A stretch of 63,498 nucleotides of DNA, filler included, from Parasitella parasitica NRRL 2501 (lineage: Eukaryota > Fungi > Mucoromycota), in assembly GCA_025201805.1 (NCBI GenBank). It is 10 parts of 10 records of this genome, joined end to end, with 100 filler letters (N's around TTAATTAATTAA, not from the genome) between each part and the next. Parts side by side here need not be neighbours in the genome. Positions count along the whole stretch, not along the records: positions 7,554 to 11,950 come from MU619287.1; 9 more parts are not named here. One strand, given 5' to 3'. The notes beneath the pieces were generated by a model that worked only from the letters and a program-made list of their open reading frames with translations, searched no databases and had not been told where the DNA came from. Both the position numbers and the translations under genes were made by a program. Numbering within the stretch: position 1 is the first letter of the stretch; each line of letters begins with the position of its first letter. Below, one piece after another: positions 1 to 63,498 of the stretch.

Positions 1-354
1 ACAGAATAACTAAAGTATGACGATAGCCATCCTAACACGGCCAACCAATATTACGCAAATCTCCATCAATGGTGAAAGCATTCAGCATCATTTGCTTCTC
101 CTTAAAACCTAAAATTAAACAACAACAAATTAACGCATTGACTCTAGGATCAATGCTTCATTCATGAGAACTGATATACAACAATTCAAATCCTATAAAT
201 ACTAAGATGTTTTTCTCTAGATAAAACCTCAGTATACTTTTATAATAAAGAACCCCAAACTTGATTATAATTGTAATTTCATATCGCTTTTATTTTTTTA
301 TTTTTTTTTATTTCGTAAATCTTTCAAATTTACTGCACTCATTCTGATAAATCA

Positions 355-2268
355 CACATAGCAATACCATGATCTCATATGAAAAATTGAACTGAGTAGA
401 GCCTCTATGTGTTATTGACAAAAGGATTAATAGTTTGTTAGAATAAACTCAAATACATACCATGATGATACCAATACACAAAATATGTTGCGTATCATTT
501 CTTTATTCCAAGCTATACTGCAAGCTGTTCCTTGATAAAAAAGAAGCTACAATTTCTTATAATGAAACTACAGATATGTGAAGATGTTAGTACTCTGTAT
601 AGTTTACTTATATTTGGCACAAAATGTGCTAATATTGTATATTTTTAAGTTAAAATACCAGTTTATAAAGTTGTAAAGTTAGTAAAAACAAAAGAAAAAG
701 ACCAAGGAAAAGCTAACAAAAAAGCTAAAATTGTTGGATCAAAAAGATAATAAAAAAACCAAAGGTTAACGAGATACGAAAACTNNNNNNNNNNNNNNNN
801 NNNNNNNNNNNNNNNNNNNNNNNNNNNNNNNNNNNNNNNNNNNNNNNNNNNNNNNNNNNNNNNNNNNNNNNNNNNNNNNNNNNNNNNNNNNNNNNNNNNN
901 NNNNNNNNNNNNNNNNNNNNNNNNNNNNNNNNNNNNNNNNNNNNNNNNNNNNNNNNNNNNNNNNNNNNNNNNNNNNNNNNNNNNNNNNNNNNNNNNNNNN
1001 NNNNNNNNNNNNNNNNNNNNNNNNNNNNNNNNNNNNNNNNNNNNNNNNNNNNNNNNNNNNNNNNNNNNNNNNNNNNNNNNNNNNNNNNNNNNNNNNNNNN
1101 NNNNNNNNNNNNNNNNNNNNNNNNNNNNNNNNNNNNNNNNNNNNNNNNNNNNNNNNNNNNNNNNNNNNNNNNNNNNNNNNNNNNNNNNNNNNNNNNNNNN
1201 NNNNNNNNNNNNNNNNNNNNNNNNNNNNNNNNNNNNNNNNNNNNNNNNNNNNNNNNNNNNNNNNNNNNNNNNNNNNNNNNNNNNNNNNNNNNNNNNNNNN
1301 NNNNNNNNNNNNNNNNNNNNNNNNNNNNNNNNNNNNNNNNNNNNNNNNNNNNNNNNNNNNNNNNNNNNNNNNNNNNNNNNNNNNNNNNNNNNNNNNNNNN
1401 NNNNNNNNNNNNNNNNNNNNNNNNNNNNNNNNNNNNNNNNNNNNNNNNNNNNNNNNNNNNNNNNNNNNNNNNNNNNNNNNNNNNNNNNNNNNNNNNNNNN
1501 NNNNNNNNNNNNNNNNNNNNNNNNNNNNNNNNNNNNNNNNNNNNNNNNNNNNNNNNNNNNNNNNNNNNNNNNNNNNNNNNNNNNNNNNNNNNNNNNNNNN
1601 NNNNNNNNNNNNNNNNNNNNNNNNNNNNNNNNNNNNNNNNNNNNNNNNNNNNNNNNNNNNNNNNNNNNNNNNNNNNNNNNNNNNTTCAATCTTCAATTGA
1701 AGTACATTGCCATGATCTCCTATCTATAATTATGGCAGATCAAAAATATGCAATGTTTGCGCTAAGCATGCAGTAAAAAGCCAATAGAAAAGCACAGCTA
1801 CAAGGTCGTCTCAACATTGAAAGCAAGGCATGTGCAAACAAAAATATACTTTATTCAAGTGTATTGCTACTGGTGCTAGCATTATTATTACCAGCGGCTT
1901 TTTTTTTCATCGTCTTCAACAACACTTTGGTTAACAGTAGGTACTTCTTCGTCACTTTTAGCTCTCGAATGAACATTAGTATGATCGTGCGAGCATAAAT
2001 AAACTTTTTTTACTCAAAACAGATGCGATCTTTGCAATATCTCAACAAATATTTGGTAGCAAATGTTACTACAATCACAAAAAAAATCGAACTGTCTCAG
2101 GAATTATATTATATAATTAAAAAATGAGCCATCTCAACTTTTTTTATAAATGTACATTTGGGCCAAAATAATTTATGGTCTCACAAGCACATTAATGCTC
2201 CCATGACCCTAAAAATGTTCCCATTTGAGCACATTTATGTTCACCGAGAACATCCAGGACGCCATAGT
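355..2268. mobile_element. Non-autonomous CACTA-ended DNA transposon copy (left end not resolved)
   Basis: 355-730 and 1760-2268 align by eye to 54865-56113. It ends in GAACATCCAGGACGCCATAGTT, a variant of the GAACATCCAGGAGGCCATAGTG terminus at 56113. Confidence 0.7.
732..1742 (-). mobile_element. LTR family A insertion (interior in N gap)
   Basis: Termini TGTTG...GATCA flanked by 5-bp TSD AAAAT (727-731, 1743-1747). The ends match copies at 4242-4659, 34685-35249, 52737 and 57450-57952. Confidence 0.75.
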
Positions 2269-3936
2269 TATACATTGACAATTTTCTAATGATGTTTGTA
2301 TGTACGCCTCCTTCCAAACTGTTTGTGCCACGAATACACCTATATACACGGGCAACCCCAACCCATCAACGTATCGAATGTGGTAGAATGGAATGCCAAC
2401 AGGATCGGAAACGTGGCCTCTGCTAATAGCATTGAGGACCTTGACAGCCTGTGCCTTACACGCTTTGTCAAAAAGCGGTAGCCCGGTCTTTGCACACTCA
2501 GTGCCTTCAAACTCTTTAAACAGTTTTTCAACAACTGGCAACAAATCGTTTGGTCTAGGAATGATTCTGCGTACCCTCTTTGCAATCCAAACAGGGCTCT
2601 CCTTCGAAACGATTTCATATGTTGTGTTCTGAAGTTTTAAAGCGTCTCCTACTTTTTTCTTGTCTTCAATACTTGGAACAAACAGGGCATCATTAAACCG
2701 AGACATAAAAATTTTGTGAGCACCATGCTTTTCAGAGATAGATATTGAGTCCATCAAATGGAACGGGTCTTTTAGCACAAGAGTTGGAGAGGTTGTGCTT
2801 TTCAATAATGAAATGTTTTCAAGTTTCAGTTTAGTAGTCTTCAAGCACCTTTGGCTAAGACGTATAGTTGTGATGTTTTCTTCCACCACATTCATTGCAG
2901 TAAACGTTTTGTCAATCTACTAGAGATTGTGTTCTCATGATGGCACACTGGAGCATATGAATCAGACCTAAAGACCTTTGATACTTGAACTGATACACAG
3001 TTTTTACAGTTTTTATATTGTCATCAGGAGACTCTACAATTTTTCAACCGCTAGCTGTTTCCCACGGCAAGTCTTTGGTGTGGCGTACACGTTGACAATA
3101 GTATCAACATTCGATTTTTGGTTTACTGGGCGGTTTAATATTTTCAGAGTCTTCAATTTTTTGAAAAATCCAGAGCAACGTAGGCATCAATAGCAGCATA
3201 CTTCCTTTCATCTGCATCTAGAACAGTAGCCTGCCAATCGCCACAGCGTACGCTACTGGGCTTAGCTAGTAGGTATTTACCCAAGACATCATCGCAAAGT
3301 TTCTGAAGTGACCATTGCTTTAATGAGTCAGTATGGCCCATTTCCATATATCTACTTCCCAGATCAAGAAAAGCTTTTGGGTGATAAGAAGTTTTGTCAA
3401 CATGGTAATCAGCTTCAAGTTTCTGCAAATCTTGTTTGACACAACGTCCCACTTTAATGACATTGATATCTTCAATCAAGAGCTTCAGCTGACCAGGCAT
3501 TTGATGGGTATTACCAAGATGAGATAGGTATACAGATTTTTTGAATGTAATTTGTATCAATGATATTTTCTGCCTAAACGAAGCTTTGTTGATATATTTT
3601 GTTGTCCACTCGCAATCAAAGCCTACTACGTATATCAGTATAATGCGACCACTGATAATATCTGCATGCAAGCAATCAATTAATCTTGAGGCCATTGTAT
3701 TAATTTGTACAGCAGATTGCATGTATATAATGGAGACATCATCAGGAAGTGTATAAGCTGGAAGGCCTGAATTGACTCCAAGCTCCTCGTTGGTATGCTG
3801 GACGGTTTCTTTCATTGATGGAATCCATCGTTCCAGACCTGGCTGATCAGCCACGACATTATCAGTGTAGAAAATACGAGGTTTTTTTTCCTCGTTTTTC
3901 AAATAAGTCTTCATCATCTCTAGAAAGCGTTCTTCC
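2269..3936 (-). pseudogene. Decayed DDE-type transposase with inserted DEDDy (WRN-like) 3'-5' exonuclease domain
   Basis: Order of motifs: FYTDNVVAD; exonuclease motifs VGFDCEW, VGRCVKQD, YAAIDA; then VLKDPFHLMD, RRIIP, GHVSDP and, after a frameshift near 2340, YRCIRGTNSLEGGVH. Both ends are cut by other elements. Confidence 0.7.
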
Positions 3937-4241
3937 TGTAATGAAATGGCACCTATTATATAGCACCACAATTACATTAAAATAAAATCCAGATGGATCA
4001 TGGCTGATCCATCCAAGAAAGAAATACATGAAAAGCACAAGTAAACATTAACAAGTGTTGGTAGAGGCTTGCACTCCTGATCAAAGTACAATCTCCTACA
4101 ACCCTGGCACATGCTAATGTTGAACAACGCTACTCATAATTACAAATAAACAAATTCTAAACATGTATAAACAATGCAATTGTTAAAACAATTGCAATAA
4201 TTCTAGATGCCAGAAATGGCTTGTTCATTACACAATAAGGA

Positions 4242-4659
4242 TGTTGNNNNNNNNNNNNNNNNNNNNNNNNNNNNNNNNNNNNNNNNNNNNNNNNNNNNNN
4301 NNNNNNNNNNNNNNNNNNNNNNNNNNNNNNNNNNNNNNNNNNNNNNNNNNNNNNNNNNNNNNNNNNNNNNNNNNNNNNNNNNNNNNNNNNNNNNNNNNNN
4401 NNNNNNNNNNNNNNNNNNNNNNNNNNNNNNNNNNNNCAGGGTACGATATATTATTATACTACAAGGTTATTGATCTTTGATCTGACAGTACCTTATTGTT
4501 TGTCAATCATACAGATCTGTGTTACAGATAACCTTCCTGATTTGAAACAAAGACTTTATTCTCCTGTTTCGACCAGTATAACAACACATCATTGGACAAT
4601 CTCCAATCTTTAATTGAAGTACACTATCATGATCTCCTAACCTACATTATGGCAGATCA
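4242..4659 (-). mobile_element. LTR family A solo LTR nested in foldback left arm
   Basis: TGTTG...GATCA termini with TSD AAGGA (4237-4241, 4660-4664). The uninterrupted target is visible in the right arm at ~5890-5905. Confidence 0.8.
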
Positions 4660-5377
4660 AAGGAAAGCTCAGTCGCATTAGAAATAATCAGGATCCTCAA
4701 ATATGACAATCCTGCCCAAAACCATAGTATCAATTTCAATACCAACATATCGAAATCTCAACTACAATACAAGTGAGAGAATGTCAACAAAAGTCATTCT
4801 TCAAATAAGCTGTAAATAAGCATTCTCACTGTAGTGAGGCAATTTTACAAGTAGTATAAATACAAGCTCTTTTAAAGATTATGTATCTTTTCTTCAGTTT
4901 TCTTTTAATCGAAAATAAAGGTGGAAAGACTACAATTGTATTTCCTTGGCTTTATTTTTTTTATTTTTTTATTTTCACATAAAATTAATCCCAATTTTAT
5001 TGCACTTCCAAATGCAGTATGGACTTTGTTGGGGCAAGAACCTTCCTACGAATCTCCTCAAATTCGTTACAAACGGTGTAAAGAGCCGTGAATATGGAGA
5101 CGCCTTTGAGTTTTGCTATTTTTTTAATAATTTTGAAGGTGTGTGCAATAAAATTGGGATCAATTTTATGTGAAAATAAAAAAAAGTAAAAAAATAAAGC
5201 CAGAGAAATACAATTATAGTCTTTCCACCTTTATTTTCGATTAAAAGAAAACTGAAGAAAACATAAATGCTCTTTAAAAGAGCTTGTATTTATACTACTT
5301 GTAAAATTGCCTCACTACAGTGAGAATGCTTATTTTACAGCTTATTTGAAGAATGACTTCTGTTGACATTCTCTCAC

Positions 5378-5778
5378 TGTCATAGAACAGGATTTGTACA
5401 TTGGTTTACCCGCGGAATTGTACAACTTTAATGTCAATTTTGTGATATAAACTTTAATAAACATTTTAGTTACCTAAAGGTATATTCGTAAAGATCTTGC
5501 CTATAAACAAGTCCATAAATTTTTTATATCTACAATACACCAATTAATGTTGTAGTTGTCAATTTCTATCTTCATCAACATCTGCTTTCAATCTTTCTAT
5601 CAGGTTTATTGGTCAATCATACATCACACCATCATGGTATATTTCTTTATCTTTAAATTCCACATTTAGTATAAATAGCAATAGTTTATTCATAGCCATG
5701 AGAAGATCCTCATCCTAACATAAAATATAACAACATCTTAAAAAGTATTTTATTTTAGTGTTTCTTCTGATTTTCACA
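5378..5778. mobile_element. Solo LTR nested in foldback right arm
   Basis: TGTCA...TCACA termini with TSD CTCAC (5373-5377, 5779-5783). Absent from the left arm. Confidence 0.75.
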
Positions 5779-6185
5779 CTCACTTGTATTGTAGTAGTTG
5801 AGATTTCGATATGTTGGTATTGAAATTGATACTATGGTTTTGGGCAGGATTGTCATATTTGAGGATCCTGATTATTTCTAATGCGACTGAGCTTTCCTTA
5901 TTGTGTAATGAACAAGCCATTTCTGGCATCTAGAATTATTGCAATTGTTTTAACAATTGCATTGTTTATACATGTTTAGAATTTGTTTATTTGTGATTAT
6001 GAGCAGCGTTGTTCAACACAAGCATGTGCCAGGGTTGTAGGAGATTGTACTTTGATCAGGAGTGCAGGCCTCTACCAACACTTGTTAATGTTTACTTGTG
6101 CTTTTCATGTATTTCTTTCTTGGATGGATCAGCCATGATCCATCTGGATTTTATTTTAATGTAATTGTGGTGCCATTTCATTACA

Positions 6186-6545
6186 CATCGGACCAAATGG
6201 CATCCTGCCATTGTTCAGCTGTCCAATTAACCTTTTCTTTGGCCCAAGCAAGTCTTTTTTCAATTTGCTTGGGTTTCAGCATTGGTACAGATGCTGGGGA
6301 ATATGACCCAAAGCCATGTCTGTCAGCATATATCGATAGCGTTTGAGGATGTATATCTATTCCAGCTGCTTTCAATCTTGCGTTATGAGTGACAAAAGAA
6401 TCATATGGTTTCTCTCTAGTACGCTGATCTCTTTCAGACAACTTAAGAGGCCTTCCGCTACGTTTTTGGATTACTCCACTTCCTGTTTTATTGTAGCGAT
6501 TGACACTTTCAGTAACGGTCGACTTTGGCAAGCACATTTCACGTG
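6186..6545 (-). pseudogene. Tc1/mariner transposase N-terminal fragment
   Basis: KSTV...RSGRPLKLSERDQR HTH region, then KRLAWAKEKVNWTAEQWQDAIWSD. Truncated at the first catalytic Asp by the foldback end. Confidence 0.85.
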
Positions 6546-6589
6546 AAATTTGAGTGTGTTGTGAAGACTTAGTTTACCAGATAAAAAAA

Positions 6590-6970
6590 CTATTGATTTA
6601 TTGATTGACAAGAAGCTGTCTATTTATATTAAAATAAATCTATCTAAATCAACCTATAAAATACAATCAGGTCATATTTGACATTTAATTGTCAAACAAG
6701 ATTATAACACAGTAGTAGTCAGAGCAAGACCTATTTCTATATTTAATTAGCTAATCGTTATGAATGTGAATCATTCATCGATAAGTTGAGCTTCGCAATT
6801 TAGAATTAGTAGAACCCCAATAGATGGTTTCTTATACAAGACATTATATTGAATACTTCTATTTACTAGATAGAATAATCGAAGCCATTTAACCATAGAT
6901 CCGATTAGCAACGGTTGCCATGACAACTGAGTTGAAATAGTGGTAACCATGGTATTGTATGTATACAACA
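6590..6970 (-). mobile_element. LTR-like repeat family C
   Basis: Reverse complement of 35403-35745; begins TGTTGTAT. Other boundary approximate. Confidence 0.6.
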
Positions 6971-7002
6971 CGGGTAAGATAAGAAAGTAGGAAACCGTAG
7001 TG

Positions 7003-7077
7003 TCTCTTATATCCTGCCCGGTTAGAGCTTAAGCTCATAACGGGGAAAAGTTAATAGTTCGAATCCCAGTGAGAGCA
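7003..7077 (+). pseudogene. Degenerate tRNA (Ile/Met-like) pseudogene
   Basis: GGTTAGAGC D-arm remnant, CTCATAA loop, GTTCGAATCCC B-box, GAGAGCA acceptor end and a T-run terminator at 7082-7087. Stems are broken. Confidence 0.5.
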
Positions 7078-7142
7078 GAAGTTTTTTAACAATAATATTG
7101 ATTTTACTTAAATGGGGGAATAAAGAGGGGAATAAAGAGGGG

Positions 7143-7453
7143 TGATGTATATTTCAGATATTTCAATACAATAAAAAGAGACTTGTAATAATTCACAGCT
7201 TTCAACTGTATCCGAACAATAAAAGAAGTATATCGTTTATTATGATATAAATACAGGGTATTCATATCTTCAATCATTTACTACAACTCAGATGGTAGCT
7301 GTAATAACCAATAGATTAATGTGATAGTATGTTGTCACTGTTGATGAACGAATAGAAAATACACCGTGTTATCATTGTCAATTGGTTTGATATGTTTCAT
7401 TGTTGAGATTGATCCAAGAATATGAGCTGATGTAACATATCAAATAGTTTGTT
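7143..7453 (+). mobile_element. LTR family B (runs into gap)
   Basis: Starts TGATGTATA and is near-identical to 57361-58185 once the nested LTR A there is removed. Preceded by a purine-rich tract at 7111-7142. Confidence 0.75.
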
Positions 7454-7553
7454 NNNNNNNNNNNNNNNNNNNNNNNNNNNNNNNNNNNNNNNNNNNNTTA
7501 ATTAATTAANNNNNNNNNNNNNNNNNNNNNNNNNNNNNNNNNNNNNNNNNNNN

Positions 7554-8496
7554 CTTCAAGTTGGGCATCCCAACACCCAACCACTGGTTCATTGACTCAT
7601 CAATGACCAAGTACTTTCCAGGAGTGACACAGTCAGCCATCTTGTCATTGAAGGCCTTGATGGGAGCACGGATCTGATACAAGAGATCATTGATTTGTTT
7701 TTCCACAGTAGGAATTTCAAAAACATGCATATGCATGATGTCCTTAAATCTTTTAAAAGACATGTATTGGCAAAAGTCCACGTTCATGGTGAAATGGCTA
7801 TGCCCCAACTTCCAGTATGCCTTGAGGTTCGAGTGAGCAAGCACTGTCATTACGGTCAAGAGTGCCAGCCACATCATATACTCGTTGAAGGTAATGTCTC
7901 TCCATGCGGGGTTGACATCTCTTGCATGATGGTTGGTGTTCCTGATGATTTCATGGAAGTACTCTTGAGGTAAGAAAAACAGGAAATAGTCCAAAGGAGA
8001 AGCATCTCTGAAGCCTTCCATGTTAAGCTTGGCTCTTATTTGCTGGTAGCTTTCAGAGCAGAGTCTACTATCGACAAAGACTTCACCATTGCTCCATCCA
8101 TCACCGGGAGTCAAATCAATCTCCTCCTCGTCCTCTGATCCAGATGGTACAGCATCGTCCAAAAGATCCTCTGCCTCTTCGAATGCAGGAACAGGTACGT
8201 CAATTGGTGTAGTATTAGTATCGATCATTTGTACAGGACCGACATACTTAACACAACCTGCTTTGAGTGTCAACGTGATGGCAGGTGCTTCATCGAGAAT
8301 CACATCATAGAATCACATCATACGCGATGGAGTTTCCGATTATTGAGCGGGCAACAGTCTTTCCCTTGAAGTTCAAACTAGGTATGTTCCAATCATATTT
8401 ATTCATAAGAATAGAATTTGCGTCTGAAATCGTGATAAAACGCTTGTTGACGGATACAAGTACGTTTACATCTAATCGATTGTTAACGGGAGGCAT
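7554..8496 (-). pseudogene. piggyBac-like transposase, N-terminal half (runs into gap)
   Basis: Motifs SPLDYFLFFLP, IIRNTN, MSFKRF and PGKYLVIDESM. The frame is broken by a 13-bp tandem duplication GAATCACATCATA (8297-8322). A GC-rich subterminal repeat and TTAA lie at 8680-8739. Confidence 0.8.
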
Positions 8497-8750
8497 TTTA
8501 ATTACTATTTTTGGAAAAAAGTGAAGTTTCTTTGAAGGTAAATGCAGTGAAAGTTTATAAACAAAACAAATTCGAATCATTTAAAAAATATCTGTGTACT
8601 GTATGCAATAAACTTTGTACGCGTAGAGCGTAATTGTAAAAAATCAAACCCTCATCCATTCAAAAATCTTCATTTAGCATCGGCCCAACTGGGCTGAATC
8701 GGCCCAAATGGGCTGACCTAATCTATACTTGTTAATTAACAAATTAAATC

Positions 8751-9093
8751 CAGTTATATTTCTTATAACCGACAATATCCACCAGCCGGACTGTATTTTA
8801 GTAAAAAGCTTATTTCTGCATTTTTAACTTCGTCACATGTATGAAAATTTTCAGTTAGTTCGCAAAGTGAAAATGATAACTTATTTGTCACTTTTCTTTT
8901 CTTGATGAAATAGAATATACAGTGAATCCAAAAAGATGTACTAATTATATATAATATTTGGGCTAATTTTGATTGGTAAATTGTGATAAAAATAATCTAA
9001 GCTTGTGACATTTATTTTTCTAAAGCGGAAATTTACTTCTGGCTTTAGGCCAATTATTTTTGAGAAAATGCCAATTTCAATAAGCCTGACTGT
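8751..9093. repeat. Tc1/mariner-type MITE ends (…GCC[T/G]GACTG|TA)
   Basis: The same terminal motif followed by TA occurs at ~8794, ~9093 and ~14047. Confidence 0.45.
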
Positions 9094-9458
9094 ATATATA
9101 ATCGATGATGGAAAAAAAATCGAAAGAATATTGGTTTGGAAAGTAGGCCACATATAGTGATATTCGAATCATTTCCAATCGTTGTAATTCCATTATATGC
9201 ATTGTCATTGTCATTGCATCACATAAACATCACAAAAATATTTGTAACACACACTGGAAAATGGTGTTGTTGGCTTACCCTTGCATGAAAGCTAAACAAA
9301 TAATTGGCAGTGATTTAATAAGTTTTTTTTTCACGGTAGCTCATAGGATAAGTTGATGCTTAATGTTGCGTAATATTTTTATGATGAAAAAGGGAAACAA
9401 ATATACATAATATGGTAAAATTATTAAAATGTTAGTATTTAAGAAATTAAAAAGGGCT

Positions 9459-10640
9459 TTACTCCATGTCAACCTTGACATTACGAGTACGGAGATCAAG
9501 AGCAATGCTCTCTGGAGGTGCATGCTCATAGATAACACGGTAGATTGCAGTCATAAGAGGGAATTCTTGTGTCATGTTTCTAGCAGACAAGAAATGATAG
9601 ACTTCTTGAGATGTAGTAGTGCCTTGGAGTTTTTGGCCATTCAACATTTCTTTTTCAATCTCATCAATACTCTTACCAGACTTAATAAAGGCAGCAGCAA
9701 CCTTTCTGTTACGGCCACCAGCACAAGTAGTAATAAGATCTGCAACGCCACAAGATTCTATTGAAATGTGTGTTATTGTTTAGCTCGGCTCACAAGTTTA
9801 TGCAACTTGAGACTTACCAAAATAGGTTTCAGTGTGAACACCGCCGAAGAAAGTCTTACCAAACTTTCTCATTTCAAGCAAACCACGACGGATGACAGCA
9901 GATTTGGTATTATTGCCATAATGAAGACCATCGCAAATACCAGCACCAAGAGCAACAACGTTCTTTAAAGCACCACATACTTGAAGGCCTCTCCAATCAC
10001 CAATGACGTTGACATCAAAGTAACCGGTATGAAAGAGTTTATAAAAGATTTCACCATCCTTGGGATCTCTGCAAGCGATTGTAGTCTCACCAAACTGTTC
10101 CTCAGCAACTTCGCTGGCAATGTTGGCGCCACTCAAAGCAGCACAGTTAATACCCAAGATCTTTTCAATTTCTTCAGAAAAGATAAGTAAGTTATTGTTC
10201 TTATAGTCCAAGCCCTTGATCAAAGAAATTGCTCTACAATCCTTGTGGAGAACACCACGAAGAGATTCACAGACCTTGTACACAAATTGATGAGGCAAGA
10301 CAAAAACGAGGACATTAGCACCCTTGGCGGCTTCAACAACATCGGGAATAGCAACTACATTTTCACCGAGATCAATACCAGGAAGATATTTGACATTTTC
10401 ATGCTTTTCGTTGATGATATCAGTCAAGTTCTTGCCGTCTATTTGTTCCTCGAAAACCCACATTCGAACTTCACGCTCAAAAAGCTCGGGATGTCTTATA
10501 GTGTTTTGCGCACAAACACGAGCGATAGATGAACCCCTATATTTCGATGATGAACATCACATTCGTAATACGTATAAAATTACACTTTACCAGTTACCAG
10601 AACCGATGATCGTTACTTTTTGCTTAGGAATACCAGGCAT
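9459..10640 (-). CDS. GPD1: NAD-dependent glycerol-3-phosphate dehydrogenase (3 exons: 10640-10591, 10536-9818, 9757-9459)
   Basis: [50 protein letters not shown] and GQKLQG motifs. GT-AG introns restore the frame. Confidence 0.95.
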
Positions 10641-11346
10641 GTTGCGTAATTTGTATTGAGTTTATTTCAGTAGAAACAGGAAGAAAGGAAATAAGGTGGG
10701 GGTTGATTTTGCATCTGTTTATATATGCATTCACCATCAAGTCCGCTTAGGAGAAACATACCACAATACTATATGATGAATTCATCAAAGTAAGACATTC
10801 TATCATGTTTCATTAATTTATGACTGTTTGCAAACAGCCAGAAAAGAAAAAGAAACAAGACTCAGTGATCGCATGACGTATTGTACATTGGCAATTGGGC
10901 GCATTTCGTTGCCATGGCAATATCAATACATTTTGACAGCTTGGATCGAAAAAATAAGGGTTGCCTAGCATATCTAGTTTGGAAGAAGATATCATGTTAA
11001 ATCCTTTTTCTATAGTGTTCCTCAACCATTCTAACCATATAAACAGCAACACATTCAGGCAGTTCGGCATCTAAACGAAAAAAACGTTTTCTATTTTGTT
11101 TTTCGTAAACACCGAAAATTTACTGATAAGGAAGTTAGTTGACAGCAGGTCTTTCTCTATTTCAAGTAGATAAAGTTACGAGGATATCTGATGAACAGTA
11201 TTGCAGATTTACAGGATATCTATATTTGTATGTTCTTTGTTTAGAGGATATTATACGATCAATTGAAATCATTTCAAGTCAGGCATCTATCGGGGGTCTC
11301 ACGAATTGTTGATGAGTTACCCTGCACAATTCCCAATCTTCGACTA

Positions 11347-11564
11347 CAGTTGACGAAACTAGGTTGGGCCAATGAAAATAAATTTTGGTCATTTCCAAAT
11401 TGAGTTGGGACACGATTACAAAAATGGGTCACCAATACGAAAATGGGACAACAAGATGAAAATGGGACAACAAGATGAAAATGGGACATGAGTACGAACA
11501 TGGAGATAATGTTAGTATCTTTCAGAAGAGTCAGAATTGTTACAGCTTCTTACCTGCAATATCT
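11347..11564 (-). mobile_element. Transposon end downstream of Fanzor ORF (Tc1/mariner-like TA|CAGT terminus, 19-nt subterminal repeats)
   Basis: TA at 11345-11346 followed by CAGTTGACGAAACTAGG, then about six 19-nt units with a TGGGACA core. Second copy at 17556-17728. Confidence 0.8.
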
Positions 11565-11625
11565 TTAAGTTGCTGACTCACCGGAGTGAGCAGCAACAAC
11601 CACATTGGAGGTGGCGGTATGTCTT
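11537..11625 (-). ncRNA. Candidate Fanzor omegaRNA scaffold
   Basis: Minus-strand hairpins GCTG-CTCAC-TCCG-GTGAG-T-CAGC (11571-11593) and TTGCAG-GTAAGAAG-CTGTAA (11540-11559) straddle the stop codon. Boundaries are inferred. Confidence 0.4.
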
Positions 11626-11950
11626 TTGAAGACCTGGGGGCGGCCATTTCCACACCAAATTGATGTGGCAATGGTGAGCATGTTCTTCGAGGCCATGGCA
11701 TCGCGATTCCAGTAAATATTACAAGTTTTACACTTCAATACCTGATAAATTTTGGTTTCTTCGTTGTCATGGCTTATCTTGAAATTCTCCAGATCTTCTT
11801 TGAGACAGTTGTTGCAGATCTATGAATAATCGGTTTTAGCCGAAAATGCAATATGTGAATTATGTGTGTTTTTTTCTTAATAACCTTCGATGTTTTGAAC
11901 TCATTAATATCTACAAGTAATAGTTCACCAATTCTTTCTCTTGCTTGTAG
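11565..11950 (-). CDS. Fanzor (TnpB-family RuvC nuclease) C-terminus; exons 11950-11885 and 11819-11565; 5' part lost in gap
   Basis: Manual translation LQARERIGELLLVDINEFKTSK|ICNNCLKEDLENF...YQVLKCKTCNIYWNRDAMASKNMLTIATSIWCGNGRPQVFKR...* shows the RuvC-II Glu, two CxxC zinc pairs and the RuvC-III Asp. The 65-nt intron reads GTTATT...GCTAA...TAG. Confidence 0.88.
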
Positions 11951-12065
11951 NNNNNNNNNNNNNNNNNNNNNNNNNNNNNNNNNNNNNNNNNNNNTTAATT
12001 AATTAANNNNNNNNNNNNNNNNNNNNNNNNNNNNNNNNNNNNNNNNNNNNACAGTAGAACCCTAG

Positions 12066-12475
12066 TGTAATGAATGTGTATATAATACATCGAGAGATGT
12101 ATTATGAATAAAGGTGTAATTCTTTGGCAGATTTATTTTATCAGACTTTTGACATAACAATAATGTCGTGTGCAGAGATATATGTTCTAGAGTAAATTTA
12201 TAGGGAAGTATATAGACGATTATATATGAGATCAAAGACGCCTTCATTATTTTAAGATACAATTAATACTTATACTAATTAAAAAGGTTACACACAAAAT
12301 ATGTCTGCACCTGACAATAGTGTCGTGTGCAGATAAATATGTTTTAGAGTAGATTTACAAGGAAGTATGTAAAATGTTATATATGAGATAAAAGATACCT
12401 TTATTATTTTAAGAGACAATTGATATTTATATACTAATTAAAATGGTTACACACAAAGTCTGTGAGCAACTGACA
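12066..12475 (+). mobile_element. Three tandem mini solo LTRs (12066-12159, 12164-12316, 12321-12475)
   Basis: Each unit is TG...CA; the spacers/flanks are 4-bp CTAG, ATAA, ATAG, ATAG. Units 2 and 3 are homologous, with a further copy in reverse at 51889-52039. Confidence 0.7.
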
Positions 12476-12538
12476 ATAGGATACAAAAACTTGAGACAAG
12501 AGACTAAAGGTCAACAAAGCAATGTGGTTGTCGAAAAT

Positions 12539-12610
12539 AGGTCTCACCGAGGATCGAACTCGGATCACAGGATTCAAAGTCCTGTGTACTAACCATTATA
12601 CTATGAAACC
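12539..12610 (-). tRNA. tRNA-Gln (TTG)
   Basis: GGTTTCATAGTATAATGGTTAGTACACAGGACTTTGAATCCTGTGATCCGAGTTCGATCCTCGGTGAGACCT folds as a cloverleaf with anticodon TTG and a TTTT run downstream. Confidence 0.95.
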
Positions 12611-13368
12611 GTACTGCGATTTTGAAAAATACAAATATAAAGATCTAGTATTTAAAAGGAGTAATGTATTTACACAGAAATAGTACAGTGAACGCAGCAT
12701 CAAATTGCGGGTTTAGAAAAACCAAAGTGCGCTAAATAAATATTCAAAGTGCGGGTTTCTCAAAAGTCAAATCGCAGTTTTTTGGGAAATCAATTTGCAG
12801 TTTTCTGTGAAATTAAATAGCGGTAAAGCGAAAAGGATTTATAGGGTACAGGAGACACCCTGAGGACACTAGTTAGAGTCCCACATTTAAAAGACAGCCT
12901 GCTTAAGCTGTTTAATAAATTCACTTATATTGATCATAACTTGAGTTATGAGACGCGCGGGACATTTATTTTGACTTTAAGTGAGGTTTACAACTGTAAT
13001 TATGTGTTGGCGGGACACCATAAATGTGAGTGTGTATTAATATATTATCAGGAGTTAAGGTCGCTATAAAAGCTTCAAAACGATACTCTTGAATAGAATG
13101 TATATGTCTGAAGAATATAGGCGATAAACATAGAGAAAGATTTATTGAACATATTATATTTAAAAACGATAACTTTCAATATGTAAAAGATGATGATTTC
13201 GATAAACAAAATTGGTGAAATGAGAAACGGATCAACTTACTTGGAGATTATATATTCAATTGTAATTTCATTTAGAAGTTGGTCAGGTAATAACATAACA
13301 GCATAATTTATTGAATATAAAAAAGAAGAAAAGAAGAAAAGAAGAAAAGGAGAAAATAAGAAAAGAGG

Positions 13369-13802
13369 TTATTCATCTGCAAAGATGGAGTCTTGGTGTT
13401 TGCTCAAGTAGTCGACTGACCTACCAAGTTGAAGTCGATATGCTTCAGCAATGTCCAAAGCAGTGGTCTCTATAAGGTTTTTTTCCTCAGCGTATTTCTT
13501 GATGGTCATGATGATACGGCGTCTTCGCGAGTAGAAGGTTTTATCTTTTGAGAACCACCCAGGGTAGTTCTGATCCATCCATTGAACCGAATGGCCCCCG
13601 CCTATGCCATCATGCCACTCCTTCCACAACCGAGGAAGCGTACTTGACCCTCTGCTCATTCTGTATGTAGGAGCACTTCCACTTAATTCATCAGCCTCAA
13701 CAACGGTTATCGGCGCTTGAGATGTGGAACTTGATGCTGCAGCAGCAAGGGACATCAACGGAGTAGAGGCAGCAGTTGATGTTATTGTAGGAACCTGATA
13801 AT
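13369..13802 (-). mobile_element. GCR1_C DNA-binding domain, probable Crypton (CryptonF-type) C-terminus; 5' part in gap
   Basis: YRMSRGSSTLPRLWKEWHDGIGGGHSV...W...KTFYSRRRRII pattern, located in TE-rich context. Confidence 0.65.
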
Positions 13803-14413
13803 NNNNNNNNNNNNNNNNNNNNNNNNNNNNNNNNNNNNNNNNNNNNTTAATTAATTAANNNNNNNNNNNNNNNNNNNNNNNNNNNNNNNNNNNNNNNNNN
13901 NNGAAGAAGCGTCTTGAACAAAAGATTTGAATTGGGCCAATCACTTTTTATCTTTTCGCCAAATTATTTTTTGGCTAGTGTCAAAGTAATTTTCTATAAT
14001 CACCATTTAGTTTTCCAAATCGGCCAATATTTCCCAGCCTGACTGTATTGGGAAGATCAATCTCTGTGGTGCTACATTAGTGGCTTCATCAAATTCCCTT
14101 CTTCCATTGGTCATCTTCAAAAATAGACCCTAAGTTCTAGTTTTGCTTTGATTCTCATGTGTCTTATTTACTTGAGCCTTATAGATTTGCCTGAACTTTG
14201 CGACAAAAGCTTTCAGAGTATCTTCATGCTTATTATAGGCTTCAAACCGAACTACTTATTGCTCTCATCATTATTGAGAAAAACTTGTATGGTTGACAGT
14301 TTTTCTTCTGTCAACAAGCGACATGTTAACCTTCAGTTAAATAAGACATGGTCGTGAGAGACAAGAAAAGAAAATTGTTAGTCTTACCTACAACAATCTC
14401 AGTTTCTTCCTAA

Positions 14414-15120
14414 TGTGATAAGTGCTCTCAGAGCCACGCTTTATTTCTGATATTAATATAATAAACCCTTTCTTTCCTATATCTTTCGAAGCCACGCTTC
14501 CTGTAACAAATTACGAATATATCACTATCAATAAAGGGGATCATCTTTAACCAACTCAGCGGCCACAAGAAATTTACAACAGAGAGGATGTTGCAAACAT
14601 TCTCCGAGAATTTGACGCCAACGGGATGAACAACGAGAGATCAGTTACAAGGGGAGGGATTTACCCGAAGGGATCAGAGAGATTTTGGATTTAACGCCAA
14701 CCTCTGATCTTTAAGACGACATTCGACGATATAAAAAACAGATCCCAAGATACAATCATGACGAATGGACAAAGAGCCAACAGATCAAAAAAGACCTTAT
14801 TCCTGAACTCAAAAAAAGAAGTGGACGCATTTCAGGCCGTTTCAATAATATACAAAGAAGCAGAAAGTAGCAGATTTCAAGCATGAGCAGCTACTGAAAT
14901 ATTTTTTTTGGAAGCAATCGACGATAAGGCGCAATTCAGTGATGAAGAAGCCCACTAAGCATTCCTTCCTGCTATATTTAAAGCGTTCAAGGAAAAGGTG
15001 GATTCATCAAGCACCTACATGAAGCTAGGTTTGCGCAAAGGGTTATCTATGGAACAACAAATTCCGGTTGAGATAGAGGCAACTATCAACGAGGATATGG
15101 ACGAGGACAGATTTAATCAA
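14414..15120 (+). pseudogene. Possible decayed retroelement (short TG...CA unit followed by broken coding-like sequence)
   Basis: TGTGA...TAACA unit with AATAAA at 14414-14508, then purine-rich frame fragments with stops. No diagnostic motif recognised. Confidence 0.25.
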
Positions 15121-15279
15121 TAATTTGTATCTTCAGATCAGAAAATAGCCTTTATCCATTCGCATCCTTCAATAATATAGCGCATGATTTTGTTAAAAAA
15201 GGTATACTAATCAATATTGGAAGAACAATAAAAGATACAGATAGTATATATAATCAGAATACACTGGTTGGCGCAATTT

Positions 15280-16896
15280 TTACCGCAATCCACTCGATGC
15301 CCTTTCTAATGTTTGGCGAGCTTCTCCGTGTGGCAGTCCTTTAATTTGACGTTCAGGGTTCACTGAGACACCAGGAGTACTTTTAGTAAGTTCACATAGA
15401 TACGAATAGTTGTCATCTTCATCCAACTCTTCGGGCTCACCCACTAAAGGATTTTGCGTATACACAACATCGTCTATGCTTGTTGTAGTTGGAATGTATT
15501 GCTCAAATAGACTCATTGAAGCAGAGGGAAGATGGTCTAACTTTTGTGTTGGTGTTGTGCAAAAGGATTCATTGTCACCAGCCATTGTATGATACCGCCT
15601 TAGCATGGAATGATTGCCCAAGGAAGGATGCTGTCCATTTCCCTTGTCCAAAACCCTTTCTTCTTGTTGATGTTTGAAGGATGCCACTTCATGTATTACC
15701 ATTTGCTTTAATTCATTTTCATCGCTGCAGTTTTCAAAGCTGTATTGATTTGGCATAGTTGCAGGAGGCACTAGTGACTCTTCAATGGGATCTGAAAATG
15801 GCCGAATGAATAAACATTTTAGTGCTTCTTCTACATTTATTCTTCTGATTGGGTTCAAATCTAACAAGCTCTTTAAAACCTCAATTGCTTCGGGTGGTGC
15901 TGAAGGAAATAACGCAGTAAAATCGACTGATTCAGTAGGAAAAGGTTGCCCATTTGTGGTGCAAATTGAATGAAGATGCGATGATACATTCCTACTAAGG
16001 TCCCAAAATGATACATCTTTAGGGAGACCCATTATACCAAGAATTTTGTGTAGTTGATCTATATGATCTCTGCCTTTAAAAAGTACCTTTCTACCAAGGA
16101 TTTCACCAAAAATACATCCAACAGACCAGATATCGACTATCAATGTTGGTTACAATAGTTGAAAAGAGATGATATATTTCGAGTAACATATTATGTTACA
16201 CACATACTGGCTTTACTGTAGTTTTGACCACTGACCATGATCTCAGGAGATCTATACCATCGTGTCGTGACATATTCCGTTAAATAGAGTGAGGAATCAG
16301 TCTGATTAAAGCTTCTAGCCATACCAAAATCACAAATTCTAATATCGCAATCTCTGTTGACCAAAATATTGGCTGTGATAATAAATTCAGTTAGTAGCAA
16401 AAGAACAAAAAATCAGCAGGTTCAAATGAATTATACCAGGCTTCAGATCTCGATGGATGACATTGGCAGTATGAATGTATTTTAAACCAGAGAGGATTTG
16501 GAACAAAAACCATTGAGAATGAACAATATCAAGCGGCTGCTTTGAATGGATCACATCATGCAGACTTGCATCCATACAGCCAAAAATCAGGTAGATTTCT
16601 TCGGACTCCTCCAGCATATCCATATCAAACAACTCAATGATTCTTGGGTGATTGTTGAATAGCCGAAGTAATTTCATTTCACGTAGACATCTCCTTGTTA
16701 AAAGCTTCTTATCAAATACTCTGTATACTTTTTTAATAGCGCAATACTGTTGATGTTGCAGATCAAACGCGGAACAGACGGTGCCGTATGCACCTGAGCC
16801 AACTTTACGAATGATTCGGTACTTTGCATTGACTGTAAATGTTTCAGCTTTGTTTTCCTTTGAAATAGGAACTGTGACATAGTTAATTTGAGTCAT
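15280..16896 (-). CDS. MAP kinase, TEY type with long C-terminal tail (Slt2/Mpk1-like), 3 exons
   Basis: [39 protein letters not shown] and DIWSVGCI motifs. Confidence 0.93.
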
Positions 16897-17555
16897 TATA
16901 CAAGTTTTATATTATGATGAGAGAAAGAGATGCGAAGAAGAAGCCCAATCTATAACTTTATATAGGAATTTTTCTATTTGCCAAGGCCAAGCCACGGTCC
17001 ATGGTTGATGGTGGAGTGTTGAACCCCCGTATCGTCATTAATAGTGGGAAATGCGCCATATTCTGAGGCGGTAAAAGGATTAAGGTTGTTATAACATCGT
17101 GGCGTATTTAAAATCCATTTTTGATATGTATCATCTTAACGTAATAATAAATTTGCCTATTTGATATGCCAATTCAGATATAGTGAAGATTCTTTTTTAG
17201 CAAAATAGAAATGCCCTCCGAGATCTCCTTGGTGGATAAGCGTAATAAAGAGATTTTGCCTTCTTGGGATTTTATAAATAACACTTGTTGTGCAATAAAA
17301 ATGTGTAAACCTTTTATTATTGAGTCAGCTGTACGATTCCAGCGTATACATGATACATAGGATTTTTTTTAAGATTTCGATAATCACTCGTTTTCTATAT
17401 CACATGACAAGGTATTTTCATAACGACACAATACTGAATGATTGTAATTACCCTGCAGAAATCAAAAATATTACTGCTGCCGCGATCTTTAAATAAATAT
17501 CTTCACGTGAGACAGCATTGTCGCACTCTCTGTGTACTATTGAATGCATTTTCTA

Positions 17556-17728
17556 CAGTTGACGAAACTAGGTTGGGCCAATGAAAATAAATTTTGGTCA
17601 TTTCCAAATTGAGTTGGGACACGAATACAAAAATGGGTCACGAATACGAAAATGGGACAACAAGATGAAAATGGGACATGAGTACGAACATGGAGACAAT
17701 GTTAGTATCTTTCAGAAGAATCAGAATT
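17556..17728 (-). mobile_element. Second copy of the Fanzor-associated transposon end (runs into gap)
   Basis: Matches 11347-11538 except about four substitutions and one fewer 19-nt unit. Preceded by TA; the flank differs. Confidence 0.85.
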
Positions 17729-17828
17729 NNNNNNNNNNNNNNNNNNNNNNNNNNNNNNNNNNNNNNNNNNNNTTAATTAATTAANNNNNNNNNNNNNNNN
17801 NNNNNNNNNNNNNNNNNNNNNNNNNNNN

Positions 17829-19016
17829 AAAAGTTATCTACAAAAACAGTTTTATTTTTCAATATTGATCATGAATATCAGATATTTGCTCATAACTTGT
17901 GCTAAAATAACCGTAGAACCGAGATCTAACTTGGAAAACTTAGCGTTGACTCACCTCTATCTGGAAACAACATTGATATTCATGTTTTCATTGATATCTA
18001 TAAAATTATCAGATGATATCACAAATTAACATATCAGAATTGCATATAATCAATGATAACCTTCGATAAAGACCAAAATAATCACTGTCTTAGGCGCCAT
18101 AAGTACAGGCATGATCATCGCTATATGAGCATAACTTGATTTCCACTGGGCAATGTCTCTATCAAACGTTTCTCGGTTTTCTGTATCGGAGTTTGAAAAA
18201 CACGTGCTTTTCGGTGTGTGCGTAGGTATTATTGTATACTGTAAATTCAATGTGTTGTTATCACTGTTGAGCACTGTTATGCACAGAGGATAAATAAAAA
18301 TAATCTGCTTAAAGAATGTATAACTTTATAAAAATACAATCAGACACATAAATTAATGACTTTATTGATAAGAAAATGCCATCTTTTTATATTAGATTAT
18401 AGGTATCGTAACACTATTTGTCATCAAGGTTAAACATTGAACTTGGTATGTAATACCAAGTTTATTACATGTTCTATTGTACATTAACAGCTTATTTTTT
18501 GTCGTTGTATACAAAGGATTTCCAATCTAATAATTGCTTGATCTCATGCCTTTCTGGGACAACATTTATCTTAAATATCACATATTAGCTCATAACTTTT
18601 GTTCAAATGACCGTAGAACCATGATCTAACTTGGAAAACTTAGTGTTGACTTGGCGCCATCTGGCAACAACATTGACTTCCATATTTTTATTGATATGTA
18701 TAAACGTATCACTTGATATCACAAATCTACATATCAGAACTAAATATAATGGATGATAGGCTGCGATAAAGAGCAAATCAAAGCCTGTTTTATGCGCCAT
18801 CAAATCAGGCATGATCATTGCTATCGTATCTGAGCATAACTTGGTTTGCACTGGGCGATGTGTATATCAAAAGTTATATACGGATTACGCACTTGTTTTT
18901 ATATTTATGAAAATAAATCAAGCCTCTGCTAAAAATGTTTAAATTGATCTAGCTAGTATTTTTGAGACGTAGCATGGCTTGGAACTCAAATCCGCACCTA
19001 AAAATGACCCCCCCCC
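17829..19016. mobile_element. Non-autonomous TIR element family E with internal ~280-bp duplication
   Basis: 17888-18170 is repeated at 18588-18880. 18905-18935 and 18976-19010 are reverse complements of 49100-49130 and 47608-47645. Confidence 0.6.
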
Positions 19017-19553
19017 AATTGAAAACTGTAAAAATTGAAAAAGCATATGTGATATGATCTGTTCTTATAGATAAATATGAAGAGTCTCGAGTATTTTTAT
19101 ATGAAAGCCTTTCATTCTACTAGAATTCATGCACATGTAATTTTTAAACGTAGCTTTAACAATGTTTAATTGATTTACGTGGTTAAAAATATATAAATAA
19201 CGAAGTTCGAGGAAATGAAGATGTCTTTAACTATAACTCTACTAAAAATTATAATGCTCCCACTTTGTAGCAAAGGCTGTTCAGGAATACAACAAAAGTT
19301 TATAACAAGCTTTTTTTTTCTCGTTCGAGTATTATTATAAAATATGTATAAAAAGAAGCAAGTTTTTTGGTAAAAAAAAAAAAAAACTAGATACTGAGAA
19401 AAATATAGTAGGGAGAAAGAGAGAAAGGGAGAGGGAAGGGAAAAAAAATATATAACGAGATATAAAAAAAAAAGGAACCAATATTAAAGGACAAACATAA
19501 GAAAAAACGGAAAATGTAATAGTAGAGAGGAGTGGAGAAAATGTAACAAGTGC

Positions 19554-21180
19554 TTATATTGTCCATAACATAAGATTCTTTTCTTTCTGATGATGACTAG
19601 CTGAAGCAACCAGGGTTTGACCTGTTGGAACGGAGCAGCAAGAAATACTCACCACCATACCCGACTGAGAACCCACTTTCTTTGGCTGAGCGCCTGGAAT
19701 ACCACATTGCCATAGGAAAATATCTTGGTATCCACCATACAGCAAGCATAATTTTTCACTACCTCCATTTACAAATGCACAGCCCGAGATCTTGGATTGG
19801 GGAATGTGGTTCATGACGCATTTCCAATGAGTAGTTTCATAAACACAGATCTTATCTTCAGAGGAAGCGACAAGGAAGTTGCCGTCTGGAGACCAATCAA
19901 ACGAGCAAATGTTCTTGCCATGATCGGTAGCAATGGTGCGTACACCCATATTATCGGTGTTGATGATGTTGCCATGACTACTGTTACTGTTGCCGTTGTT
20001 GCTGGTGTTATTTTTGCTGGATGATGTGATGTCGATAATGTTGATTTGATTGCCTACTGCACAGGCAAGCACACTGGCTGTACGAGGGTGAAAGCGCATA
20101 GGATTAGGCGCAAAACCTGACTTGGATTGTGTCTATGTTGCAATTATTTTTAACTATGTCGCCAACCTTCAATTGAGTGAAATGCTTACCATTTTCAGTG
20201 ATTTCTCACAATTAGACGTATTTAAATTCCAGACCTTCAGTTCGCCTTCTGCATCGAGGGAGCAAATTGTGTCTGGTCTATCCGGAGCAAAATCTACAGC
20301 AGTAACTTGAGCTCTGCAATCCCATTTAGCCAATTGTTTGGGGCTCGCTCCGCTGTCAGTCTTGGAATCTTCCTCTTCTTTGATCATTTTCTCATCCTTT
20401 GTGGTTGATGTTCCTGCTCCCGACGCCACCAAAGCAGAGCCAACATCCCAGATTCTCAACGTTTTATCGTATGATGTAGTTGCTACCAAATTTCGGTTAT
20501 CTGAACTCCATCTAGCACAAGTAATGTTGCCGGTGTGTCCGTCAAGAGTGTATAATGTCTTCTTTTCTTGCACACTCCAAATCATGACTTTACGATCATG
20601 CCCAGCACTAGCTAACCACTGGCCATCCACAGAAAACGCGGCTGTTGATACCTTGTTGGTATGGCCCGACAAATCGCTGTAGAGGCGCAGGGCAGCATTG
20701 GCGTTCATATTGACTGCATGAGGTGTATGCACTCCGGCACTCCCGGTGTTGCCACCCAAACCACTGTCTAAATCAAGTCCTCCCCCCATGCTTGCCAGAA
20801 AACCACCTCCAAACGGATCCAAATCAGTGCCATCGCCTCCCATTAATAAATTTTGATCAGGATTTTCGTCTCCAGAGGCAAACATCTCGCCAAAATCGCC
20901 ACTGTCGCCCATCATGAAGCGCTCTAAATCGAATGAAAGCACGTTGCTGTTGTTCATGTTGTTGGCAGCGTTGTTTTGAGCAGCAGCTACATTTGCAGCA
21001 TTAGCAGCGGCGGCCATGCTGCCTGGGTTGTTCATGTTGGCAGCAGGTGACTGCATGTCGTTCATGGGTGAATCCATGTCTGGATTCCAAGACATACGTT
21101 GTTGCTGCTGTAATTGCTGCTGCTGTTGCTGTGACGTACCTGAGATATTGTTACGACTCAATTGAGGCGAGTTCATTTGC

Positions 21181-21231
<51 letters not shown>

Positions 21232-21726
21232 TGCTGCTGTTCGAATTGTGTTCTCTGCTGAGCAGCCAATCTTTGTTGCATTGCTATGACAGGGGATTCG
21301 TTAGGCTGCTGCTGGGCGTTCATAACATGAGGACTCGCTTTGTGAGGTAATTGAGGCGATTGCTGCATTTGCTGAGGGGTTGTAACAGGCGCTTCATCAG
21401 TATTCGCGGTACGCTGCCTCTTTTGTGGTGGAGGATGAGCAAATTGAGCTTGCTGTTGAGCTTGTTGCTGCTGCTGCATTGCATGGTGTATCTGACGGCG
21501 TTGATACAATGCAACTGCAATGTTCTTCTTTTTGTCTCCACCTTCCGGAGATCCACTACCGGGTATAACTGCTGGATTAGGACTACCCATCGAATTCATG
21601 TTGGGTGGAGTTTGTGGTCCATTTCCACTGCTTTGTCCAGGCGGGAGTTGCTGTGGCTGTTGCTGGGGTGTCGGCTGTTGAGAATGAGGTTGTCCCGGAA
21701 CTTGGTTTGGTGGCTGCTGCTGCTGC

Positions 21727-21758
<32 letters not shown>

Positions 21759-23468
21759 GGGAGGTTGCTGTTGGGGAGGACCTCCTTGATTTTGTTGCTG
21801 CTGCTGCGCTTGTTGTGTTGCTTGAGCCTGTTGTGCTTGCTGTTGTTGCATCATACGGCGTTGATTCATAATCATACGTTGTTGCTGAGCAGCCAGCAGC
21901 TAATACGTGTATTAGTATCGCCCTTTTATTTATCACAAAAAACAACTTACTTGCTGCTGCTGTTGCTGCTGCTGAGGTGTTAGTCCGGCTGGCATTTGAC
22001 CCTTGTTCATCATTTGTTGGGTAAGCATAAGGTTCACTGGCGTGTAAAAAACAAACATTTAAAACCAAAAAGGGGCATAAAAGAAACGAAACTTACCATC
22101 ACCGTTAAATGGCATTCCACCATTCATCAAATTTGGGCTCTGCATGTTGGGATTCATGCCCATTTGTCCTCCAGGACCTACCATGTGTGGCCTCGGCTGT
22201 CCATTTACTATATACATATTGTCAGCATAGAAACAGCGACAACACAAACAAACAAACAACAACTTACCAGGAGGGCCAACGGGACCCATACGTTGAGCAG
22301 GATCGACTTGAGGGCTCTGGCCCATTGGATGCTGTTGCTGAGGGGTGTGAGGAGGCAATTGGGCCTGTTGCTGCTGAGGAGTTCCTAGCGCCTGTTGCTG
22401 TTGTTGCTGCATTTGGTGCTGTTGCTGAGGCGTGCCTTGAGGCAAATGCTGTTGCTGCTGAGCGTGTTGTGGGGGCATGCCCTGCTGTTGCTGGTGCTGC
22501 TGTTGTTGTTGCTTCTGCTGTTGCTGTAAATGCTGCTGCTGGAGCATGGCTTGTTGCTGCTGTTGTTGCTGTTGCAAAAGAGCTTGCTGTTGCATTTGCA
22601 GTCTGGCTTGAGCCTGAGGGTTATTTGCTAGCATACTTTTTTTTCGCTTCTGTTAATGCATATTGTACACACACACACACACACACACAAGTCAAATAAT
22701 TGATAGAGGACTTACGGATTATTTCTCATCATGGTCATTTGCTGGTTCATGGATATCGCTCTCATCTGGTTCTGAAGAATAAGCTATCATACACGTCAAT
22801 TGTTTTATTCCTTGTCTGAATTCAGCGCTACTTACCTTCTCTTCATGAGTGAGTGATTGCTGATCACGTCCCCCTAGACCCACGGCATTCATGGCTGCCA
22901 TAACCATCGAGTTGTGTTGCTGCGCTCTATGAGCTGTGGCCATCATGGATTGTTGCATCGGCATTTGTTGACCTACCATTGGTGAAGTCATCATACCCTC
23001 GGCCCCCGGTGGTGGTGGAGGATGAGGCCCTCCTACGCCAGACACGACTTCAACGCCTCGCTGCATCTGTTGTGGTGAAAAAGAAGGAGACGCATTGTGT
23101 CTTCCCGGTATATGTTGTTGAGGCAAATTAGCTGGCATGCTTTGAGGCGTATTTACAATATTGTTGGAGTTATTATTAGGGGGTGGCGGCATACCGTTAT
23201 TATTTGGCAAGGAAGCCGTGCTGCTTGCAGGTGATGGTCGTAAATCTCGTGATAGCTGCTGTTGCTGTTGTGAGGGAACGCTCTGTTGTTGTAAATGAGG
23301 AGTTTGCTGTTGTTGCTGATCCTGCTGCTGCTGTTGCTGTTGCTGAACTTGCTGCTGTTGATGTGCAGGCAGCTGGGGAGACTGAGCAGCTCTTTGAGCT
23401 TCGGAAGCTCTGCGTTGCGCTTGCTGCTGAGCCTGCAACTGGGCCTGCTGCTGAGCTTGAGCTTGTTG

Positions 23469-23508
<40 letters not shown>

Positions 23509-24137
23509 AGCGCTTGCTGTTGCGCTTGCTGCAAATTGAATGATCTTTGCTGCTGCAGCACCTCTTCTCTTTTGGCACGCAGGAAATTGTGGTACTATAC
23601 GCGAGACATCGATTAATGCCAACACCAGTATCAATTCAGTCACCACTTACCTCGTCCATTACATTAGCTTCTTTACTTGCTTCAGCTTCCTTTGATTTCG
23701 CAAAATAAATATCCCAGAAAACATTCCACCAATCAGCTAGAAAACCTGTCGAGACATCAAAGGGAGGGGGTTGATCCGTTGGTACGTTTGCTTCTGACGA
23801 AAACGCTCGAGCAGCTTGTAGGAATTTCTTCTTCTTGCAGTAATCATATATGTATAAATGTAACAGTTCAGTTGCCTTTGCTTCGCCAGGACGTCCATTT
23901 GGTCTAAAAATAATGTGTGTCAATGTAAAAGGGTTGTGTACTTGAAGTGGTTTACTCCTTATTTAATATAATAATAAACAAAAATAATGAAATCCCATTG
24001 CAGAATATAATGAAATTTCATCCATTTAAGCATATTGTTATTGCTGCATAGCGACCAATTTTCGCTCTTAGCAACCAAGGAATAATGAACCATATTTACC
24101 CTTCCCAAGTGCCTCTCCTGTTTTGCGACTGAGCCAT
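19554..24137 (-). CDS. LisH/LUFS - polyQ - WD40 transcriptional corepressor-like protein, multi-exon
   Basis: N-terminal LLHLYIYDYC...GFLADWWNVFWDIY (LUFS), long CAG/CAA tracts, and WD repeats ([42 protein letters not shown]...LRIWD). Start MAQSQNRR at 24137 is inferred. Confidence 0.88.
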
Positions 24138-24333
24138 TTTGAATTTGTCAAGTAGAAACAAAAAGCTGAAAGGGGGTTTTTTTTTAAATGGTTGCTTTGT
24201 TGTATCCCTCTTTCTTGATGCAGTTTTTTCAGGTGTTTTTCAACTGTATTTCGTCTAAATGTTGAAACAAGCAGAACAGAAATAGATTTAGAAATGCCCT
24301 TTAGTTCAAAATATTAACCTAATTTTTCTTCTG

Positions 24334-24404
<71 letters not shown>
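24334..24404. promoter_or_regulatory. ~70-bp poly(dA:dT) tract upstream of the LUFS-WD40 gene
   Basis: Homopolymer run about 200 bp upstream of the ATG. The regulatory role is inferred. Confidence 0.4.
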
Positions 24405-24408
<4 letters not shown>

Positions 24409-24774
24409 AGGAGAGAGGAAACTTATCGATTTCCCTGAGTCTCGTATTCTTTTGCCAATTCCCATTTTAAAAAAAGGAGCAGCAGCATCGGATGTTCATT
24501 ATTGCATCTACGTCACTCTATATCTCTCCAGAAGATCATGGATTGAATGGCAATAGCAGGTGGTTAGCTCAAACAAACACTTGATTAGTACATAATGTGG
24601 CACTCACAACCCAATTGCACTTTTATCTGTGAAAAAAACCAGAAATTTTACCAATATTTATGGGTGTTTCGATGTGGGATCTGTCAAATTCAATGAAAAT
24701 ATTGCACTTCAATTGAATAGGGTGTTTTTCCAAGAGGGTGCCAATGCTATTTAATGTAAGAGGTAACCAAAACA

Positions 24775-26284
24775 CTATCCAAAACCAACATCGTCTACTA
24801 CACGTCTGTGTTCAATTTGATGCTCAGATGTGAAATCCAGATGAACAAACGCTCGTTCCACATTATCCAGCAACTCTAAAGCATCTTGCAACGCCTCACC
24901 AACATCATGAGCTTCTCTCAATGGACATTCGGGAGGCAGCACAATGTCAATCTCCACTATGCAGCGGTCTCCATTATAATAGGCACGCACCGTATCAATT
25001 GCCACAATTTTGGTTGAAAATCGATAAGCCATGTAAGTTAATTGCTTGATGTCATCCACACTGGCTGCTTGACCTGTCAATCTCCTAATATTCTCTGTAA
25101 ATTTGAAATCAGTAAATTATGTATTGAGCTGCCGATACTCTTTTATACCTAATAGTACAGTAACCCATTCATAGATAATATATAAAGACAGTAAAATGGC
25201 ACCAACAGGATCTATCCAAGGCAATTTTGCCCAGACCGCTATTTGCTTCTAATGAATACGGTTCCTATGCACATTTAAAATCCGTACGTTACCCAATACA
25301 GGGAAAATTGTGCTTGCAATGTTGAATATAACGTCATTTTCATGATCTTGAGCCAATGCTTGCACACTAGAGCTGCCTTTCACAGTTAAACACCATAACC
25401 ATAAGATACCCTTGATAATAATATTTGCCGCTAGTAAAATCACTGTTGTTGGGCTCAGATCAACGGGCTCGGATGCTGAGGGGTCCTCAGTTAAACGTTC
25501 AATAGATGATATCAGCACCTGCGAAAACGAGGTTGTGATAACGACAGCAAAAACAATGATCCCCAGAGGTTCCATTCTAGCCTTTTTATTATCCCTTGTT
25601 AGACGCCGAACCTACATTTTGCAAGAAGCCCTACCTTTCCTACTGGATAATCATATAGATTTTTTTGTCTGATCACACGAATAGTGAAATAGATGATGCC
25701 GTTGCTAAGAATATCCAGAAAGCTCTCAAATGCAGAAGCCAAGATAGCCATAGAGCCCGACAATATCGCCAAGATAACCTTGGTAACAAATAAAATGATA
25801 TTAGCAAGCATGGAGACGTTAATAGCCAAGCGTATAAGCCAGGGAGGAGAAGGGCGATTCACGATAGATATTCTAGCGCTTGGTTTCAGTAAGAGTGGTG
25901 CTTGTACATTAGACTCTTCGTCATCTTGTTGCTTGTGGACATCCCTTACAGATTCAGTTAAGTTCGTGGTTGAGGCGGATCCATAGCTAAGAACTTGAGA
26001 GGAGTTTCGGATGTATTCAATGATCATGTCTACCACTTCGAATCGATCGATCAATTCATTTTGATGCTATATTACTCTTAGTACCAGTTTTATCTAGCGC
26101 TTTTCCAACAAACCTTATAAAATGCTCGCACAGACCTGTTCTTTATAACTGCAATTTGCTCTTCGGACATGCGAAGGGCGTAAAAGTGGGCTGGCGGCGG
26201 TATGGCATTGGCTGCCAATGAAGCGACTGACTTTCTTCTTTTGATGGAGAGTCTTCCCCATTCTTGCTCTTGTTCAGCATCCAT
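24775..26284 (-). CDS. Cation diffusion facilitator, Mn-CDF (MTP8-11-like), multi-exon
   Basis: ESFLD and DHEND metal-site motifs; YPVGK, MEPLGIIVFA, LREAHDVGEALQ and VERAFVHLD. Confidence 0.92.
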
Positions 26285-26531
26285 AATTTCTACAAATTAA
26301 TGAGAAAGAAGAGAATAACAATAATTCCGGAAATTCATACAAAAATGGTGTGCCTCATGAGAATTTGTTTAAGAAACATGAAACCGAAGATTAATGACCG
26401 CAATTTGGCTGCAAGATGAGATAGTCTGTCTCTTATGTCGCAACTCACTTACAAAAAACTTTTTTTTTTTTCAACTATTTATTAATAAATATTTACATCA
26501 AGTGGATGTCTCAGGACACGGACTATCTGAT

Positions 26532-27110
26532 TTAAGCGATAATGGCAATAAAGCTGGCGATAAAGACAGCAGCTAAAGCGGACAATTGAACAGCATAACT
26601 GTTACTACCGGCTAAAGCATTGGCAGCATTGCTGCTATCGGCAGCAGCAGAGGCAGAGGCAGTGGAAGAGCTAAGAGCACTGTTAGCGGAACTTTGAGCT
26701 TCAGAAGCAGAGCTTTGGGCATTAGAGGCAGAAGATGAAGCCATTGAAGCAGAGGAAGAATCCGAAGCAAGTGAACTGGATTGGGTGGCAGAAGCAGAAG
26801 CAGCCGAAGAAGCAATACCGGCGGAGATACGGCTGTAAGCAGAAGAGGCAGAGCTCAACAAGGGAGTTCTATTGCCTCCAGTCAAAGAGCTTTCAATTGA
26901 TTCAATCCTGCGTTTAGAAGATACATTAGTGTAAAAAAAAACGTATTAGGTCAGAAATACATACTTGCTAGAGAGGGAAGTAAGAGCAGGGGCTAAGACA
27001 GAATGTTAAATTAAAATGTCCAAGTACGGTTATTGCGACTTACCGCCTTGAGCCTCGACTTGAGTAAGAGCGAGGATAGCAGCAAGAGCAATTAGCAATT
27101 TGGTGTTCAT
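26532..27110 (-). CDS. Small secreted Ser/Ala-rich, probably GPI-anchored cell-surface protein (exons 27110-27044, 26992-26965, 26907-26532)
   Basis: Signal peptide MNTKLLIALAAILALTQVEA, Ser/Ala-rich body and hydrophobic C-terminus after SNAAN. Intron phases are consistent, including a 28-nt microexon. Confidence 0.85.
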
Positions 27111-28748
27111 TTTGAAATCTTGATGATGTGTGAAGAACTTCTTTACAGCTTCGATTGCTCTTCTTTTATAACTGGTTTTTTTTTTTTTTTTTTNNNNNNN
27201 NNNTGATTTTCCTCCGATACATTAGTCAAGCACTCACTTTCTGAATCTTATTGATATCATCAAGAACCCATGCTCATGAATTTGATTTGAAGAAATATAC
27301 GTAAGATCAAAGTCTCAAGCTTGTAAATCGGCGAGTTTCAGCTAGAGGCTCAATTGTTAATGGCTGACCTGTTTGTAGGTGAATATTTATTGACTTTTAT
27401 ATCATATATGCACTTCAAACTCAATGGAACCATGATAGAGAGGCAGAAAGAGACGGTTCAATTGTATAAGACATTATAAAAAAAAAGACAAGAACTTTTT
27501 ATGTCAGGCATTTTGGCTGTGTATATGAGTTTATGCGCGCTGCTTAATGAGAGCCATTTTTATTGGGATGTCAAGCGTAAGGTCTATATGTTGAAATAAT
27601 AAAGAGTTCATATCGTTGATCTTGTGGAATGCATTGTACTTTTTAGGTTTAATATGCTGGAATAAAAGGGAGTGGGATGGCTAAGAAATAAGCTTGAATG
27701 ATCATGAGCAAGTTTCAAATACATGATAAATTAATTAGTTTCAAAAACTGTTGGTAGTTTATTTTTTTCCATAAATATTCGTTTCATTCAGGAAGAGATC
27801 TCAAGACAAACCCCAATTTTGTATGTATAATTGACATTGATTGATATCCTCTAGATTTTATAACTCTTGATAGGCACCAATCCAGATACAAAGAAGCAAA
27901 AAAAAAAAAAGGGTAGGTATGGAGTGCATAGATTTTGATATAATAAAAGAATCCCATCCTGGGATACTTGAAATCCGAATAGAACTACTTGTAGTCCGAT
28001 TAAAAAAATAATGAATCCAGGACAGAAAAGCCAGAGAAAGCAGATAAATCTAATGAAAGGCATAAACTGCAATTCAATGTTGTATCAAAGCCATTGAAGA
28101 AGGGTATCGAACCAACATTTAGTTACAAGACCTTCCCTAGCAAACTTTTACAGTTGCAAAATTCTATTCACATACACATGCGAAGCTTGCCCATAGTCAT
28201 CAACATTCATATAGAAATCGCTAGATCGGGTGATATGCCTCTAGTTCCAAGATGGGTTCTTTTAATTCAGAATCTATCGACTTGAACGATTGCGCTTTGT
28301 GAGGGAGATACCTGTTCTCCTATCACCCCATGATTGGAGAGCCAGTCGATGAATACAGCGACCTGATATCCTATCGCAGATTTCAAGCTTTGTTGTTCAC
28401 TTGTATTGGAAAGTAGCAAGTTCCTTTTGTTCCTGATTCAACTGACATTACTATTTCATATGCTTCAATAGATGCAGCTTGTCTCTACCAGAGTTCCAGT
28501 TTGGAGACCCTGGACTCCGGGCAGTAACTGTGACTAATTTGTGAAGTTGCTTGTCAACCGAGCGAAATACACGCACACCTCCAAATCTTCCTTCATCTTC
28601 TCTTTTTCATCTTGCCAACTTTCTCGTATACAGACACCAGGACTTTGTTGTATCAATTTTTTAAAGGCTTTATTTCATCTCCAAATCATTGTTATCAGAA
28701 AATTGATAGCATCTTGTACAAAGAGTTCTATTTTCCAACGTCAAAACT

Positions 28749-30971
28749 ATGTCGTCTGTATTTGTACCCGAGAACAGTGGTTCACCACAGCAGCAGAAAC
28801 AGCCTGAACAAGCAAGGCCCAAAAGACCAAGATCAAGTTTAGCTGTAAGTCGAGCAGGCGCTACTTGTGGCAGAAATACTGATTATAGTTTCACAGTGTA
28901 TTCGCTGTCGCAAAAAGAAGGTCAAGTGTGATTTTGTGCAGCCAACTTGTGGACGCTGTGCTATTGCAGGTCTACCTTGTAGCTATGCAACACCTCCACG
29001 CAGAGTAGATGGCCACGCCTTTGATCAGCTTGGCAACCATGTTGAGGAGCTGAAAGAGCGAATGCAGAAAATGCAATCAGAGCTTGCCATGATGAAGAAC
29101 AATCTGCACCCTTTTGCGTCAACCTCAGCAACAGTCAACCCTGACGATATGGATTCAGGCCATTCAACGCCCAACATGATGATGACTGACGGTACCCAAA
29201 ACAACATGGCTCTAGCCACCTCCTGCTCGTCTGATCAGTCTGTCACTTGGAAACTGTCTCTCTCACCCTCTGGTCTCAGAATCGACACCAATATTGCAAG
29301 TGTGGCTGACCTTTATCGCATTCTACTGAACGGCATTAGTCAGCTAAATATCAACAACGACTCAACCACGAGTCTATTCAATCCTGAAAACTCGTCCTCC
29401 AACCCAACTACATCTGCCAGCCAGATTTTAGGTGCCCGTAAGCAGCCCCCAAAAGCCAATTTGAATAGTGGCAGACGGACGGCCACCAACAGCTACTTGG
29501 ATCCAGGCATGATGGAAGGCAACGACAAAGGCGGGCGCTTATGGGAAGTCGACGACAACGAAGCCAGAAAGATTTTGCAGGAAAAGAAATCCAGCGAAGA
29601 CACACTGCCAAAAGAAGTGATTGATAATCTGATGCATACGTGCTACCACAGCTGCTTCCTGGCTTATCAAGTGGTCGACAAGGACCACTTTATGCAACAG
29701 TACTTGTCAGACGAAGGATTAGACCCTCTTTTGACGAATTCTATCAATGCGTGGGTATCCAAGCACGGCTGCATCTACCACAACGCTAATGGCGGCAACT
29801 CTCAGACCACCATGGGCGAAGTCTATTTTAAAAACGCCCGCCAGCTGCTCAAAAAATGCTTCGATATCAGCAGCCCCACCACTATTCATGCTCTCTTGAA
29901 CTTGTACATGTACCAATTGAGCAGTGAAAGGTCAAGCCTGGCTTATCTTTACATCGGTTTGGCTATCCGTATGGCTCAAGATCTCAAGTTCCACAAAAAG
30001 GAGCATATGTCGCCTGATTTGAACCAACGTGAGACCAACAAGAGACTGTGGTGGTCTGCCTACTGGCTTGACCTGTGCGCTGCGCTTGAGTCCAATCGTC
30101 CTACAATGGTCGACGACAAAGATTGCGATTTAGACTATCCGATGCGCTTGGAGCACGAGGACGAAGAGACGGGCTACTGTATCCATTTTACTGTGTATTC
30201 CATCAAACTAATGCGTATTCGTAAGGATATCACCAAGCATCTGCCTTCTGAACAGTCTGGCCAATCACTGCTATCAGCCATCTCGAGACTGGAGAATGCC
30301 CTTACGAACTGGTTGAGCGAATTGCCGCAAGACTTGCACTTTGATGATCAGTCGGCTGTCTTCCAGAAGACAGGCTCCTTTAGAGATGAGGCATGCTTGA
30401 TCCTGAACATCCAATACCAGACTACCTGGATCATGCTGCACAAGTTCTTCCTGCCAAAGCAGGACCAGACTGCCACGCCTGTTGCTCTGTTATCTCTCAA
30501 TATCTGTACAAAGTCAGCCAACCTTATCACTCGTATGCTCAGCATCTATGCCGCCAATCTGAAATGGTGCCAGTTCTTTTATGCGATGGATGGTATCGTT
30601 GCTAGTGTCACCATCCACCAAGTGAATGCCTTGTCGAGTGAAAAGGAGGTGTCTTGCTTGGCCCAGCGCAATCTGATTGTCACTGCCAGCGTGCTGAAGG
30701 AGTCACCATTGATGTACATGGTCAAGGTTTGCGAGATTATCGAGAGTATCGAGGGATTCTTGAAGAAGAACGGTCTTTCGTCTGAACTGGGCGACCTTCC
30801 TGCCGTGAATGAGGATTCCGTCAACCAGCAATCCATCTCCTCTGTCTTCCACCCTGCCGTATTCGAATCACAGCATATGATGCCTCAGCAAACTCCACAA
30901 CAGCCCCAGCAGCAATCTCATCAACAGCAACCACCGCAACACAATCAACGCCACGCACAACCACAGCCACC

Positions 30972-31002
<31 letters not shown>

Positions 31003-31899
31003 CACCACCATTACCAGCCGCAGAACATGTCTTATGCTGACTCCTTATCGCCTTCCATACAATCTCAACATGCCATGATGAATTCGCCTCAGTCTCAGCA
31101 TTCATCGTCTACGATCCGGATACCTCCACAATTATCCTCAGGCATGTTCCAACAACAAAGTCTACCTCAACAATCTTCGTCAGCCAATGCTGCAGGACAG
31201 CAACCACAGAGTAGCAATGTGTATAATAATTCAGGCATAATGGTGGAGCCCAGCATGTTTTTGAACGATCCTACGACTCTAATGGGATTCAACATGCCGG
31301 CACAAGGGGGTGATATGGACCAGCTATTGCTGAGAAACATGGGCTTTGATTTGAACAACACGGGTACCGCCAATACTGCTGATAGTAGAATGTACAATAT
31401 GTTTGACAGCAGCAGAAGCAATGCACCGAATACCAACACAGCGTATGCCAGTGGCACCTCAACTGCGTCTTTTACCGAATCCTTTCCAGGCTCTTACACG
31501 ACCAACCCTAATAACAGCTTTACGCCCTCTCCAGCAGACATTTCTAATAATTCATCCAACAATACAAATGCATACCCCAATTTTGTGAACAACACAGAAT
31601 TATTCGGGATCCCCACAACTACGACAACCTCAGCTCAGCAGCAACCACAACCCTATTCTAATGATGCGCCTGCTAACTTTGATCCTGCTAATTTGTTTGG
31701 CTCAATGAATATGGATCCTGCTACTATGAGCGCTTTGCTGTACAATAATGCCGGCATGTCGAGTTTCCCATACCAACAGCAACCGCAGCTGCAGCAGCAG
31801 CAACAGCATAACGGTACTCCTTCTGGCGATGAAGCTGACATGCTGTATGGCACAAACAATGGCAGGAAAAGAGTGCATCGTGATTGGGAAAATGTTTAA
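28749..31899 (+). CDS. Zn(II)2Cys6 transcription factor with fungal TF middle domain and Q-rich tail (intron 28845-28897)
   Basis: RSSLA|CIRCRKKKVKCDFVQPTCGRCAIAGLPCSY; GLAIRMAQDL; KRLWWSAYWLD. Confidence 0.95.
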
Positions 31900-32748
31900 G
31901 AGAGAAAAGTCTTCAAAAAATACGTTATAATTTTATACAATAAAATGATAAATTCACCATATACGATAAGGTTTGCTATTTGTTTCAGCCTGCAAGGCAA
32001 TCCGAATAACTGAAATGGCTATTTCTGTGCAGCTGGAATACACGGATTACTGCGAGAATGTAAATGTAATCTTTTTGTCTCGTGCTGATTGTCATATGAA
32101 ATCAAGTATATTGGAGTGCGCAGGATATCATAGCAGGCACACACAGCAGGTCATTTGCTATTCATTCCAAATTTTTTTTTTTTTTTTTACGAGCCATCAT
32201 GTGCCATTTCTCTCCTTTTGGCAGCTTTGTCGTATTTTCTGTACTGTATTTGTCCTATCTACTCTATTGTTTGCTTCCTTCAAGAAGTCTGAATCCTCGA
32301 TCTCCTTTCTGCAGCCATTATTCTTTCAGCAAAAGTTGGGATCAGAGGCGCACTACTCACTCCAGACGAAGCACAATCAAGGATAACATGAGCTGAAATA
32401 AACTCTGAGATTTACGCTATCCCACCGAAATAAAAGCTCTGCACCACAATAAATGCAATGGGCTACGTCCAAGATGACATAATGTACTATCAGCGCATTT
32501 TGCAGCAGCAGAAAGACCACTGTTCTGGGATAGATTTTGAAGCAAGATAGCGAATGTTTGACGATATAGAGTTCAATTTGCAACCTATTCGTATTTTGCA
32601 TAAAACAATAGAAACTGCATTGCAAATCACTAAAATAAAAAGGGGTAAACCAATCAAGCGTTGAGAAGCACCCATTAAATCGTCTATTAAAGGCAACTTT
32701 TATCAATTATTTTGCTTCTTCTTTTTCTTTCAGTTTCTACTAAATATC

Positions 32749-34166
32749 ATGTCTCTTACGATATCATCTAAAAAATTGCTTGCAATTTCATTCATTACGG
32801 CTCTGGCTGTAGCGAATGTATCAGGGCCACAGTACATTTACCCGACATACGGAACGTCATTAATGAATCACTTTCATTGGAATGGCGTCGAAAATAGCAT
32901 GGTGAGCACAGCAACATTCGTAGGTGTGTCCTTCTCGGGCCCTCTCTGTGCTTGGATGCTGGAAACATTGGGATTTCGAAAGTAGGGTGTTTGTTATATA
33001 CATATCAATTGAGCTGGATTATTGAGCGCTTTTTTTTTTTTTCATAGAACCTTGACTATATCCGCTTTCACGGGATTCATTGGATTGTTTTTGTTAGCGC
33101 AAACATATGCAGGATATCTGTCGAGCAATTACATGCTGTGCTCTATTTATTTGGCATGTACGGGTGCAGCCGGTGCTGCTTCGTATCTTTGTGCTCTTGA
33201 TTCGCAGGTAATATAGCATCTCCACTTGCACCTACTGTATAGCTCATAGTGATGATATGTAGGCTCACAACTTCAAGTCTCGTCGTGGAATGAGCATGGG
33301 GCTCACCAGTGCCTCCTTGGGCATCAGCGGACTGATCTTTTCGCAAATCAATGACCATTTCTTCAAATCACAAGCAAAAAGCCACGAGGAAGACAACAGC
33401 ACATTTGACTTTCTGATCTTTGTCGGCTCGTGCATCTTTTTTCTGACACTGCTCGGCTCGTTCGTTTTGGGCCCTATTGATACGTCTGAGGAGATATCGA
33501 TTCCAAACGACCTTGTGCAACCACAACAGCAGCAGGACGAAGCGACGCACAATTTAAACTACAGAACGTACACTCAAAGTATTAGCAGTTTCAGCACCTC
33601 ATCTACACGCTACGAGGAAGAGGACCAAGAAGAGGAGAGGCCGTTATTGTCTAAAAACGTAATTGTATCTGTCGACAACATTTCCATGTTCAAGAAAATG
33701 GCACACCAACATGCCGATATCCGAATTGAAGAAGAGCCTAGTATCTCTGGCATTGCATTTTTCACCGACCCAGTTGGTTTCTCACTTGCGTTTGCTTTGC
33801 TTGTTATTTTGGGATTAGGGTATGTGTATTTGGCCAACCTTGGCCAATTGATTTTGTCGCTCTCGCCAGCAGACATATCACTGGGAGACGCACAGCATGT
33901 CCGCAATGTACATGTGTCGATCTTTAGCTTTGCCAACTGTGGTGCCAGAGCGGTGTTTGGTACATTGAGCGACATTTTGCAAAAAAGGGCCGGAATTCAT
34001 CGCTTGTGGTCCTTTTGGTGTGCAGCAATAGGCCTTGTGATATCCATGACTTATCTTATCACTTCTGTATCCACTGCAGCTGAGCTGATCCCATGTACAA
34101 TCATGACGGCCATAGTATACGGTATGTACTACTCAGAGTTGCCATGTTATCATAGAGACAACGCTA

Positions 34167-34205
<39 letters not shown>

Positions 34206-34597
34206 TTTGCCCACAGGAATTGCGTTTGGTTGCGCACCAGCAATCATTAGTGAATTCGGAACAAAGGTTTGTATTTGTAGAACATAGTACTCTGTCTGTG
34301 TCACAGTTTTGCTGATCTATTATTCAGGCTTTCGCACGTAATTGGGGATGGTTATTGTGTGCTCCAGCCATAGGAAGCCAATCATTCAACGTTATATTTG
34401 GAACGTTTTTTGAAAAAGAATCTAAACGTCAAGGCTCGTCGGGCACTTGCTATGGATCAGGCTGCTACGAAACCACCTTCTTCATCGGTATTTTATTAGC
34501 TTTTTTGTGTACCTTTATTCTATCGCTGGCGATCTACAGAAAAGGATTATACAAGAAGCAGTCGATGCCTATTCATCAAGGAGCACGTGTCCATTAG
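32749..34597 (+). CDS. MFS transporter, nodulin-like/Mch1 type, 5 exons
   Basis: Multiple TM segments; GTLSD, FGTK|AFARNWG and CYGSGCY motifs; GT-AG introns at ~32982, 33208, 34122 and 34267. Confidence 0.85.
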
Positions 34598-34684
34598 TAA
34601 TTATAATATTTTCAATAAATACGTTAATATCATGTTAATCAATAAAAAACACAGAATAGCTACTACCTATCACCAAACAGTCAT

Positions 34685-35249
34685 TGATCTGCCATAACTT
34701 AAGATAGGAGATCATGACAATGTACTTCAATTGAAGTGATGTATCCATTCTTAAACCAGATGTCAATATAATATAAACTCATACTGAAGAGTAAAACATC
34801 AGATCATAAAATAATCTGACATTTGGGATAGTTACAATCTACCCTATCTCCCAGACATCATCACTAAAACCTTTATACTCACATCGCTTTCCTCAGTTCA
34901 TAGAAAATATATAAACCCTCTATTTTGAATATAATAAACAGATCTTTACCTGATTCTATTTAACTTTTCTGATAAATCATGAAGATTAGAGATTATCCTT
35001 GTCAAAGCAGAAGAATAAAGTCTCTGTTTCAAATCAAGAAAATTATCTGCAACACAGATCTGTGTGATTGACAGACAATAAGGCACTGCCAGATCAAAGA
35101 TGAATAGCATTGTAGTATAATAATGCATCGTACCTTCTTAAGGATGATGTTACTTGCAAATTACTCTTGTCGATTAGTATTTTTCGTATCTCGCTAATTC
35201 AACGTTTTGTTTTGTACTTTTCTTATTTTATATCTTGCAGATCTCGACA
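34685..35249 (+). mobile_element. LTR family A solo LTR with a nested TG...CA insert (34737-34979)
   Basis: TGATCTGCC...CGACA with TSD GTCAT/GTCGT. The inner insert is flanked by TSD TGAAG. Confidence 0.7.
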
Positions 35250-35402
35250 GTCGTAGTTGGGTTTCTTGTAAAGTTCTATTTCTTGCTTAAAAGTTCAATA
35301 ATCATTGAAGCACTAAGCTTTTGTAGAGTGGTAACTGAAGCAACAATGGATTTTCAGAAATAGCCAGTGAAACAACTCAACTACTCTCAACTCTCTATTG
35401 AA

Positions 35403-35745
35403 TGTTGTATCCATAGAATACCATGGTTACCACTATTTCAACTCGGCTGTCATGACAACCGTTCCTGAACGGATCTGAGGTTAAAAGGCAGCATTCTATC
35501 TAGTAAATAAAAGTATTCAATAGAATGTCTTGTATAAGAAACCATCTATTTGGGTTCTACTCATTCTAAATTGCGAAGCTCAACTTATCGATGAATGATT
35601 CACATTCATGACGATTAGCTGATAAAATATAGAAATAGGTCTTGCTCTGAGTACTATTGTGTTATAATCTTGTCTGGTAATTAAATGTCACACATGACCT
35701 GATAGGCAGCTTCTTGTCAATCAATGAATCAATAGTTTTGTATCT
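35403..35745 (+). mobile_element. LTR-like repeat family C
   Basis: Homologous to the reverse complement of 6590-6970. Confidence 0.6.
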
Positions 35746-35819
35746 TTATTACTTTCTTATATTCTTTATATCACATACAATCACCTGCTGTGCTCATTTT
35801 CAACTTTGGGACAACCTTC

Positions 35820-36370
35820 AGGGTGATTTTCAGGTACGAATTTGCGGACCAAGCCAAGTATACATCCTAATACTAGTACGATAACTGTATCTTACTACGT
35901 TTTTAATTTCTGGATAACTATGTTTGCTGTCGAGATATTGCCAAAAAAAACCCCTCCCCCAGATTTTGCAGCATATGTGCCTATAGCAACTACCAAATTT
36001 TGCAAGTAAATCATGTCCAAGTTCCCAAGTAAACTATTAGAGCATGTTTTGATACACTCACTAGTATCAAACATGTCGTGGTGAAACTCGAATTCAATAA
36101 TCTTGAGCTAATTTTGTCTTTTTACACAAAGCTATGCTGGCCAATATCTCAACAAACCATTAAAATACTTTGACTTGAGTAAATAATTTAATATGTTTGT
36201 GGTGTAATTTTCTACTGGGTATGTAAGTTTCGAAAAGATAGAATGAAAAAAAAAAAAAAATTATAGAAATTACGTTATGAGCCCTCCAAATGTTGTTTAT
36301 TTAACCGAGCCATACAATCCTTGTTAAATTCAAGTAATCAATAAATACCAATGTCTTCCGAAAATCACCT
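35820..36370. mobile_element. MITE-like member of family E
   Basis: GGTGATTTTC...GAAAATCACC inverted termini. The start resembles 47608 and the interior resembles 48770-48960. Confidence 0.55.
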
Positions 36371-37411
36371 TAGCGAAGCAAAAGTTGAGTTTTCCACCAT
36401 AGTTCGAGGCGTGGAGAGAGCTCTTTAAATGGCACTTTTATTTTAATAATATGTATGAATCTCGGTACAAATGTTATTCCCTAATTAAATCATAATATAG
36501 GTTCAAGATGTACATGGTAAATCATTCAAAATGTTGTTAAGAGAGGATTTCTTCAAGCAGTATACTGAAAGATGAATAACATTGCAAGCACAAGATGTTT
36601 GACTCTCTAGAACTAACTTGGCTGGTGTTTCCAGATACTGTGCAACAGCGACGAAAGCTACCTAAATAGCACTATATTTAGATGTTTTATCATAAATTCT
36701 ATTGCTGTCACCAGTACATTTCAACCACCTTTCCAAAGCATTTGTAATTTACCTATTACCTACAAGACTTGAAACAGATATAAAAAGGGCCTGCTTATAA
36801 CGCTCCGCATCAAAAGAATACTTGTGTATCATAATATTAAAATTTGGCAGCGTTACACATGCACGCACGCTTTCATACAAAGCGAATTGTTTAATAAAGC
36901 ATGCCAAGCGTCAGACTATGTTTTAAAAGAATATTATAGAATATACCATGAGTGTATTTCCAAGGATATATAATATACAACATCTTTCTTTTTGTGTTGC
37001 CACTTGAAGCCTGAGCTTGACATTGAGTCCACTGGTGGGTTTCCAAATTAATTCGGCAGAAGTTTAATGTAACCAATTGAGTTGAATCTAGAATTCCTAT
37101 TTTCTGATTTTTTTTTTTTTAATGTGCAGATTATCCAAAATTGCAAACACAGCATGCAAAAAGCACATGAGGAATATACACAAAAACAATGTTATTCTAA
37201 CCGTAATTTTCCATGATATAGCTGCATGTTTGATGGTAATATTACCTTCTTTATGTTGATGAAGGAGTGAATAGCTTATGTCTGAGGCTTAAAAGAATTG
37301 AAATGGCGAGCACAGACCATGACGATAAATAAATTGGCTCATTTCTCTTGTTTCCATCTTTCTTTTCTCTTGTTTCATTCAAATTAGATAATTCATTTTT
37401 CATGAATTCAT

Positions 37412-38562
37412 ATGAGTTATTCTCCACCGTCAGATCCTCAACATAGTAACCATAATAGACAGCCGTCATTGCCAACTGTATATGAAGATAATGATCCATA
37501 TAGAATTGTTAAGAAGAGCCCACATTTAGGTATTTTTTTTTTTTTTTGTAATTTTTTCTTTTGCCTATTAACCTATTAAAAGTAGGCTCGATTTCGGATA
37601 ATTCAGAATTCGATGCTGTTCATTCTCGTACTGCTTCGGATAGTAGCACAAGTAGATTGTATAATGGTGCTATGGGATTACCACCATCAAATGACTATGA
37701 AGACCCATACGCCAAATGCAATTATAAAAAATGGAGAGCTTCTATCACCAACAACCATGGCAGCGACAGAGCGAATTCTTATCTCCCATATTCACATCAT
37801 CAAAGAGATCCACACCAAAAGACTGAGCCTATTTATATAGAGGAATACGCAGCACCAGCGTCAACTACATTAGGCATGGGCTCAATGTTACAAGACAGCA
37901 TGACAGACCAAATAAATATGCGACCATCACAGCAGGCACAAATACCCGATTACAATGATAAAATGAGCACTTTACCACATATGAAAAAACGTAAACAAAA
38001 AAAGAGATGCTGTGGAGTACGCTATAGAACGATTGCCTTTATCGCGGTCATTTTTGCTGCAATTATAGCAGTTGTATGGTATTTTGTATGGCCACGTATT
38101 CCTGAAATGACCTTGGATGATGTAGACAATGTAGGGTCGATTCAAGTTGTTACCAACACAACCGAAAAAAGCATGTCAACTAGTTGGTTACTCAACATGA
38201 CAGCCGACAATTCTGCAAATTGGGTTCCCACACACATAAACTCTCTTGATGTATCCATTACAGATGATAAATCGCTACAAAGCTTTGGAAACGGCTCTCT
38301 GTCCTCGTTTACGTTACCCGCGAGAGCGAAATCCGCAGTGTATATCCCAATAGAGATCTATTATGCGTCTGACACAGCAAATGACACAACATTTCAAGAC
38401 CTCTACAATGCTTGTGGGGTGCAAGTTACTTCCAACATGCCTTTTGAGAACCAGCAAGATGTGCTAAATATCACGTTGCATTTAACATACCACATTGCTG
38501 GGATAGTCTGGGCTTCCCAACGCCAAGTGCCTTATAATGGTCTCATCTGTCCAACGAGCTAA
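37412..38562 (+). CDS. Single-pass membrane protein with LEA_2-like lumenal domain (intron 37530-37585)
   Basis: KKRCC followed by a TM helix and FVWPRIP; NSANW and N-glycosylation sequons. The upstream exon MSYSPPSD... joins in phase 1. Confidence 0.75.
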
Positions 38563-38808
38563 TCAGCTACTGTATATAGAATCTAACTCATACCCTTTCA
38601 CAGTCAAATAAACAAAGAACTATTCGTGGCAGCTGCATATTCCTAACAACTGATCCTTGCATCTATATCCACGCCTTCTCTTGCAAATTCAGGTTTTTTT
38701 TTTTTTTTTTTTTGCTTGAAACTCAATGTCATCATTATAATTTTTCGAGTTAAATTACAACCGCTGCACAAGAAAAAAAATCTTTTTCGCAGCCAACTGA
38801 AGTAAAGA

Positions 38809-39876
38809 ATGTCCAAAACAAGCAGCGTAGCCAACGTGGCATTGAAAAAGAAGAGGTATTTCACCGATTTACCTTCATTAAAAGTGCTCTCCAGACCCCA
38901 AGATGCGAGATCTGAAGTGACAGTCTATGTCAAAGGATTTCTGGCCGAAGGAGATTCGCCTGAGAATTTTCAAGACTGGCTGCACTCTCATAGACTCTTG
39001 GTGTTGAGCCCAAGCCATAGATGGGCTTCTTCTGCATTAGGGTAAGAGTGTGTACGTTGTATAAAATGCACAGAATTCATTGGCGTTCAATTGTTAGGTA
39101 CTCGTGGCCTTCAGGTAGTGCAGCATCACATGTACCAATTCCTCTTGCTTCGTTTGGATCCACGGCATACTTGATTGCCAAAAACTTGAAGCAATTAAAA
39201 AACCTTCGTTTTCCCACTCCAGCATCTATTGCAGGTGCAGTTGCGATCGATGCTGGTATCCACGCTATGCGATTAGCATACCAATATAACATTGCAAACC
39301 AAGAAAGCCACGATAGAGCGGAAATGCTGGCCTGGCGACTATTGGATCTACGCCGGAAATATGAGTACTTACGGATAGTTGGGCATTCTCTTGGCTGCCG
39401 GCACATAGTGGAAGCATGCTCACTAATGAATGCTAATGAAAGGTGAGTAATCTCTCTCTTTCTCTCTTTCTGTCTTTCTGTCTTCCTATCTCTATATCTC
39501 TACTTCTCCCTGTGCAAAAGTCGCAATACTGACAGGAGATATAATTAGACCAGATTCCATTCATCTGTGTGCTCCAGCACTTGTTGCACCAGATATTGTA
39601 AATCAGATTCGCAAAGAGACAGGCGGATTAGGGCAAAATAGGACATTGATATACTACTCGCAGAAGGACATTACACTAGGCATTTTGCTACGAGTCCTTC
39701 TAAGAGGAGACCAAGCCGTCGGTGAGATCGGATTACCAGAAAAATTAGGATTTGAGAAAGATTGGCTTGATGAATCAGTGCAATCAATTGATGTTTCCAA
39801 GAGCTTGGGAGGCTTATATGTGGGAGCACATACTGACTATGCTAATAAGTTTCATTACTTTGCACAACCATATTGA
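38809..39876 (+). CDS. Alpha/beta-hydrolase-fold protein (DUF726/DUF900-like), 3 exons
   Basis: VYVKGFL, GYSWPSG, nucleophile motif IVGHSLG, YYSQKD..L and terminal AHTDY. Confidence 0.8.
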
Positions 39877-40034
39877 ACGCAGTCGAAATATACCACATTA
39901 TTATTCATAAAATATTTTTCTCTGTTTGTCGAAATTGATTAAATTACCTGGTTTCACTTTTTGTTCCAGACCCTTTCTTTCTCTTTCTCTTTCTCTTTCT
40001 TTTTTTATTTTTTATTTTGTCAATCGAATTCGGA

Positions 40035-41494
40035 ATGGTCAGCGCAATACGCCACAAAGCAAATGAATTACACATTGATCTGGAAAATCAAGAGATTATT
40101 CTGTTGGGACATTCATCCGAGTCTGCAGGAAAGCTATTAAGAGGCACTGTCACCCTCAATCTAACAGAACCAATGAAGATAAAATCAGTGACACTGCTGT
40201 TTCTTGGCAAAATGAAAGTGTCTTGGTCTGAAGGTATGCCGTTCAATTGACATTTTGAAGGGAATATCCGCTAAGAGGAAATACAGGCATTGGTCATCAC
40301 CAGCACTACCACAAGCAGGAAAAAGATATTATTGAGCACCGATGGCAGTTCGTGCCAATTATGGATCAAGCCCACAAAAAGGCATTTACATTAGGAGCAG
40401 GGCTACATACATGGGATTTTGAATTGCTACTACCAGGTGATCTGCCGCAATCATTGCAGGCTGAAGGAGGTCAAGTGATTTATAGACTGAAGGCGGTAGT
40501 AGAGCGCACTGCGTTTTTGCAGAATATCGTAAAAAAGCAGACAGTACAGATCACTCGATGTATGCTTCCCTCTGAATTTGAACTCGTACAAACCCTCGAA
40601 ATTCACAATACCTGGGCAGAGAAGATGATGTATGACATTCTGCTACCCTCCAAAGTGTACGCTAGAGGTCAGTTGATCCCAATCTCTTTTCACATTACAC
40701 CAATTGCCACGAAACTACGAGTGCGTTCGTTAACAGCTACTTTGAAAGAATACTGCACATACACAGCAAATGATTGCTCAAAAACAGATACTCGCATCAT
40801 CAAACTGCAGCGAGTCGAAGACCCTTTTCCAATCAATCAACCCATCTCATCAGCGCCTGTTTCCTGGTTAAAAGAATTGCAGTTGGATATTCCTCCCATG
40901 TCCTCTCAGCTGGCATTTTGCGATGCTGATAACGAAATGATCCGAATTCGCCATAAGCTGAAATTCATCATATGTCTCGTCAATGCCGATGGCCATCTGT
41001 CAGAATTACGCTGTTCAGTTCCTGTTCTGATTATATCATCCATTTCCCAACAAACAGAACTTGATACCCTACCTGCTTATGATCAATCATGGCGTACAGT
41101 CCTCTGTGTGGAAAGCCCTATGGCAACACCATATACTGAGAACCCTCCCATCCTGGCAACAGCGGCATCAGCGGCAACAGCGGCATCAGCAATAGCAACA
41201 GTAACGGCAGCAGAGACAACGGGTTCTATATCCATGGCAACGTCAGGAGCAATGGCAGTGTCAGACGAACCTGTAGTAACATCGCCCATGGGCGATCCTC
41301 TTTGGTGGAATGGTGCTAATTTATCTCGTGTGCCCTCTTATCGTACGGCTGCTCAGCAAGAGTCAGCACAATTATCAACGTCGTTACCCTCGTATGATCA
41401 GTTATCAGTATCGCCAAGACATGCGGCTATGTTTGAGCAGTTAATAATTTCTCCAACAAATAGACAGCAACAACCTCACCCACCCTCACCATGA
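40035..41494 (+). CDS. Alpha-arrestin (CreD/Rod1-like) (intron 40234-40285)
   Basis: LLRGTVTLNL, GDLPQSL...YRLKAVVER, IRHKLKF...NADGHLSELR; PY-like motifs LPAY, VPSY and LPSY. Confidence 0.92.
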
Positions 41495-43260
41495 TTATTA
41501 GTTTATAAATTTTTCCTTTTATTATTATTTTGGATTCCTCACTCTCATTGTATTCGCATGTTAAATGTGAAATCTCAATGATGTGTTGATTTCCAAGACC
41601 TTTACCTTTTTTTTTTTTTTTTTTTTTTTCTTGTGTAAAAATGATCTAGATCCTTGTCTCATAATAATTCTTTGATGCGAACCAATTGAGGACAGTGTCT
41701 GGAATTCATGAGAAAAAGCACAAAGCACAAAGCACAAACATCTTCACAGATGTGAAATGTATTATTTTTAAAGAATTTGTTTATTACGATTAAGAGAGAA
41801 AGAATGCATCAACAATTCAAAGAAGCGAGGCGAGGGTATCTAAAGATATTGTAATTAGTATGTTGGTTCCAAAGATATTCATATAGAAAATAAACAAAAT
41901 CAGACGTGTGCATATTGACTTCAATCGTGAGGCGTCGGTGGGTCCCTACAGACGAATAAATCCATCGTAGTACCGACGTGAGCCCCCATGATCAGACGCA
42001 AATTATAATCATCAGGAGTATTGTTTATTTTCCACCGTATTTTCCTTTATAATTACCTTTTGCCGAGATTGATTGTAAAAGAAACAAGACATTGTACAGG
42101 ATTATGACCTCTATTTATATTTGTGGTGCATGTGTTGCTGAAAATTTTTCTCGGCTATTACCGTCACGAGAAAGCAGTCTAGAGGGTGCGCTTCATGAAA
42201 ACTGGATGCAGAGAATGGCAGACAATCCAGCCTCAAGATGCCGTTGAGTACCATTTTTAGGCGCACCTAGTAATCATGTATATACAGTATCTAATCAGCC
42301 AGTAACGGTCGTAAATAACCAACTTTCAATTTCATGATAGAGATTGAGTTTATGCAAACTGTTCTAGACATGCAAATTAGTATAAATTCATTGGGCAACC
42401 ACCTAAGCTACCTTTCTAATAGTTCCAAGTCATAATTTGACGGATACACACAAATTAATGCCTTGTTAGTATATGCAATTTGATACTCTGATACTGTGAT
42501 GGTTTTGTGGTTTTACCTTTTTTTTTTGCTTTTTGTTTAAATACTTATGCGGTTCTATAGACATGTTTAAATATTTGAGCTTATTATATCATATGTCTAT
42601 TATCTAACAGATATGTCTGAAATAATTTATCAGGTATGAAATACAAACATTTTTGTATTGTGGCCCGTTAGGTGATTGTTCAGCTTCAGGTATCTGAAGA
42701 ACTTGTCGTTAGTGTCGATAAAGAAACCCAAATAGTCATTCGTTTAAAAATCCATTTTGCTCCTGCACAATGGCTGTTTGATCAAAAATAAAACAAGTAG
42801 ACCGCCGCAATTTCGCAAATCATTGTAAAATGTTCTCTATTCTTGGGCATTTTTAATCTTGAATAGAAATCTAAAAATGTGTTTGTATTTAATATTTTTT
42901 GTCCCTTCTCGAAATATTCTTAGGGAGATATTTCTCTTCTCTCAGAAACGTCTTGGCTTTTATCAGAAATAAAAGGTTTTGTTATCAGAAACCCTAATAC
43001 ATATTATTACAAGCACCGTGGTATTGTTATTGAAATCTCGAGTCAGGAACAAACGTGAGAGCTTTTACATTGTGACAAATAAGTATTGCATACAACACTG
43101 TAGGGAAGCGATGAATCAAGTATAGGGATGATCGAGAAAATGTGTGTATGAATGGTTTTTTTTTTTTGTGCTATTAGCAATTTTGAACTTTTTATGTAGC
43201 TTTTTGATTTTGTACAGTTAATTTGTCATCATAACATGACAAAAAAAGAAAAAAAAATAC

Positions 43261-46200
43261 TTAGACGCTTTCAGCTTCAACCTCTGAACGTTCGATACCT
43301 GTAGCAGCAAGAAGTCTATTAACATGTTCTGGCGCCTTGGGAACATCAATGATCAAATCTTCATAACCTTCCCAGAAACTCTTGAATGCAAGGATGTATT
43401 CTTCTCTTGACACTATTCTTTCTTTAGAAAGCTCAGTAATTATTTCACAAGCAACATCAACATCTTGGGTCTTCCTTTCAACGACATCTAATAATTTGCC
43501 TGCAAAAACTACGCGGTAATCTGTGTGGTCCAATTCTTTCACGCATTCCAATAATTCCTAGTATCATTTCGATTAAAAGTCTACACAATGGCGTTGCCTA
43601 CTGCAAAATCTTACCTTCTTATCACGAAGACTGAAATATTCTTCAATTATATTTTTTGATTTACGCTTTACAATCTCATCACTCAATTTCTTCTCGCTAG
43701 TTGCTGGAGCAGGGGATTCTTCCTTCTTTTCACCTTCCTCAGACTCGTGACCAGTACTACTGCGAGGTAGTAATTGTAACTTTTTACGCTCGCCAGAGTG
43801 TGGCTCTTCACCCTCATCGCCCAAAGCACTAAACATATTGGCCATTGAAGTAGCAGGACTAGAAGCACGGTTATCAGCAGATGCAGCCTTCTTATCAAGA
43901 TTAGACTTGGAGCCAGAGCGCGCCAAACTAGAAAACGGACTACTGGACGGACCAAGAACATTATTTCTTGATTTGCTACGATCAGTCTTACCAAAGTTAG
44001 CGAGTTCGTTCATGCGGCCAGATCTAGGACCAGAAGTAGGACTACTTGTACCAACAGTATTCCAACCATCAGTACTGGAAGTGGGGGTATTACCACCGCT
44101 TTGGTTATCTTGATTAGGATTGTTGTTGCTATTGCGAGATGAGTTTTGACGTTGGATATCACGACCACCACGAGAGCTTTGACGAGACATGGGATGAGGA
44201 CTGTTGCCACCACGAGAGCTACCAGAACGTTTCATGGTTTCCTTTTCCTTTTCTACGTTTGCCTTCTTGGCTTGTTCGTGGATTTCCGCAATAGTGGTGG
44301 GCGCAGGTTGATTAGCACGCTTAGAAGCCCACCTATTCTTACGGAGGTCAAGGACATCCAGGATCAAGAAGTTGACTCTAGAGCTCAGAATATTGGACTT
44401 GTACATTTCTTCCATCCTGGCGAAATAGACATCAAGCCATTGCCTGTTCTTTTCACTAGATGTATCAAAGACTTTACCCATGGTAGTCAACAGCTTGCAC
44501 ATGCTTTCAGTTTCCTCGTCTTCAGGGTGAGATGGATCAGCGCAGAGTTTCATTAGACATGTCATCAAGACTTGGTCAGTCAGCATATGAAGCTTGTAAA
44601 GCTCGCCAATGAATTGAACAAGACCTAGGCCTTGACGCTTGGCCTTGACCATAGCATAATACTCGTCGGTCATCATGACATCAGGGGAGGATTCATCAAA
44701 CGAGGCTGCATCAATCTTCCAACCTCTTTCAAACCCTTCTTGACAACGGTTCAGAAGATATTTACGATAAAGAGGGCCGCCAGAGACAACTTGTTTGTTT
44801 TTATCGAGAATATTGACGTCCTTGATTTTGTTATCATGCGAAATAGTGTCATACATCTTTTTACACAATTGAGCCCACATGCTGGCAAAGTTAGGCTCAT
44901 CACAAGCCTTGTCAAAAACGAGTTGGATGACAGTTTTAAGAGATTTACCATCGTCTTCCTTTTCAGATTGCTTTGCAAATTCCAAAATTTGATCGGAAAT
45001 AGAATCAAACTTTTCTAGTGTCAGTTTGTTGAGGAGACTCTTAACCTTACGAATAACAACTTCCTGAGCCACCATTTCTACATTCTCAGACTCTGCTTTA
45101 TCTGAAGCATTCGCAGTAACACCATCGGTGGCAACAACGGCAGGCATCCAGCGATTTTCGCTCTTTTCTAAAGGCACCACTTGCTCAAGAGGAATAGTGG
45201 GACCGCCAGGTTGCTCTCTTGGAGGATGACGACCCTTACCACCACGACTGCTACGATTCCTTCCACCATGGGAACCTTGACGTTCCATGCCAGGTGAGTT
45301 GGGACCATTGCTGCCTTGACGGTGAGAGATTTGACGACCTCCAGAAAACTTGCCCATCTCACCACGGCCATCGCGGGAGTTATTTCTATACATTCCATCG
45401 CCAGAACCTCCAGGAGTACGAGGCCCACGACCACGGTCAGATGTCTGACGACGAGACATACTACGTCTGTTATTATCATTACCGCCTGACTCCTCATTCA
45501 TGCTTTGAAATTGTGATAAATCCTCGTCCGATTCAAGGCAAAGCTTTTGAAATTGCATTAAAAAGGCAGGCTCATATGAGATCTTGCCTGAAACAGGATC
45601 TCTGGCGCTGGGAGCAAGGAATTCGGGGGGATACTCGATAGAACTGAAGTCTTCGATAACAGGCATAGGAGGGCCCTTTACCTTGGTGGGAGTAAGACCA
45701 GTGGGTGTAGAAACAGGCGAGTCATGGAATACATGAGAGGGAATAGCAGACATATCAAGTCGACCGGGAGCAAGGCCTCTAGCAGCCTTATTAGCAGTGA
45801 TGGTAGCGATGCGCTCTTCTTCCTTGACACCTTTGTCAGAGGTAGTCTTTGATTCTCCATATTTGGCTTCCTCTGTCTTTGCCTCGTCAACTTTATCTCC
45901 TTCGATTGTCTTGGCTTCCTGAGCTTTAGATTCCTCGATCTTCTTGGCTTCTTTGGCAGCTTTAGCATCTGCTTCCTCTTTTGCTTTCTTTTCTTGCTCC
46001 CTTCTAGCTGCCTCTTCCTTTGCCTTTTGTTCAGCTTCTTCTTTGGCCTTTTGTTCAGCCTCTTCCTTTGCCTTTTGTTCAGCCTCTTCCTTTGCCTTTT
46101 GTTCAGCCTCTTCCTTTGCCTTTTGTTCAGCTTTTTCTTTGGCCTTTTGCTCAGCCTCTTCCTTTGCTCTTTGTTCAGCTTCTTCCTTTGCCTTTAGTTC

Positions 46201-47235
46201 AGCTTCTTTCTTGGCCTTAAGTTCAGCCTCTTCTTTCAACTTTCGTTCAGCTTCTTCCTTGGCCTTAAGTTCAGCCTCTTCTTTAGCCTTTTGTTCTTTC
46301 TTGGCCATTTGCTCAGCTTCCTCCTTTGCTTTTTTTTCAGCTTCTTCTCTTGCTCTTTGTTCAGCCTCTTCCTTTGCTTTTCTTTCGGCTTCCTCTTTGG
46401 CTTTTCTTTCAGACTCTTCCTCTTTTTCCTACAGAAAAGATCATGTCAAATGTCAGCTGTCAAAATTCGCATTGTTCAAAAGTTAGCTACACTTACTTTA
46501 GGGTTCACAATCTTGATAGCGCGAGATGGAGCAGTGTTGATTTTAAAGTCCTTCATTTCTTTGGGAGGTTCATCAGTCTTGGAAGAGGCGGCAGTAGTAA
46601 GTTCTTTGTTAGCAGATTGGTTGGAGAGGTTGATGACTTCACTTGTGTTGGGGTTGATAATGGGGATTGCTCTGTTGACAGTCAGCTGAGGAACAAATGC
46701 TTGACCTCCGTAAGAGGGCATAGGCATAGAATACGAGTTGGAGCTGTAATATTGAGAAGGACGGTACTAGAACCAAATTTAACACACAAACTATAGCAGT
46801 ATGATGATGATTTCTACTTACATATTGATTATTTGGCCAATTCCCAGAATTATTTTGGTTGGCGTTCATGTTGGGAGATGTAGCAGAGCCCATATGAGGG
46901 GATACGGGACTTTTATGATGTGGGGCGTAGCTAGGCTGCATAGTGGGTGAAGGCATGTTGTTGTTATGCTTGCCTTGATTGGCCTTAGGACGGTTGCTGT
47001 AATAACGATTGCCATTGAAATGAGGCTCAGAGTTGGATGTGTTGGATTGTGTTGAGTCGCGACGCTGAAAATCCAACTGCTGTTAGATTCGAAATAATAC
47101 ATACAAACGATACAATACTTACAGGTGCAATATTTTCGCTGACGGGTAAAACATCGGCGGCTACTGTCTTGGTTTCCTCAGCCTTTGTGTCTGCTGTGGC
47201 AGAACTAGATTGGATCGATGCTAGGGATAATCTAT
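43261..47235 (-). CDS. TIF4631: Translation initiation factor eIF4G, multi-exon; extreme 5' end not resolved before the gap
   Basis: eIF4E-binding YEPAFLM; MIF4G motifs KVKSLLNKLTLEKFDSI, FDKACDEPNFASMWA and LGLVQFIGEL; MA3-like C-terminus (IIEEYF...DLIIDVPKAP). Confidence 0.92.
45960..46430 (-). repeat. 24-bp coding tandem repeat (KAKEEAEQ)n in eIF4G
   Basis: Visible periodicity in both DNA and protein. Confidence 0.85.
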
Positions 47236-47508
47236 AAGCCGTCTCTACATACACATGTATCATTGAATATATCTACCTGTGTTAGTGGAAGAATCTCTAG
47301 ACACATTTCTATTAGTTTTGCTAACATGACTGGGACTACAAAGCAATGTTGAAAGAATTGACTTGGATTTAGTATTCGATAGCCACGTCTTCAGTGTAGA
47401 ACACACACNNNNNNNNNNNNNNNNNNNNNNNNNNNNNNNNNNNNNNNNNNNNTTAATTAATTAANNNNNNNNNNNNNNNNNNNNNNNNNNNNNNNNNNNN
47501 NNNNNNNN

Positions 47509-47602
47509 TAACCTAGCTCGATAAGCACTTTTTTTGGCTCTAAAAAATGTTCCCGTTCATGCACATCTATATTCTTATGAGAACATCGGCGAGGCCATAG
47601 TG
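47509..47602 (-). mobile_element. Terminus of another CACTA-ended element copy (rest in gap)
   Basis: Reverse complement of 53916-54009; ends GGCCATAGTG. Confidence 0.75.
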
Positions 47603-47607
47603 ACCCT

Positions 47608-49771
47608 AGGGTCATTTTTAGGTACGGATTTGAGGTCCAAACCAAGTATACAGGCTGCAGCGAAACGCAGTAAAAAAAGTGTAAAAAAGCAAGATACGAT
47701 TAAAATCCTTCTTTATTTTGAAAGTAGATTGAATCTGCAATAAGCTGTTATATTACATCTCTATTTATATTATTTGGGTGTCGTCTTACTAGCAGACAAT
47801 TGTTTCGTTATTTCTTAACCGTTCCATTATTCTTTATATGTTGTGTTATGAATTCTAACCAGCCGTTCTGGCTTAGTAGTATACTATCATACTACTTGTT
47901 GGGTTGATTAGAGATGGTCATTCATCAGGTCAATAGGATAATTCTATCGTAGCTATTCTAATCTTACGTGAGTGTGAATATTATTGAGTTGTTTATTGAC
48001 GTTATTGATCTAACGATGGATCAAGGACGGCATTTAAAACATAATTCTTATTCATGCGATTAGAAAGCTTTCATTGTTTGATGAATTGTTCCTTTTCAGG
48101 CTTTAGTTTGTGGCACAACATGCTATTTTGACATAATATATCAATTTCTATCCCTGCTATATTTGTTTATCTTTGTAGTCATAGCTTCTATTGTTTTCTT
48201 TTGATATTTCTGATTTTGTTTTAATATACGAAATAGATATACAATTAAAACTGGATATATTTATTCGTATATAAAAAATAAGATGATTTTCTTCTCTACA
48301 CAACATTTGCCTAGACTATTTATACTTTTCGAGTGCTGACATCGGTTGCATGCTTGTGGAATCGAGGCTTAATAAACTTGCACCAGATAGAACCAATTAC
48401 TAGCCATGTGCTGCTAGTACAAGTAATCGTAAACCAGTTATTACCAGAAGGAGACAGGAAGGATAGTGGTCTTGAGAAAGAGTATAATCGCCTTGTGGTA
48501 TAAAGGATTTCTAATGAGTGTAACCATGGTATAATACTTTTGCATAATTGTGAGAATACCCAAGTTGGATCTCAGGCACAACATCAACTCAACAACCCAC
48601 CTCGCTTAGCCTTTACATCCTAAACAGATTTAAGATCAGATAGGAAGATGACAATATTTTATGATGGGAATCTAGTCTTGTTCACTTCACAGGCTAATAC
48701 TAGTATGATAACTGTACGTCACTACGTCTTCCGATTCTCGATATCTATCTTTGCTGTCAAGATATCCCCAAAACCAAATTTTGCAGATTTCCCAAATTTT
48801 ACAGCGTATGTTCCTATAACAAGTACCATATTTTCCAACTAAACCAAGTTCAAGTTTCTAAGTAAAATAATAAAGCGCGTCTTGGTATACCTACTGGTAT
48901 TAAACATGTAGTGTTTAAGCTCGAATGCGACAAGCTTGGGCCAATTTTGTCTTTTTACGCTAAACTTTGTTCCCCTGTTTCTCAAAAACCCACTATGACA
49001 CTTGGGCTTAAGCGATTATTGAAATCTTTTTGAAACCTAATTCTCTACTAGATGTATTATTGTTTAGATAGATATATCGAAAAAAATATTTTTTCATATG
49101 TTTTTAGCAGAGGCTTGATTTATTTTCATAACTTTCAGAGCAATGATTGATATATAAAGAGACATGATATAGCAATGCAAAAATAGAGTTACAAAATAGC
49201 TACCGAAAGGTTTTTGTTTGCTTAAAAAATACCAATTTCTGAGCGAAAAAATCTCGAAAATCGGAATCGATTTTTACTCTTTTGAATGGCTTCATTTTGG
49301 CCCTCTAGACCTAGGACCGGAAAATTGTACATTCATTTTGGTCGAGACAAGATTTTGATTTTTGGCAGAAGAAATAAAGCCACAGTTGTGAACAAAATAT
49401 TGATGTGTAGACATTGACAAGAGGGTGTGTTTGATCAACTTTATAGAGCTGAATATGCTCAAAATATGATCGAATTTACTCAAAAACTATCAAAAAAGGC
49501 GCTTTTGGAATATTTGAGAATTGGTAATAAAAAAAAGTGTTTTTATATCCCTGTAATCTATATGGTTCGATGCAGAATTTATTAAATGTCATAAAACACT
49601 TATTACGCATATCCGATATACCTATTGCGTTTATGAGATATCTAGCAATGAACTATGCGAAAAAAGCTCGAAACTAGTTTGGGTCAAATGGAAACACAGT
49701 GCTGAGATTCAATCTACAGCTTCTTTTTTTTTCGCTGTAAATGAGTGCAAAACCCAGTTTAAATTGAAGAG
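47608..49771. mobile_element. Family E element / composite AT-rich TE debris
   Basis: Starts AGGGTCATTTTTAGGTACGGATTTG and shares segments with 18905-19010 and 35820-36130. Right boundary is uncertain. Confidence 0.5.
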
Positions 49772-49871
49772 NNNNNNNNNNNNNNNNNNNNNNNNNNNNN
49801 NNNNNNNNNNNNNNNTTAATTAATTAANNNNNNNNNNNNNNNNNNNNNNNNNNNNNNNNNNNNNNNNNNNN

Positions 49872-50247
49872 AATTGATACTATGGTTTTGGGCAGGATTG
49901 TCATATTTGAGGATCCTGATTATTTCTAATGCGACTGAGCTTTCCTTATTGTGTAATAAACAAGCCATTTCTGGCATCTAGAATTATTGCAATTGTTTTA
50001 ACAATTGCATTGTTTATACATGTTTAGAATTTGTTTATTTGTAATTATGAGTAGCGTTGTTCAACATTAGCATGTGCCAGGGTTGTAGGAGATTGTACTT
50101 TGATCAGGAGTGGAAGCCTCTACCAACACTTGTTAATGTTTACTTGTGCTTTTCATGTATTTCTTTCTTGGATGGATCAGCCATGATCCATCTGGATTTT
50201 ATTTTAATGTAATTGTGGTGCTATATAATAGATGCCATTTCATTACA
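49872..50247 (+). mobile_element. Third copy of the foldback arm, inserted in gypsy pol
   Basis: Near-identical to 5825-6185; ends CCATTTCATTACA. Confidence 0.85.
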
Positions 50248-51698
50248 GAATACAAGAAAGGAGCTGATAACATTGTACCTGATTTACTATCTCGGCGTGA
50301 TGGTCCAAACTGTATACCTGCATCTTCGTCTATTCAACCTAAATATCTGTATAGTTTAACCAACAATGACACCAAAAAATCTAACAAGGTAATTGATGCA
50401 ACGGATGATCCAATCCATAACTGGCCAAAATTTTACATTCGCCCTGAAAGTGAATGGCCTGAGTCGTTGAAAGAATTACTTACCAAGCACCGCAATCAAT
50501 TCCATGTCATTAATGGCATTATCTATAAAATCAAGAAAGGTCTTCAGAATAATCCTGACCAAGATCTAAAATACATTCCTTTTGGCAAGCGAGCTGATTT
50601 AATCGATGATTTTCATAGTGGATTTGGTCACACTGGGCAAGCTAATGTCTATCACTATATGAAAAGTCGTGTGTGGTGGCCAAATATGCAATCTGATATC
50701 AACCTTTGGTTACGCCGTTGTCCTCAATGCCAATTATCCCAACGCTCTGAAAAAGCTACTCATCATGCACCTATGAAACCACTTGATATTCCTCCACCAT
50801 TTGCTAGATGGCATCTCGATTTCATAGGCGAACTACCTACAACCAAAAACAATAACAGATGGATTTTAGTAGCTGTAGATTATGCAACAAATTGGCCGAT
50901 TATCAAAGCTTTACCGAATGCAACAGGCGCAGCTATTGTCAACTTTATATATGACGAAATTGTGCAAAGATTTGGTAATCCTGCAGAAATTTTTACTGAT
51001 CGAGGTCAAAATTTTATGTCCAAAGTTCTTCAGCAATACATGATAAAGATCAAATCTAAACATACCTTGACCAGTGCTTTTCATCCACGTAGCAATTCAA
51101 AATGTGAAGGCGTTAATCAAATTATCAAGTCTATGCTAAAGAAATACGTCAATGGTGATGTTCACAGCTGGGATGAATACTTGGACACCGTTTCTTTTGC
51201 TTGCCGTATTCGTCGCCATCGTACAACTGGTTATAGTCCCTTCTTTTTAGTTTATGGTGTTCATCCGCGTATCCCAGGAGATTTCCACCGTCCTTTCATT
51301 CAAGACACAACTGAAGCAGATCAAGAATTATTAACGGAAGATGCGCTCCAACGAATTCGTCAACTTCGCGAAAAACGATTCATTGCTGAGGAATACATGA
51401 AATTACAAGGTAAAAAAGACAAAGAAAAGTGGGATATAAAAATGAAGAATGGACAAACTCAGGTCTTTGAAGTGGGAAATTATGTATTACTCCGGCATGA
51501 AACAAAAAAAGGATTAGAATACAACTGGATGGGTTCTTATATTATTCAGAATCGCAACTTGGACTTCAATGTTTACAAAATCAAAGAAGTAGATGGCAAA
51601 GAATACAAATCTTGGGTACATACTGACAGACTACAACTTGCTAAATTCAATGGTGTTAAGATCTCCAATCAATGGTATATCCCTCGCATCGCTAGAGC

Positions 51699-51702
<4 letters not shown>
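50248..51702 (+). mobile_element. Ty3/gypsy pol fragment: RNase H end plus integrase
   Basis: EYKKGADNIVPDLLSR; HHCC (FHSGFGH...CPQC); WHLDF, FTDRG and KCE catalytic positions; TTGYSPFFLVYG. Confidence 0.92.
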
Positions 51703-51735
<33 letters not shown>

Positions 51736-51748
51736 CAATCAATTTTCT

Positions 51749-51888
51749 GGGAAGGGGATATTGTCGTACATTAGTTTTGACACTCAACTCAAAACAATAT
51801 AAATAGTAGATCTTATGTCAAATTGAATAAACCTTATCTTTTTACTGATACATATATTTGCCTTATTGAATTTACAATTATCACGACA
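51749..51888 (+). mobile_element. Polypurine tract and short (127-bp) 3' LTR of the gypsy element
   Basis: GGGAAGGGGA followed by TGTCGT...ACGACA (51762-51888) containing TATAAAT and AATAAA. Confidence 0.75.
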
Positions 51889-52095
51889 AGTTGCTCACAG
51901 ACTTTGTGTGTAACCATTTTAATTAGTATATAAATATCAAGTGTATCTTAAAATAATAGAGGTATCTTTTATCTCATATATAACATTTTACATACTTCCT
52001 TATAAATCTACTCTCAAATATATGTATCTGCACACGACATTGTCGTGATAATTGTAAATTCAATAAGGCAAATAAATGTATCAGTTAAAAGATCA
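51889..52095 (-). mobile_element. Stacked mini-LTR (family of 12321-12475) plus inverted partial copy of the 127-bp LTR
   Basis: 51889-52039 is the reverse complement of ~12321-12471. 52041-52093 is the reverse complement of ~51837-51888. Confidence 0.7.
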
Positions 52096-52114
52096 TCAGG
52101 AGAAACAAACAAAT

Positions 52115-52736
52115 ATGTCTGAACAGAGCTTTGAAGCATCATTATCGCAAACGTCAACGACTGGAAGCGATATACTACAAATTGCGCAAATACTGAAGGA
52201 AGTGAATACATCCAAATCAACTAACAATGATCAATTTGCCTTTTTGGAAAAGCCAAAGACGTATGATGGTGCAAGGGATCATCCCCATATCATTGAGGAT
52301 TGGATTCACTCTATCGAGAACTACTGCACTCTCAAAGAAATTAGAGAGGACAAGAGAAGATTAAATTAAGTACAACATTACTTTCCGGCGCTGCAAAGGT
52401 GTGGTATCACAACCTGCGACTCTTAAACTCTACGCCTGGGTTCTGGTGCGAATTAACGCACAACTCAGGGCCTTTTTCAAGCCTGACAACTCTATTTTGG
52501 TTGCACGAGACAAGATCTGTAGTTTAAAGCAGACAAATTCCATCACCCAATATGTCCCAAACTTTATGACGATTAAGCTCGGTATTCCCCGCATGTCTGA
52601 CGAAGAAGCGGTGGATAAGTTTATTGCGTGCCTCAAGGAGCACTCGGCTAGAATCAATATCAAAGATAAAAACATCAACATGGAAAATCGGATACTGAAT
52701 GAAGCTATTCGAGCTGCCTACATATATGAAGGTAAT
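52115..52736 (+). pseudogene. Ty3/gypsy gag, frameshifted, cut by an LTR A copy at 52737
   Basis: KPKTYDGAR...IEDWI; ARDKICSLKQTNSITQY...MSDEEAVDKFI. Confidence 0.8.
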
Positions 52737-53219
52737 TAATCTGCCATAATTATAGATAGGAGATCATGGCAATGTACTTCAATTGAAGATTGAAGATTGT
52801 TCAATGATGTGATGTGATACGCTTGTGTAAATTGGAGAATAAAGTCTCTGTTTCAAATCAAGAAGGTTATTTCTGTAAGTAACACAGATCTGAGCACCAG
52901 GGTAAAGGTTAGGGCTCTGTCAGATCAAAGACGTGTAGTCCTTGCTGTATAACCTCATATTGTACCCTGTCAAGTAGATTGCCACTGTAAATTAGTCTTT
53001 TCAATTAGTAATCTAAATAAGTCACCATAAATTTATGTAGTTGTAAAAAGTATAAATAGCAGATGCAATTTCTGTTGTATCCATATAAAGGCAACATATG
53101 TCATATCTAACTTAGTCATAATGCACGGATCATGATATTAATTGTTGGTAATTCTTTTACAAATAAGGAATAAGCTACAAGTTGTAATTGGACCTCTTGC
53201 AAGGTTCCAGGCTTATTCA
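52737..53219 (+). mobile_element. LTR A copy interrupted at ~53073 by a family C-like LTR start
   Basis: Matches 57450-57544 and 57835-57880, then TGTTGTATCCATA as at 35403. Confidence 0.65.
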
Positions 53220-53915
53220 NNNNNNNNNNNNNNNNNNNNNNNNNNNNNNNNNNNNNNNNNNNNTTAATTAATTAANNNNNNNNNNNNNNNNNNNNNNNNN
53301 NNNNNNNNNNNNNNNNNNNGTTACCTTTTCAGTAATTTTTTTGAGTTCTTGGTGACGAATTAAGCACTCTTCTTATTCACAGTGATATTCTTAAATGCTT
53401 GGTGATGAATCAATCACTTATTCTATTTTTAGTGATTGTTTTTAAAGTTTAGTGATGAATAAACGTCTGATTGCAATTTCTTGAGCATAACGTCAATGGA
53501 AAATGGTTCGCGAAAAACTAAAAGGGAGTTCTAATTGAAGCTTACAATGTTTGAGTGATTGAGGTCTACATTTTATGTGTAAAATCTAATCACTGGTGCT
53601 TATTTTGGACACCTAGTTGCTAAAGCATCACCAGTAGTTAGGATTTTATCACACAAGTTGGCCATGGTGGCATCCGTATGGAATGCGTCCGGATCCGGAA
53701 GCCACGAGACGTACCTTGCTAACAGGTTGGTCGTTCTGTCTGCAAATAGATCTACTGTCAAAGAACCCACATTTAATGGATTCGTTGGAACACCGTTGGT
53801 AGGAGCTGCCATTGGTTCTTGAAATACGTACGCCGAGATTCCAGATCGGCTACCGTGTTGTTGAGGCCATGAATATGCTGTGCCTAAATCATAATCTGGT
53901 TGTCGATACACCAAT

Positions 53916-56113
53916 CACTATGGCCTCGCCGATGTTCGTATGAGAATATTGATGTGCATGAACGGGAACATTCTTTAGAGCCAAAAAAAGTGCTTATCGA
54001 GCTAGGTTAAGGCGATAAATGTGCTCATGCGAGAACAAAAATTGAAACATCTTATGATCACATTTTTATGCTCAAATGAGCACATAAATTACTAGTTTCA
54101 TAGGCTTAAAATTACGCTCAAAAGGCTTGAAAAAATGTGCTCATGAAGCGAAAATGTGCCCGTACACTCAAAAAAATGTGCTCAAAAAAGTAAAATTTGC
54201 GTACAAAAATGTAGCTTTAGCTTTTGTTTATTTCTCAATTTTTGTAGTATGAACCCGTAATTTATTATCGCTTTAATTTCATATCGTCACATACAGTATT
54301 GTCTTGATTATGTAGCCTTTGGTTGACACAGGCAATGATGGAGAACAGTGCAAGATTAGCTATTACCCGATTTGAAATTGAAGCAGCTACTGAGGTATTT
54401 GCTATATAAAAGAAAAGCGCGTCAGTAAAATAAATTTTGTTGACGACAATAACAAATAACCACCTACATTGATTGTGAAAAGAGATGATACACTAGATCA
54501 TATATAATACTCGAAAAAAGAAGCAAGGAGGCAGCATCTTGAAAAAAAGTAGCAAGGTTTAACTTCATAACATCTAGAATCCAAGGCAAAAATGAGCAAC
54601 AAACCTCTCGTATTATTGCATATGTTCAGATACTGGGCACAAAATTATACCTGTAGCATGCCTAAATAATAGAAGAAATCTAATTTTAGTGTATATTAAT
54701 AAAGCAAAAGAAGCAAGCCAAAAAGTATTCAATACTACCTTGACATTGACACCCAAACGAAGTAATAATGCAAAAAAGTGATTCATACAAAGTATTATCT
54801 TTAGCTACTGCCTATATTCAGCAGTAAAAGAAGTCAGTCATTTAGTTGCTACAAACAATTTAATGCACATAGCAATACCATGCTCTCATATGAAAGATTA
54901 AACTAAGCAGCGCCTCTATATATTATAGACAAAAGGATTATTAGTAGTTTGTTAGAATAAACTCGAATACATCCCATGATAATAGCAAAACACAAAATAT
55001 GTTGCTTATCATTTCTTCACACAAAGCTATACTGCAAGCTGTTCCCTAATGAAAGAGAAGCTACAATTTCTTATGATGAAACTACAGATACGTGAAGATG
55101 TTATTACTCTGTATATTGTACTTATATTTGGCACAAATGTGCTAATATTGTGTGTTTTTTAAGTTAAAATACCAGTTCATAAGTTGTAAAAAGATAGATA
55201 AAACAAAAGAAAAAGACCAAGGAGAGCTAACAAAGAAGCTAAAAAATGCATTCGGTCATCACAATATGCTAAGCATGCAGAAAGAAGCCAATGGAAAAAC
55301 ACCGCTACAAGAGGTCATCTCAACAATTGAAAGCAAACATGTAAAAAAAAAATATATACTTTATTCAAGTATATTGCTACTGGTGCTAGCATTATTACCA
55401 CCAGCGTCTTCTTCAACATCTTGAACAACACTTTGGTTAACAGTAGGTACTTTTTCATTGATATGTGCAAGTAGCTGTAGTGTACATTTTTGGTTACACA
55501 TCTTTATATAGTAATTGATCAATCTTACTGCAAATTGCATACGCTTTGCATATGTCAACATTGATAATAAACAACCTTTTTCTCTCGTAAACTTAACTTT
55601 ACATTATTTTACATACATTCCTCTCTAGTGTATATTTATTTATATTACAGAGAACTAGTCCTTTTATACGAACTTTATATTATTGAATAGTATCTCTTTG
55701 TTTTTACAGTCGGCAAACATACTATCTGTCAATTTATAACTATATATATTTTTGTATAGCAATTATTCGTATATATCATCTTCACTTTTTGCTCTCAAAT
55801 GAACATTTGTATGGTCGTGAGAAGACCATAAATAAACTTTTACTCAAAAAAGAGATGCGATCTTTGGAATGCAATGTCATAACGAATATTTGGTAGCAAA
55901 TGTTACTACAAGCACAAAAAAACCGAAATGTCTCAGAAATAATATTATATAATTAAAAATGAGCTATCTCAACTTTTTTTATAAACGCACAACATTCTGG
56001 GGCAAAATCATTTATGTTCTCACAAGCACATACAGTAAATGCTCCCATGACCCTAATAATGTTCCCTTTTGAGCACATTTGTGTTCACCGAGAACATCCA
56101 GGAGGCCATAGTG
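53916..56113. mobile_element. Complete non-autonomous CACTA (EnSpm/CMC-type) element
   Basis: TIR CACTATGGCCTC..GATGTTC / GAACATC..GAGGCCATAGTG with 3-bp TSD AAT (53913-53915, 56114-56116). Excision restores DIRS RNase H EVWNWCID. Confidence 0.9.
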
Positions 56114-57360
56114 AATTCCAAACTTCTGTTGCTAGATTGATTAGGGGAAGGGAGCGAGCCCCGCCTTGGTTGTTAATATATGAAAGGCTTGTTGTGTTGT
56201 CCGTTCTGATCATGACTGTCGAGTTCGCCGGTATTGGGAAAGTCTTCAGAGCCAGGTGCGCTGCTTTTAGCTCTCTCCAGTTGATGGACTGTGCTGCCTC
56301 CATGGCTGCCCAGTAACTATGTGCCCGATGACGGTTCCAACTGCATCCCCATCCTGTTTTGCTGGCATCCACGTAGACTGTCTCGGTGGGAGTTGTAGAG
56401 ATGAAGGATCGGGCGTTCTACTTCTGCAGGTTCTTGTTCCACCAATAAAGTTCCTCCACACTGACTGGATCCAAAGCATGAGGAAGACCCCAATCCTTGT
56501 CGCCTTTGACCACTTGATTGTTGTAGAACAGGAGATGACGAGTATAAAGCCTGGCGGGGAAAACATTGCAAATGTTGCTGCTTGGATTCTCATTGTAAGA
56601 CTGTGTACGGTACGCGGTGTCTGGCGATTCGGATTGTCAATAATTTGCTTGATTGATCGACGTAGGTGTTTCAGTTTTTTTGATGGAAGTGCTGCTGTCA
56701 TTGTCAGGGTATACAATAAGAAGTCGAGATGTTCGATTTTCCGGGAAGGAGTCAAAAAAAACCGATTTCTTGTAATTGATGATCCATCCAAGGTCCTGTA
56801 GTAGTCTGATTACCAACGTCATCTGTTGACGAGCTAATTCCTTGCTCTCTGCCATCAAAATTCAATCGTCTCAATATGCTCAAATTCGGATTCCCTGGGA
56901 GCAAAACCATTCCAAGATAGGGAGACACACTTTTGTAAAGACTAATGGGCTTGTGGCTAAACCAAAGGCGGTTGTGCAATATTGGTAAGCATGATGAGCT
57001 CTCCATTTCAGCCGAAGGAATAGACGTGAGTCCGGATGGAGACCTATTAGAAGAAATGCATCGGATAAATCTATGGAGACTAGATAATCGTTTGGTTTGA
57101 TCATTTTTGATACTCCCCGAATTGTCTCCATCCTGAAGTGAGGAGCATGAAGGAACTGATTGAGGTGTTTGAGATTGAAAACAGGACGTAATAAACCGTC
57201 GTCTTTCTTGGGAATGACGAACATGGAGCTGTAGAGACCCGGTGTTTGATGAACCTCCTCGGGAGGAACCCGCTTGATTGCCTGTTTGTCTAAAAGTTCC
57301 TGGATAGTCCGATCGATCAGAGGTATCTGATCTGGTAAGAATGGATGAATAGATATTGGG

Positions 57361-58383
57361 TGATGTATATTTCAGATATTTCAATACAATAAAAAGAGAC
57401 TTGTAATAATTCACAGCTTTCAACTGTATCCGAACAATAAAAGAAGTATTGATCTGCCATAATTATAGACAGAAGATCATGACAATGTACTTCAATTGAA
57501 GATTGAAGATTGTCCAATGATGTGATGTGATACGCTTGTGTAAANNNNNNNNNNNNNNNNNNNNNNNNNNNNNNNNNNNNNNNNNNNNNNNNNNNNNNNN
57601 NNNNNNNNNNNNNNNNNNNNNNNNNNNNNNNNNNNNNNNNNNNNNNNNNNNNNNNNNNNNNNNNNNNNNNNNNNNNNNNNNNNNNNNNNNNNNNNNNNNN
57701 NNNNNNNNNNNNNNNNNNNNNNNNNNNNNNNNNNNNNNNNNNNNNNNNNNNNNNNNNNNNNNNNNNNNNNNNNNNNNNNNNNNNNNNNNNNNNNNNNNNN
57801 NNNNNNNNNNNNNNNNNNNNNNNNNNNNNNNNNNATAAATTTATGTAGTTGTAAAAAGTATAAATAGCAGATGCAATTTCGATCTTAAATAAAGTATCTT
57901 TAGTTTTCGTATCTCGTTAACATTTGGTATTTATTATCTTTTTAACCCAACAAGTATATCGTTTGTTATGATATAAATACAGGGTATTTATATCTTCAAT
58001 TATTTACTACAACTGAGATGGTAGCTGTAATAACCAATAGATTTACTAATGTGATAGTATGTTGTCACTGTTGATGAACGAATAGAAAATACACCGTGCG
58101 TGTTACCATTGTCAATTGGTTTGATATGTTTCATTGTTGAGATTGATCCAAGAATATGAGCTGATGTAACATATCAAATAGTTTGTGCGCACCTTGACAT
58201 TTGAGAGCAAGTCCGCATATCTTGTTGATGTCATGGCAGCCGAGACATTGCGATATCCAGTGACCGTTGAGATATTATACCGATTCGTATCTGATACAAT
58301 CATATAATATATTTGCAGTAAACTAGCAAGCGTAGTACTTGTAGGAATTGATATAGTGAAGATGTAGCAGTGCGTATACATCA
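57361..58383 (+). mobile_element. Solo LTR family B inserted in DIRS
   Basis: TGATGTATA...TATACATCA with TSD TTGGG (57356-57360, 58384-58388). Confidence 0.88.
57450..57952 (+). mobile_element. Solo LTR family A nested in LTR B
   Basis: TGATC...CAACA with TSD AGTAT (57445-57449, 57953-57957). The empty site is seen at ~7227. Confidence 0.88.
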
Positions 58384-60490
58384 TTGGGGTTGTTGTTGTT
58401 GGTGGTGTTGTATGAAATTTTATTTTGTAACTTTGTTGTATTGTTGTGTCGACGAATGAGTTGATAGAAATTTTTGTCCAGTTGGCGTAATACTTGCTGA
58501 GACGACCTCCTACCGGGTCGGATATTGCTGTTTATGCTGGTGTTGTTGTTACTGACGAAAGGGGTTTGTAATCTTGTTGTTGTTGTTGGGACGAAAGTTG
58601 CTGCTGTTGTTGCTGATGAAACCACCCTGTTGCGAGGGTGGATCTGGCCGAAAAAACTGCTGATTCGAACCATTCGAGAAAGCAGCATTAGAAGTAGCAG
58701 AGGTACCAGATGTAAAACGACGGCGTTGACGACGATCGATTGTTGCCTCTCGAGTAGCTTTTCTAGCGGCAGTCTGCTGAATGAGAGTTTGCTGAAATTC
58801 ATCCAACGGAAGAGTCTAATATGTCTCTGAAGCCGATTTCATCGAGAAGGATGGGTTGATAATAGCTCGAAGTGCAATGTTGTTTCTATTCTGTGTGATG
58901 GTTCAGCATACATGAATCAGAAGACGACGGACATCTCGAAGCATAGTGCTGTAGCGTTCTAGATATGGAGTGCCGGTTTCGTAAGTGAACATCTCATGGA
59001 TAGATAAGAATATCCAAAGGGCGGAAAGCTGCGGAAAAAAAAAATTGAAGCTGTTTAGGGGAGACATCTTCTAATTTTTGTCCTCGATTCATGGCTTGCT
59101 CAGCAGGTGCTTTATAGTCGAAGTGAGCCATGGGAGGGTAAGCCTCGATGATAGCCTTTCGTTCCGAATCAGGCATTGGGGTTGAATTATGAATGGGTAT
59201 ACATCCAAATTCATAAGATCCATGAGAGCATCCGAAGGTGGCCAGTCATAATGAGGGCGAGTGCCAAATGAATGGAGAGGAGACGGTGCAGTTTCATCCG
59301 TTGACTGCATAGGAGAAGAAATATTAGCGACAGATCTGCTAATTGAGCTTGAAGGGCAGCGATCTGTGGCTGCATAGCGGCTAATTGTTGTTCCTTAGAA
59401 GACATTTGAATAAAAGGTGAGTGAGTAAAAGATTTGAATAGACGCGTAGTAGTTGGTGATTGACCGAGCTCACAAAATCGATTGACAGTATTAGTATTCA
59501 TTTTTCTTTCTTTATATATCTTTGAATTCGCTGTCAAATAAAGCTTCAAGATTCTAGCACAGTAATGACATTTCCTATTTTGTTCTTCAAGTCTAACTTG
59601 CAATATCGATGTTTCTGACACATTTGTAAATGGCATGCATGGAACAATCTTTACATTGGTCTATGCGTTCCAAATGTGATTCGTGGTTCGATTTTTTTAG
59701 TTGGCTCTTAATCTATTATAAATGCTTCGCGGTTTCACGGTTAGATATTTAGGTAATCTGTTTACATTAGCTTTGATTTGCGATCTCTAAGGTAGCTCTG
59801 TAAGAGATGACATTCAAGTATTATTTGTGGGAATTTCTAACACTTCAGCACACTTGACACACGCACTTTCTACAAACTGGGTAAAGTAATGTGAGAGTAA
59901 TGGTTTTTAGTGATGAGATCCGGCAGATATGCGGGGTATAGTAAATTGTGTCTAACCCAAAATGTCATGTCATATTATTTTATTATCTAATTTTTTTTTC
60001 CTTATTATATTATATTGATATCCAGAAGAAGAATTAATGCGTCAATGCTGTTTTAACAAATGGTAAGATTGGGCGATGACGAGATAAATGAAAGTGAAAT
60101 TACGTAAATAAACGAGTCAAACTACATTATATACGTTCGTTTTGAAGCAGCTTTACGATTCAATGTAAGTACTCGCATACTGATTGTCAATGTCCAAACA
60201 AAGTGGGAAGATTATGATGTATTTCCTAGTTGTGTTTATCATGTTTGTTTTTATTTTCCTAGTGAAATTTATTAAAATACACAAAAAATGTGCTGAAAAA
60301 TTATAAATCGAGCGCTTAATTTGACTAAGTCAACCCCAAAATCCTAAAAACAAAAAAACAGGGTTTCCCCCTGTTTTGATGTTAGGCGGANNNNNNNNNN
60401 NNNNNNNNNNNNNNNNNNNNNNNNNNNNNNNNNNTTAATTAATTAANNNNNNNNNNNNNNNNNNNNNNNNNNNNNNNNNNNNNNNNNNNN

Positions 60491-61167
60491 AGGGAGGTGT
60501 GGCTGATACACATCAGGTAGCTCGTCATGTACTGACAGATTGGAACGGTGGAAAAATCCCGTACTATACCATCCCTCCTTCATCAAAGAAAAGTCATATT
60601 GAAGCTTCTGTGGTCAGTTCTTGGGGTAAAGAATTGGATTTAGACCTTGAGTCTGCCGATGTTGTGTTGTCTGAACTCAAATCAAGTAACGATTTTGGAT
60701 CTAGTGTTGTCATGGTAGGTGTTTGTAACCATGGGAATCACAATTTTAATGCTAATTGTTGGCAATAGCAAGCAAACGATGTTGACATGATGCATGATGC
60801 TGATATGGATAGCATGGATGTATCAATGGACACCGTAATAGACAATTCAGTAGCAGAGAGTAATATATCGCAACCGGTTATCCAAGTAGAAAAAATGTTG
60901 AGCATGAAAAAGAAGAATGCCACCAGCAGACCTCAACAAATCACCTCACAAACCGAAGAAGAATTGAATCCACAAACGAATCAGCAATTGAAGAAGCAGT
61001 TAAAAGCACAACAGAAGAAGGCCAGACGACAAATGGGTGGAAGCAACAGCAACGCCTTGTTTGAAGAAGACGATGCCATGTTGGAAGGATCGTTCCAGTT
61101 CAATAATATTCCTGCTGCTGCTTCCTTAATGGCAGCACCAATCCCTGATGAAGATGAAGAGCTGTAG
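60491..61167 (+). CDS. NUG1: Nucleolar GTPase Nug1/GNL3-like, C-terminal exons (5' in gap; intron 60715-60768)
   Basis: GGVADTHQVARHVLTDWNGGKIPYYTIPP followed by a charged tail. Confidence 0.8.
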
Positions 61168-61276
61168 ATTTTAATTCGTCTAGATTCACTTTTTTATGCA
61201 AATTTTTGATATATAATCTCTCACACACTTGCGTTTTTTTTTTTTTTTTCCTGATTTCTTTTCTCTTCTCCTCATT

Positions 61277-61654
61277 ATGTTTAGCAGAATAATAAATACA
61301 ATTCGTGAAAACATCTCAAGAAATCCAAACAATAGTAATCGTTCAAACACTAACAACAGTAACAACAAGCTTTCTTCTGAAAGTGAATATTCTTCGTCGG
61401 ATTCTCGCCGACCTTCTGTTACAGAAGAATTACAAAATGATGATCGTAGCATGCTGTCCAAGTTTTCTACCTCTCATTCCATGCCATTAGGTAGGAACAA
61501 CTCTATTTCTGAGCCCATTCCCATCGGTACATCTGCTACTTCTGTCTCTGGTGCAAACAAAAAAAGACACAGATCATCTACTCTGTTTGGCATCTCCAAT
61601 GTTACCTATGACGATTATGTACAAAAGGACTTGATTTCAAGCTCATGGAGTTAA
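61277..61654 (+). CDS. Small Ser/Asn-rich hypothetical protein
   Basis: Open frame from MFSRII to VTYDDYVQKDLISSSWS; contains RRPS and RHRSS basophilic kinase sites. Confidence 0.6.
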   Translation: MFSRIINTIRENISRNPNNSNRSNTNNSNNKLSSESEYSSSDSRRPSVTEELQNDDRSMLSKFSTSHSMPLGRNNSISEPIPIGTSATSVSGANKKRHRSSTLFGISNVTYDDYVQKDLISSSWS

Positions 61655-62429
61655 GCCTACACAAGAGACAAGAATCTTGTATATTTAATTGCACCCAGCC
61701 CTGCGAAAATAGCCAACAATGGCGCTGCCTCATACTGTTTCGCACCCACTTGATACGGTATTTCTTTTTAGCTTGTATATGACCGTAACCTTTCGTTTTT
61801 TTTTTTCTTTCTTTTTTGTGCACATGTAACCCGATTCCCCCCCTTGACAAGTAAAAAAATAAATATAAAAAAAAAAGATCAATTGTCCATGTAATCAAAT
61901 GTCGAAGCATTTATTTGACTTTTGTTGTACATTGTTTGTAGGAAAAATAGAATTGCGTTTGTGTATATATGTATAAAGATGAATAGAGTGGTAGATTTCT
62001 TAATTTTCGAAAAAGGTTACATTTTCATAGACTGGTTCGAATCCTTCTCGAGTTCAGCACTGTTCAAGCAAAGAGCGAGNNNNNNNNNNNNNNNNNNNNN
62101 NNNNNNNNNNNNNNNNNNNNNNNTTAATTAATTAANNNNNNNNNNNNNNNNNNNNNNNNNNNNNNNNNNNNNNNNNNNNGGTGCACAATGCACCAAACAC
62201 CATTTTGATTTTTGCACGAGATTTATTTTGCAGATGCACCAAAAGCATTTTGGACAGTGCACCAAATCGAGTTTTGTCGCTGCTTCAAATTGATTTTTTT
62301 TGGTGCAGCAAACTGCTTTTTTTGATATTTTGTGTAAAATACATCAACAAATGCAAATAAAAGGTTCAGATCAAATTACTGTGAAGATGAAAAATACCTT
62401 AATAAAATATATATAAGCTCTGTTAAAAC

Positions 62430-62960
62430 AGCTTGAAAGATACTCGAGTTCCCTATGCATGAAGAGAGCTTTTCTGTTACATTTCTGGCTGTTCATTTCG
62501 AAAATTATCAGGCCGCATATTCCGATCCAGAATGGGAACAAAGTCGAATCCAAGAGCCTCTCTCCGAAAGGCATTCAATATTAATGGGGCAGTTTGTGTA
62601 CTTTAAAAAGATTATAGACAAGGCTGACTTTTTTGAGCATATATATTAAGGGTTTCAAGAACATTTTATTTGGCAAAGATACAAGCAGCTTAGGAAACCT
62701 CGAGGAATCAACAGGTTTTCAATTGGGCACAATGCTTCTTCCAAAAAGCTGTATTTTCTGCGTCATCTTTTAACTGTCGTTCCCCAACTTTGCTAATTTA
62801 CGCAATGTCAATGGCGTCCTGTGTGATTCGTACAAACAAGCATGTATGTTGATGCATTTGCTTAAAAATGACGAAAAATGGAGAATGTGCTTTCATAAAA
62901 CTAATACTTTTCCCTCAGGGTCTTCCCTGCATTCTTTGTTTGATTTTTTAGTTTTGTCAT
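62430..62960 (+). pseudogene. Helitron Rep/helicase fragment, decayed
   Basis: FPMHEESFSVTFLAVHFENYQ and LYFLRHLLTVVP / LRNVNGVLCDSYKQACMLMHLLKNDEKWRMC resemble the Helitron inter-domain motifs. Confidence 0.7.
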
Positions 62961-63139
62961 TTGACATTTGGAATATGGCTTGCATCTCTTGCATAACTTA
63001 TTAAAAGCCCTCAACAAGTCTTTATATCAATAGCATCTACCTTTGTCCCTGTTTGACTGGAATAGCTGAAATCCATCGCAGTTCATTAATAGTTGGTAAA
63101 ATGTCGCATCAGAAATTCTAGTGGACAGTGTTTTTGTCA

Positions 63140-63370
63140 ATAACAAGATGATGAGCATTGTTGAGGAGCATGCTGAGGACCTCGCTTGTGTTTACGATTG
63201 TACAAATCTTCAGGAAATCGGGGGGGGGATACATATACGACTTCCGAGCTGATTTCTATTGAACTTTATGATCTGGCCAACGACTTTGCTATACCCAGAG
63301 AGGCATACAGACGATTGGTGAGACTCATAAATACTATGATTAGGGATTCAGAAAAGTTAGAGAGAGGTAC
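63140..63370 (+). pseudogene. Unidentified coding remnant, probably transposase-derived
   Basis: Frame ELISIELYDLANDFAIPREAYRRLVRLINTMIRDS with a frameshift at a G-run. No firm family call. Confidence 0.3.
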
Positions 63371-63498
63371 ATGTATTTGGCAAATTATCTTCTGTCAAAG
63401 TGTCCAAGACTTACCATCATCATACGTCACAGAGACAAATCCATGGCCCTCAAGTCGAAAAAATGATGAAGCGGCAAACAAGCTAGGCAGCACACTCA

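Follow-up and report, generated by a model that had tools for sequence, protein, structure and literature searches.

Introduction

Fanzors are compact eukaryotic RNA-guided nucleases, relevant to genome editing and to the adaptation of OMEGA systems to eukaryotic cells. The locus described here, in the mucoralean fungus Parasitella parasitica, raises the question whether a short, intron-interrupted reading frame that breaks off at an assembly gap is the tail of such a gene, and what kind of element carries it. It lies in a window of 63,498 nucleotides, which is the whole stretch of DNA that was analysed; positions 7554-11950 of this window are 100% identical over 4,397 bases to scaffold MU619287.1 of assembly GCA_025201805.1 (locus L005). 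The evidence compiled below makes it very probable that positions 11345-11950 represent the right-hand 606 bp of a ~3.9-kb, non-autonomous, Fanzor1-bearing DNA transposon with Tc1/mariner-like ends. A preliminary description had placed the loss of RuvC-I and of the N-terminus at position 11951, and at this point the element is indeed interrupted in the public scaffold by 2,430 N (L005 2261-4690). The N-terminal ~580 codons of the window copy fall in this gap, and the copy can therefore not be called intact.

The gene tail in the window

The Fanzor1 portion inside the window comprises the last 106 codons, with 0 stops in frame, which provide the RuvC-II Glu, the C4 zinc ribbon, the RuvC-III Asp and the Fanzor1 C-terminal tail, distributed over two exons designated A and B (Table 1). 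Exon A, with the RuvC-II Glu and the TS of the [TS][TS]-x-x-C4 motif, is clipped at the piece edge, which is the assembly gap; as read from the related copies L004 and L008, its true start lies ~34 codons further upstream, at MPLV(V/I)FGDG. Exon B reads ICNNC...CKTCNIYWNRDAMASKNML...GNGRPQVF..., and in a longer reading of its start ICNNCLKEDL...CKTCNIYWNRDAMASKNMLTIATSIWCGNGRPQVFKRH....

The earlier claim that both visible catalytic residues are intact stands: the sequence retains the Glu of INEFKTSK (IDExxTSK in the aligned consensus), the Asp of NRD and 4/4 zinc-finger cysteines. The Asp of NRD occupies an invariant column among the homologues (R657/D658 in the numbering of P0056, a protein of 690 aa and the closest full-length relative of the Parasitella Fanzor family). 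Read across both exons, the motif TS-K-I-CNNC...CKTC-NIYWN-RD fits the pattern [TS][TS]-x-x-C4 zinc finger-x(5,50)-RD, as defined by Bao & Jurka (2013, PMC3627910).

Table 1. Features at the right end of the element and in the adjoining DNA, in window coordinates.
Feature	Position	Strand	Remarks
Exon A, last 22 codons of the penultimate Fanzor1 exon	11885-11950	-	LQARERIGELLLVDINEFKTSK
Coding-sequence intron, 65 nt, GT...AG	11820-11884	-	Sequence, and X7 contig skipping exactly these bases
Exon B, last coding exon, 84 codons	11568-11819	-	C4 zinc ribbon (TNB domain), RuvC-III NRD, tail GNGRPQVF
Stop codon TAA	11567-11565	-	Directly after exon B
3'-UTR intron, 195 nt (inferred)	11359-11553	-	Overhangs of X7 contigs 26 and 29; checked against the sequence
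19-nt tandem unit, ~5 copies	11406-11503	.	GTCCCATTTTCAT-type on the gene strand; inside and beside the terminal repeat
Right terminal inverted repeat	11345-11491	.	Ends ...CGTCAACTG + TA (11346-11345)
GPD first 5'-UTR exon, flanking unique DNA	11180-11344	-	X7 contig 26

Assignment to the Fanzor1/TnpB family

Exons A and B were searched separately, and natural proteins with the same junction (P0125 and P0263) served as stand-ins. Exon A alone gave no match in Pfam or NCBIfam. Exon B alone reached 17.4 bits (E=0.005) against Pfam PF07282 (Cas12f1-like TNB / OrfB_Zn_ribbon), below the gathering score of 26.3, because the intron splits this domain. Its match to NCBIfam IS607_TnpB was sub-threshold (E=0.035). 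Among solved structures its best match was the extreme C-terminus of SpuFz1 (8GKH; E=1.7e-4), and the mimivirus TnpB-like protein L79 was matched at E=0.21. When exon B was compared with 1.84 billion representatives, 124 matches at E<=1e-3 were obtained, headed by P0001 from Mucor circinelloides 1006PhL (89% identical, E=5.8e-45), so that a chance match is excluded.

The stand-ins gave a clearer picture. P0125 (133 aa, from Parasitella) shares 96% identity with exon B. P0263 (358 aa, from M. circinelloides) matches exon A at 100% in its residues 253-274 and exon B at 93%. Both exceed the gathering score of PF07282, with 37.6 and 35.3 bits, P0001 is likewise above the Pfam TNB cut-off, and all full-length homologues matched carry PF07282 at the C-terminus. 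P0125 matches 8GKH at E=1.1e-5 and L79 at E=1e-3, while P0263 matches SpuFz1 (8GKH) at E=5.9e-12 in two stretches, one being RuvC-I and the other running from RuvC-II to the C-terminus. A profile of 17 homologues retrieved the solved Fanzor1 proteins SpuFz1 (E=2.8e-83), PpFz1 (6.3e-58) and GtFz1 (1e-52), followed by TranC, L79, Cas12g and then TnpB/Cas12f chains (E=2e-3); direct matches to TnpB are thus weak, both for exon B and for the profile. In the homologue alignment and profile the catalytic positions D, E and D and the C4 finger are kept across the family.

Judged by these matches, the window peptide is a member of the Fanzor1/TnpB family, as the preliminary description had proposed, and does not come from a different zinc-finger family; the profile search, which could have led to a zinc-finger family of the non-RuvC kind, led to the three solved Fanzor1 proteins. 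With pairwise E-values as weak as those given above, the sequences place this Fanzor1 lineage at a distance from all three.

Transcription and splicing of the coding intron

Four public runs were compared over 7554-11950: X1, X2 and X6 are DNA, and X7 is presumed to be RNA, as judged from its behaviour. In X7 four GT-AG introns of the neighbouring GPD (glycerol-3-phosphate dehydrogenase) gene are skipped, and a stretch outside the GPD transcript contig, 8877-9023, has zero depth; X7 thus behaves as cDNA. One of its contigs contains the joint 11819->11885 ('skips 65, CT..AC') and so omits exactly 11820-11884, whereas this joint and all GPD intron joints are absent from X1, X2 and X6. The junction TSK|(I/V)CNNC is, moreover, common to the database models P0001, P0125 and P0263, which come from two genera. 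The 65-nt GT-AG intron with its stop-free splice product, first read from the DNA, has therefore been recovered in the X7 joint and in the database gene models as well.

The Fanzor1 gene family is transcribed, and its 65-nt intron is removed by splicing. This is shown for the family, and not necessarily for the window copy, since at 11721, 11747 and 11748 the X7 contig agrees with the majority copies: all three bases are G, as they are in the high-depth DNA contigs.

Full-length copies and the RuvC-I motif

A second copy in GCA_025201805.1 (L003) is also interrupted by an N gap. The gap in L005 is bridged on both sides by a metagenome contig of 3,214 nt (L004; 94-96% identical), and a complete element of 3,886 bp, with no N, is present in M. 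circinelloides (L008 2526-6411; identity 92.7% with the window part and 97.6% with L004). In L004 and L008 the order of the exons is a part aligning with the N-terminal two-thirds of P0056, then CTVDPGRRD, then PLV(V/I)FGDG...VDINEFKTSK. The RuvC-I motif CTVDPGRRD, found in L004, L008 and P0263, aligns with VIDPNKRD of SpuFz1 (E=1.6e-4). Lack of an upstream RuvC-I Asp in full copies had been named beforehand as evidence against a Fanzor; VDPGRR is found in all three of these sequences, and the question is therefore answered in favour of Fanzor.

The relatives from assembled genomes are not all complete: three of the four (L001, L002, L008) have deletions or may be broken. In M. circinelloides 1006PhL, L001 is without RuvC-I and L002 without RuvC-II, both being internal-deletion derivatives. 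The frame of L008 stops at 4825, where L004 continues for ~60 more codons, and this copy may be broken or its intron mis-called. The Fanzor gene of L008 is annotated as two genes, 3410-4825 (423 aa) and 5001-6210 (358 aa).

Ends, copy number and empty site of the element

In the DNA contigs the depth changes from single-copy to repeat at 11343-11345, with many different flanks, which marks the boundary of the element. The terminus TACAGTTGACGAAAC is identical in the window, in L001, in L002 and at both ends of L003. The terminal inverted repeats (TIRs) have an overall length of 120-170 nt (121 nt at 98% identity in L003, 140 nt at 92% in L008), and the left end of L005 (1681-1835) matches the right end in the window in inverted orientation over ~150 nt at 88%. 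The 19-nt unit within and beside the repeat occurs in 4-6 copies per repeat, the number varying between copies of the element, and a 52-nt length variant of this region is seen in the DNA contigs; these units are candidate transposase-binding sites. Every element end that was read has TA outside C(A/T)GTTGACG, with flanks diverging beyond, which is consistent with a TA target-site duplication at all of these ends, short of the proof that an exact empty site would give.

Tc1/mariner-type ends typically show TA flanks, a CAGT-type terminus and internal direct repeats. The ends of the present element resemble this type, which is a likeness and not a proof. The intron-bearing Fanzor1 gene is the sole gene of the element; no transposase-sized ORF was found outside the Fanzor exons in the 3,886-bp L008 copy or in L004, and the element is therefore non-autonomous. 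The earlier suggestion that the Fanzor rides in a DNA transposon accords with the TIR-bounded, multi-copy element seen in L003, L008 and the window.

The contig depth of the element relative to single-copy DNA in the three DNA runs (592/29.1, 727/35.3 and 2629/124.4) corresponds to ~20 copies per genome. A contig of 2,997 nt at repeat depth extends 2,768 nt past the piece edge, from which it follows that most copies in the genome are long and nearly identical.

The other Parasitella assembly (GCA_000938895.1, locus L006) has ~3.6 kb less between the same neighbour genes and aligns, with ~82% identity, across the junction obtained by in-silico excision. L006 therefore represents an empty orthologous site, at which, at only ~82% identity, a single TA cannot be verified. 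L005 and L006 are syntenic at this locus, with a PPR gene, a gene of 229 aa, GPD and TRAPPC8. Although both assemblies are labelled Parasitella parasitica, L005 and L006 share 81-87% DNA identity, a species-level divergence; perhaps one label is mistaken, or the name covers a species complex.

A separate observation concerns L003, where a Piwi-domain (Argonaute-like) ORF at 7262-8086 (minus strand) adjoins the left end of the element at 8059 and reads on into the inverted repeat. The L003 element may have landed within or next to an RNAi gene.

The 3'-UTR intron and the neighbouring GPD gene

Two X7 contigs, 26 and 29, have reciprocal 14-nt overhangs with a 30-nt overlap, which define a joint from 11554/11556 to 11358/11360; from these overhangs, checked against the sequence, a 195-nt intron in the 3'-UTR is inferred. 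Its donor, GTAAGA, follows the stop at a distance of 11 nt. Next come a TACTAAC branch-like site (11517-11511) and 150 nt without AG (a run met in ~1% of mononucleotide shuffles), and the acceptor, CCTAG, is located within the element, 12 nt from its terminal TA. Donor, branch site and acceptor are kept in L001, L002, L003 and L008. Splicing of this intron takes most of the right TIR out of the mRNA.

In the X7 assembly the GPD 5'-UTR exon adjoins, without a break, the last 14 nt of the element and, via the 195-nt intron, is joined to the 3' end of the Fanzor gene. The blocks of contig 26 are 9026-9757, 9818-10535, 10590-10973, 11036-11122 and 11180-11360, and the GPD coding sequence corresponds to window 10640-9459 (converted from the L005 gene call). 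Read-through is seen as continuity of contigs, and the share of GPD transcripts that start in the element is beyond what contigs can tell.

The surroundings of GPD were also inspected. Its leader in the X7 assembly is ~600 nt long (window 11036-11358, minus strand), with introns of its own at 11179-11123 and 11035-10974. The ~82% alignment with L006, which spans the coding region, also takes in the ~690 bp upstream of the GPD ATG, a stretch that starts 12 nt past the insertion site. On the other side of the gene, a piggyBac-like transposase fragment occupies window 7554-8303 (minus strand) and reaches out to ~9093 (Pfam DDE_Tnp_1_7, E=3e-22); it is interrupted by a second N gap, has a depth of ~14x single-copy and is covered by an X7 RNA contig. 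The piggyBac-like element is flanked by inverted arms of ~395 nt (L005 7548-7942 and 10312-10682), and between GPD and the TRAPPC8 gene ~3.3 kb are missing in the other Parasitella assembly. With the Fanzor element on one side and the piggyBac-like element on the other, the GPD gene is bracketed by two young DNA transposons.

Guide RNA, selection and alternative readings

Folding of the right end (239 nt, and pieces of 112-126 nt from three copies) was no better than that of shuffled sequences, with z of +0.2 to +0.6, and an Rfam scan of the right end returned chance-level matches only. The 3'-UTR intron removes most of the region expected to hold the ωRNA scaffold. An ωRNA derived from the intron itself was considered and rejected, since the intron stops within the element, 12 nt short of the terminal TA, and so cannot carry a guide derived from the flank. 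As no ωRNA was located, the Fanzor1 protein is presumed to be an RNA-guided nuclease by homology with SpuFz1, GtFz1 and TnpB.

The coding part of Fanzor1 has evolved under purifying selection. Between the window exons and L008, pN/pS is 0.18 (6 nonsynonymous and 9 synonymous differences; Fisher p=9e-4), and the values between species span 0.18-0.27; within the genome, the comparison of the window with L003 gives 0.8, on 4 differences only. This last value would suit the view that the window copy is a dead relic, that is, a truncated or mutated Fanzor pseudogene whose 3' end is passively transcribed, for instance in the long 5' leader of GPD. Such a view also accords with an N-terminus hidden in the N gap, with the deleted copies that are common in M. 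circinelloides 1006PhL (L001, L002), and with the continuity of the X7 RNA contig with GPD. It is nevertheless quite improbable: the 106 visible codons are stop-free with all motif residues intact, the repeat-depth contig that continues past the edge means that most of the ~20 copies are long and nearly identical, and pN/pS between species is 0.18-0.27.

A different function for the whole family can also be envisaged, in which it was domesticated or catalytically re-purposed, e.g. as a DNA-binding or transposition-accessory factor without RNA-guided cutting. While the lack of a detectable ωRNA structure and the stripping of the expected scaffold region from mature transcripts by the 3'-UTR intron could be read in this way, the family has kept its catalytic D, E and D residues and its C4 finger throughout, and the gene sits in a mobile, multi-copy, TIR-bounded element and not at a fixed host locus, which makes re-purposing extremely improbable. 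The reading preferred here remains that of a Fanzor1 gene carried by a mobile element.

Proposed mechanism and divergence compared with a host gene

By analogy with the characterised systems, the Fanzor1 protein would bind an ωRNA transcribed from the right end of the element, the 3' guide being provided by flanking sequence, and the resulting RNP would cut guide-matching DNA beside a short TAM. Such cutting might let the element re-home, or persist after excision by a Tc1/mariner transposase supplied in trans.

Two further proposals are put forward as a pair, of which one or the other might hold, although this is rather doubtful: either the 195-nt 3'-UTR intron is a switch between mRNA and ωRNA, or the element moved horizontally between the Mucor circinelloides lineage and Parasitella. 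In the case of a switch, spliced read-through transcripts would be the mRNA, free of inverted-repeat sequence, and unspliced nuclear transcripts would be the ωRNA precursor, with the right-end scaffold still joined to the flank.

As to horizontal movement, pS of the Fanzor exons (window 11568-11950) against the M. circinelloides copies L008 and L001 is 0.12-0.13, and the 65-nt intron of the window Parasitella copy is 92% identical to that of the M. circinelloides copies. For the GPD exon (window 9819-10463 vs L007/L006), the corresponding pS values are 0.54 (Mucor ambiguus) and 0.38 (other Parasitella assembly). The contrast between 0.13 for Fanzor and 0.54 for GPD (Fisher p=2e-8), which is based on one host gene with 67 synonymous sites and takes M. 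ambiguus as a proxy for M. circinelloides, suggests an element much younger than the split between the hosts, possibly as a consequence of horizontal transfer between the mycoparasite and Mucor. Parasitella is a fusion parasite (mycoparasite) of Mucor hosts. On the other hand, the Fanzor family is graded across the Mucorales, which weakens the case for horizontal transfer.

Relation to known systems and significance

The best solved relative of the window gene is SpuFz1 from Spizellomyces punctatus (PDB 8GKH, 9CEU-9CEZ; Saito et al. 2023, PMC10432273). Common to SpuFz1 and the Parasitella Fanzor are the tail YWNRD..N.L.I..S...G.GRP.VF, the RuvC-II motif DE(Y/F)KTS and the RuvC-I motif (I/V)DP..RD, and in both cases the element is multi-copy, its inverted repeats enclosing one Fanzor gene but not a transposase (PMC10432273); the pairwise similarity is nonetheless low (E=1e-4 to 1e-11). 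The SpuFz1 locus consists of one ORF of ~2.1 kb with 30-nt repeats (PMC10432273), whereas the Parasitella element is ~3.9 kb long, has several introns, one of them in the 3' UTR, and is bounded by repeats of 120-170 nt with 19-nt units; unlike that of SpuFz1, its ωRNA is putative. PpFz1 (PDB 9CF0-9CF3; Xu et al. 2024, PMC11423790) carries the same host species name, Parasitella parasitica, and is of the same family, but represents a different lineage, as indicated by its PDB matches (E=0.55 with P0125, E=0.0025 with P0263). By length it is also the larger protein, with 1,259 residues in the MBP-fusion chain compared with 690 aa in P0056. For PpFz1 itself, an additional FRI insertion, to which cyclophilin binds, is described (Xu et al. 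2024, PMC11423790).

With its TA flanks, TIRs, Fanzor1 as the only gene and Mariner-like ends, the element is like those of the PUl-4 type (Bao & Jurka 2013, PMC3627910; Jiang et al. 2023, PMC10530073), and intron gain in Fanzors has been documented as well. Ten Fanzor1 families have already been listed for Mucor circinelloides (Bao & Jurka 2013, PMC3627910). As GNGRP, CKTCNIYWNRD and the terminus CAGTTGACGAAAC are absent from the supplementary sequences of MCi-1 to MCi-10 in that work, the Parasitella family is not among them; MCi-1, the only Mariner-type MCi (PMC3627910), differs in its C-terminus and terminus and has its own Mariner transposase. The architecture of RuvC-I, RuvC-II and RuvC-III with a zinc ribbon (TNB) is shared with TnpB of IS200/IS605 and IS607 (OMEGA systems) and with Cas12f. 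In contrast to the TnpB insertion sequences, the Parasitella Fanzor is eukaryotic and intron-bearing, and the ends of its element resemble the cut-and-paste, DDE kind and not those of a Y1 or serine-recombinase IS.

Fanzor1 itself, introns in Fanzors, the association with Mariner/Tc1 ends and the abundance of Fanzors in Mucorales are thus already documented, and a paralogue of the window gene has already been annotated with a TNB domain. The window gene adds a member to Fanzor1, not a new kind of system. The only unusual aspects are the 3'-UTR intron and the divergence contrast, which are leads rather than findings.

The family is young (~20 near-identical copies); it is transcribed, its transcripts are spliced, and purifying selection has acted on it. 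These properties recommend it as a candidate active enzyme, one distinct from the three solved Fanzor1 proteins. If true, the 3'-UTR intron would bear on how one transcript serves as both mRNA and guide RNA in a eukaryote, and the divergence pattern would point to exchange between a mycoparasite and its Mucor hosts.
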